From Lama guanicoe (Eukaryota): a stretch of 64,000 bases of DNA. A program made the position numbers and the translations under genes. Each line of letters begins with the position of its first letter. The first letter of the stretch is position 1. The notes beneath the pieces were generated by a model that did not search any database, was not told where the DNA came from, and saw nothing but the letters and a program-made list of their open reading frames with translations. The stretch is taken from the NCBI GenBank assembly GCA_013239625.1, contig MU055362.1, positions 7,346,634 to 7,410,633 on the forward strand. The letters run 5' to 3'. Below, piece after piece: positions 1 through 64,000 of the stretch.

Positions 1-369
1 ACTTTTTCAGGGAAGATTTTGGGTATATATATTTTTTAATTGCTTTAATACCATTTCCAGTCTTCCTCACACCACGGTGATGGTAACCTAGTAACTAGAA
101 CCCACAAAGCTAGACTCTAACCCAATACTAGTAGAAAAGGGTGGTGGGAACATTTCCAGGTAGGTAACGATCATTAAGGTCCAACAGCAGAAAATAAGTA
201 CCTTCTAGATATAAACCATAACCAAGAATATGCCAAAAAAAAAAACCCAACTATTTTTAAAGAAAGAAAACCTGATAAGCAAGGCCTGTTTTATCAACAG
301 AAGAGCATTTTGTCACATACACCCCCACCTCCCCAAGAAAGGAAGCAAATGCCTCCGAAGGTCACTTAC
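1..369 (-). other. TCF7L2: 5' start of the TCF7L2 intron downstream of exon 5
   Basis: Begins with the GTAAGTGAC donor (plus-strand gtcacttac, 361-369). Confidence 0.93.
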
Positions 370-471
370 GACGATGTGTGCCGGCGACGGAGAGCGGGCA
401 TCCTTGAGGGCTTGTCTGCTCTGGAGGGTCCCCGCCTGAACGTCCAGCAGTGGCCATTTCATCTGAAGATA
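370..471 (-). CDS. TCF7L2: TCF7L2 (TCF-4) internal coding exon 5, 102 bp, phase 0/0
   Basis: The minus strand reads ...ctttgcttgctccctgcag|TAT CTT CAG ATG AAA TGG ... CAC ATC GTC|gtaagtgac. It has a canonical AG acceptor with pyrimidine tract and a consensus GTAAGT donor. The translation YLQMKWPLLDVQAGTLQSRQALKDARSPSPAHIV matches recalled human TCF7L2 (…QAGSLQSRQALKDARSPSPAHIV) at 33/34 residues. Confidence 0.97.
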
Positions 472-3400
472 CTGCAGGGAGCAAGCAAAGTGAACATGAA
501 AAATGAATTAAGAAACGAAATGCAAACGGCTGCCCCGAGAGGTAACTCTTGGGGTACGTGACATGATCAGAAACTGCGAAGCTTAAAAGTGTGCGAATAA
601 CGACACCAAAAAACTTGAAAGCACGCAAGTAACAGCGACATCGACAGAAGAATCATGCAACACGGACAGGTTCTTCCTCAGAGCTCACGTTCGACAGGTA
701 CACATATAGAACATCAATGTTATTAGCAACTGTAGTTTCGTCTTTGCAGACAAACTACAGAGTGCCCTCAGATAGTGTTGTCATCGCTGTACTTAGAGGA
801 GAGCCGCAGCAGGGGGTGGGGAGGAAGACTGAAGAAGGGAGGGGACACAGATCTCTTCTGAAGGAAGACAGCAAACACAGTCTCAAGCCAGGTGTCCCAG
901 GAGACCTGCAATGCCCAATCTGCTCTTTTAGCGACCTTCATTTCTAAAATGCCAGCATCCTTCACTTTCAAGAAAGCTGAGAACATACAAGCAGCTGTCC
1001 TTTAGTAGAAGCTACCTGAGTAAGGTGAGGATGGAATTCCTCGTCCAACTCCAAAATATCTCCTGGGTAACAGACACGCAGACAGGGCAATTTATACGTG
1101 CAGCTCAAAAGGCCAAAGAAATTCTTAAACACACACAGGTTTACCACCTGTGTGAGAAAAGCAAAGGACGCCAACTGGATGTATCTCTGCGCACAAGGGA
1201 CACGAACTACTTCTGTGCAAGGTGATACCTCGGCTCTCAGGGGGATGTGAACCATCAGCTGACCCAGCTCCTTATTGTGAAGATTAGGGAAACTGAGGGG
1301 AGGTGACGTGTCCAGTCACAGAGGGATTTAGCTCATGTATAAGCAACCTCCAGGTATTTGACTTTTGTCGGTGACATTACACCAGTTTCACTTCGCAACC
1401 AAACAAAACTTAGACACAATGCTAAGATTTTAACAAGGACCTCAGTCCTAGCCTTTGTGCCTCCGAAGGCCAACTGATGAAGGAGCCATGCTGAACTTTC
1501 TAGAGGCTAGTTTTATTCTACAGAAAACTTTACTTGAGGAACACTGATGAAAGCTTGCCTCATGCACTCCCTTCTTGCCAAGCATCCTGGAGAGACCAAG
1601 ACGGCCCCCGTCAGAGAGCTCAGGCACGCGTGAGGGAACCAACTCATGGCAGACACGTCACGAGACAACGTGGTGAGGCTCTGACAGAGACTGGGGGAGT
1701 TGGGCCCAGCGACCGCCCGAGACAAGGCGGCACTTCTGAGAAAAGAGACTGAGGAAGGCTGCAGGTTATGTCTTGCGAAGTCAGAAAGGTTCGGGCAGAA
1801 AGAAAAAGAACAGCCAAGGGCAGTCCAAAGAAGGGAGGGTTTGCTCAAATCCCCCGTGAGATGGAAGAGCCAAACCATCCGCAAGCTCTTCCATGGGTTC
1901 CTCAAAGAGACACAACCATTCCAGCAGATTAAACCCAAACTCGGTTACATCTAACACTGAAAGACCCTAGCCCATGAGCTACCTGCCAAACTGCACGGTC
2001 GTCTTTCCAACCTAGATCTGCACAGGGTTGGATGGCTTCTGCCACATCAGAACTTTGACCTAGAAGCCGCCTGTGGTGAGGAAACCTGGTTCCTGGTTCT
2101 GGTCACTCACCACAGGACCTTCCACGGGGCTGTCCTAGCTGTGACGGGGGTGCCCCCGAGTACCAAAGCATTTCTAGGATTCTGGGCCCCCACACAGGAG
2201 ATGTCAGCAGGGACCTCCACCCCGCAAGTCACCCTTATAATCAAACATTGGTTCAGGGACATCATCATCCCAAACTAAGAGTCGCTGAGGTAAACGTTTC
2301 CACGGTCTCCCTCAGCCCCACAACCCAAGCCAGTGGGCCGAGGGAATCTATTTGCCTTGTCTCACCCTGACTTTTTCCCATCCTCACCTACCACATAAAT
2401 ACACGTGCCTCACTGGTCAAAACCCCTCAATAGAGTCATTTCCTTGAGGCCAACCAAAATGGACCCCCCGCCACCTCTTCAACACACAAAAACCTGCAAA
2501 GAAAAACGCCCAGCTGAGTCGCCACACACCCACACCCACACCCACACCCCCCTTCTGCCCTCAGTGACGAGGGTGAGATTCAAGGACAAGTTTTCGTCTT
2601 TGGCCATCTGCAGAACGGATTTGATTGTATCCAAATACCAGCTCCCCAGAATGAGGAAATTCAGGCTTTGTTTAAGGTGACGAGCCTGCCCCCAGGACCC
2701 CACCCAAGAATTATCATACCCATAACGCCATATTAATGCGCAGACTTATAATTCTTACTTTACATAAAAGCTTCATTGTGTGCCACATCCAATCTCCGCG
2801 GGCTACCTGCACCACATATTTTTATGAGCCTACATTTCAGCGCTCCGAGCCTCCAATACACATAATTTTCAATTATGTTAGGGCAGCCCAGGATCACTGC
2901 CTATATAACATTACTGGTTGGAGGAAATGAGACTCGGCCTTGCTGCCCAGAGAGAGCTAACCAAATCCAGATGGTGGCTAAGACGGCCCCAGCCCCGCCG
3001 ACTCGCAGGGACGCCGCGGTGACAGCCCCAACCTCTCCGTCCCCCCTGCAACTTGATCCCACAGAACTGGCTGGGTCCCCGCAAATCTGTGCCCATCCCT
3101 GGGGCCTTAACTGGCACTCAGGCTGACGAGGTTCCTTTTGGGGGAAATACATATTATGTCAGGATTTTTTAAAGGAAGTTATTAACCTCCTCCAAAAGTG
3201 ATGGGTTTCCCAGGTTCCTTCATCTCCTACAATTGGTCCTTATTAATAGGGAAAATAAATAAATAAAGGGGAAAAAGAGGAAATTAGGCACCATTATAGC
3301 CTAGAGGAAAATCTTTTCCTTCCTGGAGACATTTGAAGCAGCAGGAAATTCTACTCTGTCGGGTCCTAAAGGAAGACCTGAAGCAGGAGGCATCTCGGAT

Positions 3401-3544
3401 TTACGGAAGGGCTGGATCGCCACGCCACATTCTCCCCACGGTTCGACTTCGGTTTTTATATCCTTTTGGGGAAGAAAAAAAAAGTTCCCACCATCCTGCT
3501 ATAAAAACAACACTGGGCTCCAGGCTCCCTTCCTTTTAGGCCGC

Positions 3545-3800
3545 TCAACGTGGAAATTATGAATTGCCTACAAAAACATTCAACTTTTCAACAAACTGCA
3601 ATCAAATGGGGCTGTGGGAATTCCTGCATTGAAAACTGTTGGAAATGGAGTCTGCGCGACTTTCATTTTGCCATAAATAAATTCAGTCAATCAATAAGTC
3701 AATCAATCAGGTCATCCTGGCTTAAGCGTTTCATCCTTTGTTTAATACTAATGTTCTGCTCATGGCCCAGGAAATCCAAATCCCCTCCAAATCATATTTT
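3545..3800. promoter_or_regulatory. Candidate conserved intronic enhancer
   Basis: Repeat-free and AT-rich. Contains TGTGGGAA (RBPJ-type, 3613-3620), CCATAAA (CDX/posterior HOX-type, 3671-3677), a doubled AGTCAATCAAT (PBX/ONECUT-type, 3685-3707), AGGTCA and CTTTGTTTAAT. Motif evidence only. Confidence 0.45.
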
Positions 3801-4358
3801 ATGATACATCCCAGGGAGCCGAAGTTAAGCTGTGGACCTGTGAGCAGTCTTGAATATACAGACACCACCAAGCGCCTGAAAGGAAGGTTTAAAGGCCTAC
3901 TGAATTGTCAGCAAAGGTTTAAAAAAAAAAGGTACGCAGCTCTCATTTCTTCTCCTCCACTTCCCCCAGTAAAAAAGGAAAAAGAAAGACAAATGGGGAG
4001 AGTCTCCCAAATCAGAAGCCCCCTCCAAGATCTAAGTTTCTGGTGACCAGCAGCTACTCAAATGGGCCTGGTCAGACCTGCTCCCACAAAGGCATCTCGG
4101 TCCACATGAGTCCCGCTTCAGTGGCAAGGATGCTCAGAGAAGCTGCCACCTTCGGGCTGCAGGGCTCTCTGTACAAATGTATTATCTAAACACACAGGAC
4201 AACTCAAAGGACAACAATGATGATGATGCTGACGAAGTTTGCTGGGAAACCCCCACATCATTGATGAAACGCCAAAGCAGCTTCCAGGTACTTGCTCTCA
4301 TTCACCCCATTCCACAGATGGGTGGGAATGTGGAGTGAAGCCCTTTATTTGTTCCAGG

Positions 4359-4704
4359 CAGGACTGGCAAACTTTTTCTGTAAGGGGCCTGACAATAAAT
4401 ATCTTAGGTTTTCCAGCCCACACCGTCTCCATCCTAACTACTCGACTCTGCTGTCATAACACAAAAGCCCCGACAGGCAGTGCACATGTGCACTGTGTGT
4501 CATGGCTGTGTTCCAATAAAACTTTATTTAGGGATGCTGAAATCTGAATGTCATATGATTTCCCTGGGTCAGGAAATAGTATTTTCCTCTTGATTTTTTT
4601 CAGTCATTTAAAAATAATGAAAACCATTCTCAGCTCACGGACTGTACAAAACTGGCGGCAGATGGGACAGCTCTGGCCCATGAGCCACAGTTTGCCATCC
4701 CGAC
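4359..4704. mobile_element. MER58B-like hAT-Charlie DNA transposon (MITE)
   Basis: Terminal inverted repeats CAGGACTGGCAAACT ... AGTTTGCCATCCCG, and the internal MER58 hallmark 'ggctgtgttccaataaaactttattt'; about 345 bp. Confidence 0.8.
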
Positions 4705-5975
4705 TGTAGAGAATGAATGTGGAGACACCTGAATCATGTCAAACATTCCTTTATGGGGCCTTAAATCCAGACAGCCACACGCCATCACATAGGAAAGTGT
4801 TTGGTGGCCCAAAAGCAACATTTTGGATGAAATCGTCCCTGACAGACTCAAATTTGGGGAAAATGCTTGGAAAAGAATCTGAGCTCTCTGGCTGTGACTC
4901 CCAGTCACAAGGTCTAACCACTAGACCACAACCTCAATTGAAATAACCATCTCTCCTTCCGAAATGGAAGTTTGAAGATTCCTGAGCAATTCTGACTGGA
5001 AAAAGTTCACATGTCCAGAAGTTCTCACCCACTTCCCAGGAGACACTGGCAACATGTTACGTGTCCACGAGTCACCACACGAGAGCATCAGGCAGACGTT
5101 CCGCGGGTCCGTGCGGGGTGACGTGCCCTGAGTGCTCTGGGGTCAACTTTCCAGGTTCAGAAGTGCCTCTCTTCCAGAACTTGCACACATCACAAGGCTG
5201 GAATTAAGCTCACGTGTGCCAACTCTGCCACCAACAGATGGCATTAGCCACAGGCTCAGGCCAAATACAGGGTTCACGGTGGCAGAGGGGGCACTGTGAG
5301 GCCTGAACAGACTGTTCAACAGAGATGAAACCAGTCTCTTCTGGAAAACGGTCCCATAGAAAGCACACCACTCAGAACAGGGCTGATTCTAAAATTCTGA
5401 ACGCCTTGCTACCCTCCCCTGCCTGGTAGTTAGGTATTATTTACCTAAACACAAAAACAGCCTCAACAAAACAGCCTCTTCATGCCAAGCAATTTCTCAG
5501 TAGGGGTGCTTTTTCCTAGAAAAATCCATTTTAGAAGAATCCAAATTAACTGGAAACCATCCTCATGATAGATTTGGACTGCTAAGTCCTCCAAACTTAC
5601 CAGAGCCAGAAAGCTGTACACACTCTGTTTCTTATAAACTGGAAAGTAAACACTCCACCTCAACACCCTGCACTGAGAGGACTGCCAGCCATGGCCCATC
5701 ACGTCCAAATTCACTCATCCTTCCTCCCCCTGCAAGGTGACTTGCTCCCACTCTCCCCCGGCAGGCCCATGGCAGATCAGGCCGACTCTACCACAAATGT
5801 GCAACCAGAGAAGGGGTAACACCATGATTATACCCACAGCACTGAACGTTACCAAAGAAAAGGCTACCAGAAGCCACTCATCCTAAGCAGAAAATAGGAA
5901 AACTTCAGGAGCTCATACTGTGAGGCTCACCCCAAAAACACATCCACACACTTGGGTCTGTTAAAGAACAGGCTT

Positions 5976-6128
5976 AAACTATGTTCACTATCTTGTGATA
6001 ATCTTTCATGGGAAAAAAATAGGAAAATGAATATATGTATGTATATGCATGGCTGGGACATTGTGCTGTACACTAGAGACAGACACACTGTAATTGACTG
6101 TACTTCAAAAAATTAAAAAAGAAAGAAA
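5976..6128 (+). mobile_element. 5'-truncated young L1 3' end with A-rich tail and TSD
   Basis: L1 3'UTR-like sequence ('tgtgctgtacactaga...gactgtacttcaaaaaa') with an A-rich tail. The TSD is aaagaacaggctt (5963-5975) / aaagaacaagctt (6129-6141), preceded by tt, as in an L1 endonuclease TT|AAAG site. Confidence 0.8.
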
Positions 6129-6770
6129 AAAGAACAAGCTTGGCTGTCGCTTTCTGAACCTGCTTTGTTTCTTAGAACTGGAAGGTGGAAAATCCAGCCC
6201 ATCTTCTATAAGTAAGTAATTCTGCCCTGGGGATCATGGAACCCCAAATTATCTATCATGGTTCAAGTATAAGAAGTTGCGATTAATTTAATACTCCAGC
6301 CTACCCTCTGAATCACAGAAGTGCCAACGGGTTTCTAAAAGTTAGCAGTAATCACATGTACCTAACGGGAAACTACATGAAACTATCTTCACAATCTTGC
6401 AGGAACCTCAGGGGCCACCATTACAAAACTGGTTTGATCAATTTTCTGGCAGATGCAGAGGGAATCGGAGATTTGGCTGCTTCGTCCCAGGTTAAAACAT
6501 AGTCCAGGAATTTCTTCTTTTGAAAATCCACAGAGACTCTAATACAGAGGCTCTATTTAAAGAGGCATTATTTGCCTATAAAACATGACTGCAGAGAAGA
6601 AGAAAATTCAGGAAGGTGATTTCTGCTGGTTGGGATCTAGCATAAATGAGTATCTACTATAGTTACCTAGGAAGAGAAAAACCAAACACCTCAGAAGGCT
6701 GGATATATTCTGAACTCGAAGAACGAAAAAAGCTACAGATAAAGTTTAACAGGGTATTAGGATTGACACT

Positions 6771-6852
6771 TTTCTTTCTCTTTCTCTCTCTTTCTGTGTG
6801 TGTGTGTGTGTGTGTGTGCGCGCACGCGTGTGTGTGTTTGTGTGTGTGTGTG
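6771..6852. repeat. Compound (CT)n-(GT)n microsatellite with GCGCGCACGCG interruption
   Basis: Directly visible; abuts the tail of the adjacent SINE. Confidence 0.95.
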
Positions 6853-6970
6853 TTTTCTTTTGGATGGGGGATTGAGTTTATTTATTTATTTTAATGGAGG
6901 TACTGGGAATTGAACCCAGGACCTGGTGCATGCTGAGCATGCGCTCTACCACTTGAGCTATGCCCTCCCC
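6853..6970 (-). mobile_element. Camelid tRNA-derived SINE (vic-1-like)
   Basis: The reverse complement reads GGGGAGGGCATAGCTCAAGTGGTAGAGCGCATGCTCAGCATGCACCAGGTCCTGGGTTCAATTCCCAGTACCTCCATTAAAATAAATAAAT, with A and B boxes and an AT-rich tail. Confidence 0.9.
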
Positions 6971-9459
6971 TCATCGCTCTCTCTCTTTTAATGAAACCAA
7001 ACGCAGTAGAAACTTGGAACTGTTTGTTTCCCTTGAAGTCCCTATCTCATTTCTCAATGTAAAAGGAATATGGGGGAAAGGGCCAAGGGGCGGGAAGGGG
7101 AGGGGTAACCAAGGTATCTGTGCAAAACAACAATTTAACAGCCTTTTTTAATCCTCTCTCTCTATGAATTTGGTCATTGTAAGATTTTTAAACACAGTCT
7201 TTACAGTTATCCCTTTTCTTCCTAATCATAACAACTAAAGAGTCCTAACAGTACCACTTCACATTTAGAGAGTATTCAGAGTTCATAACCACATTCACAG
7301 CAATCCTATGACACAAATGTCAGAAAGCTACAACTAGCATTTTACCAAGGAGGAAACTAAGGCCAGCGGGGCAGCCCCGGCCAGCCCGCGCTCCCTGGGT
7401 CAGCCGGCGGGGCTCCAGGCCACCAGGGTGCTTCTCCTGTTCCTGACTTACCTTTCAGCCACGCCCCTCTGCCTTCCTTGAGTTCCTTATCAACTAACTG
7501 AGGCATCCTTGCTGGAACTCTCACCAGGGATCAGTGTCTCAAAGGGCACGGCTAAGGGAACGTCTCACAGTGTCCCCAAAGGAATAAATGATCCTTCTCC
7601 GCCATTTTCTATCTCTCTTCTCCCCCTAAGTTTCTGGGCAAACACTAAACTATCTTCCTCCGAGGGCATCAGAAAATTATCTCCATCAGAGCTCCAGAGG
7701 CCACTGGTACTAAGGGAAAAACAAAGCAAAAGAAGCAAGTAACAAAGAAACAACAAAATCCAATAACCAAAACTTCAGATTCACCGTTTCCTTTACCTCG
7801 CCAACCATTCAATAGCCCTGTCCCTGAGACATTTTGGCATATGGTATAGCAGCTCATAGACGTACAAGCTGGAAAGAATTGGCCCTTTCCTCTCAAACCC
7901 AGATGAGCTCCTCTGGGCTGGAGCGAGGCCTCCCTTTCTCTCTCCCAAAAAAGTTACTCTTAAAATTATGACTCTGTGCTCCCGGGAGTAGCACAAAAGG
8001 GAGAAAGAGTCTGGAAACCTATCTTCCAGGCCCAGCTCTGCCATTAGCTGGACAATCACTTCGCTTCTTCCCTGGGCAACCTCTTTCCCGCTCTGGGCTT
8101 AAGTCTACACAGCAGGAAAATAGGGGAACATAATCTCAAAAATCCCTTTCAACTCTAACATGGATTCCTGCAGCATTTACAAAGCATATGCTCAGAGTCC
8201 AGTGTAGACGAGATGTCCTGAGAAAAGTCACCTATGAACCAGTCGATACGACAAGCAGCTTACGAGTGGACTAATACAAGAAAGATAAGTGGAAACAGCA
8301 CGAAGAAAGATTCAGTTCATGACAGTGACACGGTCCCCCAGTTCCCAAACCTCTCTGGTTTACTGACAGAGACTTTTCCCTTGATCCACTCTAGACCTGC
8401 TTCACAAACTATCTGGGAGGGGGGCCAGGGGTCTGTATCTTCCTTTCCCCAACTTGCCAGGTGATGCTGATGATGAGACATTAGCAAAAATTATCAGTTA
8501 TAGGGCAGTGTCAAAGGGCGCGTTGTGTATGTGCCGAGTCCCCCTTACTTTCTCAAAGGCTCTTTTAAACTTCTAAACTGGTTGTCACTGCATCCTTTTT
8601 TTTTAAAGGGGTCAAGGCGGATAATCTCCAAATCCATGTTAGAAGAGAATAAAGTGAGGCAGAGAGAAATTAAGTGACTCAGCCATGCAGTTACAAGGGA
8701 TTCTGGACCAGAGACAGTTCTGGCATTTTCAGCCCAGAACTCTTAAAATCTCCCAAATGAGACTGAGTACAGTGGGCAGTGGGTACCCCCAGGTGAGGCC
8801 AGAAAAGCTGCAAGAGGGCAAAAGAAAGGGTGCAGCCCCCACCTCACGTAGGGAGCCAGCCTCAGAGACAAGGCGTTCCTCGGTCCTGACACCCAGACCA
8901 GGACCAGCCATTGCAGTCTTTGGGCAGCCTCAAGACTGAGGTCCCCAGAGAAGGGTTGTGGATTCCAAGCAAACGTCAGCCCTGCTTTAAGCATCCCAGT
9001 CCCTGAGCCACAGTCAGAGGACAAGAAGTCACTGGAAGAGGTGACAGCTGGAGCCCGAGCCCTCGCCCTCCCATCTGGCTCAGACAGGTCACCCCGTCTT
9101 CAGCCTCCAGACAGGGCAGCCCCAGCTCACCCCATGGCTCCTCCACACCCCCTCAAACCTCACATTAAGAGACAAACCAGAGACAACCTATCTTAAGGGA
9201 GAAAAACATTTAACAATCTCTTCATTTTCAAATCAACCTTGTGGTCAACACGTTTTTATTACTGCTTCTAATCAAAAGGCCAAGTGTAGTCCAGTGAACT
9301 GGAATGTTTTAGCTACGGCCTGCTCTTCTACAAGCATGCTGAGGTGGAAAACGGGCACCTTAAGACCAGAAAAGTAAGTTGGAAGACATGGAGCAGCTGG
9401 GGGACCAAGTGTGGACAGCAAGGGTGCCCAGAACACGGAGCACCCGTGAGATAAGAGTG

Positions 9460-10060
9460 CACCCAGTCTCTGCTGGCAAACGGATCAGTAAAACAATGGC
9501 ACATCCATACAATGGAATATGACTTGGCAATAAAAACTAACAAATTCTGACCCACGCTATACAACATGGAGGACCTTGAAATCATGCTAACTTGGGGGAG
9601 GGTGTAGCTCAGCGGTAGAATGTGTGCTTAGCATGGTGAGGTCCCGGCTTCAATCCCCATGCCTCCATTTAAATAAATAGATAAATAAACCTAATTACCA
9701 CCACCCCCCAAAAAAAGCCAAGAGAGAAAAGAAATCATGCTAACTTAAAGATAGCAGACCAAAAAAAGCCACATATTATATGATTCTTGCTTCAGGAAAT
9801 ATCCAGAATAGGCAAATCTATCGGGAAGGAGTAAATTAGGTACTGTCGGGTGCTGGAGGGAACAGGGATTAGGGAGTGACTGCTAGTGGGTACAAGGTTT
9901 CTTTTTGGGGTGATGAAAATGTTCTGGAAATAGATAGTGATGATGTCTGCACAACCTTGTGAATCTACTAAAACCCACTGAACTGTATACTTTACATGAG
10001 TAAGTTTTACAGTATGTGAATTAGATCTCAATTTTTTTAATGAATTACAAAAAAAAAAAG
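9460..10060 (+). mobile_element. Old L1 (L1MB-like) 3' end, interrupted by a SINE
   Basis: L1M hallmarks 'catccatacaatggaatat', 'aataggcaaatctat' and 'ggggtgatgaaaatgttctggaa', ending in an A-rich tail. Confidence 0.85.
9594..9730 (+). mobile_element. Camelid vic-1-like SINE with perfect 16-bp TSD
   Basis: GGGGGAGGGTGTAGCTCAGCGGTAGA...TTCAATCCCC...AAATAAACCTAATTACC. TSD gaaatcatgctaactt at 9578-9593 and 9731-9746. Confidence 0.95.
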
Positions 10061-13000
10061 AATGCACTAAGTCACTTGATGGTTTTCACATTCCTGTCTG
10101 AGACAAGCTGGGTAGGGGAGAACAAACATGCTCTCGTATGCACAGACTCCATCCACAAGACCTAAGAAAGAGCCAGAAAACAGGTGAACCTCTTCTTTTA
10201 AAAAAACAAAACAAAACAAAACAAAAACACACCATACCTTCCAAAGCTTCTTGGGAAACAAGCAATTTTCAAATGTGATTTTGGTTGGTGTTGGATCTGG
10301 GGGCCATTACAATGGCAGGTGAACACCAAGACCTTGTGAGAGGTGTGAAGAGCCCGGGACACCCCAGGTTAAAATCAGGGAAGAGCATGGGGGCAAGGAA
10401 CAGAAGTGTGTGCTACCTATGGCAAGGCACATGTGGCTAAAAACAAGTAATGCAGAGCAGTTGGGTCAACAGAACCACAGGCAGTTCAGAAGCCTGAACC
10501 CTACAATCCATTCTCCACTGTCCTGTGGTCTCAGGCAGGTCATGGTGTCTCTACACCTCAGTTTCTCCATCTAAAAAATGGGCATGGAATTGTTTGCCTA
10601 AAATCTCCTGACCGATCCTCCCTCACCATCTTTCTAAACTCAAAAAGGATAGACAATGTAAACGAAGTAAAGGAAAAGAGTTACATAAGGGCCAAGAGTG
10701 TTCAGATTTGGTATTTTTTTTCCCTCCGACTGCACAGGCGATTAAAGGGTCGGAAGTCACAGGTCTACCATGTAAACTGTTAGAGACGGAGCCATCAGAC
10801 GACCCCGGAAGGACGCAAATCCAGAGGGTGAGGGGGTCCTGGCGTCCTGGAAGGGTTATCCTGAATGTAAGCCCTCATCATCAGACTGCGGCAGATCTTC
10901 AATTCAAGGGCTCTAAAAAAGTCCTTCCTTTCTCCACTGCTGGGCGCTCTCAAGACTTGGATTCTTCCGATGAGGGTCTTCTCCTTACCCCATATTTCCA
11001 CCCCCCATTCCGTGACAACAAAAGACAACGAAAAGTCCTCGCGGTCAACAAGCAACCAATTTAACGCACTTAAGTCCAGTCCACGTAGGAACCAAATGCA
11101 AGACAGACCTCGGCTTCTGTCCTCAAACTCCAACTAAAGCCATGAAGCAGGCTGCGTTTCCTTTCTGGTTTTTTTCCCCCTCTTGTCACATCTGAAAGAG
11201 GTCCATGGCTCCGGCCAGGTCTCTCTGTCCAAATTTTTACTGTCTGATCCTAGCTGTGACAAGCATGTGGAGATGCTTCGTAACGCGACACCCAGGAAGC
11301 CGAAAGGTCAAGCAGCGCCGCTGGTTCATTTTGCTTGGGGAGGAACCAAGTCCAGAGCCGGGGTGAAGATTTAGTGAGGCTGACCTTCTGGAGGCCCCCA
11401 GACCCCCCCCTGCTCACAAGTCTTGCTGCCTCAGCCAGAAGCGGCCTGCCACTCAAGTATCATCTTGCTGTAACAAATTACTCCTAACCCAGGATTATGG
11501 CTCTTTCCAAATCCCTCCTAGAGAGCTGGGAAATAAACATCCTCTCCCAGGCCTCTGCCCGGGCCGCTCCTCCTGTCGGTAATCCTCGTCTGTATCTGCC
11601 GCTCCTACAACCCCTCGTCTGGGAGGTCTGCGAGACCATCCCGGCCCCCTTTCCCTTCAGACACAGGCTGAATGTCTCAATTGTCCATTAGGCGCAGCGA
11701 AAGATGAAGGCAGCCTTTCTGTCCGGAGGAGCCTCACACAATAGCTCCCTTTGCCCACATGCTTCTCGTCTGACTGCAGACTCCACTGGCCTAAGCCCAG
11801 TCACTCACGGAAGTCCACACCCCACATTCCTCCCTCACGTTCCAGAGGGACGAGTGCGGACAGGTCACCATCAAGTCACTGGGCTCCAAGTCCACACCAT
11901 CCAGAGAGAGCAGCAGGGTTGCCCGCCCTGCCATTACGGGGACAGCACACCATGGCAGGTGGCGGGGAAGGTTGGAGGGGGGCCGGGGCGGGAGAAAAGA
12001 TCTAAAAGAAGAGGCAAGACAGCAAGCTGCAAGCGGGAAAAACTGCCTCTGATCCTGGCCTGGGGTTTCCTCTCATAAACTACCAGGAGGTATTTCGAGC
12101 ACCATCACCTCATCTGGGGAAGGAAATACAGTTCTGTCCACTTCCAAAGATTCCTGCGAAGCACCCGGATAGTCCAGGCGCTTGAGACAGACAGGGCTGC
12201 TTTGTGTTTTTAATTGAATACGGAGAGAGACACCAGAATATGCCAAGAAGCAAAGAGCAGAACAATGGATGCTGTCATCAAAGTGGGCGGTTTGAAGAGA
12301 CAGGGATCTCGGGGTGGTTTTACAGAGACTTTCTCCTTGGAGAGAGAGACACCAGCTGACAGCTCACACTCCGACACTCTCCGGGCCGGGAGAGAAACTT
12401 TCTGAAATAACTCAAAGGCACTGAGAAGACAGAAATACCCTCGTCAAAAATCCAGGCACCAAATCACATTCCTGTTTCAAAAAAAGAAAAAAGAAGGAAC
12501 ACCAGGGAAGAAATGGAGTGAGATGGCAAGACTCGCTCTGAATTGAGCGCCACCTTCAACTTCTCGTGCGTAGGCCCCAGCTGACCACCTCCCCTCGCAC
12601 GACAGAGCCACCGCGCCTCCTGAAATCACTCCTCTGCTTTTGTGGTTTTAGGCTTTAAAAGAAGTTGGCTGGGGAAGGAGCAGTAACGATCTGAAGCTAA
12701 CCACTTAGCTCATTAGTATGTCATCTGGACAGGCAAAATCAATTCCAACAGCATCAGGTTTGGTTATTCCCTCCCCCAAAGGCCTGCACTATTAATAGCA
12801 AGAAAGTTTCCCAGGCTTCGGTTTATTTGTAATCCCAACCAGCCCTGACCACAGAACCTGGCCATCTCCACTTCCAGAGCTCCCAGAAATGTGGGAGACG
12901 GAACGTCAAGTCTTAGTCTTTCGACAGCAGTGGAAAGACACGGGAGGTAGGTTAACTTAAAGGAGCAGAAAGACTTCAGGCCAAAGCAGGCCTGATCCAT

Positions 13001-13189
13001 GGAAGGGGCTGGGCGGTCAAGGGGAGGAGCTCCGCGACGTCGCTCCACACATCTAACCGGCTCCCTGCTCTCTTCCAGCCTGAGCTAACCCTGCGGACAG
13101 AGGTCGCCAGCTTCTCTCTCCATTGTGGAGTCGGCTGACAGAAACTTCTAGAAGCAGGCTGGTTAAAACCTCACTAGTTCAGACCAAGG

Positions 13190-13420
13190 TGCTACAGCGG
13201 AACGTTAAGCACACAGGCCCAGGGGCTGGAATGACTGGGTTCAAACCCAGGACCTGTGGCTTTGTACTTGTGGGGCCTTGGACAAATGGCTTCACCTCTC
13301 TAGGCCTCCAGACCCTTGCCTGCAAAGTGAGGACAATGACACAGAGACAAAAACAGTACCTCCGTCTTAGGACGGATATGAGTGAGTGATTGTGTATCCA
13401 CTACAAACGACACTTAGTGT
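13190..13420 (+). mobile_element. MIR relic
   Basis: 'ctgggttcaaacccagg...ccttggacaaatggcttcacctctctaggcctc...tgcaaagtgagga' resembles the MIR core. Confidence 0.65.
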
Positions 13421-14239
13421 GATGTGTGAGACAGAAGGCCGATGGGGTTTGTCTTCGTGGAGCAAGCAAGCTCATCTCAGGGACTAAAAGGGGGGAAAGG
13501 GAAGCGTGCGATTCATGTGACAAATACAGAAAGTCAACAGAGAGGACCAGCTGACCGTGACGCGCCATTACTGACCACATGCAGGTGGGAAGGCAAGAAA
13601 CTGCTCATCTGGGTTTTTTAAATAAATCCCTCTTCCTTTCTTCATGTACCCTGGCAAAGGACTTGGCCTTGAGAATTCAACACCAGCTGTCTAAACTGCC
13701 CACGCCTGAATGAGGGGAAGCCAAGTTCATGAGGTCCTGCCTAGTCTCTGCTCAGGTGCAGGTGACTAGACAGTCACCCCATCCGAAAGATGTTTTGGAG
13801 TTCGCCCAACTCCCTCTGCAGACACGGGGGCACAGAGCCAATCTCACCTGCCACAGGTGGAGAGGAAAACGCTAGTCCAGCAAATTCTCTCGAATGACAG
13901 TTCATGCTACACCTTGAATGCCAGAGTGTCCCAGGAGCCTTGTTCTTGCCTCCACAAAGTCCCCTTGCTCTCTTGCCGCTGGCCCACTGAGCCCCCACTG
14001 GGTTCACTGAATCTACTACTGAGAGGACCTAAAGCAGCAAAACAGGGGACATGGGGGCTGCATGCATTTAGACCAAATTCCCAGATCACATCCAGAGGCT
14101 GCTCAGACCCAGGTTCAAGCCCCAGCTCCGTAATTCCATTCACTCATCAAAGTATGTATCAAGGGCCTAGCACGTGCCAAGTGCTAACACTCAAAGAAAT
14201 CAATTTCATTAAGAAAAATTATCAAAGCAAACCATCTAA

Positions 14240-14400
14240 AAGTAGGGTGAGCTTGGGCGAATGATCTCACCTCTCTGAGCTTTACAGTTTCCTCATCTGT
14301 AAAATGGGAAGATACACAAAAGCCACTCTGATCGTCCTTGTAAGCATCACATGCTTGGCCCAGGGCCTGGCATATAACGCTTGCATATTAATTGCTATTA
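14240..14400 (+). mobile_element. MIR relic
   Basis: 'cttgggcgaatgatctcacctctctgagctttacagtttcctcatctgtaaaatggg' is the MIR core. Confidence 0.75.
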
Positions 14401-17400
14401 TTTTATCAGCTAGCTATGATATTGCTGTTAACATGATCAGTATCATCAGAATAAAACTCCTGGAGCTACTGTGTGATTCTAAATCAGCCGAAACAGTAAA
14501 TCCCCAGATATTACCCAATGCTTATAGGGAAATGAACACTTGGCCTGAAGTAAAGCAAAGTGACCAGAAACATTCCTAGTTAACCAGCCTCGCCTCTCCA
14601 GCTTACTCCCGCCCCATCCTCCAGTTCATTCATTCCCAGCCTTCTGGTCAAGTGGAATTTTCCTGTTACTGTTTGGTCTCCTCCAGGCCTGGTGTCCAAC
14701 TAGGTACACCAAAGCTCAGCCGCGGGCATGGTGTTCTAAGCCCCTCCGTCTCTTCCCTCCAGCTGGCCCTCAAACTTAGAGATGTCTTAACTGTCTGCAG
14801 CCGCAGCAGAATTCTGCTTCTCCGCTTTCATGCTCTGCAAACAGCAGACACACAAGGCACAAGCTGGCCCACAGGACAGGGGGTTGCAATGCACTAGGTC
14901 AGACCCAGCAGCAGCTGCTCCAGGGTTACCAAGAAACCACACGAAATCATCATCCAAAAGAGGTTTTACAACGTGCACACGAAACAAAAATGACAAAGGA
15001 AAAAAAAAAATCTCAAAAGTAAAAAAAACCTGCCACTTTTCTCCCAGGCCATGTCTCGATTTTTTTTTTCCTCCTCTTTCTTCAGAGATGTCAGTAAGAT
15101 TTAAAACCTTGCCTGTACGTTGCCTAAAGAGGGAGTAGACAGTCAGGACAGGGAAATTCGAAGACCTTCCTGCTGCCCCTGGCTCACCCCGCATCAGGCA
15201 GAAAAACAAGAATTAGCCACTAGCACCGTGTTTGGGGACCATCGCCAACCCCCAGTTCAGTTCAAAGACCAGTGCGGGTTTCCTCCTCCACCTCCTGTAC
15301 TTCGGGAATGGGCAGTGCAAACGTCCAGGCTGTGAATGAGCCAAGGGAGATAAACAAAAATGCCCAGAACAAACACTTGTAGGCGCAGCTTATAAAGAGA
15401 GGGAAGATGGACCAGCTGTGGTGTTGGAATCCCAGACCACCAACCACCAGTTCCCCAGAGACTCCAGGCAGTGGACCTCACCTCTCTGTGCTTCCGTCTC
15501 TTCTCCTATAAAATGGGAGCCCCAACAGCTCTTCTAATGAGAGATGCTGCCAAATCATGACTGTGGGTGGTGGCACCTGGCACAGGGCAAGTGCTCGAGA
15601 AATAAATGTCAGCTCTCTGACCACCATCCTTGTTATTATTAAGTTGATATTTGTCACATTTGGGGAATTTGGCAATAACGTCAGGAACGCTTTCATTCGC
15701 TGTTGTTATATCCAACACTACAGTTCGTCATCAGAAATCTATTTTCTAGAAGGTGGAAACAAAAAAGGCAGGCTGTGTGGTAGGAAGAGTGAAAAGCAAG
15801 CGAGAAGCAGCAGAAATCATCTAACACTTGAGTTCTTACTGTGGGAAATGCCCTCTGCCATGTCCTTTGCCCATTTTTCAGAGAAGTTTTCAGGAAACTG
15901 AGCTGGGAAAGCTTAGGCAGCCAGCCCAAGGTCACAGGATTTGGAAGTGAGGGTCAGGAGAGCAGGAAACATGTTTGTCTCCCTGTGCCCCTGTGCCAAG
16001 CGTGAATGGTCTCTTTAAGCCTCATTTAACATTCGACAAATATTTATTGATGCCAGAGCCGGGCAGGATGCTGGGTGCTAGAGACAGAAGAGATCACAGG
16101 GGCTGAGAGTCAGGTGATGTGGGTGTAAAGTCCCGGCCCTCACCCGACTTGCTGTGTGATGGTGAGCAGAGAGTTCAGCTCCCCTGACCCCCAGTTATTG
16201 GAAAAGAATTTCCCCTCACCCACCTCCCTCAAACAGTGGAAGCAGAGAGTCCCGTAAACAGTTACCCAGTGCTTGATGGCTTCTAGCAGATTCAGGATTC
16301 AGTCAAGATTGGTCCCTCTCTCCCCCCAACCCCTCCCACCTCCCCAAACAAGCCCTGGGGCATACGTCTAAATAGTGAGGCATCTGAAAAGCACTTAGAC
16401 TGTAAACTAGAATATCCGTTATAAACACAAGTTATTATTATTATTACAGGAATGCACCAGCCTCTGGCTCCTGCTGCCTCACTGCCACCGGGAACTCTGC
16501 AGAGCATGCTCCCATCAGGGAAAGCCAACCCAGTCGGTCCTCCAGCCGGGGTGGGGGGGGGCGCTTGGGAGGAGAGGGCAAGAGGGAGCTGAGCTGTACA
16601 GGATGCTTGCATTTCCAGGCAGGAAAGAGGAGCACAAAGCACTGGGTACAGACGGGATCCACACCCAGTGAGGGGGAAAGGTGGGGGAGGCAGTTCCACG
16701 GGCTTCCATGAGGGCGCCCACTACCTTCTTCCTCAGTTGTTCCCCCCATCAGCATGGCAGCCATGACATCTATCACCCAAGCCCCGTTATCAATCAGAGA
16801 AGCATTCCAGGCCCCTACAGTAGGCCAGGCCTGTCCCAGGTGATGGGGACCCGCAGGTGAGTAGCAAGGTGGCAGTGCTGCCCTCTGACCTCACTATCTT
16901 CAGGTCCAGAAGATTCATTAGTTAAAACAACACAATACACTAACTTCTTAAAAGCTTACCCTGGGGCCACAGCACTTCCCTGTATTTTTTAAGAGGCATC
17001 CATCCACTCACCACCTATTATTCCTGCTTTTAAAAGAAGGGCAAAGGCGACATTTCAGCCTGTCGCTAGCTCAAAGGTTACAATAAAGAAACCAGCAGAG
17101 TGGTTGGTTCTGGGTTGTCAAGGCCTTAACATAACGTACACCTGCCTCCCTCAATGCCCTCCACTGTTAAGCCATCGGACAAGTAAGGGGCAGGTGTCGA
17201 GCCTGGCTGAAATCCACGTGAAAATGCCCACGTGAGCACACGCACACCTGAAAATCAATATATCCAAAACACTCATCTATTTACCACTTTGAAAAAGAAA
17301 AAGAAAAGTCAACCACCTCTAGCAACGCTTTTCTCTAGGTGGGGGGATTATGGACAATTCTTTCTTACTGCTTTATACTTTCTAATATATCATTTTACTC

Positions 17401-19207
17401 CTAAAGAAAAAAATCTTAAAGAAAATGTAGTTTTCAGTCAACTAGCAGATAGCTGTAACTGATAGAGGTCATAAAAGGTGACAGAGGCCACCATGTTTGG
17501 TGACATTTAAATTGCCTGGTAACTAACTTGATGGGTCTATTACATCTGTTGGGGTCGAGCCACCACACCACTTCCCCAAAAGGACTCACGGGCCCCTAGA
17601 ACCCATGTCTGATAAACCAGAGACACCACAGCATGACATGGTTTTCCCTGGACCCTCGTGAGGACTTCTTCAGAGGTGCATCAGTCACGGGGAGAATCCC
17701 ATGCTGGGCTTCACGTGCGCTGTCCCACTGGCCCCAGAAACCCACTCTCACTCCCGTGTCGCACCTGGACGAGGCTCAGGTTCCCACCATCACACCCGTA
17801 ATAACTTTCCTCCACTTCCTGGTCCCCAGGGCTGCCTCCCAAGGGCATGTCCTGTCCCCCTCTACCTCCAGCTCCTAGCACGGCAGCTGGCGGATGCTAG
17901 GTGCACAGGAAGTGTAACTGCAAGGAACAGATGCCTGGCTGTCCACCCCGGCAAGGCTCTCACGAAGCCTGCAGGGGTGGCTGAGTCTATGGACAGCCGC
18001 CCTCCACCCATTCTCAATACCAACACATTGAGGACCTGAGAAGATGCTTCACTGCCCAACCCAGCGTTCTCAAAGCCTAAAGGACAGGAAGAATGCAGCA
18101 GAGAGCAACAGGACACATACCCCAGAGAGGGAATTTAATCTCCTCCCACATCTTCAGAGAGGCTCCTCGTCACTCACTGAGCACCTACCTGCTAGGTGCC
18201 AGGCACTAGTCAAATGCTTCCATAGGTCACGTCATCTTCACTGCCACGAATGCTGTAAAGGTATCTGTTTCCTCAGCAGTGATGGGAGATGGACTCCAAG
18301 GGCGCGGGATTAAATGACTAAATGTCTCTTAGAGACCGGCCTTTCCTCCACCCCCCGGCACTGGGCCTGCTCCATCATTTTGGTCGACAGCCCCAACACC
18401 ACTTTACGCAGCTCTCTCCAGCCCTCTTAAATCTGCTACAAATCCTGGTTTGCAAGAAGATGCATTTTTAAAGACAAAAGGAACCTCTCTGGACCTCCGT
18501 TTTCTCATTTGCAAAATAAGCATGAACATGCTCTGTCTACAAAGCTGTTCTAAGAAGGAAATGAGGCCCAATTAATAGGCCCAGCAAGGGATTTAGTAAC
18601 AATTTGGTTACTCTGTCCTTTTTCTGAGGAATAAGGTGACCAGGACAAGAATGCTTAGAATCCCCAATAACTATATGCTTTCTTAGATTCTGCAAGGTGC
18701 GTGTCCTCCAAGGAGTAGAGCGTTGGGTGGAAGGGAGAAAGTCCCCAGTGACCGGAAAGGGTGTCTCTAGGTGGCCGGCCAGCCCCTCAGCTCAAATGCA
18801 AAGGGCCACATCCAAGGGCCACACACGCCTGCCCCTCCTCCCTCCCAGCCAGACTCCAGCCAAGGAGAGAAAGGTTCCCCCTGAGAATTCCCATTTAAAG
18901 GTGTCTCAGCCGCTGTGGCACAGCTGGCATAGGAAACAGTGGGGGCAGCTGAAAAGCGTACCCGAGGGGCGCCCAGAAGAAGGATGCTTAGCTCTGGCTC
19001 CATCACTGGGCAATTTCTCTGATTCCTCGGGGGTGAAACAGGGTAACACCCGCTTCCACCCACTGCATGGGACCCTTCAACGGGGCAGTCAGGTTCGGCT
19101 CGTGGAGGAAGTCATTCAGAAGCCTCTGTGGCCCTGCCCCAGGGGGTACTACTTTGCGGGACTCAAATCTCTCAGAATTTAGGAAAATCTTATAAACTAA
19201 ATCCGAA

Positions 19208-19312
19208 GGGAGGGAAAGAGCTCAGTGGAAGAGTGCATGATTTGCATGCACGAGGTCCTGGGTTCAATCCTCAGTGTCGCCATTAAAAATAATAAATGAA
19301 TAAATAAAAAAA
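19208..19312 (+). mobile_element. Camelid vic-1-like SINE
   Basis: GGGAGGGAAAGAGCTCAGTGGAAGAGTGCATG...GGTCCTGGGTTCAATCC followed by an AAAT tail; degenerate TSD aaatccgaa / aaatcccgaa. Confidence 0.88.
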
Positions 19313-19466
19313 TCCCGAATCCCTACAAGAAATTGTTCAGGCACAGAAAACATGTATCAATTTTTGGTTTCACTACAAACTAGGATTTGAGTCATTACAA
19401 GTTGAGAATAGTATTACTAGCTATTCCATGTTAACCAGAGAGCAAGGGTAGAACAACGTAATATGC

Positions 19467-19507
19467 TGGGGGCGGGGTTGGAGGAGGGGCGGGGGGGGGG
19501 GAGGGGG
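19467..19507 (+). other. G-rich tract, putative G-quadruplex with GC boxes
   Basis: GGGGGCGGGGTTGGAGGAGGGGCGGGGGGGGGGGAGGGGG has at least four G-runs of 4 or more and two GGGGCGGGG (Sp/KLF-type) boxes. Confidence 0.6.
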
Positions 19508-20718
19508 CTCTCTGCAAACTGAAGATAAGCCTCAAGAAGTGGTCAGTCCTCCGGGTTTCTGAGCCTCGGGGCAGACAGACACCATCGAGTTTCCAGAACA
19601 CCAGGCAGCAGAGGCTGCCGGGGGCTCACAGTGGTGCTGTTGAGGGCGCATGTCTGGATCTGCGGGCAGTGGGGGGTATTTATTAATGACTAGCTACGGT
19701 TTTATTTGGGGGAGGGGGCAACCGATCCTTCTGCTGAGAAGTAGAAGGGAAACCACATTAATCTTTTTAAAAAGTTCTGGTCCGATTATTTTCTTTTCCT
19801 CCCTCCCCAGTCCTATCCCCTCCCCTCCTACCCAGACAGCTGATAAATCCAATTGCAGCCTAAGAAAGCTGGGGTGAAGAAAGGGGGAGAAAGCCAGAGA
19901 GCTCCCCTTGTTCTGCCCCACGCCGCAGGGTACCCACCTTGGCACGCCGAAGTTTTACAAAGTAATGAAATATTGATACACACGCACTTGAAGCCAATGT
20001 GAATCAACCCGGAACATTCTGCCATAGTAAAAGGTCATTCTCAATCTGTACTCTCAACACAAGCACATTTGGGTCTCCAGGAAGCAGATTCCTTAGCATT
20101 AATAATATCATTGGGTCAAGTGGAATTTAAGTTAAAAACACAACACAAGGAACACAGGCAAGGGGGGCGGATGGTAAACCCCGCCTCACCCCAGACCCCG
20201 CAGGAACGGCGGTCTCAATCGTGCAGAGTTAAGGCCGCTGCGTGTCTTTGAGCCCACCCGTCCACAATCTTGAGCAGACGATACAGTACTGATCATACTC
20301 CCTCACATCTTCTTTAGTTTTGTAAAGCAGAAAAAGACAGCAGGAGAAATGGGTTTGGCACAAGCAATAGGCACTGCCCATTCTGGTCCAGACTAATGAT
20401 AAATAATACTTCGTGCTTCTCTGGTGCCTTTCATCTGAGGGTTTCAAAGTGCTCTGCAAACATTAACTAATTATTCCTCCAGAATCCTGCAGAGATGGCA
20501 GGGGAATCAACACAGCCTGCATCCACAAAAAATTCAGGATTTCTAATGTCCAAAAATGCGCAATTCTCTCCAGGACCACGATGCCCCAGCAGACGGCAGA
20601 GGGAAGGTGGCAGCGAGGTAAGGGCAGAAGCCACTCTGCAGCTTTTTCTCTAGTTTGAAACTGTGGCTTCCTCAAGTGATGCAAAGGCGACTAGCCCAGC
20701 CGTCTCAGATAATAACCA

Positions 20719-20835
20719 GGGGTGACCATACAGTGCATGAGCCAAGCCGAGGCACTACAGGGAATGAATGGGGGCACTATTAATAACTGGCATCAAGTGC
20801 AAAGGTCCAAGGCCAAACAAGAGACTCTGACCTGT
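20719..20835. mobile_element. MER81-like hAT-Blackjack relic
   Basis: 'gggtgaccata...gggggcactattaataa' matches the recalled MER81 consensus. Confidence 0.6.
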
Positions 20836-21961
20836 GCATAAAACCTACTCATTTCAAGATCCAGGCTTAGCACAAGGATTCCTGAGTTCACACACCAACA
20901 CAGTCAACAAACAAAACTCCAAGTGCGAAGCATGTACTCCCATTCTAGAAGCATCATCGGGCCTTGAAATTAGGCCTCACAGAACTACAGACAGTCTTAA
21001 TCTGGTCCCAGCAGGAGTGATACTCAAAACAGGTAACTACGAGCAGACGGCCCTTCCACGGGACCCGCTACAGTCCTGAAGCCCCTACTACACTCTTTAC
21101 AGCCCCTGGATCATGAAGGTTTCGGAGGGGAACACAGAGCATGGCGTATCTCAGGGCTTTAAAAGCCAGTGTTTCCGCTGGATGCTAACCCAGAAACTAA
21201 CACATTCCCCGTCCTGCCACCCCCACTGCTCAGAGGCCAGGCTCTTCTGGAGATAACTCCTAAGTGTGTGCACCCCTTTTCTCACATGCTAACGTCACTC
21301 ATTTTTGCATCCAAGTTAAGTTTCAGCAACACACTCATGGGTTACGGAGAGAGCTGAATAGATAGCCTCAGTCAGCACTCACAGGTTCTCACAAATCAGT
21401 CAAAGCAGAAGAAATATGTGAATTGCTGATGAGCATTATTTTTAAGAAAAATATTTGGTATCTTCAAACACCTTTTAAAGTGACCCAAAAGAAGCAAAGG
21501 AAATATTTCTTAGACGAGATCCTTAAGGAGGCTGCAGAAAAGGTTAGCCAGGCAGGTGTTTGTATATAAAGGACCTGGGTGACTGAAGTTAACTGGTCCT
21601 CTGCTAGCTCATTACTCAATGCCCAGTAAACACTTACATCACAGAGAGAAAAAGAAATTTCAGTTTGGCGGCCCAATTACCTGTAATTCAGAAGTCCTGG
21701 GTATCCTCCTTCCTAAAATGCTTCTGCTCTGGAAACTGCCTTCCCGCTAATTCAGGTCATCGTAGCAGCACACTGCGTACCCCTAGCCCCCAGAACAGTA
21801 CCTGGCCTGCTGCAGGCACTCAGCTAATGCTGTGGACTTCATTAATAAAATAAGCAAACAATTGCGATCGTTCTCAACTCCGCTCCCATCTGTCTTTTCC
21901 AACCTATGGATGAAGCAGCTCCCTGATTCAAATTCAGCAAGGACTATCCCCACCACCAGAG

Positions 21962-22270
21962 CAGCATTTCTCAACCCTGCACCTGGGAGTCATCTGAATA
22001 TCCTTTAAACCTGCTGATGCCTGGCTCCCATCCCCCAGACATTCCGACCTAATTGGAATGGAGCATGACCCGGGCATTAGGATTTTCAGAGTTTCCCAGT
22101 GATTCTGCCATGTAGCAAAATTTGGCCTCGTACTCAAAGTATCACAGCAGCAGTAACTGAGAGGAGCTTGGGAGAAATGCAGGCTCTCGGGCCCCACCCC
22201 AGGCCCACTGTACAAGAATCTGCAGGCCCCCCGAGGGTTCATGTGCCCATGAGAATTTGAGGATGCTTTA
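21962..22270. mobile_element. Tandem MER5-family (hAT-Charlie) relics
   Basis: 'tttctcaacc...ccagtgattctg' followed by 'agaaatgcaggctctcgggccccaccccagg'. Confidence 0.7.
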
Positions 22271-24089
22271 GCACACGGCATCCCAGGGCCTTCCTGGTAG
22301 AATCCCAAACAACCTTTCTAGTTTCAGAACCACCCACCACCAGTACCACCAGCTCTCTTAACTAACTGCCCTTTGACCCCAGTATTCCAGCCACCCTGCC
22401 TTTCTGAGAATTCCATGACTCCATGCCTTTGCTCATGGGGTTTCCTCCACCTGGAATCTTCTGATCTCTACAGAAGAAAATTACTACTCACAGGTCAAGA
22501 CTTAGGCATGCAGATACCAAATGCTTACGAGAACAAGTCCCCCACACCCAACGCCCAGACTCCTAACAAGGCAATGGCACAGACTCTGGGGGCAGCTACA
22601 CCTGGATTCAAAGCCTCCCTCCACCACCAACAAACTCAGTGATCGCAGTCAAGGTGCTCAGATGCCTTTGAGCTCCAGCTGTCTTGCCTATAAAATGGGG
22701 ACCACACCATGTACCTCCTTCCCCATGTGGGGACTCACTGAGACGACGTATGTAAATCCTTAGAAGAGTAGTTTGTGAATGATTAGCGTAAGTGACTTAG
22801 AATGCAAATAACTCAAGTCTTGTCCCAACACCGTGATCCCTGAACTTTGGAATCACTTAGGGATCCTGACAGCTGCCTGGCTCTCCCACACAGTGGGACC
22901 TAGGCACTGATATTTTTATAAAAGCTCTCTGGTTTGATTCAAATGTACAGTACCTTTGAGGAACCACTGTCCTAACACCTGATGGGGAGGAGACATCCAT
23001 GGGTGGGAGCTATTGTCACAAAGTATGACACAGACACGAACCCTCTGCATCTGCTCCCGTGACCCCTCACACGGCTGCCCCACCCCGGCCACTATCACTA
23101 GAAGGCCCTACCCAGCAAACACAGAAGCGAGCTTCCACAGGCTCTGTAGGAAAACTCAAAGTTCCCAATGACCCCAAAAAGCCCCAATGGTGCAATCCAG
23201 CAGATGAGATGGGGAACAATGAAAATGGAGCCCACAGGGGCCCAATGGTGACTCACAAGGATGAAGTTAAAGGAGACCAAGCAGAGATTTAAGACCCCCA
23301 AGCGAAAGGTAAATGGACACGTGCACTCACCCTTATGGTCTCCCTCAATTACCTAAAAGAACAGCCCAGGCTACAGAACGGGTCTGGAGAAAGCCTTCCA
23401 TCTCTCCTTCACCTCTTCCCCCAGGGGACTCGACAGGTTTTCTTAAACGTATGAAAGGGTCTGTCCAGGAATGCTAGCTTCAATTCACCATCCGCTAAAG
23501 AACATACCTTGAGAAGCTAAACAAATGTGACAATGGCCCTTTACAGCTTTAAGCTGAGCAAAAAACATGCATCTCAGGGAAGCCAGTCTGGGCATCCAGC
23601 TCAAGGAATTAGGGCAAGGAGCAGCACTTCCCAGAGCAGCGTCTCCTCAACACCCTCAGGATGTATCACTGGAGCTCTGGAGACCCCTCCCCCGAGGCTG
23701 GCATCTTGTGTTTTCTGGGGAATTTCCAGAAGCCCATGCCTGTCACTGGCAGGAGCCACCTTTTCAACAAGGCACCAAATGGACATGTATAATGAATGCA
23801 GGGGAGAGTCTCAAGGGCTGAAAACCTAGAACAACAGGGTACTTGTACCAACAACTCTGAACAAGAAGTGGCAGGGATTTGCCAAGACCTTCAGAAGGTA
23901 ACTCAGCCTGGGGTGATCACGGGCTGCCCCAGCCAGCTTCATCATCCACCTCGAGAAAGGGTGACAACTCAAAAAACTGTAAGGACTCAGAGAACATGTC
24001 TACAGATTTAGTGATGCAGCACAAAAAGTGATGGAGGAGAAACCCATCTAATTGGGAATGAATTCGAGTCACCATAAAACTGATTTCCA

Positions 24090-24152
24090 CACTGGAATTT
24101 GACACAATATTGTAAAATGACTATAATTCAATAAAAAAAAAAAGTTTAAAAA
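24090..24152 (+). mobile_element. Extremely 5'-truncated L1 tail (about 63 bp) with perfect 14-bp TSD
   Basis: 'gacacaatattgtaaaatgactataattcaataaaaaaaa' flanked by aaaactgatttcca at 24076-24089 and 24153-24166. Confidence 0.85.
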
Positions 24153-25489
24153 AAAACTGATTTCCAGCTGCCCAAGACCATTCCGTGTGCAGAATTTCAA
24201 ATACAAGCCTGATCCAAGCAGGGGTCAACTAGCCTCAGGAGTGGAAGAGAAAGAAGAGACAGCCAGGTGGTGTCAACAGATGCCCAAGCCTGCAAGCCAC
24301 CGAAGAGGGAAGGCAGGAAGGCATGTCTCTCTTAAAGCAGTGTTTCCTGAACTGTGAGGCTACCAAGCACGATTTCAGGTGGTACAAGGTGTCACCTGAG
24401 CAGTTACAGGATTATACTCATGCGTATTAGAAAAAGATAACTAGCACTTCAAACTCATAATTTCACAGATGTTAAGGCTTACAGCGCGACTAAGTTTAAA
24501 CAGCGAATCAAATATTTGAATGCATCAAATGAGTAAGAAGTACGCCAAAAATCATGGCTGGATGAGGGGACCTAAGAATTCAGACCAAAGAAACCCATCG
24601 GGAATTCTGGCTGCATGGGATCCCGAGGAAAGCGGGGGCTGGAGTGCCCTGTGGGGAGAGACAGGTGCATGCAAGGAGGGCGGAGACTGAGAGGGGAGAG
24701 GTGGCTCCGGGTGCTGGATGGTGACTGGAGCAGATGCTCCCAGGAAGCTCTGGACACACAACAAAAAGGAACTCAAGACAAGTGTGGGGAAAGATGACCA
24801 GCTTCAGGAAGCAAAACCATCCCCCAAAATGAATCATTTGCCAAACGGTTTTGAGGCCAGAATGTGTTAGAAAACTAACTCCAACACAGCTTGGGATGAA
24901 ATCTGAAAAAGCAGCATTGCAGAAAAACATTCAAAGAAACAATCTCCCAACAAGTGTCCACAGAGCTCAGCAGAGAAACCGAACGGAGGAGACCGAAGGG
25001 TTGATTTCACTTTTGCTTTTTTTATAATTGCCTTCCCAGCTCTTGGGCCGGGTGCCCTCTCACTGCTGCACTGTTTGGGCTGCACAGGACTTCCCCAAGC
25101 CCCAGCCAAGCTGCCTGCCTGCGGTCTTCTTTGAATTCCATCAGAATTCGGAAACACCCAGTTGAACCGGGACCAGTCAGTGGTACAGAGATGCCACGCG
25201 GAAAGGCGGGCAGACAGCAAACCCCGGAACCACAGAGGGGAACTTCCAGGATGTGATCCGGGGGGGTCACCCCCTCTCTGATCCTTCCTGTGGGCTCCAT
25301 CTCCCCCTCCCCACCTCCCAACACATATCTTCTGCCTGATGTTTCCACGCTTCTGAGGAAGGGGGGTGAAGGAGAGCGGCTCTCCTGGCAGCCTGAATTT
25401 CATTCCAAATGCAAATGAAGCCCTTTTACAGAATTAGCTCCATTTTCAGGAAAATGTGGCAGAATCGCCATGTTTACTTCAGCCTCCAC

Positions 25490-25693
25490 NNNNNNNNNNN
25501 NNNNNNNNNNNNNNNNNNNNNNNNNNNNNNNNNNNNNNNNNNNNNNNNNNNNNNNNNNNNNNNNNNNNNNNNNNNNNNNNNNNNNNNNNNNNNNNNNNNN
25601 NNNNNNNNNNNNNNNNNNNNNNNNNNNNNNNNNNNNNNNNNNNNNNNNNNNNNNNNNNNNNNNNNNNNNNNNNNNNNNNNNNNNNNNNNNNNN
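25490..25693. other. Assembly gap (N run)
   Basis: Ns in the sequence. Confidence 1.
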
Positions 25694-26360
25694 AGGAGAG
25701 GGAGCCTGCTCCAGAGAGGCCTGGGGCGGGCCGGGGTGCAGGAATGAGGCTGGACAAGAAATGAGGTCGCTGGGGACACAGACATCGGGGACAATGACAA
25801 CCCGTGTGCTTGAAACATCTCCTACCTGGAAACACACAGAACCCCCATGAACAAAACCGCCGTGGCAGGCATCGTACCCCACCCCCCAGGACCCCCCCCA
25901 AAAAAAGAGCCAAAAGCTGCTCCGTGAGCCCTTTCAATCATCCGACCAACCTGAGCTGGGTGCCCACTGTGTACCAGATACTTCCCTGCTCTCCATCCAA
26001 AGGCAAAGCACATGTTAATTAACTAACCACACAAGGCAGGGACAGAGATGCCGGTGCTGCGGGGAAAGGACTGCAGCTTTAAAAGGGTGCAAAATACAGC
26101 AGCTGCCCGAGGAGTCCCGGGAGGTTGTGGCAGAGGAAGGAAAAAAGCTGGCTGAACCTCGGGGACAGCAGGCACAGGGGCCTGGCGTGGTGTGGAAGGG
26201 CAAGAGGGTAGAGGAATTAAAAAGCTGAAGGATGGGCAGAGGCCAGCCCCACAGGGCTTCCAGCAGCATGGGGACCCGAGAGTCCCAGGCAAAGGTGAGC
26301 CCTGGGCTCTTCCACCTACAATTCTGTGACAAACCGATGAGACACAAAAAGCATTCTTAT

Positions 26361-26430
26361 GGCACTCTAAACCAACTACACTTCAATAAAAAAAAAAAAA
26401 ACTTAAAAAAAAATAAAAACAAGGGGGGGG
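26361..26430 (+). mobile_element. Short L1 3' terminus with poly(A)
   Basis: 'ctaaaccaactacacttcaataaaaaaaa' resembles the cetartiodactyl L1 end; degenerate TSD aaagcattctta / aaagctttccta. Confidence 0.6.
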
Positions 26431-26499
26431 GAAAGCTTTCCTAAGAAATATCCAAAGACTCCAACAGACTGGAATTTAATAAGGAGGAAGGGTGAGAAA

Positions 26500-26720
26500 T
26501 TGAAATTAAAACACCAGTGATGAGTCTATGTATGTGAAATTCGAAAAGAGAAAAGCCATGGTTACAGAAATCAGAAGTGCTTAGGTGCACAAGAGGGCCT
26601 CTGGGATGTCGGAAAACGTCCTTTGTCCTGATCATGGTTGTGGTCACACAGGCGTAAAAACGCAAAAACCATTCAGCTGGACACCTGAAGTCCACGCACG
26701 TTCAGTTATACTTCACTAAG
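26500..26720 (+). mobile_element. Old L1 (L1MD/ME-like) 3' fragment
   Basis: 'ctgggatgtcggaaaacgtcctttgtcctgatcatggttgtggtcacacagg' resembles L1M 3' ends. Confidence 0.6.
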
Positions 26721-29700
26721 TCGGGAGGGGGAGAAAAAGTTAAATCTCTGGCACCTAGTCGCCAGCTCTTGCGGTGGGGGAGGGTCTGGGCGGGGACAGC
26801 TTCTAGAAAGACCACCTCCAATGCCTGGGCTTTCCTTGTTCTGACCCAAGAGAACGGGCTTGAAATAGAAAAACTGAGGTTTCAACTAAGCAAATAAACA
26901 AAGCCTATCTCTACCTGCCACCTTCCCCTTTTAGAAAAAGAAATTTGGCTAAAGGGATAAAATACGGAAAGAAATTCTTGTGGGACCTTTCCTTATGGAC
27001 AGAATGTACTGTGTCCCAATGTGCTGCATCTCCTGAGTTTCAACAGAAAAGTCTCTGAAAGGGACCAGAGGCCCTTAGGGCCAAATTATTGTTACTCTCT
27101 CCAAATCTAACCAGTTCTTTCTCTAGGATACCCACAGAGTCGCTCTCCCCGCTCCCCACCTCTCTGGAACGTTCCACTGGCCCCCTCCCTTTTCCAACCT
27201 TCGTAGATCCCCCAGACCAGACTTGGTTTTTATTTCCCAGAACATGTAACAGCTACATTCCACATTTAGACAATGACACTGTGGTCCAGACTCTGGTCAA
27301 AAGAAAACAGCTTTGACAGAGGGGAACTACCAGATCCATCAACTGAAATCCTTGCCCAAACCAAGCGTGGTTTTTCCTCTTCCACTCCTTTGGATTCCAG
27401 GCAAGAACGCCAGGATGACAATAAGGACAGACACTGAGGGTAACTTCCTCCTGCTTCACCCCCCAATCCCCTCTGCAGATCAGCCACCTCAAGGGGGCAA
27501 TCCTCCCTCCTCAGTGCAAGAAGGGGCCGGTCAATCTCAGTCTCAAACCCTCGAGCAAGACAGGGCGGCAGGGGTGGCACGGGAGGGAGTGTGATAACCA
27601 CAGAAGCAGCCTGGAGCCAAGCCCTGGGGCATTTTAGGAATCACTGTGCGAAGCTTCGGGGTCATCATGGGTGAGAGCATTTCCAAAGCCAGAGCAGAGC
27701 CCAGAAGATCACACCAACGATGAACCTCAGACTACAGGAAAGGATTTAGAACTCAGTCAACTCAAGACCAATGTAAAGCCCAGTGAGAAGGGCACCTCCT
27801 CTGCAGTGACCCTGCCAACTCCCGCCAGACACGGACCTCAGACCCATCCTCCGAGAACCAACCTTTCTCCTGCCCACACGTCACCACGCCCGGCACCATG
27901 CTAACTGCTAACTGGACAGCAGAAGGGTCCTCTGCCCACACGTTCATCACGCACCATCCAAATGATCCAACCTCATGTCAGACCATTTCTAAGATTGTCC
28001 AGAGCACCAAGAGACTCATTCATTCATTCATTCACCCATTCATTCATCTTTGGCTCAATACCTACCAGGGGTCAGGAAATGTGTCTAGGGTCTGAACATC
28101 ATTAAAAAAAAAAAAAGCCCCCCACACCCGTTCTCCTGAACGACCCCAACTAAACAGGCTTAGGTAGGAAGACATTCTGAGGGATCAAAAAGAGGGTTTA
28201 AAAAAGTGAAGCTGTGCAAAGACCCACAGCCCAAAGCACACCTGGATTCAGTGCGGGAAATTTAACGTTAACTGCCTGAAAACATCTGGTGAGTCACACT
28301 GGGAGAAGAAAAATGCCATCCCAATTCCAGACAGGGAAGTCTTCCTGTTAAAAAGTAGGATTTTTGAAATGGTTTTTATTTCATTGCAGCCAGCCAGCCA
28401 GCATCTCTAATTTGAGACAGAGCTGGACCCTATGAATCTCTTGGTCTGAATAGTGACCAAAGGACCTTAAGGTGCCACTGTCCACCAAGCTGCCTGTTCT
28501 CCAGCAAGAGCACTCAGCAGCAGCTCCCCTAAAACACTGACGTATCTCGTCTGGGATCTATGGAGACCCGATCCGTCCTCTGGCCATGAGCCCTCCCTGC
28601 TCTTCCCACACACGACTCCTCCACTGTCCTTCGACAGTGGCTCCACTGTACTTCCTGCCCCTCCCCAGAGCCTCTCCTCCCTGGCACTCCTCCTAAAGAT
28701 CAAAAGTCCACCCTCTCCTCAAGGAACCGGGGAAATCTCATTCATCAAGTACAAACGAACTGACTCATCTTGAGCAATCAACTTCCTCTTTCTCCACCTG
28801 TTTCTTCAATCCGTGAAGTCCCAATGGTTTAGCAATTCCAGGCTAAGTGCGATTCTTTCTGCCCTGGAGTATCCTAAAATGCCTCTGAATGTGTCCAGTC
28901 TCCAGGTTCCCCACATGGAAGGTACAAGTCTGCAGTCCCTGCTGCCAGTGGGTGGGCACAGAACCTCCAGCTCCAGAGCTCCGCCAAGCTGAGAGCCATC
29001 TGAGAGCAGTGGTGGTCCACCACCACCTCACGGGGTCTCGGGATCAGAGTCAAATCCCATCACCAACACTTGCTGCCTGTGGGACCTCGGGCCAGCTCCC
29101 TAACAGAAGCCACATATTCAGGTTCCTCACCTGTTTAACAAGCATCACATCTGCTGGCATCAGAGGCTTGGAGAAGGGACAACCATCGTGCTCAGCTCAG
29201 TAGGCTGGCACTAAGTAGGTTATCTTAGACGAGTTCCCTTCCCCCTCCCCTGCTTGTCCATAAAACATTTGGTAAGTTACTAGAAACAAAGCTAAAAATG
29301 GTCCAGGCTGGGAAAGGGGGTCAGGGGCGGGAGGGGGAAGAGGGCACAGCCATTATTTCTGAGCCCAGAATGGCTCCAGGAGGCATCCGAGTCCAATCAC
29401 GCAGACCATCCCCAGGCTACGCTGGGGCTCTGGGGACGGCTCGCCACAAAGCAGATGCTACTGGCACCACATGGGTGGTTGGCGAACAAAGGTCCTGGCA
29501 GCCAAAGGGTCTCCAGGGGCACGTGGGTGAGAGCCTACAAAGGCAGAGCATCAAAAAGCAGCCCCAAATCAAGACCTGATCACACATCAGCCGCAACAAA
29601 TAATGTTTGCTCACAGGTGGGAGGGACAGAGAGAGGCCCTCGCTGGAGAAGGCCAACTTGCATGTCCAACGTCGAAGAAAAGCTCGTTTTGTACGTTACA

Positions 29701-30339
29701 CAAAGGAGACACTGTTCACAACCGCTTTGCCCATATACATAATCAGGGCTGCCTCTGGTCATTATATAAGTTTCTGATGGCTTAAGATTCCAAAAGTTAA
29801 GTTCTTTCCACATTTATTCATATATATATATATGTATGAGTAAAAATATACTCCTATGTATACAAGAATATATATATTCTCATATAGGAAAATATACAGA
29901 CACATATATGCACAAAGGTCCTAAAACGGAATGTAGAGGGGAGCACAATTTATAGACATATCAAATTGTTAAAAGCAGTTACATCTGAAGAGGTGGAGAA
30001 TCCGACTCTTTCACTAGGCCCTCTTCCAAGAAGAAGTCGAAGGATGATCGGATTTTCCTTTTCTTTGGTGTTTTACTATAATATTTGAAGAGTGGGTCTC
30101 AAAATAGAAACGAAGGCAATTTAACAGAACCACTAAACAAATCTAATTAAATTCTTTCTCCGGGTGGCTCCAACGGCTCTTCCCAGGCCTGCTTCAATCT
30201 TGATGTTCCCATAACTGGCACCAGAACTGGGGCACCGATGAGCACTGCCCACCGTGATCGCCAGGGCAGCACGTGTGGGTTTCCTTTCCCAAACGCAGAA
30301 CAGGAGACACACACAAACACACACGCTCACTCACACTGG

Positions 30340-30510
30340 ACACTCAACCAGGGATTTTCTCCCTACAGGGCTGGATAATTCTTGGGGTGGGCGGTAGTGG
30401 AAGAGGCCTGTCATGTGCATTGCAGTATGTTTAGCAGGGACTCCTGCCCACTGGACACCAGCAGCAACCCCCAAAGAATGGCAATCCCAACTCTGTCTGA
30501 AAATCATTCA
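30340..30510. mobile_element. MER20-like fragment
   Basis: 'ggctggataattctt...ctgtcatgtgcattgcagtatgtttagcag'. Confidence 0.65.
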
Positions 30511-33500
30511 ACTGAACAAGTTGGCCCTCGCAGCCCCAAGGAACGACAGAGAAGCCAGGCCCCCAGCTGGCTTCCTTGGTGGCCAGTTCATCGGGTATAC
30601 AACAGGCACTTAAGGACCAGCTAACTGAACCCAAATCATGTGGGTCTGAAGTCTGCCACCCTGACGTTGTTCCAGGCCTCATACAGAGCTGAATATACTC
30701 CACAGGTTCAATAAGGCACAGCTTTCTCTTCCTAAGAACAGGGGCCAAGGGCGGGACGCCATCATCCCACTGAATTCTCACCACCATCCTGGGTAGCAGG
30801 GATGATCGGGCCACTTTACAGGTGAAGAGAACTGAGTGAGGCCCAGAGAGAGAGCTGGGAATTACCTCAAACCTCCTAAGCTCAAAGCAGCTGGGCTCCA
30901 ACCCCAAAGCACCTCCTGTCTATGCTGCTAAGTGCAAACAATGAGTGTCCAATGGGTTTTTCATCCTTTAGGAAATTACTTCGGGGGAAAACAAACTTAT
31001 CTTAGTGATGCCTGGCTTAGATTCACACCTCTTCTGTTTAACTTTACACTCAACACTCAAAAGACAATAGAAACTCCCTTCTTGCTAACAATGAGTATCT
31101 TCAAGGGTGATCTGGTTCACAGGGAAGGGGGCACACATCCCCCTCCAAGTTTTCTTTGTGGCACAAACCAGAAATGTAAGAGGACCCTTTCAGAGCTAAC
31201 ATGCCCAAAGAAAAGATGGAGAGTGGTCCTCCCTCTGCACCAGAAGAAGGGGGGAAAAACCCACTTAATCACTGAAAACTAAGGCATTGGAGAGAACCAT
31301 CTGCAGCTCACTGACCGGACCAGCCAGTCACCTCTCTGAGAATCAACCTGCCAGCTAACAGCGCACAACCGGAGCTGCTGGCTGGGGTTCTGCTTACCCT
31401 GCAGGCATTTTTCTTATTTCAAAGTTTCTATTAACTCCCCACTGATGTGCCCTAAAAGAATTTTTAAGAGCTTGGAAACACATAAATAAAATAGTCTTTG
31501 TTGGTCCAGCAGAGCCCAATGAAAGCCTTTCACCTGTACTAGTGATGATAAAAGTTTCAGGCCTCACTTTCATAAGGACCGTCTGAAGACTTGGGAGAGC
31601 CTGGAGTTCTCTGACTTGCCGTGGCTCTCCTGTCCTCCGGATGCCTGGGGCCAGGTTAGGAAGACCCGTCCACTGGACCCACAGGTTGCAGGAAACACTC
31701 CTGACTCCAGGCCTGCCCTCCGGAGTGCTATGCACTCCTCCAGAGCCTGCCAAAAACACCTAGTCCGTCATGTTTGTCAAAATACAGTTTGCATGCAGTG
31801 AAGGATGAGGAAGGCTGGGGCTGACCGGTGCGGTGCAGGGCTGGGGAGCAGGGGGTGGAGAACCGACAGGGAATTTGGAGGAAGAGAAATATGACCCAAG
31901 CACATCAAATACCCCAAAAGAGAAAAATAAAGATGCCTGTCCAACCGAAAGCAGTGTGGTAAATCTTCAGCAGTGGGTTGCATGGGCAGAGCCAATGGAC
32001 CATGTGGTGTCCTTGTGTCCTCAGAGCCTTCTACCAGAGGTATGATTTCCTGTCCTCCCCTCTGGGCCCAAGAGATGCTTTGCCAGTGGAAAGACAACAA
32101 TACCACTGCCAAAGGCCATCCTGAGCAAACACCATTGCTTGCACTGTCCAGGAAAGACACCATTCTAACACGATTTAGCAGATTAAATAGCTCTGGTGTC
32201 TTGCTCTGAGTGATTTGTAAAATCTGGGCCATTGGTTAACTGCAGGATCTTAGTTAAGCAGGTCATTCTGCTTCTCTGGGCCTAAAGACTGCTCATCTTT
32301 GAAGAGACTAGCCAGACAACAGCCAATTCCTTTCCAGTCATGCAACTGCATACTTCTAACTGCCAACAGGCTCAAGCCTCAGGCCAGCTGGGTCTTGATT
32401 TTTCTTCTTCCCTCCAGAGCCTGGCCACCCTGTGCCCTGAGTAGTGAATCAGACAAGCACCAGTAACGCAATGCCCCCTTGATCACAGCTCTGCTGCGCA
32501 AGATGGTGGCCATTCCTTGACCACCACCAGTGATGCCTGTGACCCCTGCCAGATGAGTCAAAGAAATGTAGATAGAGAGTCATCTTAGCCCTGAGAGGCT
32601 GCTCAAACGTCACCTAATGCCACAGTTCCCAGAGTGCGTTATTCGGTCCTACAAAGACCTACCCAGATTCTCTTTAACCTCCTGGACCTTTCAGTGAGCA
32701 TCAGAATTCACCAAGAGGTGACTGCATACGCAGACTCCCCGAGAAGGACTTGGTCACAGAAGTTTTGGAGGAAGCTTCTAGGGCCAGCACGCTAGAAAAC
32801 ATAAATAAAGATAGCCCACTCCCTACTTCACCTTACAAAAGAGAAACCAGGCCCCCAGGAGGTAAATCAAGGCAGCCAAGACGAGGTCCAAGTCTTGTGA
32901 ATCCAGTCTACATATCCTGCTAGTTTTAACACAATACAGGCAAAGGTACTTATAGACAAGAGTGGCCAAAACTACAAGTTACTTGGCATCTCCAAGGATG
33001 CCCACAGTCCCTGAGATCCACAGCCAACACCCATTAAGGAGCATCAAGGTCTAATAACAGGGACATCCTCAGGCCAGGACTGTTTTCTACTTAGAGGCCT
33101 TACTTAGGTGACAAATACCTGAAATTTCAGGGCATTCAATTTTTCATCCAGACCATGAGAAGAATGAACCAGCAACCCCATTTACCTGTATTCAAAGCCC
33201 TCACAGAGGAACTCATCTCCTGGGAAGATGGTATCTGCCGAAAGCAAAGAGCTTCCCAGGAGGCAGGCATAAGCCAGTAAAAGGCACTATTATGTCCTAA
33301 CAGGGGCTCCTAACCCGGCCCCACAGAGACTCCTGCGCTGCAAGGCACTTCCCTGGCTCTCCCAAGATAGGGATGCAGCTGCCCAGTCGCAGGCAGGCTG
33401 TCCACTCAGCCATGCAGAACACGGACAACGACCGAGGACCATTTCAGTAAGTCCGTTATCCAAGCCTGGTTGGACAGGGACCTCCTGCAGCAAAGAACCC

Positions 33501-33759
33501 CCTCAACCAGAAAGCCCTATGCAAATGAGAGAGACCCAGCATTACTTCCAAGGGCCCCAAATCCACCTCCAAGCCACCCTGATGGAGGGGACATGGAAAG
33601 ATAACGTCTCACACTGCTGAACGCTCTTCATCTGATGTAGATGCTATGGACTAATAACATACAGGGCCACAAAACAGCACTGCCAAGTTCTTCAAACTTC
33701 CTGCCACCATGTATTGTTCCCATTGGTCAACAGACACAGAGCAAACATTTACACTGACA

Positions 33760-33975
33760 GGAGGAGATGGAGTAGTTAAGCGCGCAGGCTTCTAAGCCCT
33801 TCCTCGCTGTGTGACTCTGAACAAGTCACCTGCCTCTCCTGTGTCAGTGTTTGCTCAGCGGGAAAAGGAGCATGCCTCACGCAGCAATGAAACTGCACAA
33901 TGTCCATCGACGGCTTAGCTCAGTAACCACTCAGTAAATGAGAGGCGCTTTAAGGTCTGATGCAGGGAGAGTCTG
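33760..33975 (+). promoter_or_regulatory. MIR-derived segment orthologous to the human rs7903146 enhancer site
   Basis: MIR-like core ('gctgtgtgactctgaacaagtcac...'). It aligns without gaps over about 95 bp to my recalled human rs7903146 flank and lies 33.4 kb from exon 5, versus about 41 kb in human. Confidence 0.75.
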
Positions 33976-36606
33976 TAATTTTCACCGTTTAAAGATGGGT
34001 CCTCTCGGCCCCTGGGCTGGTAGAGACGTTCTCATATTTGCAGTGCCCTCTGATGCCTCCCCTGCTCGATCCAGCTTTCCCCCTCTTTTCCTTTTGTAAG
34101 TGCTACCCTCCAAGAAAACTGAGACCTAAAAACAAAAAATGCAGAAGGGGGGTCTTCTATGGGATAACTTGCTTTAGTCCAACTCAATTTATACGTAACG
34201 AAACAGAAGGATGGTGTGTACAACCAGAAAGTGACGAAGCAAGAACAGCCCGTGGGCTCCGGTGTCCCGGGTCAGGGCTGCTCCCACAACCAAGGACTCC
34301 TCCCCTCTCCTCAGTCCCCGTCCAGTCTCAGCACCTTCTATAGTAAATCGGGAGTATCCTCAAACCATCCCTCCCTCCTCCTCCTTCTTTTAACTGTCAA
34401 GGCAGTTGATTAACCATCTCCTCCCCAGCATGCTGCAAGACACCGGGAACCAGGACAAACGTCCATGGGGAGCAGGCCCAGCATGATCAACTTATAATAT
34501 TAGGTCACTGATAAAACTGCTCAGCCAAAGAAGACACCCCTTACCTCCAAGAGCATCCATGAGGTAAGGGACTGGGTCTCCACAGGGCACCCCAGCTTCA
34601 GTGGGAGAGAAACCAACATGGAGCCTTGTCAAGCTTGACCCCGGGTCTGGGAAGGCAACCCTGAGAGGCAGGACAGAGCCGACGAGACCAGGAGACCCAC
34701 TGGATGGGCTGGTCCTCTCCGCTCCCTGGCCTCTTTCTTCCCTTGCAGGGGAAGGGTGCCAGCCCTTTCCTGGAAGGCAGCGGCTCTACAACTCTCTTCC
34801 CAGGGAGGCCCACAGACCTCTCGCTCCTTTTCAGCCTTTGGGGGACGGAAAAGTGACTAACAAGACAGACAGCATCACCATCATCTCCCCAGCCATCTCA
34901 CAGGGAGGCCCCCAGGCCCGGCGCCTCACTGCTTTCATCCTCTTGCCCTTTGGATGAACAGAACACCTCTGCAATCCTCGCTTCGTGTCATTTGAAGTTT
35001 CAAAACAAAACATCCTGACTCAAATCAAGATAAGCACAATTTCTTCATCTGCTTTTTCAAATACCGATGGACCTGTGGTCTGTCTAAACCAACTTACCCT
35101 GGTTAGACTGAGGCCTGCTCCGAGTTGAGAAATACTCTACCAGCCGTATGTATCTGAGTCTCAAAAGACGTCTAGTGGCTGAGGCTGTCGCTCCAACAGT
35201 GGCAGGTAGGGAGGATATCACCCAATTAACCATTTAACTGCAAAGCCCACAGCAAACATGCTCCAAGATCTCTTCAGAAGCCTACTGCTTCATTATTTTT
35301 TGAGGAAAAGGATACCTGAACAGGAATCTTGCTAAACTCCTTAGAACCTCGTGGAATTCAGCTCAGCTCCTCACTGAGCAGTTTCCCCCACCAGAACCCT
35401 GGGCTCTGGCTACAGCCCAGCGTCTAAGGGCCTATGACCTTCACCTCCCTCTCAGTCCCCTGATCTGGATATTTGAGGTAGAGATTCAATAATTCATGTG
35501 CTCACAATACTTCTGGAGCCCCCCGACAAGGAGGAACAAGCAATGATGCCGTCTGTCCCCGTGGAGCAAAGGGAAAAGACAGGTAAAGGAAGATGCCAGG
35601 TGTGAGTGGGGCAGGCACGAGAGGAGGGCAAAGACCCCTGAGCAGGAGGTTTCAGAGAGGGGCGCTCTGAAGGAGTGGCACCTAAGCCAACTTCACCAAA
35701 ACACCAGGCAGTGGTGGGCTTAGGAGAAGATGATCTGGACCACAGCCCAGGTGAAAGGTCTTCCCTCCCAGGTCAGTCCCTCCTTCTAGGCTCTCTGGCC
35801 TGTGGTGACACGCCCAGGGCCACCCCCGTGTGGAGTAAAATCCAGCACAGGCCAGGGTCTCCCCATCCCTAGTCAGCCCTGCCTGTGCAGGGAATGACAG
35901 CCCTGCAGGAGAGAGGAGGGGTCCCTTCATCGCCAGGGCTGAGGCAGAAAGATCACCACGAAACAAAAAACCAACCTCTAGCCACTGTCAGGGAACCAAG
36001 GAATCTCTTCGCAACTATCTCTGTGGGTAATCATGTGCTTCAGCTCGAAAAAAATTACAGCCATACTGTGCAGAGGTTAGGAGATTCTCTCCCCCACCAT
36101 TCCGCCCCCATCCCAGCCCCAAGTCACCTATCATGTTCTTCCCATTTACTTGCCCAAATCCCAGGTTCCCATTCACACCCAGGGAACCGCCCAGGGTTCC
36201 TCATAAGAGAGTTCAGGGATCTTCCTAGGTTCTTTCTGGTCAACAGAACCGCCATCCCTGTCTTGTCTTCTCATCCATGGGGAAAAGGAGAGAAAGAGGC
36301 AACACCAATTTGTAAAAATCGGGTCGAAACTCCAGTAGCTAGAGATTTAACTGATCTGAAAATGAGGCTTTTATTTTCTTGATGCTCCCAGGTGATTGTC
36401 CTGTGCAGTTAAGGTCAAGAACTCTTGGGTTACAAGAATGTAACTGATAGGTGTCTACCCGGTTATAACAATGTGGAGCGGGGTACTTAACATGACCAGT
36501 TTGTTTTATTTTTTTAACAGGCAATCTTTATATTGTCTCTGACAAACAAGTCACATGTTGCCATCTTGCCCAACACAACTGGCACATCTCAGAATCTGAG
36601 GTTTTA

Positions 36607-37160
36607 AAAGTTTGGTAGTTCCTCAAAAAGTGAAACACAAGAGTTTTTATATGACCCAGCAATTCCACTCATAGGCATATACCCAGGAGAAATGAGAACA
36701 TGTGCCCATACAAAAACCTATGAATGGATAAAGAAAATGTGGTGAGAGAGAGAGAGAGTGTGTGTGTGTCTGTGTGGTCACACAGTGGAATATTATTTGG
36801 CCCCAAAAAAGGAAGGAAGAACTGATACATGCTAAAACATGAATGAACCCGGAAAACATTATGCTAAGCCAAAGAAGCCAGACGCAAAAAGCCATATATT
36901 TTCCAATTTCATTTATACAACATGTCGAGGATAGGCAAATCTATAGGGATTGCCAGGGGCCAGGGGAGGGGGAAAGGGGGAGTGACTGCTAACGGGTAGA
37001 GGTTTCTTCTTGGGTGTGATGAAAATGTTCTGGAATTAGAGAGTGTAGCTGGTTACACAATTCTGTGAATACACCCAAAATTACTAAATTGCACCCTTTA
37101 AATAAGAGAATTGTATGGATTGTAAATATCCCAGGAGAGCTATTACTTAAAAAAAAAAGG
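36607..37160 (+). mobile_element. Old L1 (L1MB-like) 3' end
   Basis: 'atatgacccagcaattccactcataggcatatacccaggagaaatga', 'tgaatggataaagaaaatgtgg' and 'gtgatgaaaatgttctggaattaga', then poly(A). Confidence 0.88.
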
Positions 37161-40100
37161 AAGAAGCTGAGGTTTTACTCAACAACAGCTGGAGAAGCAG
37201 GTGTGATTTTTGCTGGTCTCTCTGGGAGAGTAGCACCAGTGCCCCAAGATCGCGTGCTAAGTGCTCACTGGGATGACTGACATACCTGCCAGGCTGGGGT
37301 ACCCTGGGGAAGCTCACAATCTAGGTACCAGGCCCGATGCAGGGCAGGGAGCAGGAGACGGCCCAAGGCAAAAGCATCTTTACAAGCATGTTATTAACAA
37401 AGACACGTTCCCAGGTCCTGCCTTCGAAGATTCTGATCAGTACGCTGCGTAGGGAGAGGGCAGACCAGCAATCTCAACTTTCAACGAGGTAAGAGTTCCC
37501 TACCGGGAAAGCCTGGAGCATGACGACATAACACTTCATTCCAGAATCTCAGAGTAGGATCAACTCGGATGACTCTTCCAGGGAGGCCTCCAGGGGCCAG
37601 GACAGAGCCTGGAGCCCTCCCCAAGGTACTCCCGCCACCTCCCATCCCATGTCCGAGGACTCCCTCTCCTCCAAGGAGCGCCAAGCCCTTGGCCGAGACA
37701 ATGCAAGCTTCGCGCCCAGCCTCGTCGAGCTCAGGAGGCCTCGCTGGGCAGGCTGCACTTCTTTTGATTCCAGAAATGTTAGCCCAGCGCCCGGGCGATC
37801 GGCAGTAAGCTGGAACTCGAACCCAGGAATCCCGACGCCTACACATTCTCACCTCCAGCTCTGACAAAGGTCTCTTTGTTGGGGTTGGGTGTCTCCCGGA
37901 GGGCATGTTTCCCGCCCAGGACTGGGGGGAGGAGGCGAGGGTGGTGTGTGGAATGGAATCTATGCCACCGACGTGCATTTTCTGCTCGCCAGGTTGCCCA
38001 ATCCCATCACCCGAGGGCACGGGTGGGCAGCGCTTTCCCTGGGCTTGGCACGGGGCGTCCTGCAGGGAGTCAAGTCCCGCCCCAACCCAGGCCCCGCTGC
38101 TCTGAATCCAAGGCCTGACCGACAGGCCGCCCAAGTCTGCATCCTGCCCGTGCAACAGGGCTCCAAGGAACAACGGGGCTCTTGTTCAGACACGCTTTTG
38201 AGCCAGCGAGGTTACCCTCTAGAAATACTTCTACAGAAATACACAGGCCAGCCCATCCTGAGGTCTACACGCAGCCCAGCTTTCAGCACAATCCTCACCT
38301 CCGTGGCAATACATCCCCCTCTGTGGCCCCGGCAACCACCTCGGTCCTCCTTCCTGCCCGAGGTGAGGACTCCTCTGGAACCAGAGGCAGAATCCACAGG
38401 TTCACTAGCCTGAGGCCGGGAGGCAGAGAGGCCAGGTGATCACAGAAGGCCCAAGTTCTCCCTCACCGTCTTCACCAGGGAGATGGCTGCCCACACCACC
38501 TCTGCTCCAGATGTGATGCAGCCCTGGCTGCGGTGGGGTCGCAGCCTGACCCCTCTTGGCAATGAGAAAGATTGAACTTGTGGCTCTTCCCACCCTGGAG
38601 AGGGATTCCCTGCTTTCTGAACCACTGAGGAGCCTGGGGTCCATCCTCACCCCGTATACAGGATGTGCACCCCGCTAACAAGATCTCTGCAGCATCCCCA
38701 CTTCCCAGAGAGGGAAACTGAGGTCCCGGGGTGCTGAGAACAGCCGGGGGGGGGGGCATAGCTCTTGGATCCCCAACTTGGCATGTACTCTCTACCTGGC
38801 AAGAAGAATCCAAAACCTGAGATTCCTGAGGAAGGCCACCATGCTCACCTTGATGGGCAGTTACAGGAAGGCGAGAGGCCACTTTGAGCAATAAAAACAC
38901 AGGATTCAGACCCCTGCCAAAAAAACCTTAAATGGTCTCAAATTTAAAAGTCCACCTAACAGCACTGTTTTCCCCTTGCATCCAGCTTCATCCCTTTTGG
39001 TGCTTCGAACTATGCACACAGGGATGAGTAAGGAAACATTATTCCCATTTTCAAGGTGAGATACAGACTTGGAAACCTGAAAGAACAATAAGCACCTGAC
39101 GAGTTAATTTTTAACATCCGTTCAGATTGTGAGATTGTGTTATCTGCCCCCAAATTTAAGGGACTTGGATGTATGTAGGGCTGAGGGTAAGGTGGGAGGA
39201 AATGAATTTGACCCACCTGAACTGCTCTGATATTTCATAGGTGGAATTAAAAGTTACCCTTTGAGCAACAGGAAAAAAATAAATAAATCTACGTCTAATC
39301 TGAGTTACCCTGAGGATCTGCAGGACAACCACGAATCAAACACTCCAGTCCCCATTGCTGTGTGTCTGACTCCATGGAGAAATAACTGTTAGCCACACGC
39401 AGGAGTCTGGAGAGGCAGGCAATTGTCTTTATATTATTAACAGTAATGGAAACACGCTACCAGGAATAATCATTCCTGCATCATGCCAACCTGAACTTTC
39501 ATGTCACTCTATGAGCTGCTGGGCATCAAAGCCAACAAATTCACAGAAAAGCTCAGGAAAGGAAGGAGGGGGAAGAGAAGAAAGCGCAGCCTTCTGCCCA
39601 ACACCACACCCCCACCCCCCCCCCCCCCAAATCCATTAGAAAACATATTTCTAAATAAACCATGAGAAAGCCCGCATCTACAAAATATTTCACGGTGCTT
39701 GGTGAGGTGAAACCCCCAAAACATCATTTCAAAAAAGTGTTTAGACCTCAGTCTCACTGATTCATCTACCCCCACCCCAGTCCAAATTAAACGAAATGCT
39801 ATCACGCTGCTGTTTTAAAACAGTGTCCGAGAAGGTAGAAAAGGTTACCCACAGCCAGCAAGGACTGCCATCCTCACCATAGCAACGCGCCTATTTGTAA
39901 TATGGTCTACCTGCTTCAAAGGCTTGTACAAGACACTCAAGGCAAGTCTAGTGCTACATCCAAGCCCGAAGATGAGCCGGAAACTCTCATGAGCATGTCA
40001 ATGAAACACTTCCAATTACATTACATGCCACAATTATTAGCATTGACTATCATCTTTTTTTCCCTTTCTACTCAAGCAAAAGCAAAAGGGAAAATGAATT

Positions 40101-40519
40101 AAGCCAGTTTCCAGGACACAGTAGAAACCCAGCATGTGACTTTCCAAAGTGCTTTGGCTTTTTTTTTTTTTATTTTCATGGTTAAACCCAGGGGCAGAGA
40201 CAGGAAGAAGGGGTCGCGCAGGAGACCCACACTTGAGGTTGCAGAATCCTCACCAGGGCCAGGCACACAGCGGGGCAAGGTACCCTCGGGGTCCACCAGC
40301 AGAGCCTCGGCCACGCACGCCCAGATGGAGAAATTCCAGAGCCCAGGTTCAAATCTACACTGGACCATCGAGGGGAAAAGAGGCTTTCGTTTTAGAGGGA
40401 AACAAAGGTAATCACATCCAATTACTTGCAAAAGGATTCGACTTTGCCTTCAAGGTCCACATTAGAGTTTCCGAAGATGAGCCCAACTCTGCTCCCAAGG
40501 GCAGCCTCCCGTTTCCATG

Positions 40520-40715
40520 ACAGCAGGCCCAGCATCAGGCAAGGTCCAGGTTCAAACCCCAGTCCGGCCACTTCCTAGTGTATTTTGGGGAAGTCCCCTA
40601 ACTTTATTCAGTTTTCTCACCTATAAAATGGGGACATATAAAGTTGCTGTAAGCGTCCGGTTTAAAAATACATAGACTGTTCTAGAGAATGGCACAGAGC
40701 AAATGTTCAACAAAC
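40520..40715 (+). mobile_element. MIR relic
   Basis: 'ggttcaaaccccagtccggccacttcctag...cagttttctcacctataaaatgggg'. Confidence 0.7.
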
Positions 40716-41369
40716 AACATCTAGTCTTTTTTTCTTTTTGCTACTAATACTAAGGTTCTTTCTGGAGTGGTGACTGCTGGGTAACAAAGCCTCCTCCGTT
40801 CCCACACACAACAGAACCACAAGAATACCTCGAGAATGTGAGCGTTCGCCTCCCTTAACACACACTCCGAGGAATAATGCCCGTCCCACTTCACAGCCAG
40901 GAAAACTGAGGGTAGACTCACACGTGTACCAGTGATGACAATGCAAACACTCAAACCTGGGGGGCCAGGAGGAAGCTAAGGGTGAGAGGCTTTCTAGGAA
41001 CCATCAGTGGAAGGCAGCAGAGAGTGACCCACATTGTTTTCATCCAGTCAAATGGAAGAAAGATAAAAAGCACCCCTTGGACCAAGGTGAGTGGCAGAGA
41101 AGGCAGATGGACTCATAGTTGCAGACACTCTACTCCGCTGAGTGCTTTCTTTTCCCAATAGACTGCACATTCCTACAGAGCAGGGACTCTGTCATTGTAT
41201 CCAATTATCCCCAGAGCAAGAGACACACTGCAGACCCTAAATATATAACCTGTTTCTGCTGAATGCATTCGGGGCAGGGTGGGGGGGAGGCTACAGCTTC
41301 TTGTTATCTCTCCTAAAGTGTTTTTTTTATGGGGGAATGAAAAGCAAAAGACACAGTGTAATTTCATTG

Positions 41370-41535
41370 TGTTATCACAACAATGCTTTGAGGGATTTTT
41401 TCTTATGCCCATTTTACAGACAAGGAAACTGAGGTTTAGGGAAGCACTTGCTCAAAGTCATACAAAGTCACACGGCAGCAAAGCCAGGACTCAAAGGCGG
41501 GTCTGTCTGACTCTAGAGTCAAGCTCTTAACCACT
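41370..41535 (-). mobile_element. MIR relic
   Basis: 'cccattttacagacaaggaaactgagg...cttgctcaaagtcatacaa...tctgtctgactctagagtcaagctcttaaccac'. Confidence 0.8.
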
Positions 41536-42083
41536 TCGTTATTCTTGATTTCTCTTGATGTTTCACATGTAGAACAGTTCTTAGCTCGGGGGAGATGCCA
41601 ATAAATATTTTTTAAATGGAAACACAAAAGATGGGCAACTCAGATTACAGCTCCCAGGGCACAAAACCCTAAATCAACCACAGCTGAGAATGCTTCACCT
41701 CAGCCTTGCACAGTCACTGCAGATATTTGGGGAGGGGGATGCAGAGAACTCAACACATGTCTTCATCCACCGATCTCTGTAAGACAGCCCAGGAACACCA
41801 CCAGTGACATGAAACGGGCTGGATCTGCTCAGGTCCAGGGATTCAGTGATGTTGAACCAGAAATTCCAAACCAGGGGTCCAGCAACACCAAAGAAAAGGG
41901 AGCAGGAGGTCAGGGCGGCACCCACCTGGGCGGAGTTCTCAAACATGACACCTTCTCAAAATCTTCCTAGGGACGAAGGGAGGGACGTGGAAAATGCCCT
42001 GATGCATCCTCTTAACCAGAGCCTGAGCACTTCTCCACCAGAGAGAAACACAGTGCAACAACAGTGACTTCGAAGTGTGCAGG

Positions 42084-42303
42084 NNNNNNNNNNNNNNNNN
42101 NNNNNNNNNNNNNNNNNNNNNNNNNNNNNNNNNNNNNNNNNNNNNNNNNNNNNNNNNNNNNNNNNNNNNNNNNNNNNNNNNNNNNNNNNNNNNNNNNNNN
42201 NNNNNNNNNNNNNNNNNNNNNNNNNNNNNNNNNNNNNNNNNNNNNNNNNNNNNNNNNNNNNNNNNNNNNNNNNNNNNNNNNNNNNNNNNNNNNNNNNNNN
42301 NNN
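42084..42303. other. Assembly gap (N run)
   Basis: Ns in the sequence. Confidence 1.
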
Positions 42304-42712
42304 AATCAACTTACTGCTTCTTTTAGGAACTAATCAGTTCTTGGGTAAGTGGGTGCCAAGCCTGCACTCTCAGAGCGAAACTAGCTCGAAGAAAGGAAGA
42401 AAGGCAAGAGAGGAAGAAAGATCCCCAGAAACACTGACTCACTCCCCAGCAAGCTCAAAACCAAGACATTTTCACTTTGCTTTCTGCAAGGCATGCATCT
42501 CCCGCTCCAGAAACTGCAATAGCTTGACCAGAGCCTCAGCACCAAGCAAGAGGAAGCCACCGACAATATTTCTTCAAAAAAAAAAGGGGGGGGACCACAG
42601 AATTACCCAGAAAATATTCCCCACTACTTTTTTATTCCCGCATCTTTGAAGATCACACTGTCCCCTTTATCTTTGCTCCTGGGTGCCTTTGATTTGAATA
42701 TAGGAACCCCAA

Positions 42713-42977
42713 NNNNNNNNNNNNNNNNNNNNNNNNNNNNNNNNNNNNNNNNNNNNNNNNNNNNNNNNNNNNNNNNNNNNNNNNNNNNNNNNNNNNNNNN
42801 NNNNNNNNNNNNNNNNNNNNNNNNNNNNNNNNNNNNNNNNNNNNNNNNNNNNNNNNNNNNNNNNNNNNNNNNNNNNNNNNNNNNNNNNNNNNNNNNNNNN
42901 NNNNNNNNNNNNNNNNNNNNNNNNNNNNNNNNNNNNNNNNNNNNNNNNNNNNNNNNNNNNNNNNNNNNNNNNNNNNN
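42713..42977. other. Assembly gap (N run)
   Basis: Ns in the sequence. Confidence 1.
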
Positions 42978-43179
42978 CTAAACTCTACCGGCTAACAGGC
43001 GGCCCTCCCAACTTCCAACAGCATTTTTTGGAAAGAGATTTCATGCCTCCATCCCAAAGTGAAGGTGGGCATTCACCTCGATGGGACCCCACCCACAGCC
43101 GCAGCCCGGGAGGCTCCAACACAGCGCCTCTGCTTTGGAAAAAAGCAGGGCTGCCAGGCCTCTTGCTCCTCAACAATGA

Positions 43180-43351
43180 NNNNNNNNNNNNNNNNNNNNN
43201 NNNNNNNNNNNNNNNNNNNNNNNNNNNNNNNNNNNNNNNNNNNNNNNNNNNNNNNNNNNNNNNNNNNNNNNNNNNNNNNNNNNNNNNNNNNNNNNNNNNN
43301 NNNNNNNNNNNNNNNNNNNNNNNNNNNNNNNNNNNNNNNNNNNNNNNNNNN
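43180..43351. other. Assembly gap (N run)
   Basis: Ns in the sequence. Confidence 1.
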
Positions 43352-43692
43352 AAAGAAATCAATGTATGTGTTCACGTATGTGTTGGGGGGAGGGAAATAA
43401 CTAAAACAGGAGTAAAAACCTGAGCAGCAAATGGACCTGTTTCCTGGTATGAAAGGCTCCTGAAGTCGATTTCAAAGTCCTATTTTGATATCTATCTGAT
43501 CGAGTAGAATATAGTTCATCTCTCCACGCCTCTGAGAAGCAGAAGAAATTTAACCAGAAAAGATAGCATGAAAATCAACATGATGTCTGTCCACTTGCCT
43601 TTATTAGTAGTAAAACGGACCATGTACCTCAGCAACAGTTAGAACCTGACAGGACAACAGTTATCATTCCCCTTTAAATGAGAGTAATCACT

Positions 43693-43819
43693 GGGGGAGG
43701 GTATAGCTCAGTGGAAGAGTGCTGGCTTAGCATGCACAAGGTCCTGGGTTCAATCCCCAGGACTTCCATTAAATAAATAAGTATAAAACAAACCTAATCA
43801 CCCACCTTCTAAAAAAAAA
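43693..43819 (+). mobile_element. Camelid vic-1-like SINE
   Basis: GGGGGAGGGTATAGCTCAGTGGAAGAGTGCTGGCTTAGCATGCACAAGGTCCTGGGTTCAATCCCCAG; degenerate TSD agtaatcact / agtagccact. Confidence 0.92.
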
Positions 43820-46800
43820 GTAGCCACTCCTGCTCTGTACCCAGCACTGGCCATTGGGTTGGGGCTACATGTATGTTATCCTATTTAATTCTCTGAGATA
43901 GGTTTTATCTTCATTTTATAGACAAAAGTGAGACTCAGGGAGGTTCCAAAACTGGTCAAGGCCCCACACGCAATAAATGGGTGTGACTTGAGACCCCAGC
44001 TCTTATCCATCATCCTAGAACACTTCCTTTTTACAGCAAAAGTGTTTAAGTCCAGAGAAAACAGCACGTGCACAGCTTTTCACCACTGCATGCATCCCGT
44101 GGCGGCATTTCACAGATCAGCAAACTGAGTCTCAGAGAAGAAAGCCCTTCACAGCCAGACCATGATGCGGCGGACTGCGCCACATTCTGAGCTCCCGGGC
44201 CCCCATCTCTAATTATGAAGCTTCCTCCTCGCCTTTAATTAATTCTTCCCCACTGCCATACCCAAAGACCAAGTCCTCCCCAGAGAAAAATGCCTCATCT
44301 CACCAAGTGCTGCCTGGGGAAACAGTTTTATGATTGGTGTTAATTTGCAGGAGGGGAGAGGGGGGATAGGAAGGAGGCAAAACTATTAGATGAAGTAAAT
44401 TAAGACATTTCTGAGAGATATGGAATAAATCATCACATAGAGGGACTGACCGATTAAAAAGTACAGCACTGCTCTTGATAAAAGCTATTCCAACAGCCAG
44501 GATGCTGAGACAGAACGAACCAGGACGGAAAGAGGCAGGCACCTTCCGCAGCCTAAGGCCACTGACCAGCTACAAAGGTCTGGCCAATGCCAACAAAAAT
44601 ACCATACCTTTCTGATGAACAAAGCCTGCTAAATACAAGTCCTTTATTTTTTTAAAGGGAGGTGGGTGGAATCACACTCATCTATTGTTTTATACCTCCT
44701 GAAGCCAAAAAGAGGGGAGTGAGGATAAAAAAAAATTAAAAGGTCCATTGACTGTTTTCTGATTTCTCATATTTCATTCTGTCTTCTTTCATTTTGGCCT
44801 CTGAAAACCTAAGGAAAGGTAGCCATAAAAATAGACAAATCTCCAAGCACCATGTGTGAATTCGGCCTACGGTGAAGGAGGGAGGTCTGAACTGGACCTT
44901 CTGGAACCAGGAAGTGTTAGAGAAACAATGGCTGCTGTCAAGTCAACGGGGAGAATCAATGTCATTTCTTAACCTCCGCTGAGAATAAATCATCCCAGAC
45001 AAGCTCCTCCCACATCACTGTTATCCAAGTTGAAGTGTGAACAGGCCTGAGTCTGGTGTCCACTAACTGATTCTTGCCCAGGAAAAAGTCACAGGAAAGT
45101 GCCAGCGAGGGGACCTGTGTTGTGGGCACAGATTCAGCTGCAGAGACGCCACCCCTCCTCCCATGCGTGCTACAACCCAGGGCCCCAGAGCGATTGGCTT
45201 TCAATCACAGGTTCTGAAAGTCTCTGGTCCCCGGTAACCCACCAGGGTCGCTTTTCCTTGAGGCCAAAGTGGAGGAGCAGGGGGCTGTTACACGCTTATT
45301 ACAAATTCAGACAAACAATAGCCTGACCACAGCAGCCCCAGGAAACTCCCTCGTAAAGAAAGAAGTAAGTGTTATTAGGTTCGCAAGCCAGGAGCCAGCC
45401 CTCTGCCTTTCAAGAACTGAAAAGGGATGCCTTTTAAAATCTATCCTTTTTAATGAAGTTCGGAGCCACAGAAGTTTGACCAAAGGAGAGAGCAGACCCT
45501 ACAACTAGAAGGCCACCAATTCCTGTCTTGCTGTCACTAATTTCATGCCCATCAGAAGCTGAATAATTCTGAGTCCAGTACCCCGATGGCTTTTTTTGTC
45601 TGCCCTCCCAGGGGAGATAAATTATGTCACAGCCCAGACCCTTCTACCCTAACGGTCTCCAAAAGGTACTCTGGCCTCCTGATTCGACCTACTCTCCTAC
45701 AGGAGAAATAACTCAAAACCGGATTTTTCTGGCAGGGGGAAAAGAAAAAACACAAAAAGGTATGCAACACAATACATCACCAACTTGTCAACTTGGCAAG
45801 GGGATAACAACACTGTTTTCAGGGTGACCAGCTGTCCCAGTCTGCCTGGGGCCCATGGGTTTCCTGGGACACCCGATGGGTAACAGTAACAACACCATTA
45901 AACCTTTCTTGTGCACGGGGCACTGGGCTAACCCCTCTCACAGAGTCTCACCAAAAGCCACCCAGCAACAAGTCCACTTACTAAACCCATTTTCCACAGA
46001 TGAGAAAACGGAGGCACAGAGCCATTAAGCCATGAGCTCGACTTTTTCAGCTCGATGTAGAAAACAACCCCCCCCCCAAAAAAGTGATGGAAGTGAAATT
46101 CTGGGAAAAAGGAAAGTTCATACTTTCTGGGAAATTTTGACCTGGAAACTCATTAATGAGGAAAATATATATATATTTCCTGCCAGAGGAGATGAGAGGA
46201 AAGCCAAGGGGACTGGGAGAAATACAGAGAACAGGAAGATCAATCACAAGTTGGTCTAGATGTTTCCAAAATAGTCCAGAGAGGCGTTACATAACTAACA
46301 CAGAAAGACAGAGAAGAAACCCCAGGTGGGGATGTGACTGCAGCAAATCCAGGCTGGGAACAGTGCTCTGCAGCCACTTGCCCGGGAACCTGGGCCCCAG
46401 GCTCCAACCTCAAAGTTCCTTGGGAAAGCATCCCGGGGCTCCCCTTCCTCAGACTCCCATGGTGGTACCAGGTCCCTCCAGTTCCCCAGCAGCCAAATTC
46501 ACGAGCTGTGATGGCAACTGGAAACCACAAACCATGAACGGAACCAGAAGTCGGCCGAAAGATAAAAATCCTCTCTCACGGCAAAAGCAACGATAACAGA
46601 ACCACGGAGGCTGAAATCAAAACCATATCTGCTTTGCATGAGGCGTGTGGTTTTGTGTGTGTGCTTTCTACGTGTCAGCTCATCCGTTCCTGTCACATGC
46701 AAGTCACTGTCGGGCTCCTTTCACTGCTATGCAAAACCAGGGGCCTGGAGAGGAGCATTTTGGCCAAAAATTTCAATAAGTGTGGAGAAGGAAACACCAA

Positions 46801-46840
46801 ACAGCTCTCAACTTATTACTATTAAATAAACAGTTGAGGA

Positions 46841-46995
46841 GGAGAGGGTACAGCTCAGTGGTAAAGTGCAATGCTTAGCATGCATGGTCCTGTGTTCAAT
46901 CCCCAGTATCTCCATTAGATAAATAAACAAAAATCTAAAAATAAATAAACCTAATTACCTCACCCCACAAAAAAGTGAAAAAAAAAAAAAAAAGA
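46841..46995 (+). mobile_element. Camelid vic-1-like SINE with long A tail
   Basis: GGAGAGGGTACAGCTCAGTGGTAAAG...GTTCAATCCCCAGTATCTCC; TSD aaacagttgaggag (from 46828) / aaacagttggggag (from 47000). Confidence 0.92.
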
Positions 46996-48017
46996 AAGCA
47001 AACAGTTGGGGAGGCAGGGACACCCAACCCAACTACAAAAACAACGATATTGGTGCTTTTCCTAAACTCTCCTAAAATGACAAAATCATGGCAGGAGTAG
47101 CAGGCTGGTAGGGGAATGATAAGCACATTCGGAGTTATTTCTGATGAAGATAAACTGGCAAACTTAAGCCAACAGAAAAGTTAACCCAAACAAAATACAG
47201 CTTCTTTTTGGTTGCCCTTTTTTGGCGGGGAGGAGGGGGACCCTCTTCCAAGGAAAGAGGGTCTACCGCGTGATCGAAGCCTTTTCCTCCAGACTTCAGG
47301 CCCTGGGTGTCAATTCTTCAGTCTTCAGACACAAGGGGCTTCACACATCAGGTCTTCAGTGGGGAGAATTCATCAACTGCTTTCACTCACCGTTGTGAAA
47401 CATGTGACAAGTGACAAGTTTTTTTAAGAAAACACAAAACAAATTTAGGTGCACAAAGCATGCTGGTGGTTTGGTAAACATGTTCTTTTTAGTTTAAGGG
47501 CATTCTTGAACCTTCCTGTAAGTTCTCTTTCACTAAAAATGTCTGCCTACATTGGGTCATTAAGGTTTTTTTTCAGTTAACAGGAAAACTCTTGGCTTCT
47601 TTGGTAATGATTAAGAAAATGTTGCTGGATTCCAGAATAAAAACTAAGTGACTGAAGACCAGGAGGAGGGAAGAAGGGAGGTTTACTTTCAAGGATAAGA
47701 ATCAAATTCAGAACTCAGACTCCCAGAACATCTCCCGAGTTGTCTTATAGATTCCACATATCAATTAAGCCCTTATCTAGAACTTAATACCATGAGGAAG
47801 CTAATTTTTTAAATTCTACAGAAAATAATTTATCTTAAGCTAAAGAGTTGCTATTATATCACTATTTCATTTCTGTATCATATTTTAAGTATTCCTAGGT
47901 CTTTGACTGTATATTTACATCTGAGGAGCCACTCAAAAGGACAAAAATTCCTCTTTGCACAGGACTGTAAGATTTCAGCTCTAACAACCAGAAAATGACA
48001 AATTAATCAAGAAAGCA

Positions 48018-48126
48018 AGGCGGTAGAGTGCAAGCTTAGCATTCAGGAGGTCCTGGATTCAATCCTCAGTACTTTCATGAATGAATGAATATTATCCCCT
48101 CCCCCTCAAAAAAAAACCCCAGAAAA
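48018..48126 (+). mobile_element. 5'-truncated camelid vic-1-like SINE
   Basis: GCGGTAGAGTGCAAGCTTAGCATTCAGGAGGTCCTGGATTCAATCCTCAGTAC; TSD aagaaagca at 48009-48017 and 48127-48135. Confidence 0.85.
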
Positions 48127-49880
48127 AAGAAAGCACCCCTCCAAGGCCCCTGGAAAGACCCACCCCTACCATGAACCAGCCATTCTATCCACAAAGTAGA
48201 TGCTTTTCTTTAAGAGTCTGTTTTCCAATCTCCACCTCCCCACCTCCATTCACTGCCTGCTCAATTCACATTGTCTACACCCCACCCTCAGGAGTGTAAA
48301 TCTGACAACAGCTTTCGAGCCAAAATCAGAGCCCCTAAAACTCAAGGACTGCAAAGGGTGCTCCCTCTTTCGGTGCAAAGATCTTCACATTCGGAAGCAC
48401 ATCTCAGTGTTTCTTCTAAATTAATTTAGTTGCATTACTTGTTCCGAAATGATTAGCAGGTCTACCAACAAGCAGGTCAACCTGAGGGCTTTATGTGCTG
48501 GCAGGTTTTGGTGGAGATGGTAGGTTAAATATTTCAAAGTATTTTGCCTAGATTCTACTGTTGAACTAGTTTAGAATACTCAGACTGCCAGAATTCAGTT
48601 GAACTGTAACTATAAAATCTCCATTTTTCATTATCATCCCCTGATGGGTGCTTCAACAGAGTTGAAAGTTGGAGAAAGCCAGAAAGTAAAATCCTAACAA
48701 ATGCGCCTCTGGGAGCAAAGAGTTGTGTGGAATGGACACTAAATGTACACTGTGACTCCATACAATGAACTGCACCCCAATTACAGAAAAAAAGACTCTG
48801 AAGGCTTTAACCTTCATTTACACCAGCGCTCCCAATAGTTAGATTTATGGGCCGGGGCGTGGCGGGGAAGAGGGCACAGCCATGAATTTCTTGGCGGCCC
48901 ACTGCCAAGCTCCTTGTACATGCCAGTCTTTGCAACGCTCCTCTCAACAAGCCAAGTGTCCAAGTCCTGTCCACTCCACAATAGAAAAGAAACCCCCAAA
49001 CCAAAAGAGAAACACCAACCAATCACAATTCAATGGGAGACTCCAGCCACTCCTCCCAACACAAAAGGAAGCCAGAGTCTAAAATATCCTGGGCTGAGAC
49101 AACACTGAGGGGGGGGGGGGCAGCGGTTGCCAGGCAGGCAGAAAACAAAATCATAAACTCATCAATTCAGGGATAAAATCATAAAATTCCCAGGAATGCG
49201 AACAACTCAGTGAATCTAGGCTACGAGGTCCTTATAGACCCTAATTAAGTCTGAGTTGTAGAAACACCAGGATTCAGCACTGAAAGTCACTTCTCTGAAG
49301 GTGCATGCTTTCACTCCCCTCATCACCATATATTGAGCACCTACTACACGCAAAGCTAGGCCACCGCTCAGTAGCTATTTTTTAAAAAATCGAAAATTTT
49401 AAATAGATTAAGACCTTCCAAACTCTTCCAAATGTGCCTAACATATAAACTTCAGAATAATAACCGCTTTCCAGTAGAGAATCAAATGCTCCAAATTATC
49501 AATTTAAATTTAGCCATCCCTTTTCTCTCTCTCTGTCTTAAATCATCATTAAGCAAACAGAAAGAGCATTTTCTAGGCCTCCTACTACAAGGCTTGGAAA
49601 ATCCCATAAGGATATTAGGGGTCTGAAAGTACAGAAGAGGAACCCCAAATTTCCTTTATTATTTTGGACTGTCAATAGCATTTAGGCAAAACACCTCCTC
49701 TCATTTCTGCTCCATATGTTTTCCTTACTGGTTCATTTACACGGCGCTGCTCTCCCAACAGCAGTCAGTACATCGTTTTGTCATTTCTGCCTTTCCCCGC
49801 CATTAGGGCAGGCTGCAGAGACGACACCCCAGCTGCCTCCCGGAGTGGCCAGCAGCATCAGCGCATCCCTTCCCTCCAAG

Positions 49881-50196
49881 NNNNNNNNNNNNNNNNNNNN
49901 NNNNNNNNNNNNNNNNNNNNNNNNNNNNNNNNNNNNNNNNNNNNNNNNNNNNNNNNNNNNNNNNNNNNNNNNNNNNNNNNNNNNNNNNNNNNNNNNNNNN
50001 NNNNNNNNNNNNNNNNNNNNNNNNNNNNNNNNNNNNNNNNNNNNNNNNNNNNNNNNNNNNNNNNNNNNNNNNNNNNNNNNNNNNNNNNNNNNNNNNNNNN
50101 NNNNNNNNNNNNNNNNNNNNNNNNNNNNNNNNNNNNNNNNNNNNNNNNNNNNNNNNNNNNNNNNNNNNNNNNNNNNNNNNNNNNNNNNNNNNNNNN
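49881..50196. other. Assembly gap (N run)
   Basis: Ns in the sequence. Confidence 1.
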
Positions 50197-50989
50197 CAGT
50201 CCGTGCGCTCTCTTCCTCAAGATGAATTGTCTTCACAATTCTTCAATTTCAATCATCGACAATGTTTACTGAATCAACTTAAAAACTATTGACACAAGAC
50301 TATCTTCCCTACGGAGCAACCTCACTACAGGCCTGGTGAAAAGAATCCTCCAGGCCCCCCAGGATGGGCTTACACACGTCCATTTTCATGCCTTGGATAA
50401 CTTCTGATTTTCAGCCAACCTTCTTGATTCTGGTGCCTCACCTCACCCTCAAACTTCAGGGAGGCACAAGGTTTAGGAATAAGAAGGAATGAGTTTGTTT
50501 GTATAGGCTCATCCATCCACAAGTATGAAAACATTTGTTTTCATTTTTGTTTTTTTGGAAGTCCCCTGCAGGAATGAATGACAAATTCTCGAGATCTGAG
50601 AAAATGTTAAGACCCAATGCGTAACACTACTTGTCGTTAAAAAAAAAAAAAAAAGCTGATATTGCTTTTAAAAACCAACTAACCTCCAAGCATCTTGAAA
50701 GCTAGAAGACAATCACATAAATATAAACCAGTCCAACCACGGTTATGCACTGAGCAACGCCACAGTCACTGAGACAGGGTGCAAATTCATGCACTGAAGG
50801 GGAACTGAAATCAAAATATGAGATACCCGGGAAAGAACATTAAGTTGACATAGGGACTGAAGGTCCATCTCAGATTATTTGGTTGAGTACCAAAAAATAT
50901 ATTCATTGGCCTCTCATGTTATGAAAGAGACTGTTAAGAGAAATATGCAAACTTAGGTACTCTGTTCCCTCTCTGCCCACAGTCTGTAT

Positions 50990-51110
50990 TATTTAAACAC
51001 ATTCACACCCTTTGTTGAGCACCTACTATGTCCCAGGCATTCCTACACGGCACTCTAAGGATACCAAGATGAGGCACAACCTCAAAAGAGCTTATATTCT
51101 CATCAAATGG
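50990..51110. mobile_element. L2 3' end relic
   Basis: 'tttgttgagcacctactatgtcccaggca' is the L2 3' hallmark. Confidence 0.65.
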
Positions 51111-51602
51111 TACAAAGACTAGGCAGGATTTTTAAATGACCTAAGAGAAATTCACACAGCAACCGACAGGAGTCACAAATCTTTGTTACCCAGCAAAGAT
51201 AGTCCACGTTATCAAATTTATCACGTGTGATATTCTTGACAGGAAATAAAACATACACAATGCACATCGGAAAAAGGCATACTCTAAATCTACAAACAAG
51301 TACTTCACAGAGGTCTCCGTGGTTAAACACGGCAGCTTGGATTCATCGAGCAGCGTGCCACTGCCCTGCCCAGCCATTTGAGACCTTATCTCCCTTAATC
51401 TCCCAACAACTTTCTGGAAACTGGTAGCACCATCATCCCCATTTTACAGATTAGGTAGCAGAGGCTCAGCAGACCTGGACCTGAACCCAGGTTATCTGGC
51501 TCCAGAAACACGAGCTGAACCTCCCACCTCGTCTTGTACCTGTCCCTTTAAAATGGAAAGGCCATTGCCCAATGGAAGGGGGCACACTTTGTTAAACTAA
51601 GT

Positions 51603-51822
51603 CTGTAGTTCTCAACTATGGACAGTTTGGACCACAAGGGGACACAGGGCAAGGTCTGAGGACATTTTTGGTTGTCATATTTTTGCTGGGGGCCAGTGGC
51701 ACAGAGAGGGTAGAGTCCAGGGCTCTTGCTAAACAAACATCCTGCCATGCACAGGACAGTCCCCAGTGCAACAAAGAACCATCCGGCCCAAAATGCCAAC
51801 CGTGCTAAGGTTGAGAAACCTG
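51603..51822 (+). mobile_element. MER20 hAT-Charlie DNA transposon, near full length
   Basis: 'gttctcaac...gacatttttggttgtca...catcctgccatgcacaggacagtcccc...gcccaaaatgcca...aggttgagaaacctg'; about 220 bp with TIRs. Confidence 0.88.
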
Positions 51823-52924
51823 GGCTCAGTAATCTTATCTCACTCAGCCTGCAAAAACATGCAAATTTCCACTCCAGGCCTCAATCAGTGTAGAAGCTGG
51901 TATAACCAAGTGTTTTTCCAGCTGGTCCCATAAAAAAACTGGGGTTTTGTGAAGATGCTTCAAAGCGTCCACAAATGTTTGATTCTAATGTTTCTTTTTA
52001 GAACAAGCTCTAGATCAAGAAATATATAGCACCTGTCCTTACTTTTAAGCTTTACATATTTTTTGAATCTCAGTGTATTATTCATTAAAATATTAAACTG
52101 CCAACCACCCTGCGGGTTTTGGTGGAAACTTCAGGAAGAATGGTCTATTGTAACTTCTGTTTAACTGAAGTGGATGTTGAGATGTCAATATAAATCGTTT
52201 AATGGAGAAAAAAAAAGCTGTAGCCACTTAACTGTTTGACCAGGATTTGATACCACACAACCAAACCAAACTCCAGAAACAAATTATGTGCTAAGCTTGA
52301 TAAGCCTGCAAGTGTCAGGAGAACCCACTTAGAAATTTCTGTGCTTAGCTGGATGACCCCATGATTCTCAGGGACTCTAAAAAGTTAATAGCGAAGTGCA
52401 ACTTATAAAATGGAGTCGCTAAGAAAATACAAGGGCTGGCTGCCACAGACCAGACCCCTACGCCTGCTGGCTGTGGCCCAGAAGGGGGCACATACGGCTG
52501 ATAGAACAGTTGTTTCCATTCTTTCCAGTTGTTCCAGTCAAAGACGACCAGACGTCCTCTCCGCAGCCTCCCCAGCCCTCTTACAGACCATGCAGGCTGG
52601 GCCCCAAGTGCCTGAAGACAGTGGAGAATGAACAGATACAAATACCTCAACTCAAACAAATACAATGATAAAATTAAAACAGAAGTTTAGAAATGGTAAG
52701 TAAAAACGGTAACACTCGATTGTCTTATTTTATCTGGCCAATGTAATGCAACTGCTATTGGCTTAGACAAGACAATATTGTCTCCTTAAAAGACAGACAT
52801 CAGGCCACAATGGACTCCCGGGTTCTGGTCTGGGCTCTGTTTCTGCCGAGCTGTGGGACCTCAGACAAACCGATTCGCCTCTCTGCTCCCCAGTTTCCTG
52901 GCCTGTCCAAATGGAGTCTACCTT

Positions 52925-53040
52925 GGTTCCACTCCAAGAGTGGTCTGGGGCCCAAGAGCATCAGCATCCCTTGGGAGTGTGTTAGAAATGCAGGCTCTCA
53001 GGCCCCCCCTGGAATCACTGATTCCGCATCTGCATTGTCA
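52925..53040. mobile_element. MER5A fragment
   Basis: 'gcatcagcatcccttgggagtgtgttagaaatgcaggctctcaggccc'. Confidence 0.75.
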
Positions 53041-53319
53041 CGTGACGTGGAGGTGTGAGCAGCACTTAGCTGGCCCCCTCCGCTTCAGGGTCCCGGAGCG
53101 CCCTGCATATATGACAGCAAGAGTCCCACCTTCCCTCACCAGTACTAACTCAGGAGGCAGTGAGCATCCTTGATTACCTGATAATGAAATGTTCTCAAAA
53201 CAGAGGCTACTATCATTGAACAGACATGCTTTAAAGAATTCTGAATGTAACCAGCCTTTTGTCCCCCAGGGAAAAAGAGTCAAGCCAGAATAAGCCAGCA
53301 AACAAACAGACGACTACAA

Positions 53320-53665
53320 ATAGTTGTTCTCATGAAACAATAGGCATCAGAATCATCCAAAGAGTGGAATGGGGTACAGATTCCAGGATCCCCTAGACTG
53401 GAGCACTGTCTTTAACGCTCCCCCTCGGGACTGTAATGTGCAGCTGGAATTGGGAAGCACAGCCCTGGTCCAGTGGTTCTCAAAGTGCTATCGCCAGAGA
53501 ATGGGCATCAGCATTACCTGTAACGACTTGTTAAAGCTGCAAATGTCGAGACCTACCCAGACCTACAGAACCTGAAACTCTGGTGGGGCCACGATCTGCA
53601 TCCCAGCAAAGCCTCCGGGCACCTACCTTCCAGGGGATGCTTGCTCAAATTTCTGAGACGTAGAC
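53320..53665. mobile_element. Tandem MER5-family relics
   Basis: 'gcatcagaatca...' then 'cagtggttctcaaagtg...catcagcattacctg...ccagacctac'. Confidence 0.7.
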
Positions 53666-53819
53666 CTAGTTCTAAAGAAGGAAGATCTCCAAGGGGTTAA
53701 AACCCAGGAGTCCGTATTTCTGAGCAGTGCCCAGGAGGTTCCTTGCAATACAGCCCAGAGAGCTGGCTGGTCACCTGCTTCAGGAAACCCCCAGGCCCTA
53801 CTGAGCATTATTCTGAGCA

Positions 53820-54090
53820 GACAGTAGTTAGCATGAGATATGCGGTACAGTCTCTCTCCAGTCTGACTGCCCTAGTTTGAATCCAAATTCCCTGAATGTG
53901 GGCAAAATATCTCAGGTATTTAAGTGTCCATTTCCTTGTTGACAAAATGGGGATAATCACGGTAAGAGTAACTACACCATTTGGGTTTCCTTCTGTGTCG
54001 TTATGAAGAGTCAATAAATGATTCACATACAGCACTTAACATCGGACCCAGTGCATCGGGAGAAGTCAATAAGCAGAAGCTGCCACCATT
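53820..54090 (+). mobile_element. MIR relic
   Basis: 'tttgaatcc...tgggcaaaatat...catttccttgttgacaaaatggggataat...agcacttaaca'. Confidence 0.7.
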
Positions 54091-55503
54091 ATCAACTGTT
54101 GTCACTGCTTCTGACCCCAAGACTAAACACACTACTACCCAAGTTAGCCTTTCATAAACAAAGAAATGCCTCTTCCTCAGCCTTACAGAAGCCTCTGGCT
54201 CTCTTCACATAACCAGGGAAAAGAAAAGGCCTCAAAAGCTCACTGGAACCTGAGTGCAGTCTAGTTTCTCACCCAAAATGAGAAGAAAAGTTATCCCCAT
54301 CGAGTACGTGGCCAGCCCTCAATTTTCAATCAGCAAGTGAAAAACAACTGAGCAGCCAATAAGTGATCAATTAACTGATCCCAGAAGCCTCTGAGGCAAC
54401 AACCCCAAAACTTCAGTAGGCGAAAATGAGAACCCTGATTAAAAATGCAAACTCGCAGGCTGCACCGGAAGCCTGCTCTATCAGACCAAGGGGAGTGGGG
54501 CACTTACAAGTCAGCATCTAACTCATCACCAGAAAGGAAGCTCCCAGACGTGTTTTTGCTCACTGACGAATTCCGCAGGGGCCGAGCACACAGCAGAAGC
54601 ACACCAAACATTTCTGAATGAATGAACAAATATTCTGAGGTATGGACTTCAATGAGACAATTAGGCTAAAACTCACCACTTGTAGCAAGTGAATGAACCT
54701 TTGGAATGAGTTAACTGGCATCTGGAGGCTTTGTCAAAGCACTTCAGTGAAAATGACATCTGTGTCTGTCTCTGTCTCTTTCTCTCTCGCACGCACACAC
54801 ACCCCCTCTGTGGAAAGTGGACATGAAATCTCACAACCAGGTCTGGAAATAAGAGTAAAGAAAAAGTGAGGAAGTGAACGTACCAAGAACTGACGTTGTT
54901 TCTGCGAGATCTCCCTCTTCGCCCAGATTTGCTCCTCAACTGAGGGGGCAAATCCTCAAGAAAACTGCAAGGCCAGGGAACTTGCGGAGCAAAGGAGGGC
55001 CTCGTTCACAAGAGCCAACCACCAGAAACGTCAACTGGGGAATAAAAAAGCCAGGAGCCCTCCAACATCCTGGCCAAACCCCCTGGTCTAATTCTCTGGC
55101 CACTCTGATCACAAACACCAAGGATCTACTGGGGCAAAGTGATGGTCTCCAAGCCACAACAACTCAGGAATCTCAACCACGTAAAGACTCAGACAAGACT
55201 CAATGTCAAGTTCACATTCAAGAATAAAGGAACAACATGGGGCAAGATGCTCTCCAGCTTCTATCCTTCTCTCGCTGGCTCCACAAAGCACAAAACCCTG
55301 AGGAGAGGCCTCGGGCCGTACTGAATCATGGGGGACGAGTTCTAAGACCGAGCAGGAGGGGTATGAGCTGGCAGAACTCAGACGGGAACGTGCAAGCCCA
55401 AGGACATGAGGGAAAGCAACACCCACTGCAGAATCTCCACTGCTCAGCTGTGTAAACAAATAAAATGGTCCATTTCTTCTGGATCTTCTCCTAGTTGTCT
55501 TTG

Positions 55504-55539
55504 TGCACGCACACACACACACAGACACACACACACACA
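55504..55539. repeat. Imperfect (AC)n microsatellite
   Basis: Directly visible. Confidence 0.9.
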
Positions 55540-56089
55540 AACCACTTCACATCTGAAAAGAAAAACAACCAAGAAAGGTCTACACAGTTTGTTTTTGCTG
55601 CGTGTGGAGTTTTTTCCCCCCCCAAATCACATCTGACTTGGTGTTAAAACATCAACCTTTGGCCAAAATACTCTTAAAACAAAGGCTTAATTGGTTCTGA
55701 AGTAGCCCTTCTGAAAACCAAGGGAAACATCTTCCATGGGTCTTGACCTTGATTACAGAACTGCTCTTAGGGTTGGAATAATGATGAAGGAGGAGTGGTG
55801 GAAAAACTAGCTTCAGGGAAGCAACGGGGAGAGCGCCTAAATGTTTATCCACAGTCACCTGCAGGGCGTCCCCAGGCGGCATCTGCAACATGGGGCCACC
55901 TCTGTGCTCAGCCTGCAAAATCCTTTCCCGGAGTTAATGGAGAGATGGTGGGAGGAGTTCCCAGGAGCAGGGGCCAGAAAACAAAGCACCGCATGAAGGG
56001 AGCCTGGGTGGACTCCTACGCGTCACTCACATACCTAACAACCACTCTGCTGGTGCCTTTCAATGACAACACCTGAAATCCAGTGTTCA

Positions 56090-56885
56090 GGTCTCTTTCA
56101 AAAGGGCAACAGAAGCTAAACACAGGTATTACTCACCCAGTCCACTCTGGGTACAAACAACAGAATCTGAAACATATATTCCTCCGAAAGATGCAGGTTA
56201 GGTTACCAGGGCCTTATATTCATAATAGCAGGAAACTAGAAGCAATCCAAATATCCAAAAATATAGGGCACGTGTGCTGTGAAATAGTACACGGCCGTGA
56301 AAAAAGAGCAAACAATGTCACAGGCAATTACAGGGATGTAACTCACAAACACAATGCTGAGGGCGGCCAGACATGAGACAGTAGATTCTACACGATCTCA
56401 TTTTTAAGAAGCTAAAAAACAGATAAAACTAATCTATGGTGACAGACGAAACTAATCCATGGTGAGAATTTTTGTTGGCAGTGGGAGAGAAGCCTCAAAT
56501 AAGCAAGACTTCTGGGGAATTGGTAATATTTTTTTTCAGGGCCCAGCAAACTACAGCCTATGTGCCAAATCTAGCCACCGTCTGTTTTTATAAAGTTTTA
56601 TTGGGACCCAGTTGCACCTGTACCTACTCCTTTATATTTTTGGCTGCTCTCACACACAATGGCAGAATTGAGTAGTTACCACAGAGACTGTGTGGCCCAC
56701 AAAGCCTAAAATATTTACCACCTGGCCCTTTACAGAAAAAGCATTCCAACCCCATTCTATATATACGGATTTGAGTGATGGTTTCATGGATGTTCACAAA
56801 AGTAAAAGTTCATCCACCTCTCCACTAATGGTCTGTGCACTGAGCTATATTTATATTATCGCAATAAAACTCTTTACAAGTCAAT
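56090..56885 (+). mobile_element. Old L1 (L1ME-like) 3' region, interrupted by MER58A
   Basis: 'ttcataatagcaggaaactagaagcaatccaaatatcc', 'aaaactaatctatggtga' and 'ttctggggaattggtaatatt|...|ttctatatatacggatttgagtgatggtttcatgg'. Confidence 0.75.
56537..56755. mobile_element. MER58A hAT-Charlie MITE nested in L1
   Basis: CAGGGCCCAGCAAACTACAGCC ... 'aaagttttattgg' ... 'tggcccacaaagcctaaaatatttac...ggccctttacagaaaaag...ccaacccc'. Confidence 0.88.
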
Positions 56886-59171
56886 AGAGTTCAAAAACTA
56901 TGTCTTTTCTTTAAAAAGGCTTTTTAATTTTCATTCCAATTTTATTTGTGTTAACCATTTAGGGAGAACATGGTCTTTGTGTTACTCTTGTCTTTCCAAA
57001 ACTGAGCCGGGTCAGGAGACTGTCAAAAGTGAGGAAGAGCCCTACGCATCAATCGATATTGTGTCCAAACCTTTTCCAAGAGCGTAACATGTCTGCAGAG
57101 TCCCTCGGAGGCCATTCATATAAACGATGAACTTGGCCAAGTCCTGAGATTACAGGAGGGGCGGGAGGGGACAGGGGTATGAATCTCATGTGATGCACGG
57201 TGTCATACTACTTGAGGTTATTTTAGGATGTAGCTTAGGAGAGCAACCAGCTCAGCTCAGACTGAAATACAGTATTTATTAAGGTTAGACAGTTGTAAAT
57301 TTCCAGGGAAGAAAATTCTGCCCCGACAATCGCGTTGCATTTAAGGCTTAAACTGGAGAGTCGGGCAGAGGGGAAACGTCTGCTGTACTCTACACTCAAG
57401 TAGGGCCACCCTCCCCTCTATGCCCCACATTGCTACGGAGTTGCCGTGTGCCTTGGGAACAATTTTACTGCGTCTGAGGTTTCCTCTTTTTCTCCCTTGG
57501 CTTCTTTTGTTTTGTTTTGTTTTGCCATTTATCCTTTGATGAGCCAACTAAAATTACAGCTAGATACCATGTAGCTTGGCCTCATCCCAGTCTAGCGGTG
57601 ACTGGAGGAGAGTGGGCCCTGAAAGCATGGCGGCGCTGGGTCTCTACTAAAATGTCTCCCTGTTTGCCCACGTGGGCACCAAGCCTTAGCAAACAGAAGC
57701 AGGGGAGAACAGTACCACCTGCTCACGGAGGAACGGCAATGGTTTCAGTCCCCCACACAATGAGCTCTGTAATTTACTCCGTCTTCCTCCTGAGAAAAGA
57801 GCTTCATGTGGCCCGCACCGGGCCAGGTGGCTTGGAGAAAGATGAACGGCCCCGCCTAACAAGGGACATTTCAGCGAGGGGTGTAAAGACACAACAGCTG
57901 GTCTGGTCTCGGCCGGTCTGGTCTCCCAGTGACATGGCCCCAGCCAGCCTTTCCGCATCAAGATAGGGATCACATGCTATTCAACCTCAGCAATTCCCAC
58001 ACCCTAGGCAACAGGGCTTCCCAGCCCTCCACAAGATGTAGTAGGCCTCAGGACATCCATCCATTCATCAAGAGTTAGGGTTTGGGCTTGTTCGCCAACC
58101 AAGTCCTGAGTCGACACCATTTTCTGGGAGCAAAATTCACCGTGCCGTTCCTCAAAAGGAGGAAGGGTCCACCAGGAAGTGGGCCAGAGGGAACAGCGGC
58201 CAACAAGAATTCCAGCCTCGGAAGTCTCTGGGGGGGTGAAGGAGTAATCCCAAGAGTTGCATTTTCCCCTAAAATACACACACAGATCGGCAACACAACT
58301 GCAGAAGGAACCAAAATATTTTTTAAATACGTTACTGTCACCTTGACATAAGCCCAAAATATTAGGGCTCCAACAAATAATGATGTCTGCTGAGTCACAC
58401 TTTTCACTGGTGGAATAATTCACAACTGAGCAGGGGGCCAAAGGGCTATTGGAAAGTCTTCTCCAGGCAGATGCAGATCTGAAACAGCAGAGCTACAAAG
58501 ATGCGATGTGGCTGTACTTCCACGAGACCACACACACAGACACAAGTTACCTGCAAGTGGTACCCGCCAGAAAGGGAGCAATGGAATAACGTGAATGATA
58601 CAACCAAGCGACACCAACTTCCAAGGAGAGACGACCCCAGAGCCAGACTGGAACAAAAACCTCCCTTCGAAGGGTTAACCCAGAAGCAGAAGACTCAAGA
58701 AGTTTCGGCACCATTAGTTACACCATGAGGTGCATCCATCCTGGCAAGGCCAGGCAGACAGATGAAAATCGTATTAGTCTGCCCTCCCTCCACTACTGCA
58801 TTCTGCTGGCATCAGTTCAGCTCTGAGTCTATATTAGTCCGTGATTTGTTTAGCTAGCCTTTGGATTTAAGAGAATGGAAGCACTACGTGAGCAGGAAAC
58901 AGGACACTCATCAGAAGCTGGGATCCGAAGCCTTTCCCTTCCAGTACGTCTGGTGTCATATATCAACAGGTCCAAGAGAAATCAACATTTCAGAACAATC
59001 AGGTCAAAAGCGGTATTCTTAGCACCACTTAAGATGATTCTGAACCACCGGAAACAACTCTCTGACTGTCACACAGCCTCCTCTCCCATCTCCCCCCTGC
59101 CCCCACCTTAATTCTTCCCGTTCACATTCTGTCCCCTCATCTGAGTCCCAGTTTAGGACCCCTCCCTAGGC

Positions 59172-59200
59172 AAAAAACAAACAAACAAACAAACAAAAAC
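59172..59200. repeat. (AAAC)n tetranucleotide repeat
   Basis: Directly visible. Confidence 0.9.
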
Positions 59201-59356
59201 AGTAGCCAAACTGGGGTCTGTGAGACCATTATGCCTGATCTAGATATTATTAGCAAAAAACACAGGCTTCTCCTTTCTTCCATATCTTTAGATCATTTTA
59301 GGAGCATTTCTTCTGCTGTTGTTTCTTCTTGGCTTCCCACCTCCCCTGATGAATCA

Positions 59357-59392
59357 ACCACCACCACCACCATCACCACCACCATCACCACC

Positions 59393-59424
<32 letters not shown>

Positions 59425-59425
59425 C
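59357..59425. repeat. Compound (CAC)n/(CAT)n trinucleotide repeat, about 23 units
   Basis: Directly visible. Confidence 0.95.
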
Positions 59426-59510
59426 TAGGTTGGGGGAAGGGGCAGAGAATAAGAGACACAAGAGACCTACATATTGACAAATCAGGCTTCATGATCTCTT
59501 GCATGTCCTA

Positions 59511-59722
59511 NNNNNNNNNNNNNNNNNNNNNNNNNNNNNNNNNNNNNNNNNNNNNNNNNNNNNNNNNNNNNNNNNNNNNNNNNNNNNNNNNNNNNNNNNN
59601 NNNNNNNNNNNNNNNNNNNNNNNNNNNNNNNNNNNNNNNNNNNNNNNNNNNNNNNNNNNNNNNNNNNNNNNNNNNNNNNNNNNNNNNNNNNNNNNNNNNN
59701 NNNNNNNNNNNNNNNNNNNNNN
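59511..59722. other. Assembly gap (N run)
   Basis: Ns in the sequence. Confidence 1.
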
Positions 59723-61006
59723 TGTTGCTATAAATAAGCTGCTCATAATAATCTAAGTTAAAAAAAAAAAAAGCACCTATTCAGTAAGCAAAGGCAGGAG
59801 GGGGGACAGGAGTGAGGATCAATGACATGAAAAGGAGAGACGGACGCCCATTAAGACATAAAGGAAGCTAGTGTGCAGAGCAGGAGGCTGCAGAGAAATT
59901 AACTGTGTGCTGCAAAAATCAGAATTGCGACACATAGGCAAGAAGGAAAAGACTGGGAGAGAAAGGATGTTGAGAAGCCACAAGACTGCAAAGGTACAAG
60001 CCCCCCCAGAGTTCTAGTAACTGGGCTCTCACTCTCAAACACAATTCTATTTTGGGGAAAACAAATGTGTCAGGCAGAATTCAGGGGCCACCCGATGCCT
60101 TATACATTCTTTCGCAATGACTAAGCTATCAGTCCCAGGACAGCTCGGGACAGCTCTGCAGCCCGCACGCACTCTAGGAATCCACACTTCCCCAAAGGGG
60201 GAGCCAACCAGTGCCAAAGAGCCACCGAGGTTTCTAAAGACCCCCGATTTGGGGGCCGCTGGGTGCAGGTACCTCCCTGGGTCACCCAGACCTTCCACGT
60301 AGTCCCTCCTGGGCCTTTCCCTCTAAAGTCCGACAGACCCCCTCAACAAAGAAGTGGGTAACCCCAAAGGGAAAGGAATACCAAGATGCCTCTACTAATT
60401 CTTCTCTTCCCAAATAATATTCGTTAATCTTAGGCTCCTACCAATTGGGAAAACAAACACTATCTGCTGATTTATTTTATAAACAGTGCAACAATCACTA
60501 AAGGACCTCAACAATATCTGAAAATGCATTTTAACTTGCCATAAATGAACAAATGATGAAGAATCAGACAGCCCTATAAAATCACTGCCCATCCCCCTCG
60601 AGGGCAGCAACAAGCAAATCAGCTGCATTTCCAAACACAGGTCTGTATCGTTACCGCCAACTATCGCTATTACTAGCACCAGCCAATGACTACGACCAGA
60701 GCCCTCCTGTACAGCAAAGAGTAACCCAGCCCGCAAGTGAGTTTGAGACCTCATTATTTTGTACCTTGCTCCCTGTTAAAAAAAAACTAGTTTATACGGG
60801 TTTTTTTTTTAAGGAGAAAAAAAGAAGTTCACATAAGAACTTCTGAACCAACTCAAAGTAGATACCACATAGTTATGAAATTTTTAAAATAGCCTAAATC
60901 CATACTGCTCAAGGGGTAAGGCTGTCTTGTCCCTAGTTGGGGACATAGTAAGTTCTGAGGTCATTAGATCTTTTCCAAATGAACAAAAAAAACACAAAAC
61001 ACTGCC

Positions 61007-61031
61007 TATATATATATATATATATATATAT
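61007..61031. repeat. (TA)12 microsatellite
   Basis: Directly visible. Confidence 0.95.
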
Positions 61032-61289
61032 GAGTCTGCTTGCTCCCAAACATAATAGTAATCAAAGTTAAAAGGGGGCACAATACAGGTGGGTCAAAAA
61101 ATTACATATTCCTTAACCTGTCAAAGCACAGGAATGGATCACACTCTCTAAAGGCTGAGCCATTGAAGGTAAGCCCCCCCCACACACACGGCCCCCCACA
61201 CACTCAGATGCAGTTCATCCAAAGTGAGTCACTGAAAAAGACAATGAATTTGCCCCCTCGGCCCCCCTGTCCTTTTTGTGAAAGCTGCC

Positions 61290-61760
61290 AGTCAGTAAGC
61301 GGAGATCGCACTAATTACTGTGACAATTCTGCATCGTGTTCAAACAACTTTTGTGAGAGGGACAGGTTCCTCTGCGAGTTTGGAATTCTTGGCCAAGAGC
61401 AGCTCTTGTCAGAGAGGGGGGCTCTCCTGCTCAGGAGAGGAGGCAACACTAAAAGCTTATCCCCCTTTTCAGCCGGTTTTATTCTGCACTTTTCCAACTG
61501 CCTGACTCAGAGCTTAATGGAAACTTGTCCAAGCTTTTCTTCCCACAAACCCTGCGGAGCCCTAAGGCAATCTGCACTCAGGGTAACCACAGAAATCTCC
61601 TATCATCAATTAAAACTGAATGGACACCTGATAGCTAAGTATGTATGTTGTGGAAACAAAATTTCATATAATCACAGCCTTCTGAATAAATTAATGAAAC
61701 TGTGGCTAATCCAAATTCAATTTTCACTTGTCCAATTCCATTCATAATCCTTGCATTCAT
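61290..61760. promoter_or_regulatory. Candidate conserved intronic enhancer (homeodomain-motif dense)
   Basis: Repeat-free. Contains CTAATTAC, ATCAATTAA, AAATTAATGA, CTAATCC and ATAATCC (OTX/PITX-type), TGACA and CACCTG. Motif evidence only. Confidence 0.42.
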
Positions 61761-64000
61761 CACCACCCAAACAACACAACTCCAGAGAGAATGCTACAAT
61801 TAAGACAGTAAATATACGGCTGCAAGGTTAAGAATCCAATAGAACAAAGTTAACTTCATGTTCACATACACACCGATCTAACATCCCCAAGCACTGTAAC
61901 TTCCCCCCACAGGTGTCCCGGCACACAGAATAACCTCGACCAGCTCAAAAATGCACACAGCACAAGCTCCAGTGAAATCTCTACTCCCAGCCAGTACCCA
62001 GCGTGTTGGAGAGATTTCCAGCTCAACTTTCCCCAGCTACAGCGATGAGGACTTACAATTTTCTTGTTTCTCCTCTGGGTTTCCACCCCCTCTTTTCCCA
62101 AATACTCTTCTAAATCACACCCTTTAAACTGCTTTTTCCTTCCCTGTAAAACACAAAGATGCCTTGTTCATTATAGTCTAGCTTTTTAAAACAAAGATAA
62201 AATACAAGGACCCAGTAAAAACTTGGCATTCTAAACTGGAACAATAATTTATTTATATCTCTGTAAAAAGCTAGAAGGAAGAACAGAGAGGGTTGGCCCT
62301 TTGGGGCTTTTTTGGAAGACGAGGGAAGGTTGAGAGATCTTAGCTGGCGATCTAAGGCTGATCTGAGTTTCAGAACCAGGCTCCCCCATGCCTGGGCTCT
62401 TGGGACCCTCCTGCTCTTGGTCACCTGCATCATTCCAAGTCACTTCCTCATCCAGCAATGGTGGCTGTTATACCCTGGGCACGTAACAGGGCCTCAACGT
62501 GTTGCCTCCCCCGCTGGGGCATCCGGAATTGGCACCAAATGAGAACACCAAGGTACTTTTCATGTCCTTCCTTCCCATGAAACTCTCAACAAAACAAACC
62601 TTCTCTTCCTGCGTGCTTGGTTACAGTGGCCAAGCCCACCCACCCCTTCTAATACCCACTCCCTCCTCCACGACCCAGCCGTCTCTGCCCAGAGGAAGCA
62701 CCATGGAGATATGGCTGTGCTTAACACAGGTTTGTATAAATACTCCAGCAATTCAAAAACCAGCGTTTTACAATTAACCACCTCCTTTATTATTATCCCA
62801 TCCAGCTTTCTCTCGTTTCATTCCTAATCACTACTACTGGCCCTAAATTTGATGCTTCAGATACAAATCATCATAGATATTCAGGGAGGAAAGGGAAACA
62901 GCTTTTTCAACCACAGAACTCTCATTCTCAAAGGCAACTTAAAAAAAAAAAAAAGGCCTACATTGGGTTTTCCAGCACTAAGTCAACTTCCAGTATGATG
63001 AAGATTAATTCTTTCTGCCTACTCATTCCACTAAATTGGGAAGGGCAACAGTTGCCTTATTTCCAGTTTTATGAATCACCTAGCTTTCTCTTTGATTTAA
63101 AAAATTTTTAAAAAGAAAGAAATCCAGATTCATTTCCTAAAAGGTTTTGGTTTTGGGGGGTTTTGGGTCCACCTTCCTCTCTACTGTGTAGTTACCACCA
63201 TGGGGCTCTTGAAGTTTAATTTCCATGTCATTAGCTTTCAAGACAGAATAGGGGCTTAAGAATACTTCTTAGGTCACCAGCCTTTTTCAGGACAACCCCA
63301 GCCCTATGCTGGGAGCCTTTAACAATGGGAAATAAACTTCTGATCAGGTCTTTGGGTGCCTGCCTGCCCTTTTAAAAGGTGCCAAGGGGGCTTCTAACTT
63401 CCACAGGGAAGGCAAAACCAGCCCTGACTGGTAGGTAAGGGGGCTTAAACATTCCTGCAAAGATCCAGACACGGAACATCTGTACCATCCTAAAACAACA
63501 ACTTAACAAAGGCAACCCCTTTTCACTTCCTGGCATTCTCCTTCAGAAATTCTGCTGCAACAAAACACATGCCTTCAGACACAGGAACAATCTCTCCTAC
63601 TGTCTCGATGTTCCATCAAATGTCTATTTATCCTCATTAATTTTTTCTTTTCTTTTCCTCAACCTGAAACCATCAGCTATGAGTCAGAGAAAGATCATTA
63701 ACTTTTACAGCTTCCATACACATCCACCTACTCACATTTGGGGAAAGAAGTATTGACTTGCAACACTGCCTGAGACCAAAATCCTCAAAGAAGGAAAAAA
63801 AAAGGTGGGGGGGCAGGGGAATCGCTTCAAGAAAGTTATATCTATAGTCTTTGGGGGGATGCTACGCTCATTGTTTTTCCACTTTGTGCTGCAGTCTCTT
63901 GCAAAAAAAAATAAGTTGAAGTTGAACTTGGTTATGATGGACACTTCTGGATTGGTTTTTTGAGGGAAAATTAGATGATTTTCTTTAAACATCAAAACAT

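Follow-up and report, generated by a model that had tools for sequence, protein, structure and literature searches.

A decayed SINE in a camelid TCF7L2 intron very likely holds the counterpart of human rs7903146, with T probably being the base of the inserted repeat

The window, meaning the whole 64,000-nucleotide stretch of DNA analysed here, lies largely within an intron of TCF7L2, read on the minus strand. At 471-370 of this strand is an exon of 102 bases with AG..GT ends and 34 open codons. Although taken alone it had no TCF match in Pfam, its splice ends, its open frame and the same-gene PF08347 exons found on the same strand on either side of the window identify it as TCF7L2 exon 5 (370-471, minus strand), numbered as in the human gene. 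In extended coordinates, the TCF7L2 start codon falls at 72354 and the donor that closes exon 3 at 71489; the first exon is identical to the human TCF7L2 chain 2gl7_B at 53 of 53 positions. On the same strand, some 0.42 Mb upstream, there is a V-SNARE gene, and in human the upstream neighbour of TCF7L2 is VTI1A (PMC3349716). Because of exon 5, the PF08347 exons, the identity to 2gl7_B and the V-SNARE gene upstream, positions 472-64000 (minus strand) are read as intronic TCF7L2 sequence between exons 3 and 5. GC content falls sharply to 24% at 42001-43000, compared with 40-58% across the rest of the window, and stretches of N contribute to this drop.

The preliminary description singled out one base of this intron, 33900, and placed it about 33.4 kb from exon 5. 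The measured distance to the exon 5 acceptor is 33,429 bases, and that to the exon 3 donor is 37,589. For human rs7903146 the corresponding distances are about 41.4 kb and 47.0 kb, and both camelid distances fit a scaling of about 0.80. Exon 4, presumably 69 bases long as in the human gene, was found nowhere in the readable sequence between exons 3 and 5; the window is partly N, so this is not evidence of its loss. The camelid origin of the DNA is borne out by the globins of the same genome: beta-globin exon 2 agrees with 3gdj_B, of dromedary haemoglobin, at 74 of 75 residues, with E 7e-48 against 2e-42 for the runner-up, and among single alpha chains 3gdj_A matches best. The sole beta-globin difference is the llama/alpaca state, and a camelid of South America is likely. 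Elsewhere in the genome, matches to the TCF/LEF N-terminal family cross exon borders at G000:C811:173247-173789 (minus strand) and C3579:21375-21882 (plus strand), the former covering positions 1-198 in a single 323-residue open frame. Both are likely processed retrocopies.

What identifies 33900 is its surroundings. The preliminary description had set window letters at 33873-33965 beside a human flank sequence; the window letters are present as quoted, with A at 33900. Throughout, our comparisons between human and camelid are counts by eye against letters printed in papers, as opposed to program alignments. Counted in this way, 61 of the 93 letters of that human flank agree with the window, and its central 51 are identical to the TaqMan context given in both PMC13465029 and PMC12385235. 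The counterpart of that 51-base context occupies 33875-33925 (minus strand), where 33 of the 50 flanking bases agree without a gap (binomial P 3.5e-9 per position at p=0.26), an identity to human of 66%, which is modest. By comparison, the window's own 93-mer finds at best 43 of 93 matches elsewhere in 104 kb. Base 33900 is the centre of the ungapped fit. It is A on the plus strand and therefore T on the gene strand (33900-33900, minus), in agreement with the SNP-equivalent base originally proposed.

Published primers extend the comparison in both directions. The antisense primer of a human 113-bp amplicon (PMC11012241) corresponds to 33811-33833 (plus strand), with 16 of 23 bases matching at exactly the predicted distance of 89 bases. 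On the other side, at 33983-34008 (minus strand) and beyond the repeat modelled below, the forward primer of a human 136-bp amplicon (PMC4403887) matches at 18 of 26 bases. This amplicon, whose size is given in PMC5395748, spans 134 bases here; the primer letters in PMC5395748 disagree with those in PMC4403887, and the size alone was used from the former. The reverse primer of a human 201-bp amplicon (PMC4629960) matches at only 4 of 25 bases at its predicted place, but at 16 of 25 when placed 32 bases closer than in human, at 33758-33782 (plus strand) in the head of the repeat. A primer table in PMC8560867 appears to be swapped between SNPs and was set aside. Together with the printed context, the primers give four colinear anchors across about 250 bases, three of them inside the repeat. 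The claim that human and camelid are colinear without gaps thus holds for 33811-33925; it fails outside that interval, where there is a net 2-base difference within 33926-33982 and a net loss of 32 bases near 33796-33798.

Since most of this similarity falls within a repeat, the fit might belong to another copy. On that reading 33900 would match a paralogous repeat copy, or would be partly an artefact of the human letters first quoted, and the true counterpart would lie elsewhere or be deleted. The window does hold 20 further copies of the family, and 42 of the 93 human letters quoted lie outside the printed context. Short anchors by themselves are also found elsewhere: the 23-base anchor reaches at least 16 matches at 22 other places, and the 26-base anchor at least 18 at 11. 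The anchors taken jointly behave differently. As a null, the camelid anchors, standing in for the human letters, were slid over 504 kb on both strands (1,006,600 positions) with their own place masked. The best score for the context was 28 of 50 against the observed 33; for the context plus the 113-bp anchor, 39 of 73 against 49; and for three anchors, 48 of 99 against 67. Nowhere in the 504 kb was the joint score approached. In addition, print confirms the core of the quoted human string, the spacings of 89 and about 110 bases predicted from the amplicons are found as 89 and 108, the anchor from the 136-bp amplicon falls outside the modelled repeat, and gene, strand and intron are right. A search of the genome with 33700-34100 returned only the self-match, so the stretch is single-copy at that level, and a BLAST search of 33600-34200 against 104 kb found no further match below E 0.4. 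A paralogous or artefactual match is therefore very improbable. The flank identity, the published primers in their proper order and the lack of a rival place in 504 kb support the orthology that the preliminary description proposed. Gene, intron and orientation agree, similarity exceeds that of paralogous copies, colinearity extends outside the repeat, and a deletion is shared, as described below. We regard it as very likely that base 33900 is orthologous to the rs7903146 site.

The host repeat is a decayed copy of a tRNA-derived SINE at 33758-33918 (plus strand, antisense to TCF7L2), whose 3′ end may reach about 33945. BLAST is too insensitive for repeats of this age, and a profile search was used instead. 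A first search from the stretch itself gave 19 weak other matches, with E values up to 20. From these a family model was grown on 60 other copies, the focal copy always being excluded. Across 504 kb this model picks up 131 other copies, 20 of them in the window, and although it contains nothing of the focal copy, it matches 33763-33873 at E 2e-6, which supports the repeat context given in the preliminary description. The family is presumably MIR, a group of tRNA-derived CORE-SINEs. The majority sequence of the family has a tRNA-like head with a B-box motif, followed by a conserved core, and its copies are about 30-40% diverged. Rfam found just two tRNA-like matches, both far from the site. Elements resembling tRNA-Ala with A-rich tails occur at 6895-6967 (minus), 19211-19282 (plus) and 43694-43783 (plus), with 13 further matches at 81-88% identity in 504 kb. 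These are likely a younger tRNA-derived SINE family, as opposed to true tRNA genes.

Within the focal copy, the profile alignment ended at 33873, and a free global alignment put the site-bearing 3′ block differently. Because the global alignment was ambiguous in the 3′ half, ungapped blocks were used. Positions 33765-33795 fit family columns 16-46 (18 of 31 bases), and 33799-33873 fit columns 82-156 (49 of 75). The block that holds the site, 33886-33918, fits columns 191-223 at 19 of 33 bases; it is the weakest placement, equalled by 73 of 5000 shuffles. The focal copy retains the start of the head and the core, but its B-box segment is gone and its 3′ half is short of 22 bases. Such a copy would not serve as a template for RNA polymerase III.

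The two losses carry separate historical information. The distance between the 113-bp anchor and the site is 111 bases in the family but 89 in both the window and human, a spacing found in 2 of the 40 other copies that span both points. The loss of 22 bases is thus common to human and camelid. In columns 191-223, counted by eye, the two also have in common 4 bases unlike those of the family, which speaks for orthology as well. The head anchor and the 113-bp anchor are 85 bases apart in the family and also in human (174 minus 89), whereas the window has 53, which indicates that 32 bases, the B box included, were lost on the camelid side. That human and family agree at 85 also supports the shifted match of the 201-bp primer. 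These spacings bear on the age of the insertion. The human SNP is said to lie in a primate-specific SINE (PMC3349716). We agree that the site is in a SINE, but a camelid has a copy that is colinear with the human one and shortened in the same way, so the insertion should be older than primates, contrary to that statement. The passages on rs7903146 in PMC3028368, PMC2494685 and PMC12857168 give nothing on repeats or on its ancestry.

The family also bears on the ancestry of the base. Column 205, to which 33900 corresponds, is covered by 46 copies, with A in 35, G in 4, C in 4, T in 1 and a gap in 2; G is the equivalent of the human C allele. T on the gene strand is thus both the family base and the camelid base, and by parsimony it is ancestral, as the preliminary description held. 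PMC4880969 likewise calls the risk allele ancestral, yet also states that it did not derive from the chimpanzee root, and is ambiguous on this point. The camelid base, being that of the family column, is not one derived in the camelid line. The earlier caveat that T by itself is no evidence of adaptation is therefore well founded, T being the repeat family's own base, and it decides against an adaptive interpretation in camelids. In sequencing data (20 runs contain the stretch), no letter but A occurs at 33900 in any of the eight runs compared, which come from five organism labels; four of these runs are possibly the source of this DNA, the other four come from one organism label in three studies, and contigs drop rare variants. 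In this respect the site differs from human rs7903146, since these eight camelid runs show no C/T variation. Natural variants do occur nearby, at 33747, 33936, 33939, 33982, 34021 and 34034, all in runs of organism label C; among them 33936 A>C, 36 bases from the site, is seen in three of the eight runs.

It is useful to contrast the base with its context. Camelid and human have in common the gene, strand and intron, about 250 colinear bases, T at the site and both adjacent bases. They differ at 17 of the 50 flanking bases, 9 of them among the nearest 20, and in the camelid's net loss of 32 bases, which falls roughly 100 bases into the 3′ side. Of the flanking differences, 12 are A/T in human and G/C in the camelid, 1 is the reverse and 4 are neither, and the GC content of the 51-base context is 51% in the camelid versus 30% in human. 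In the printed human context, the T allele gives an unbroken A/T run of 18 bases, which the C allele splits; the longest such run in the 51 camelid bases is 3. A site with allelic islet enhancer activity is expected to have an A/T-rich core, and this core is not kept in the camelid.

Camelid physiology makes a functional reading attractive at first sight. Bactrian camel glucose is 6-8 mmol/l, ascribed to insulin resistance (PMC3514880), and allele-specific islet or beta-cell enhancer activity has been reported for human rs7903146 (PMC3349716, introduction). Together with the constancy of the T equivalent in all eight runs and five organism labels, these reports could suggest a functioning islet enhancer in the camelid copy, with T having the effect that it has in human risk carriers and helping to raise glucose and weaken the insulin response. 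However, T is what the repeat family itself has, so it would be expected in most mammals that retain the copy, and the A/T run is absent. Among 11 simple motif patterns searched in 33780-34020, there was only one FOXA-like and one homeodomain-core match, neither over the site. Moreover, in transgenic mice carrying human C and T constructs there was no robust allelic difference, even with human sequence (PMC3349716). A working enhancer of this kind is thus highly improbable. The FOXA-like motif, at 33848 (plus strand), falls in the repeat core some 50 bases away from the site. A search of openly accessible papers on TCF7L2 or rs7903146 and camelid glucose showed no camelid counterpart among the titles listed, and TCF7L2 is absent from the main text of the Bactrian camel genome paper (PMC3514880).

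The opposite possibility is that an islet enhancer present in the ancestor was lost on the way to camelids, through the 32-base deletion and erosion of the A/T run, and that this lowered beta-cell TCF7L2 and blunted insulin release. The deletion is a loss relative to both human and the family. In columns 191-223, counted by eye, there are 8 camelid-only changes, 7 of them from A/T to G/C, versus 2 human-only changes; human agrees with the family at 25 of 33 bases and the camelid at 19 of 33. The count of 8 versus 2 is nevertheless a small sample from human and camelid only, and the focal copy is not unusual for its family. In columns 191-223 its identity to the family is 0.58, compared with a mean of 0.63, and 6 of 24 other copies are as low; 6 of 24 also have as many A/T-to-G/C changes. 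In the core, the identity is 0.65 against a mean of 0.69, a level that 17 of 63 copies do not exceed, and 7 of 63 have as many such changes. A special G/C erosion of this copy is therefore unsupported, the copy being no outlier, and the same family comparison shows no excess conservation. We consider the loss of an ancestral enhancer very unlikely. A bolder version is a little less likely again: rs7903146 would lie in a pre-primate MIR, and camelids would be a natural knockout of the enhancer core, having lost the A/T run and 32 bases beside it, with lowered beta-cell TCF7L2 as part of the reason for their high glucose and poor insulin response.

Our preferred account requires neither enhancer gain nor loss. 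Base 33900 is very likely the counterpart of rs7903146 in a decayed SINE, where T is probably the base of the inserted repeat and likely has no special effect in camelids. A single SINE would have inserted before the human and camelid lines split; the 22-base loss shared by both lines would have followed, and then separate decay. The human C allele would have arisen later, in the human line. The focal copy may be decaying neutrally, a suggestion drawn from comparison with family copies and limited by the fact that enhancers can be active without conservation. The allelic effect in human may depend on local context, with T completing the 18-base A/T run at a site for which a review cites allele-dependent HMGB1 binding (PMC8073710). 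If this A/T context carries the human effect, the camelid T, with the run broken to 3, would not act as the risk allele does. Camelid glucose physiology accordingly gives no supported reason for a C/T comparison at this site, as the preliminary description had proposed: T belongs to the family, human and camelid differ at 9 of the 20 nearest flanking positions and the 18-base run is gone.

By itself the finding has little weight, since any multi-mammal alignment shows which base is orthologous to a human SNP, and adaptation cannot be judged from an ancestral base. This site probably does not explain camelid blood sugar. The host repeat, on the other hand, appears to be older than stated in PMC3349716. 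Finally, the camelid sequence is a natural variant that keeps T and has lost the A/T run, and it may therefore serve to separate the base from its context in the human effect.
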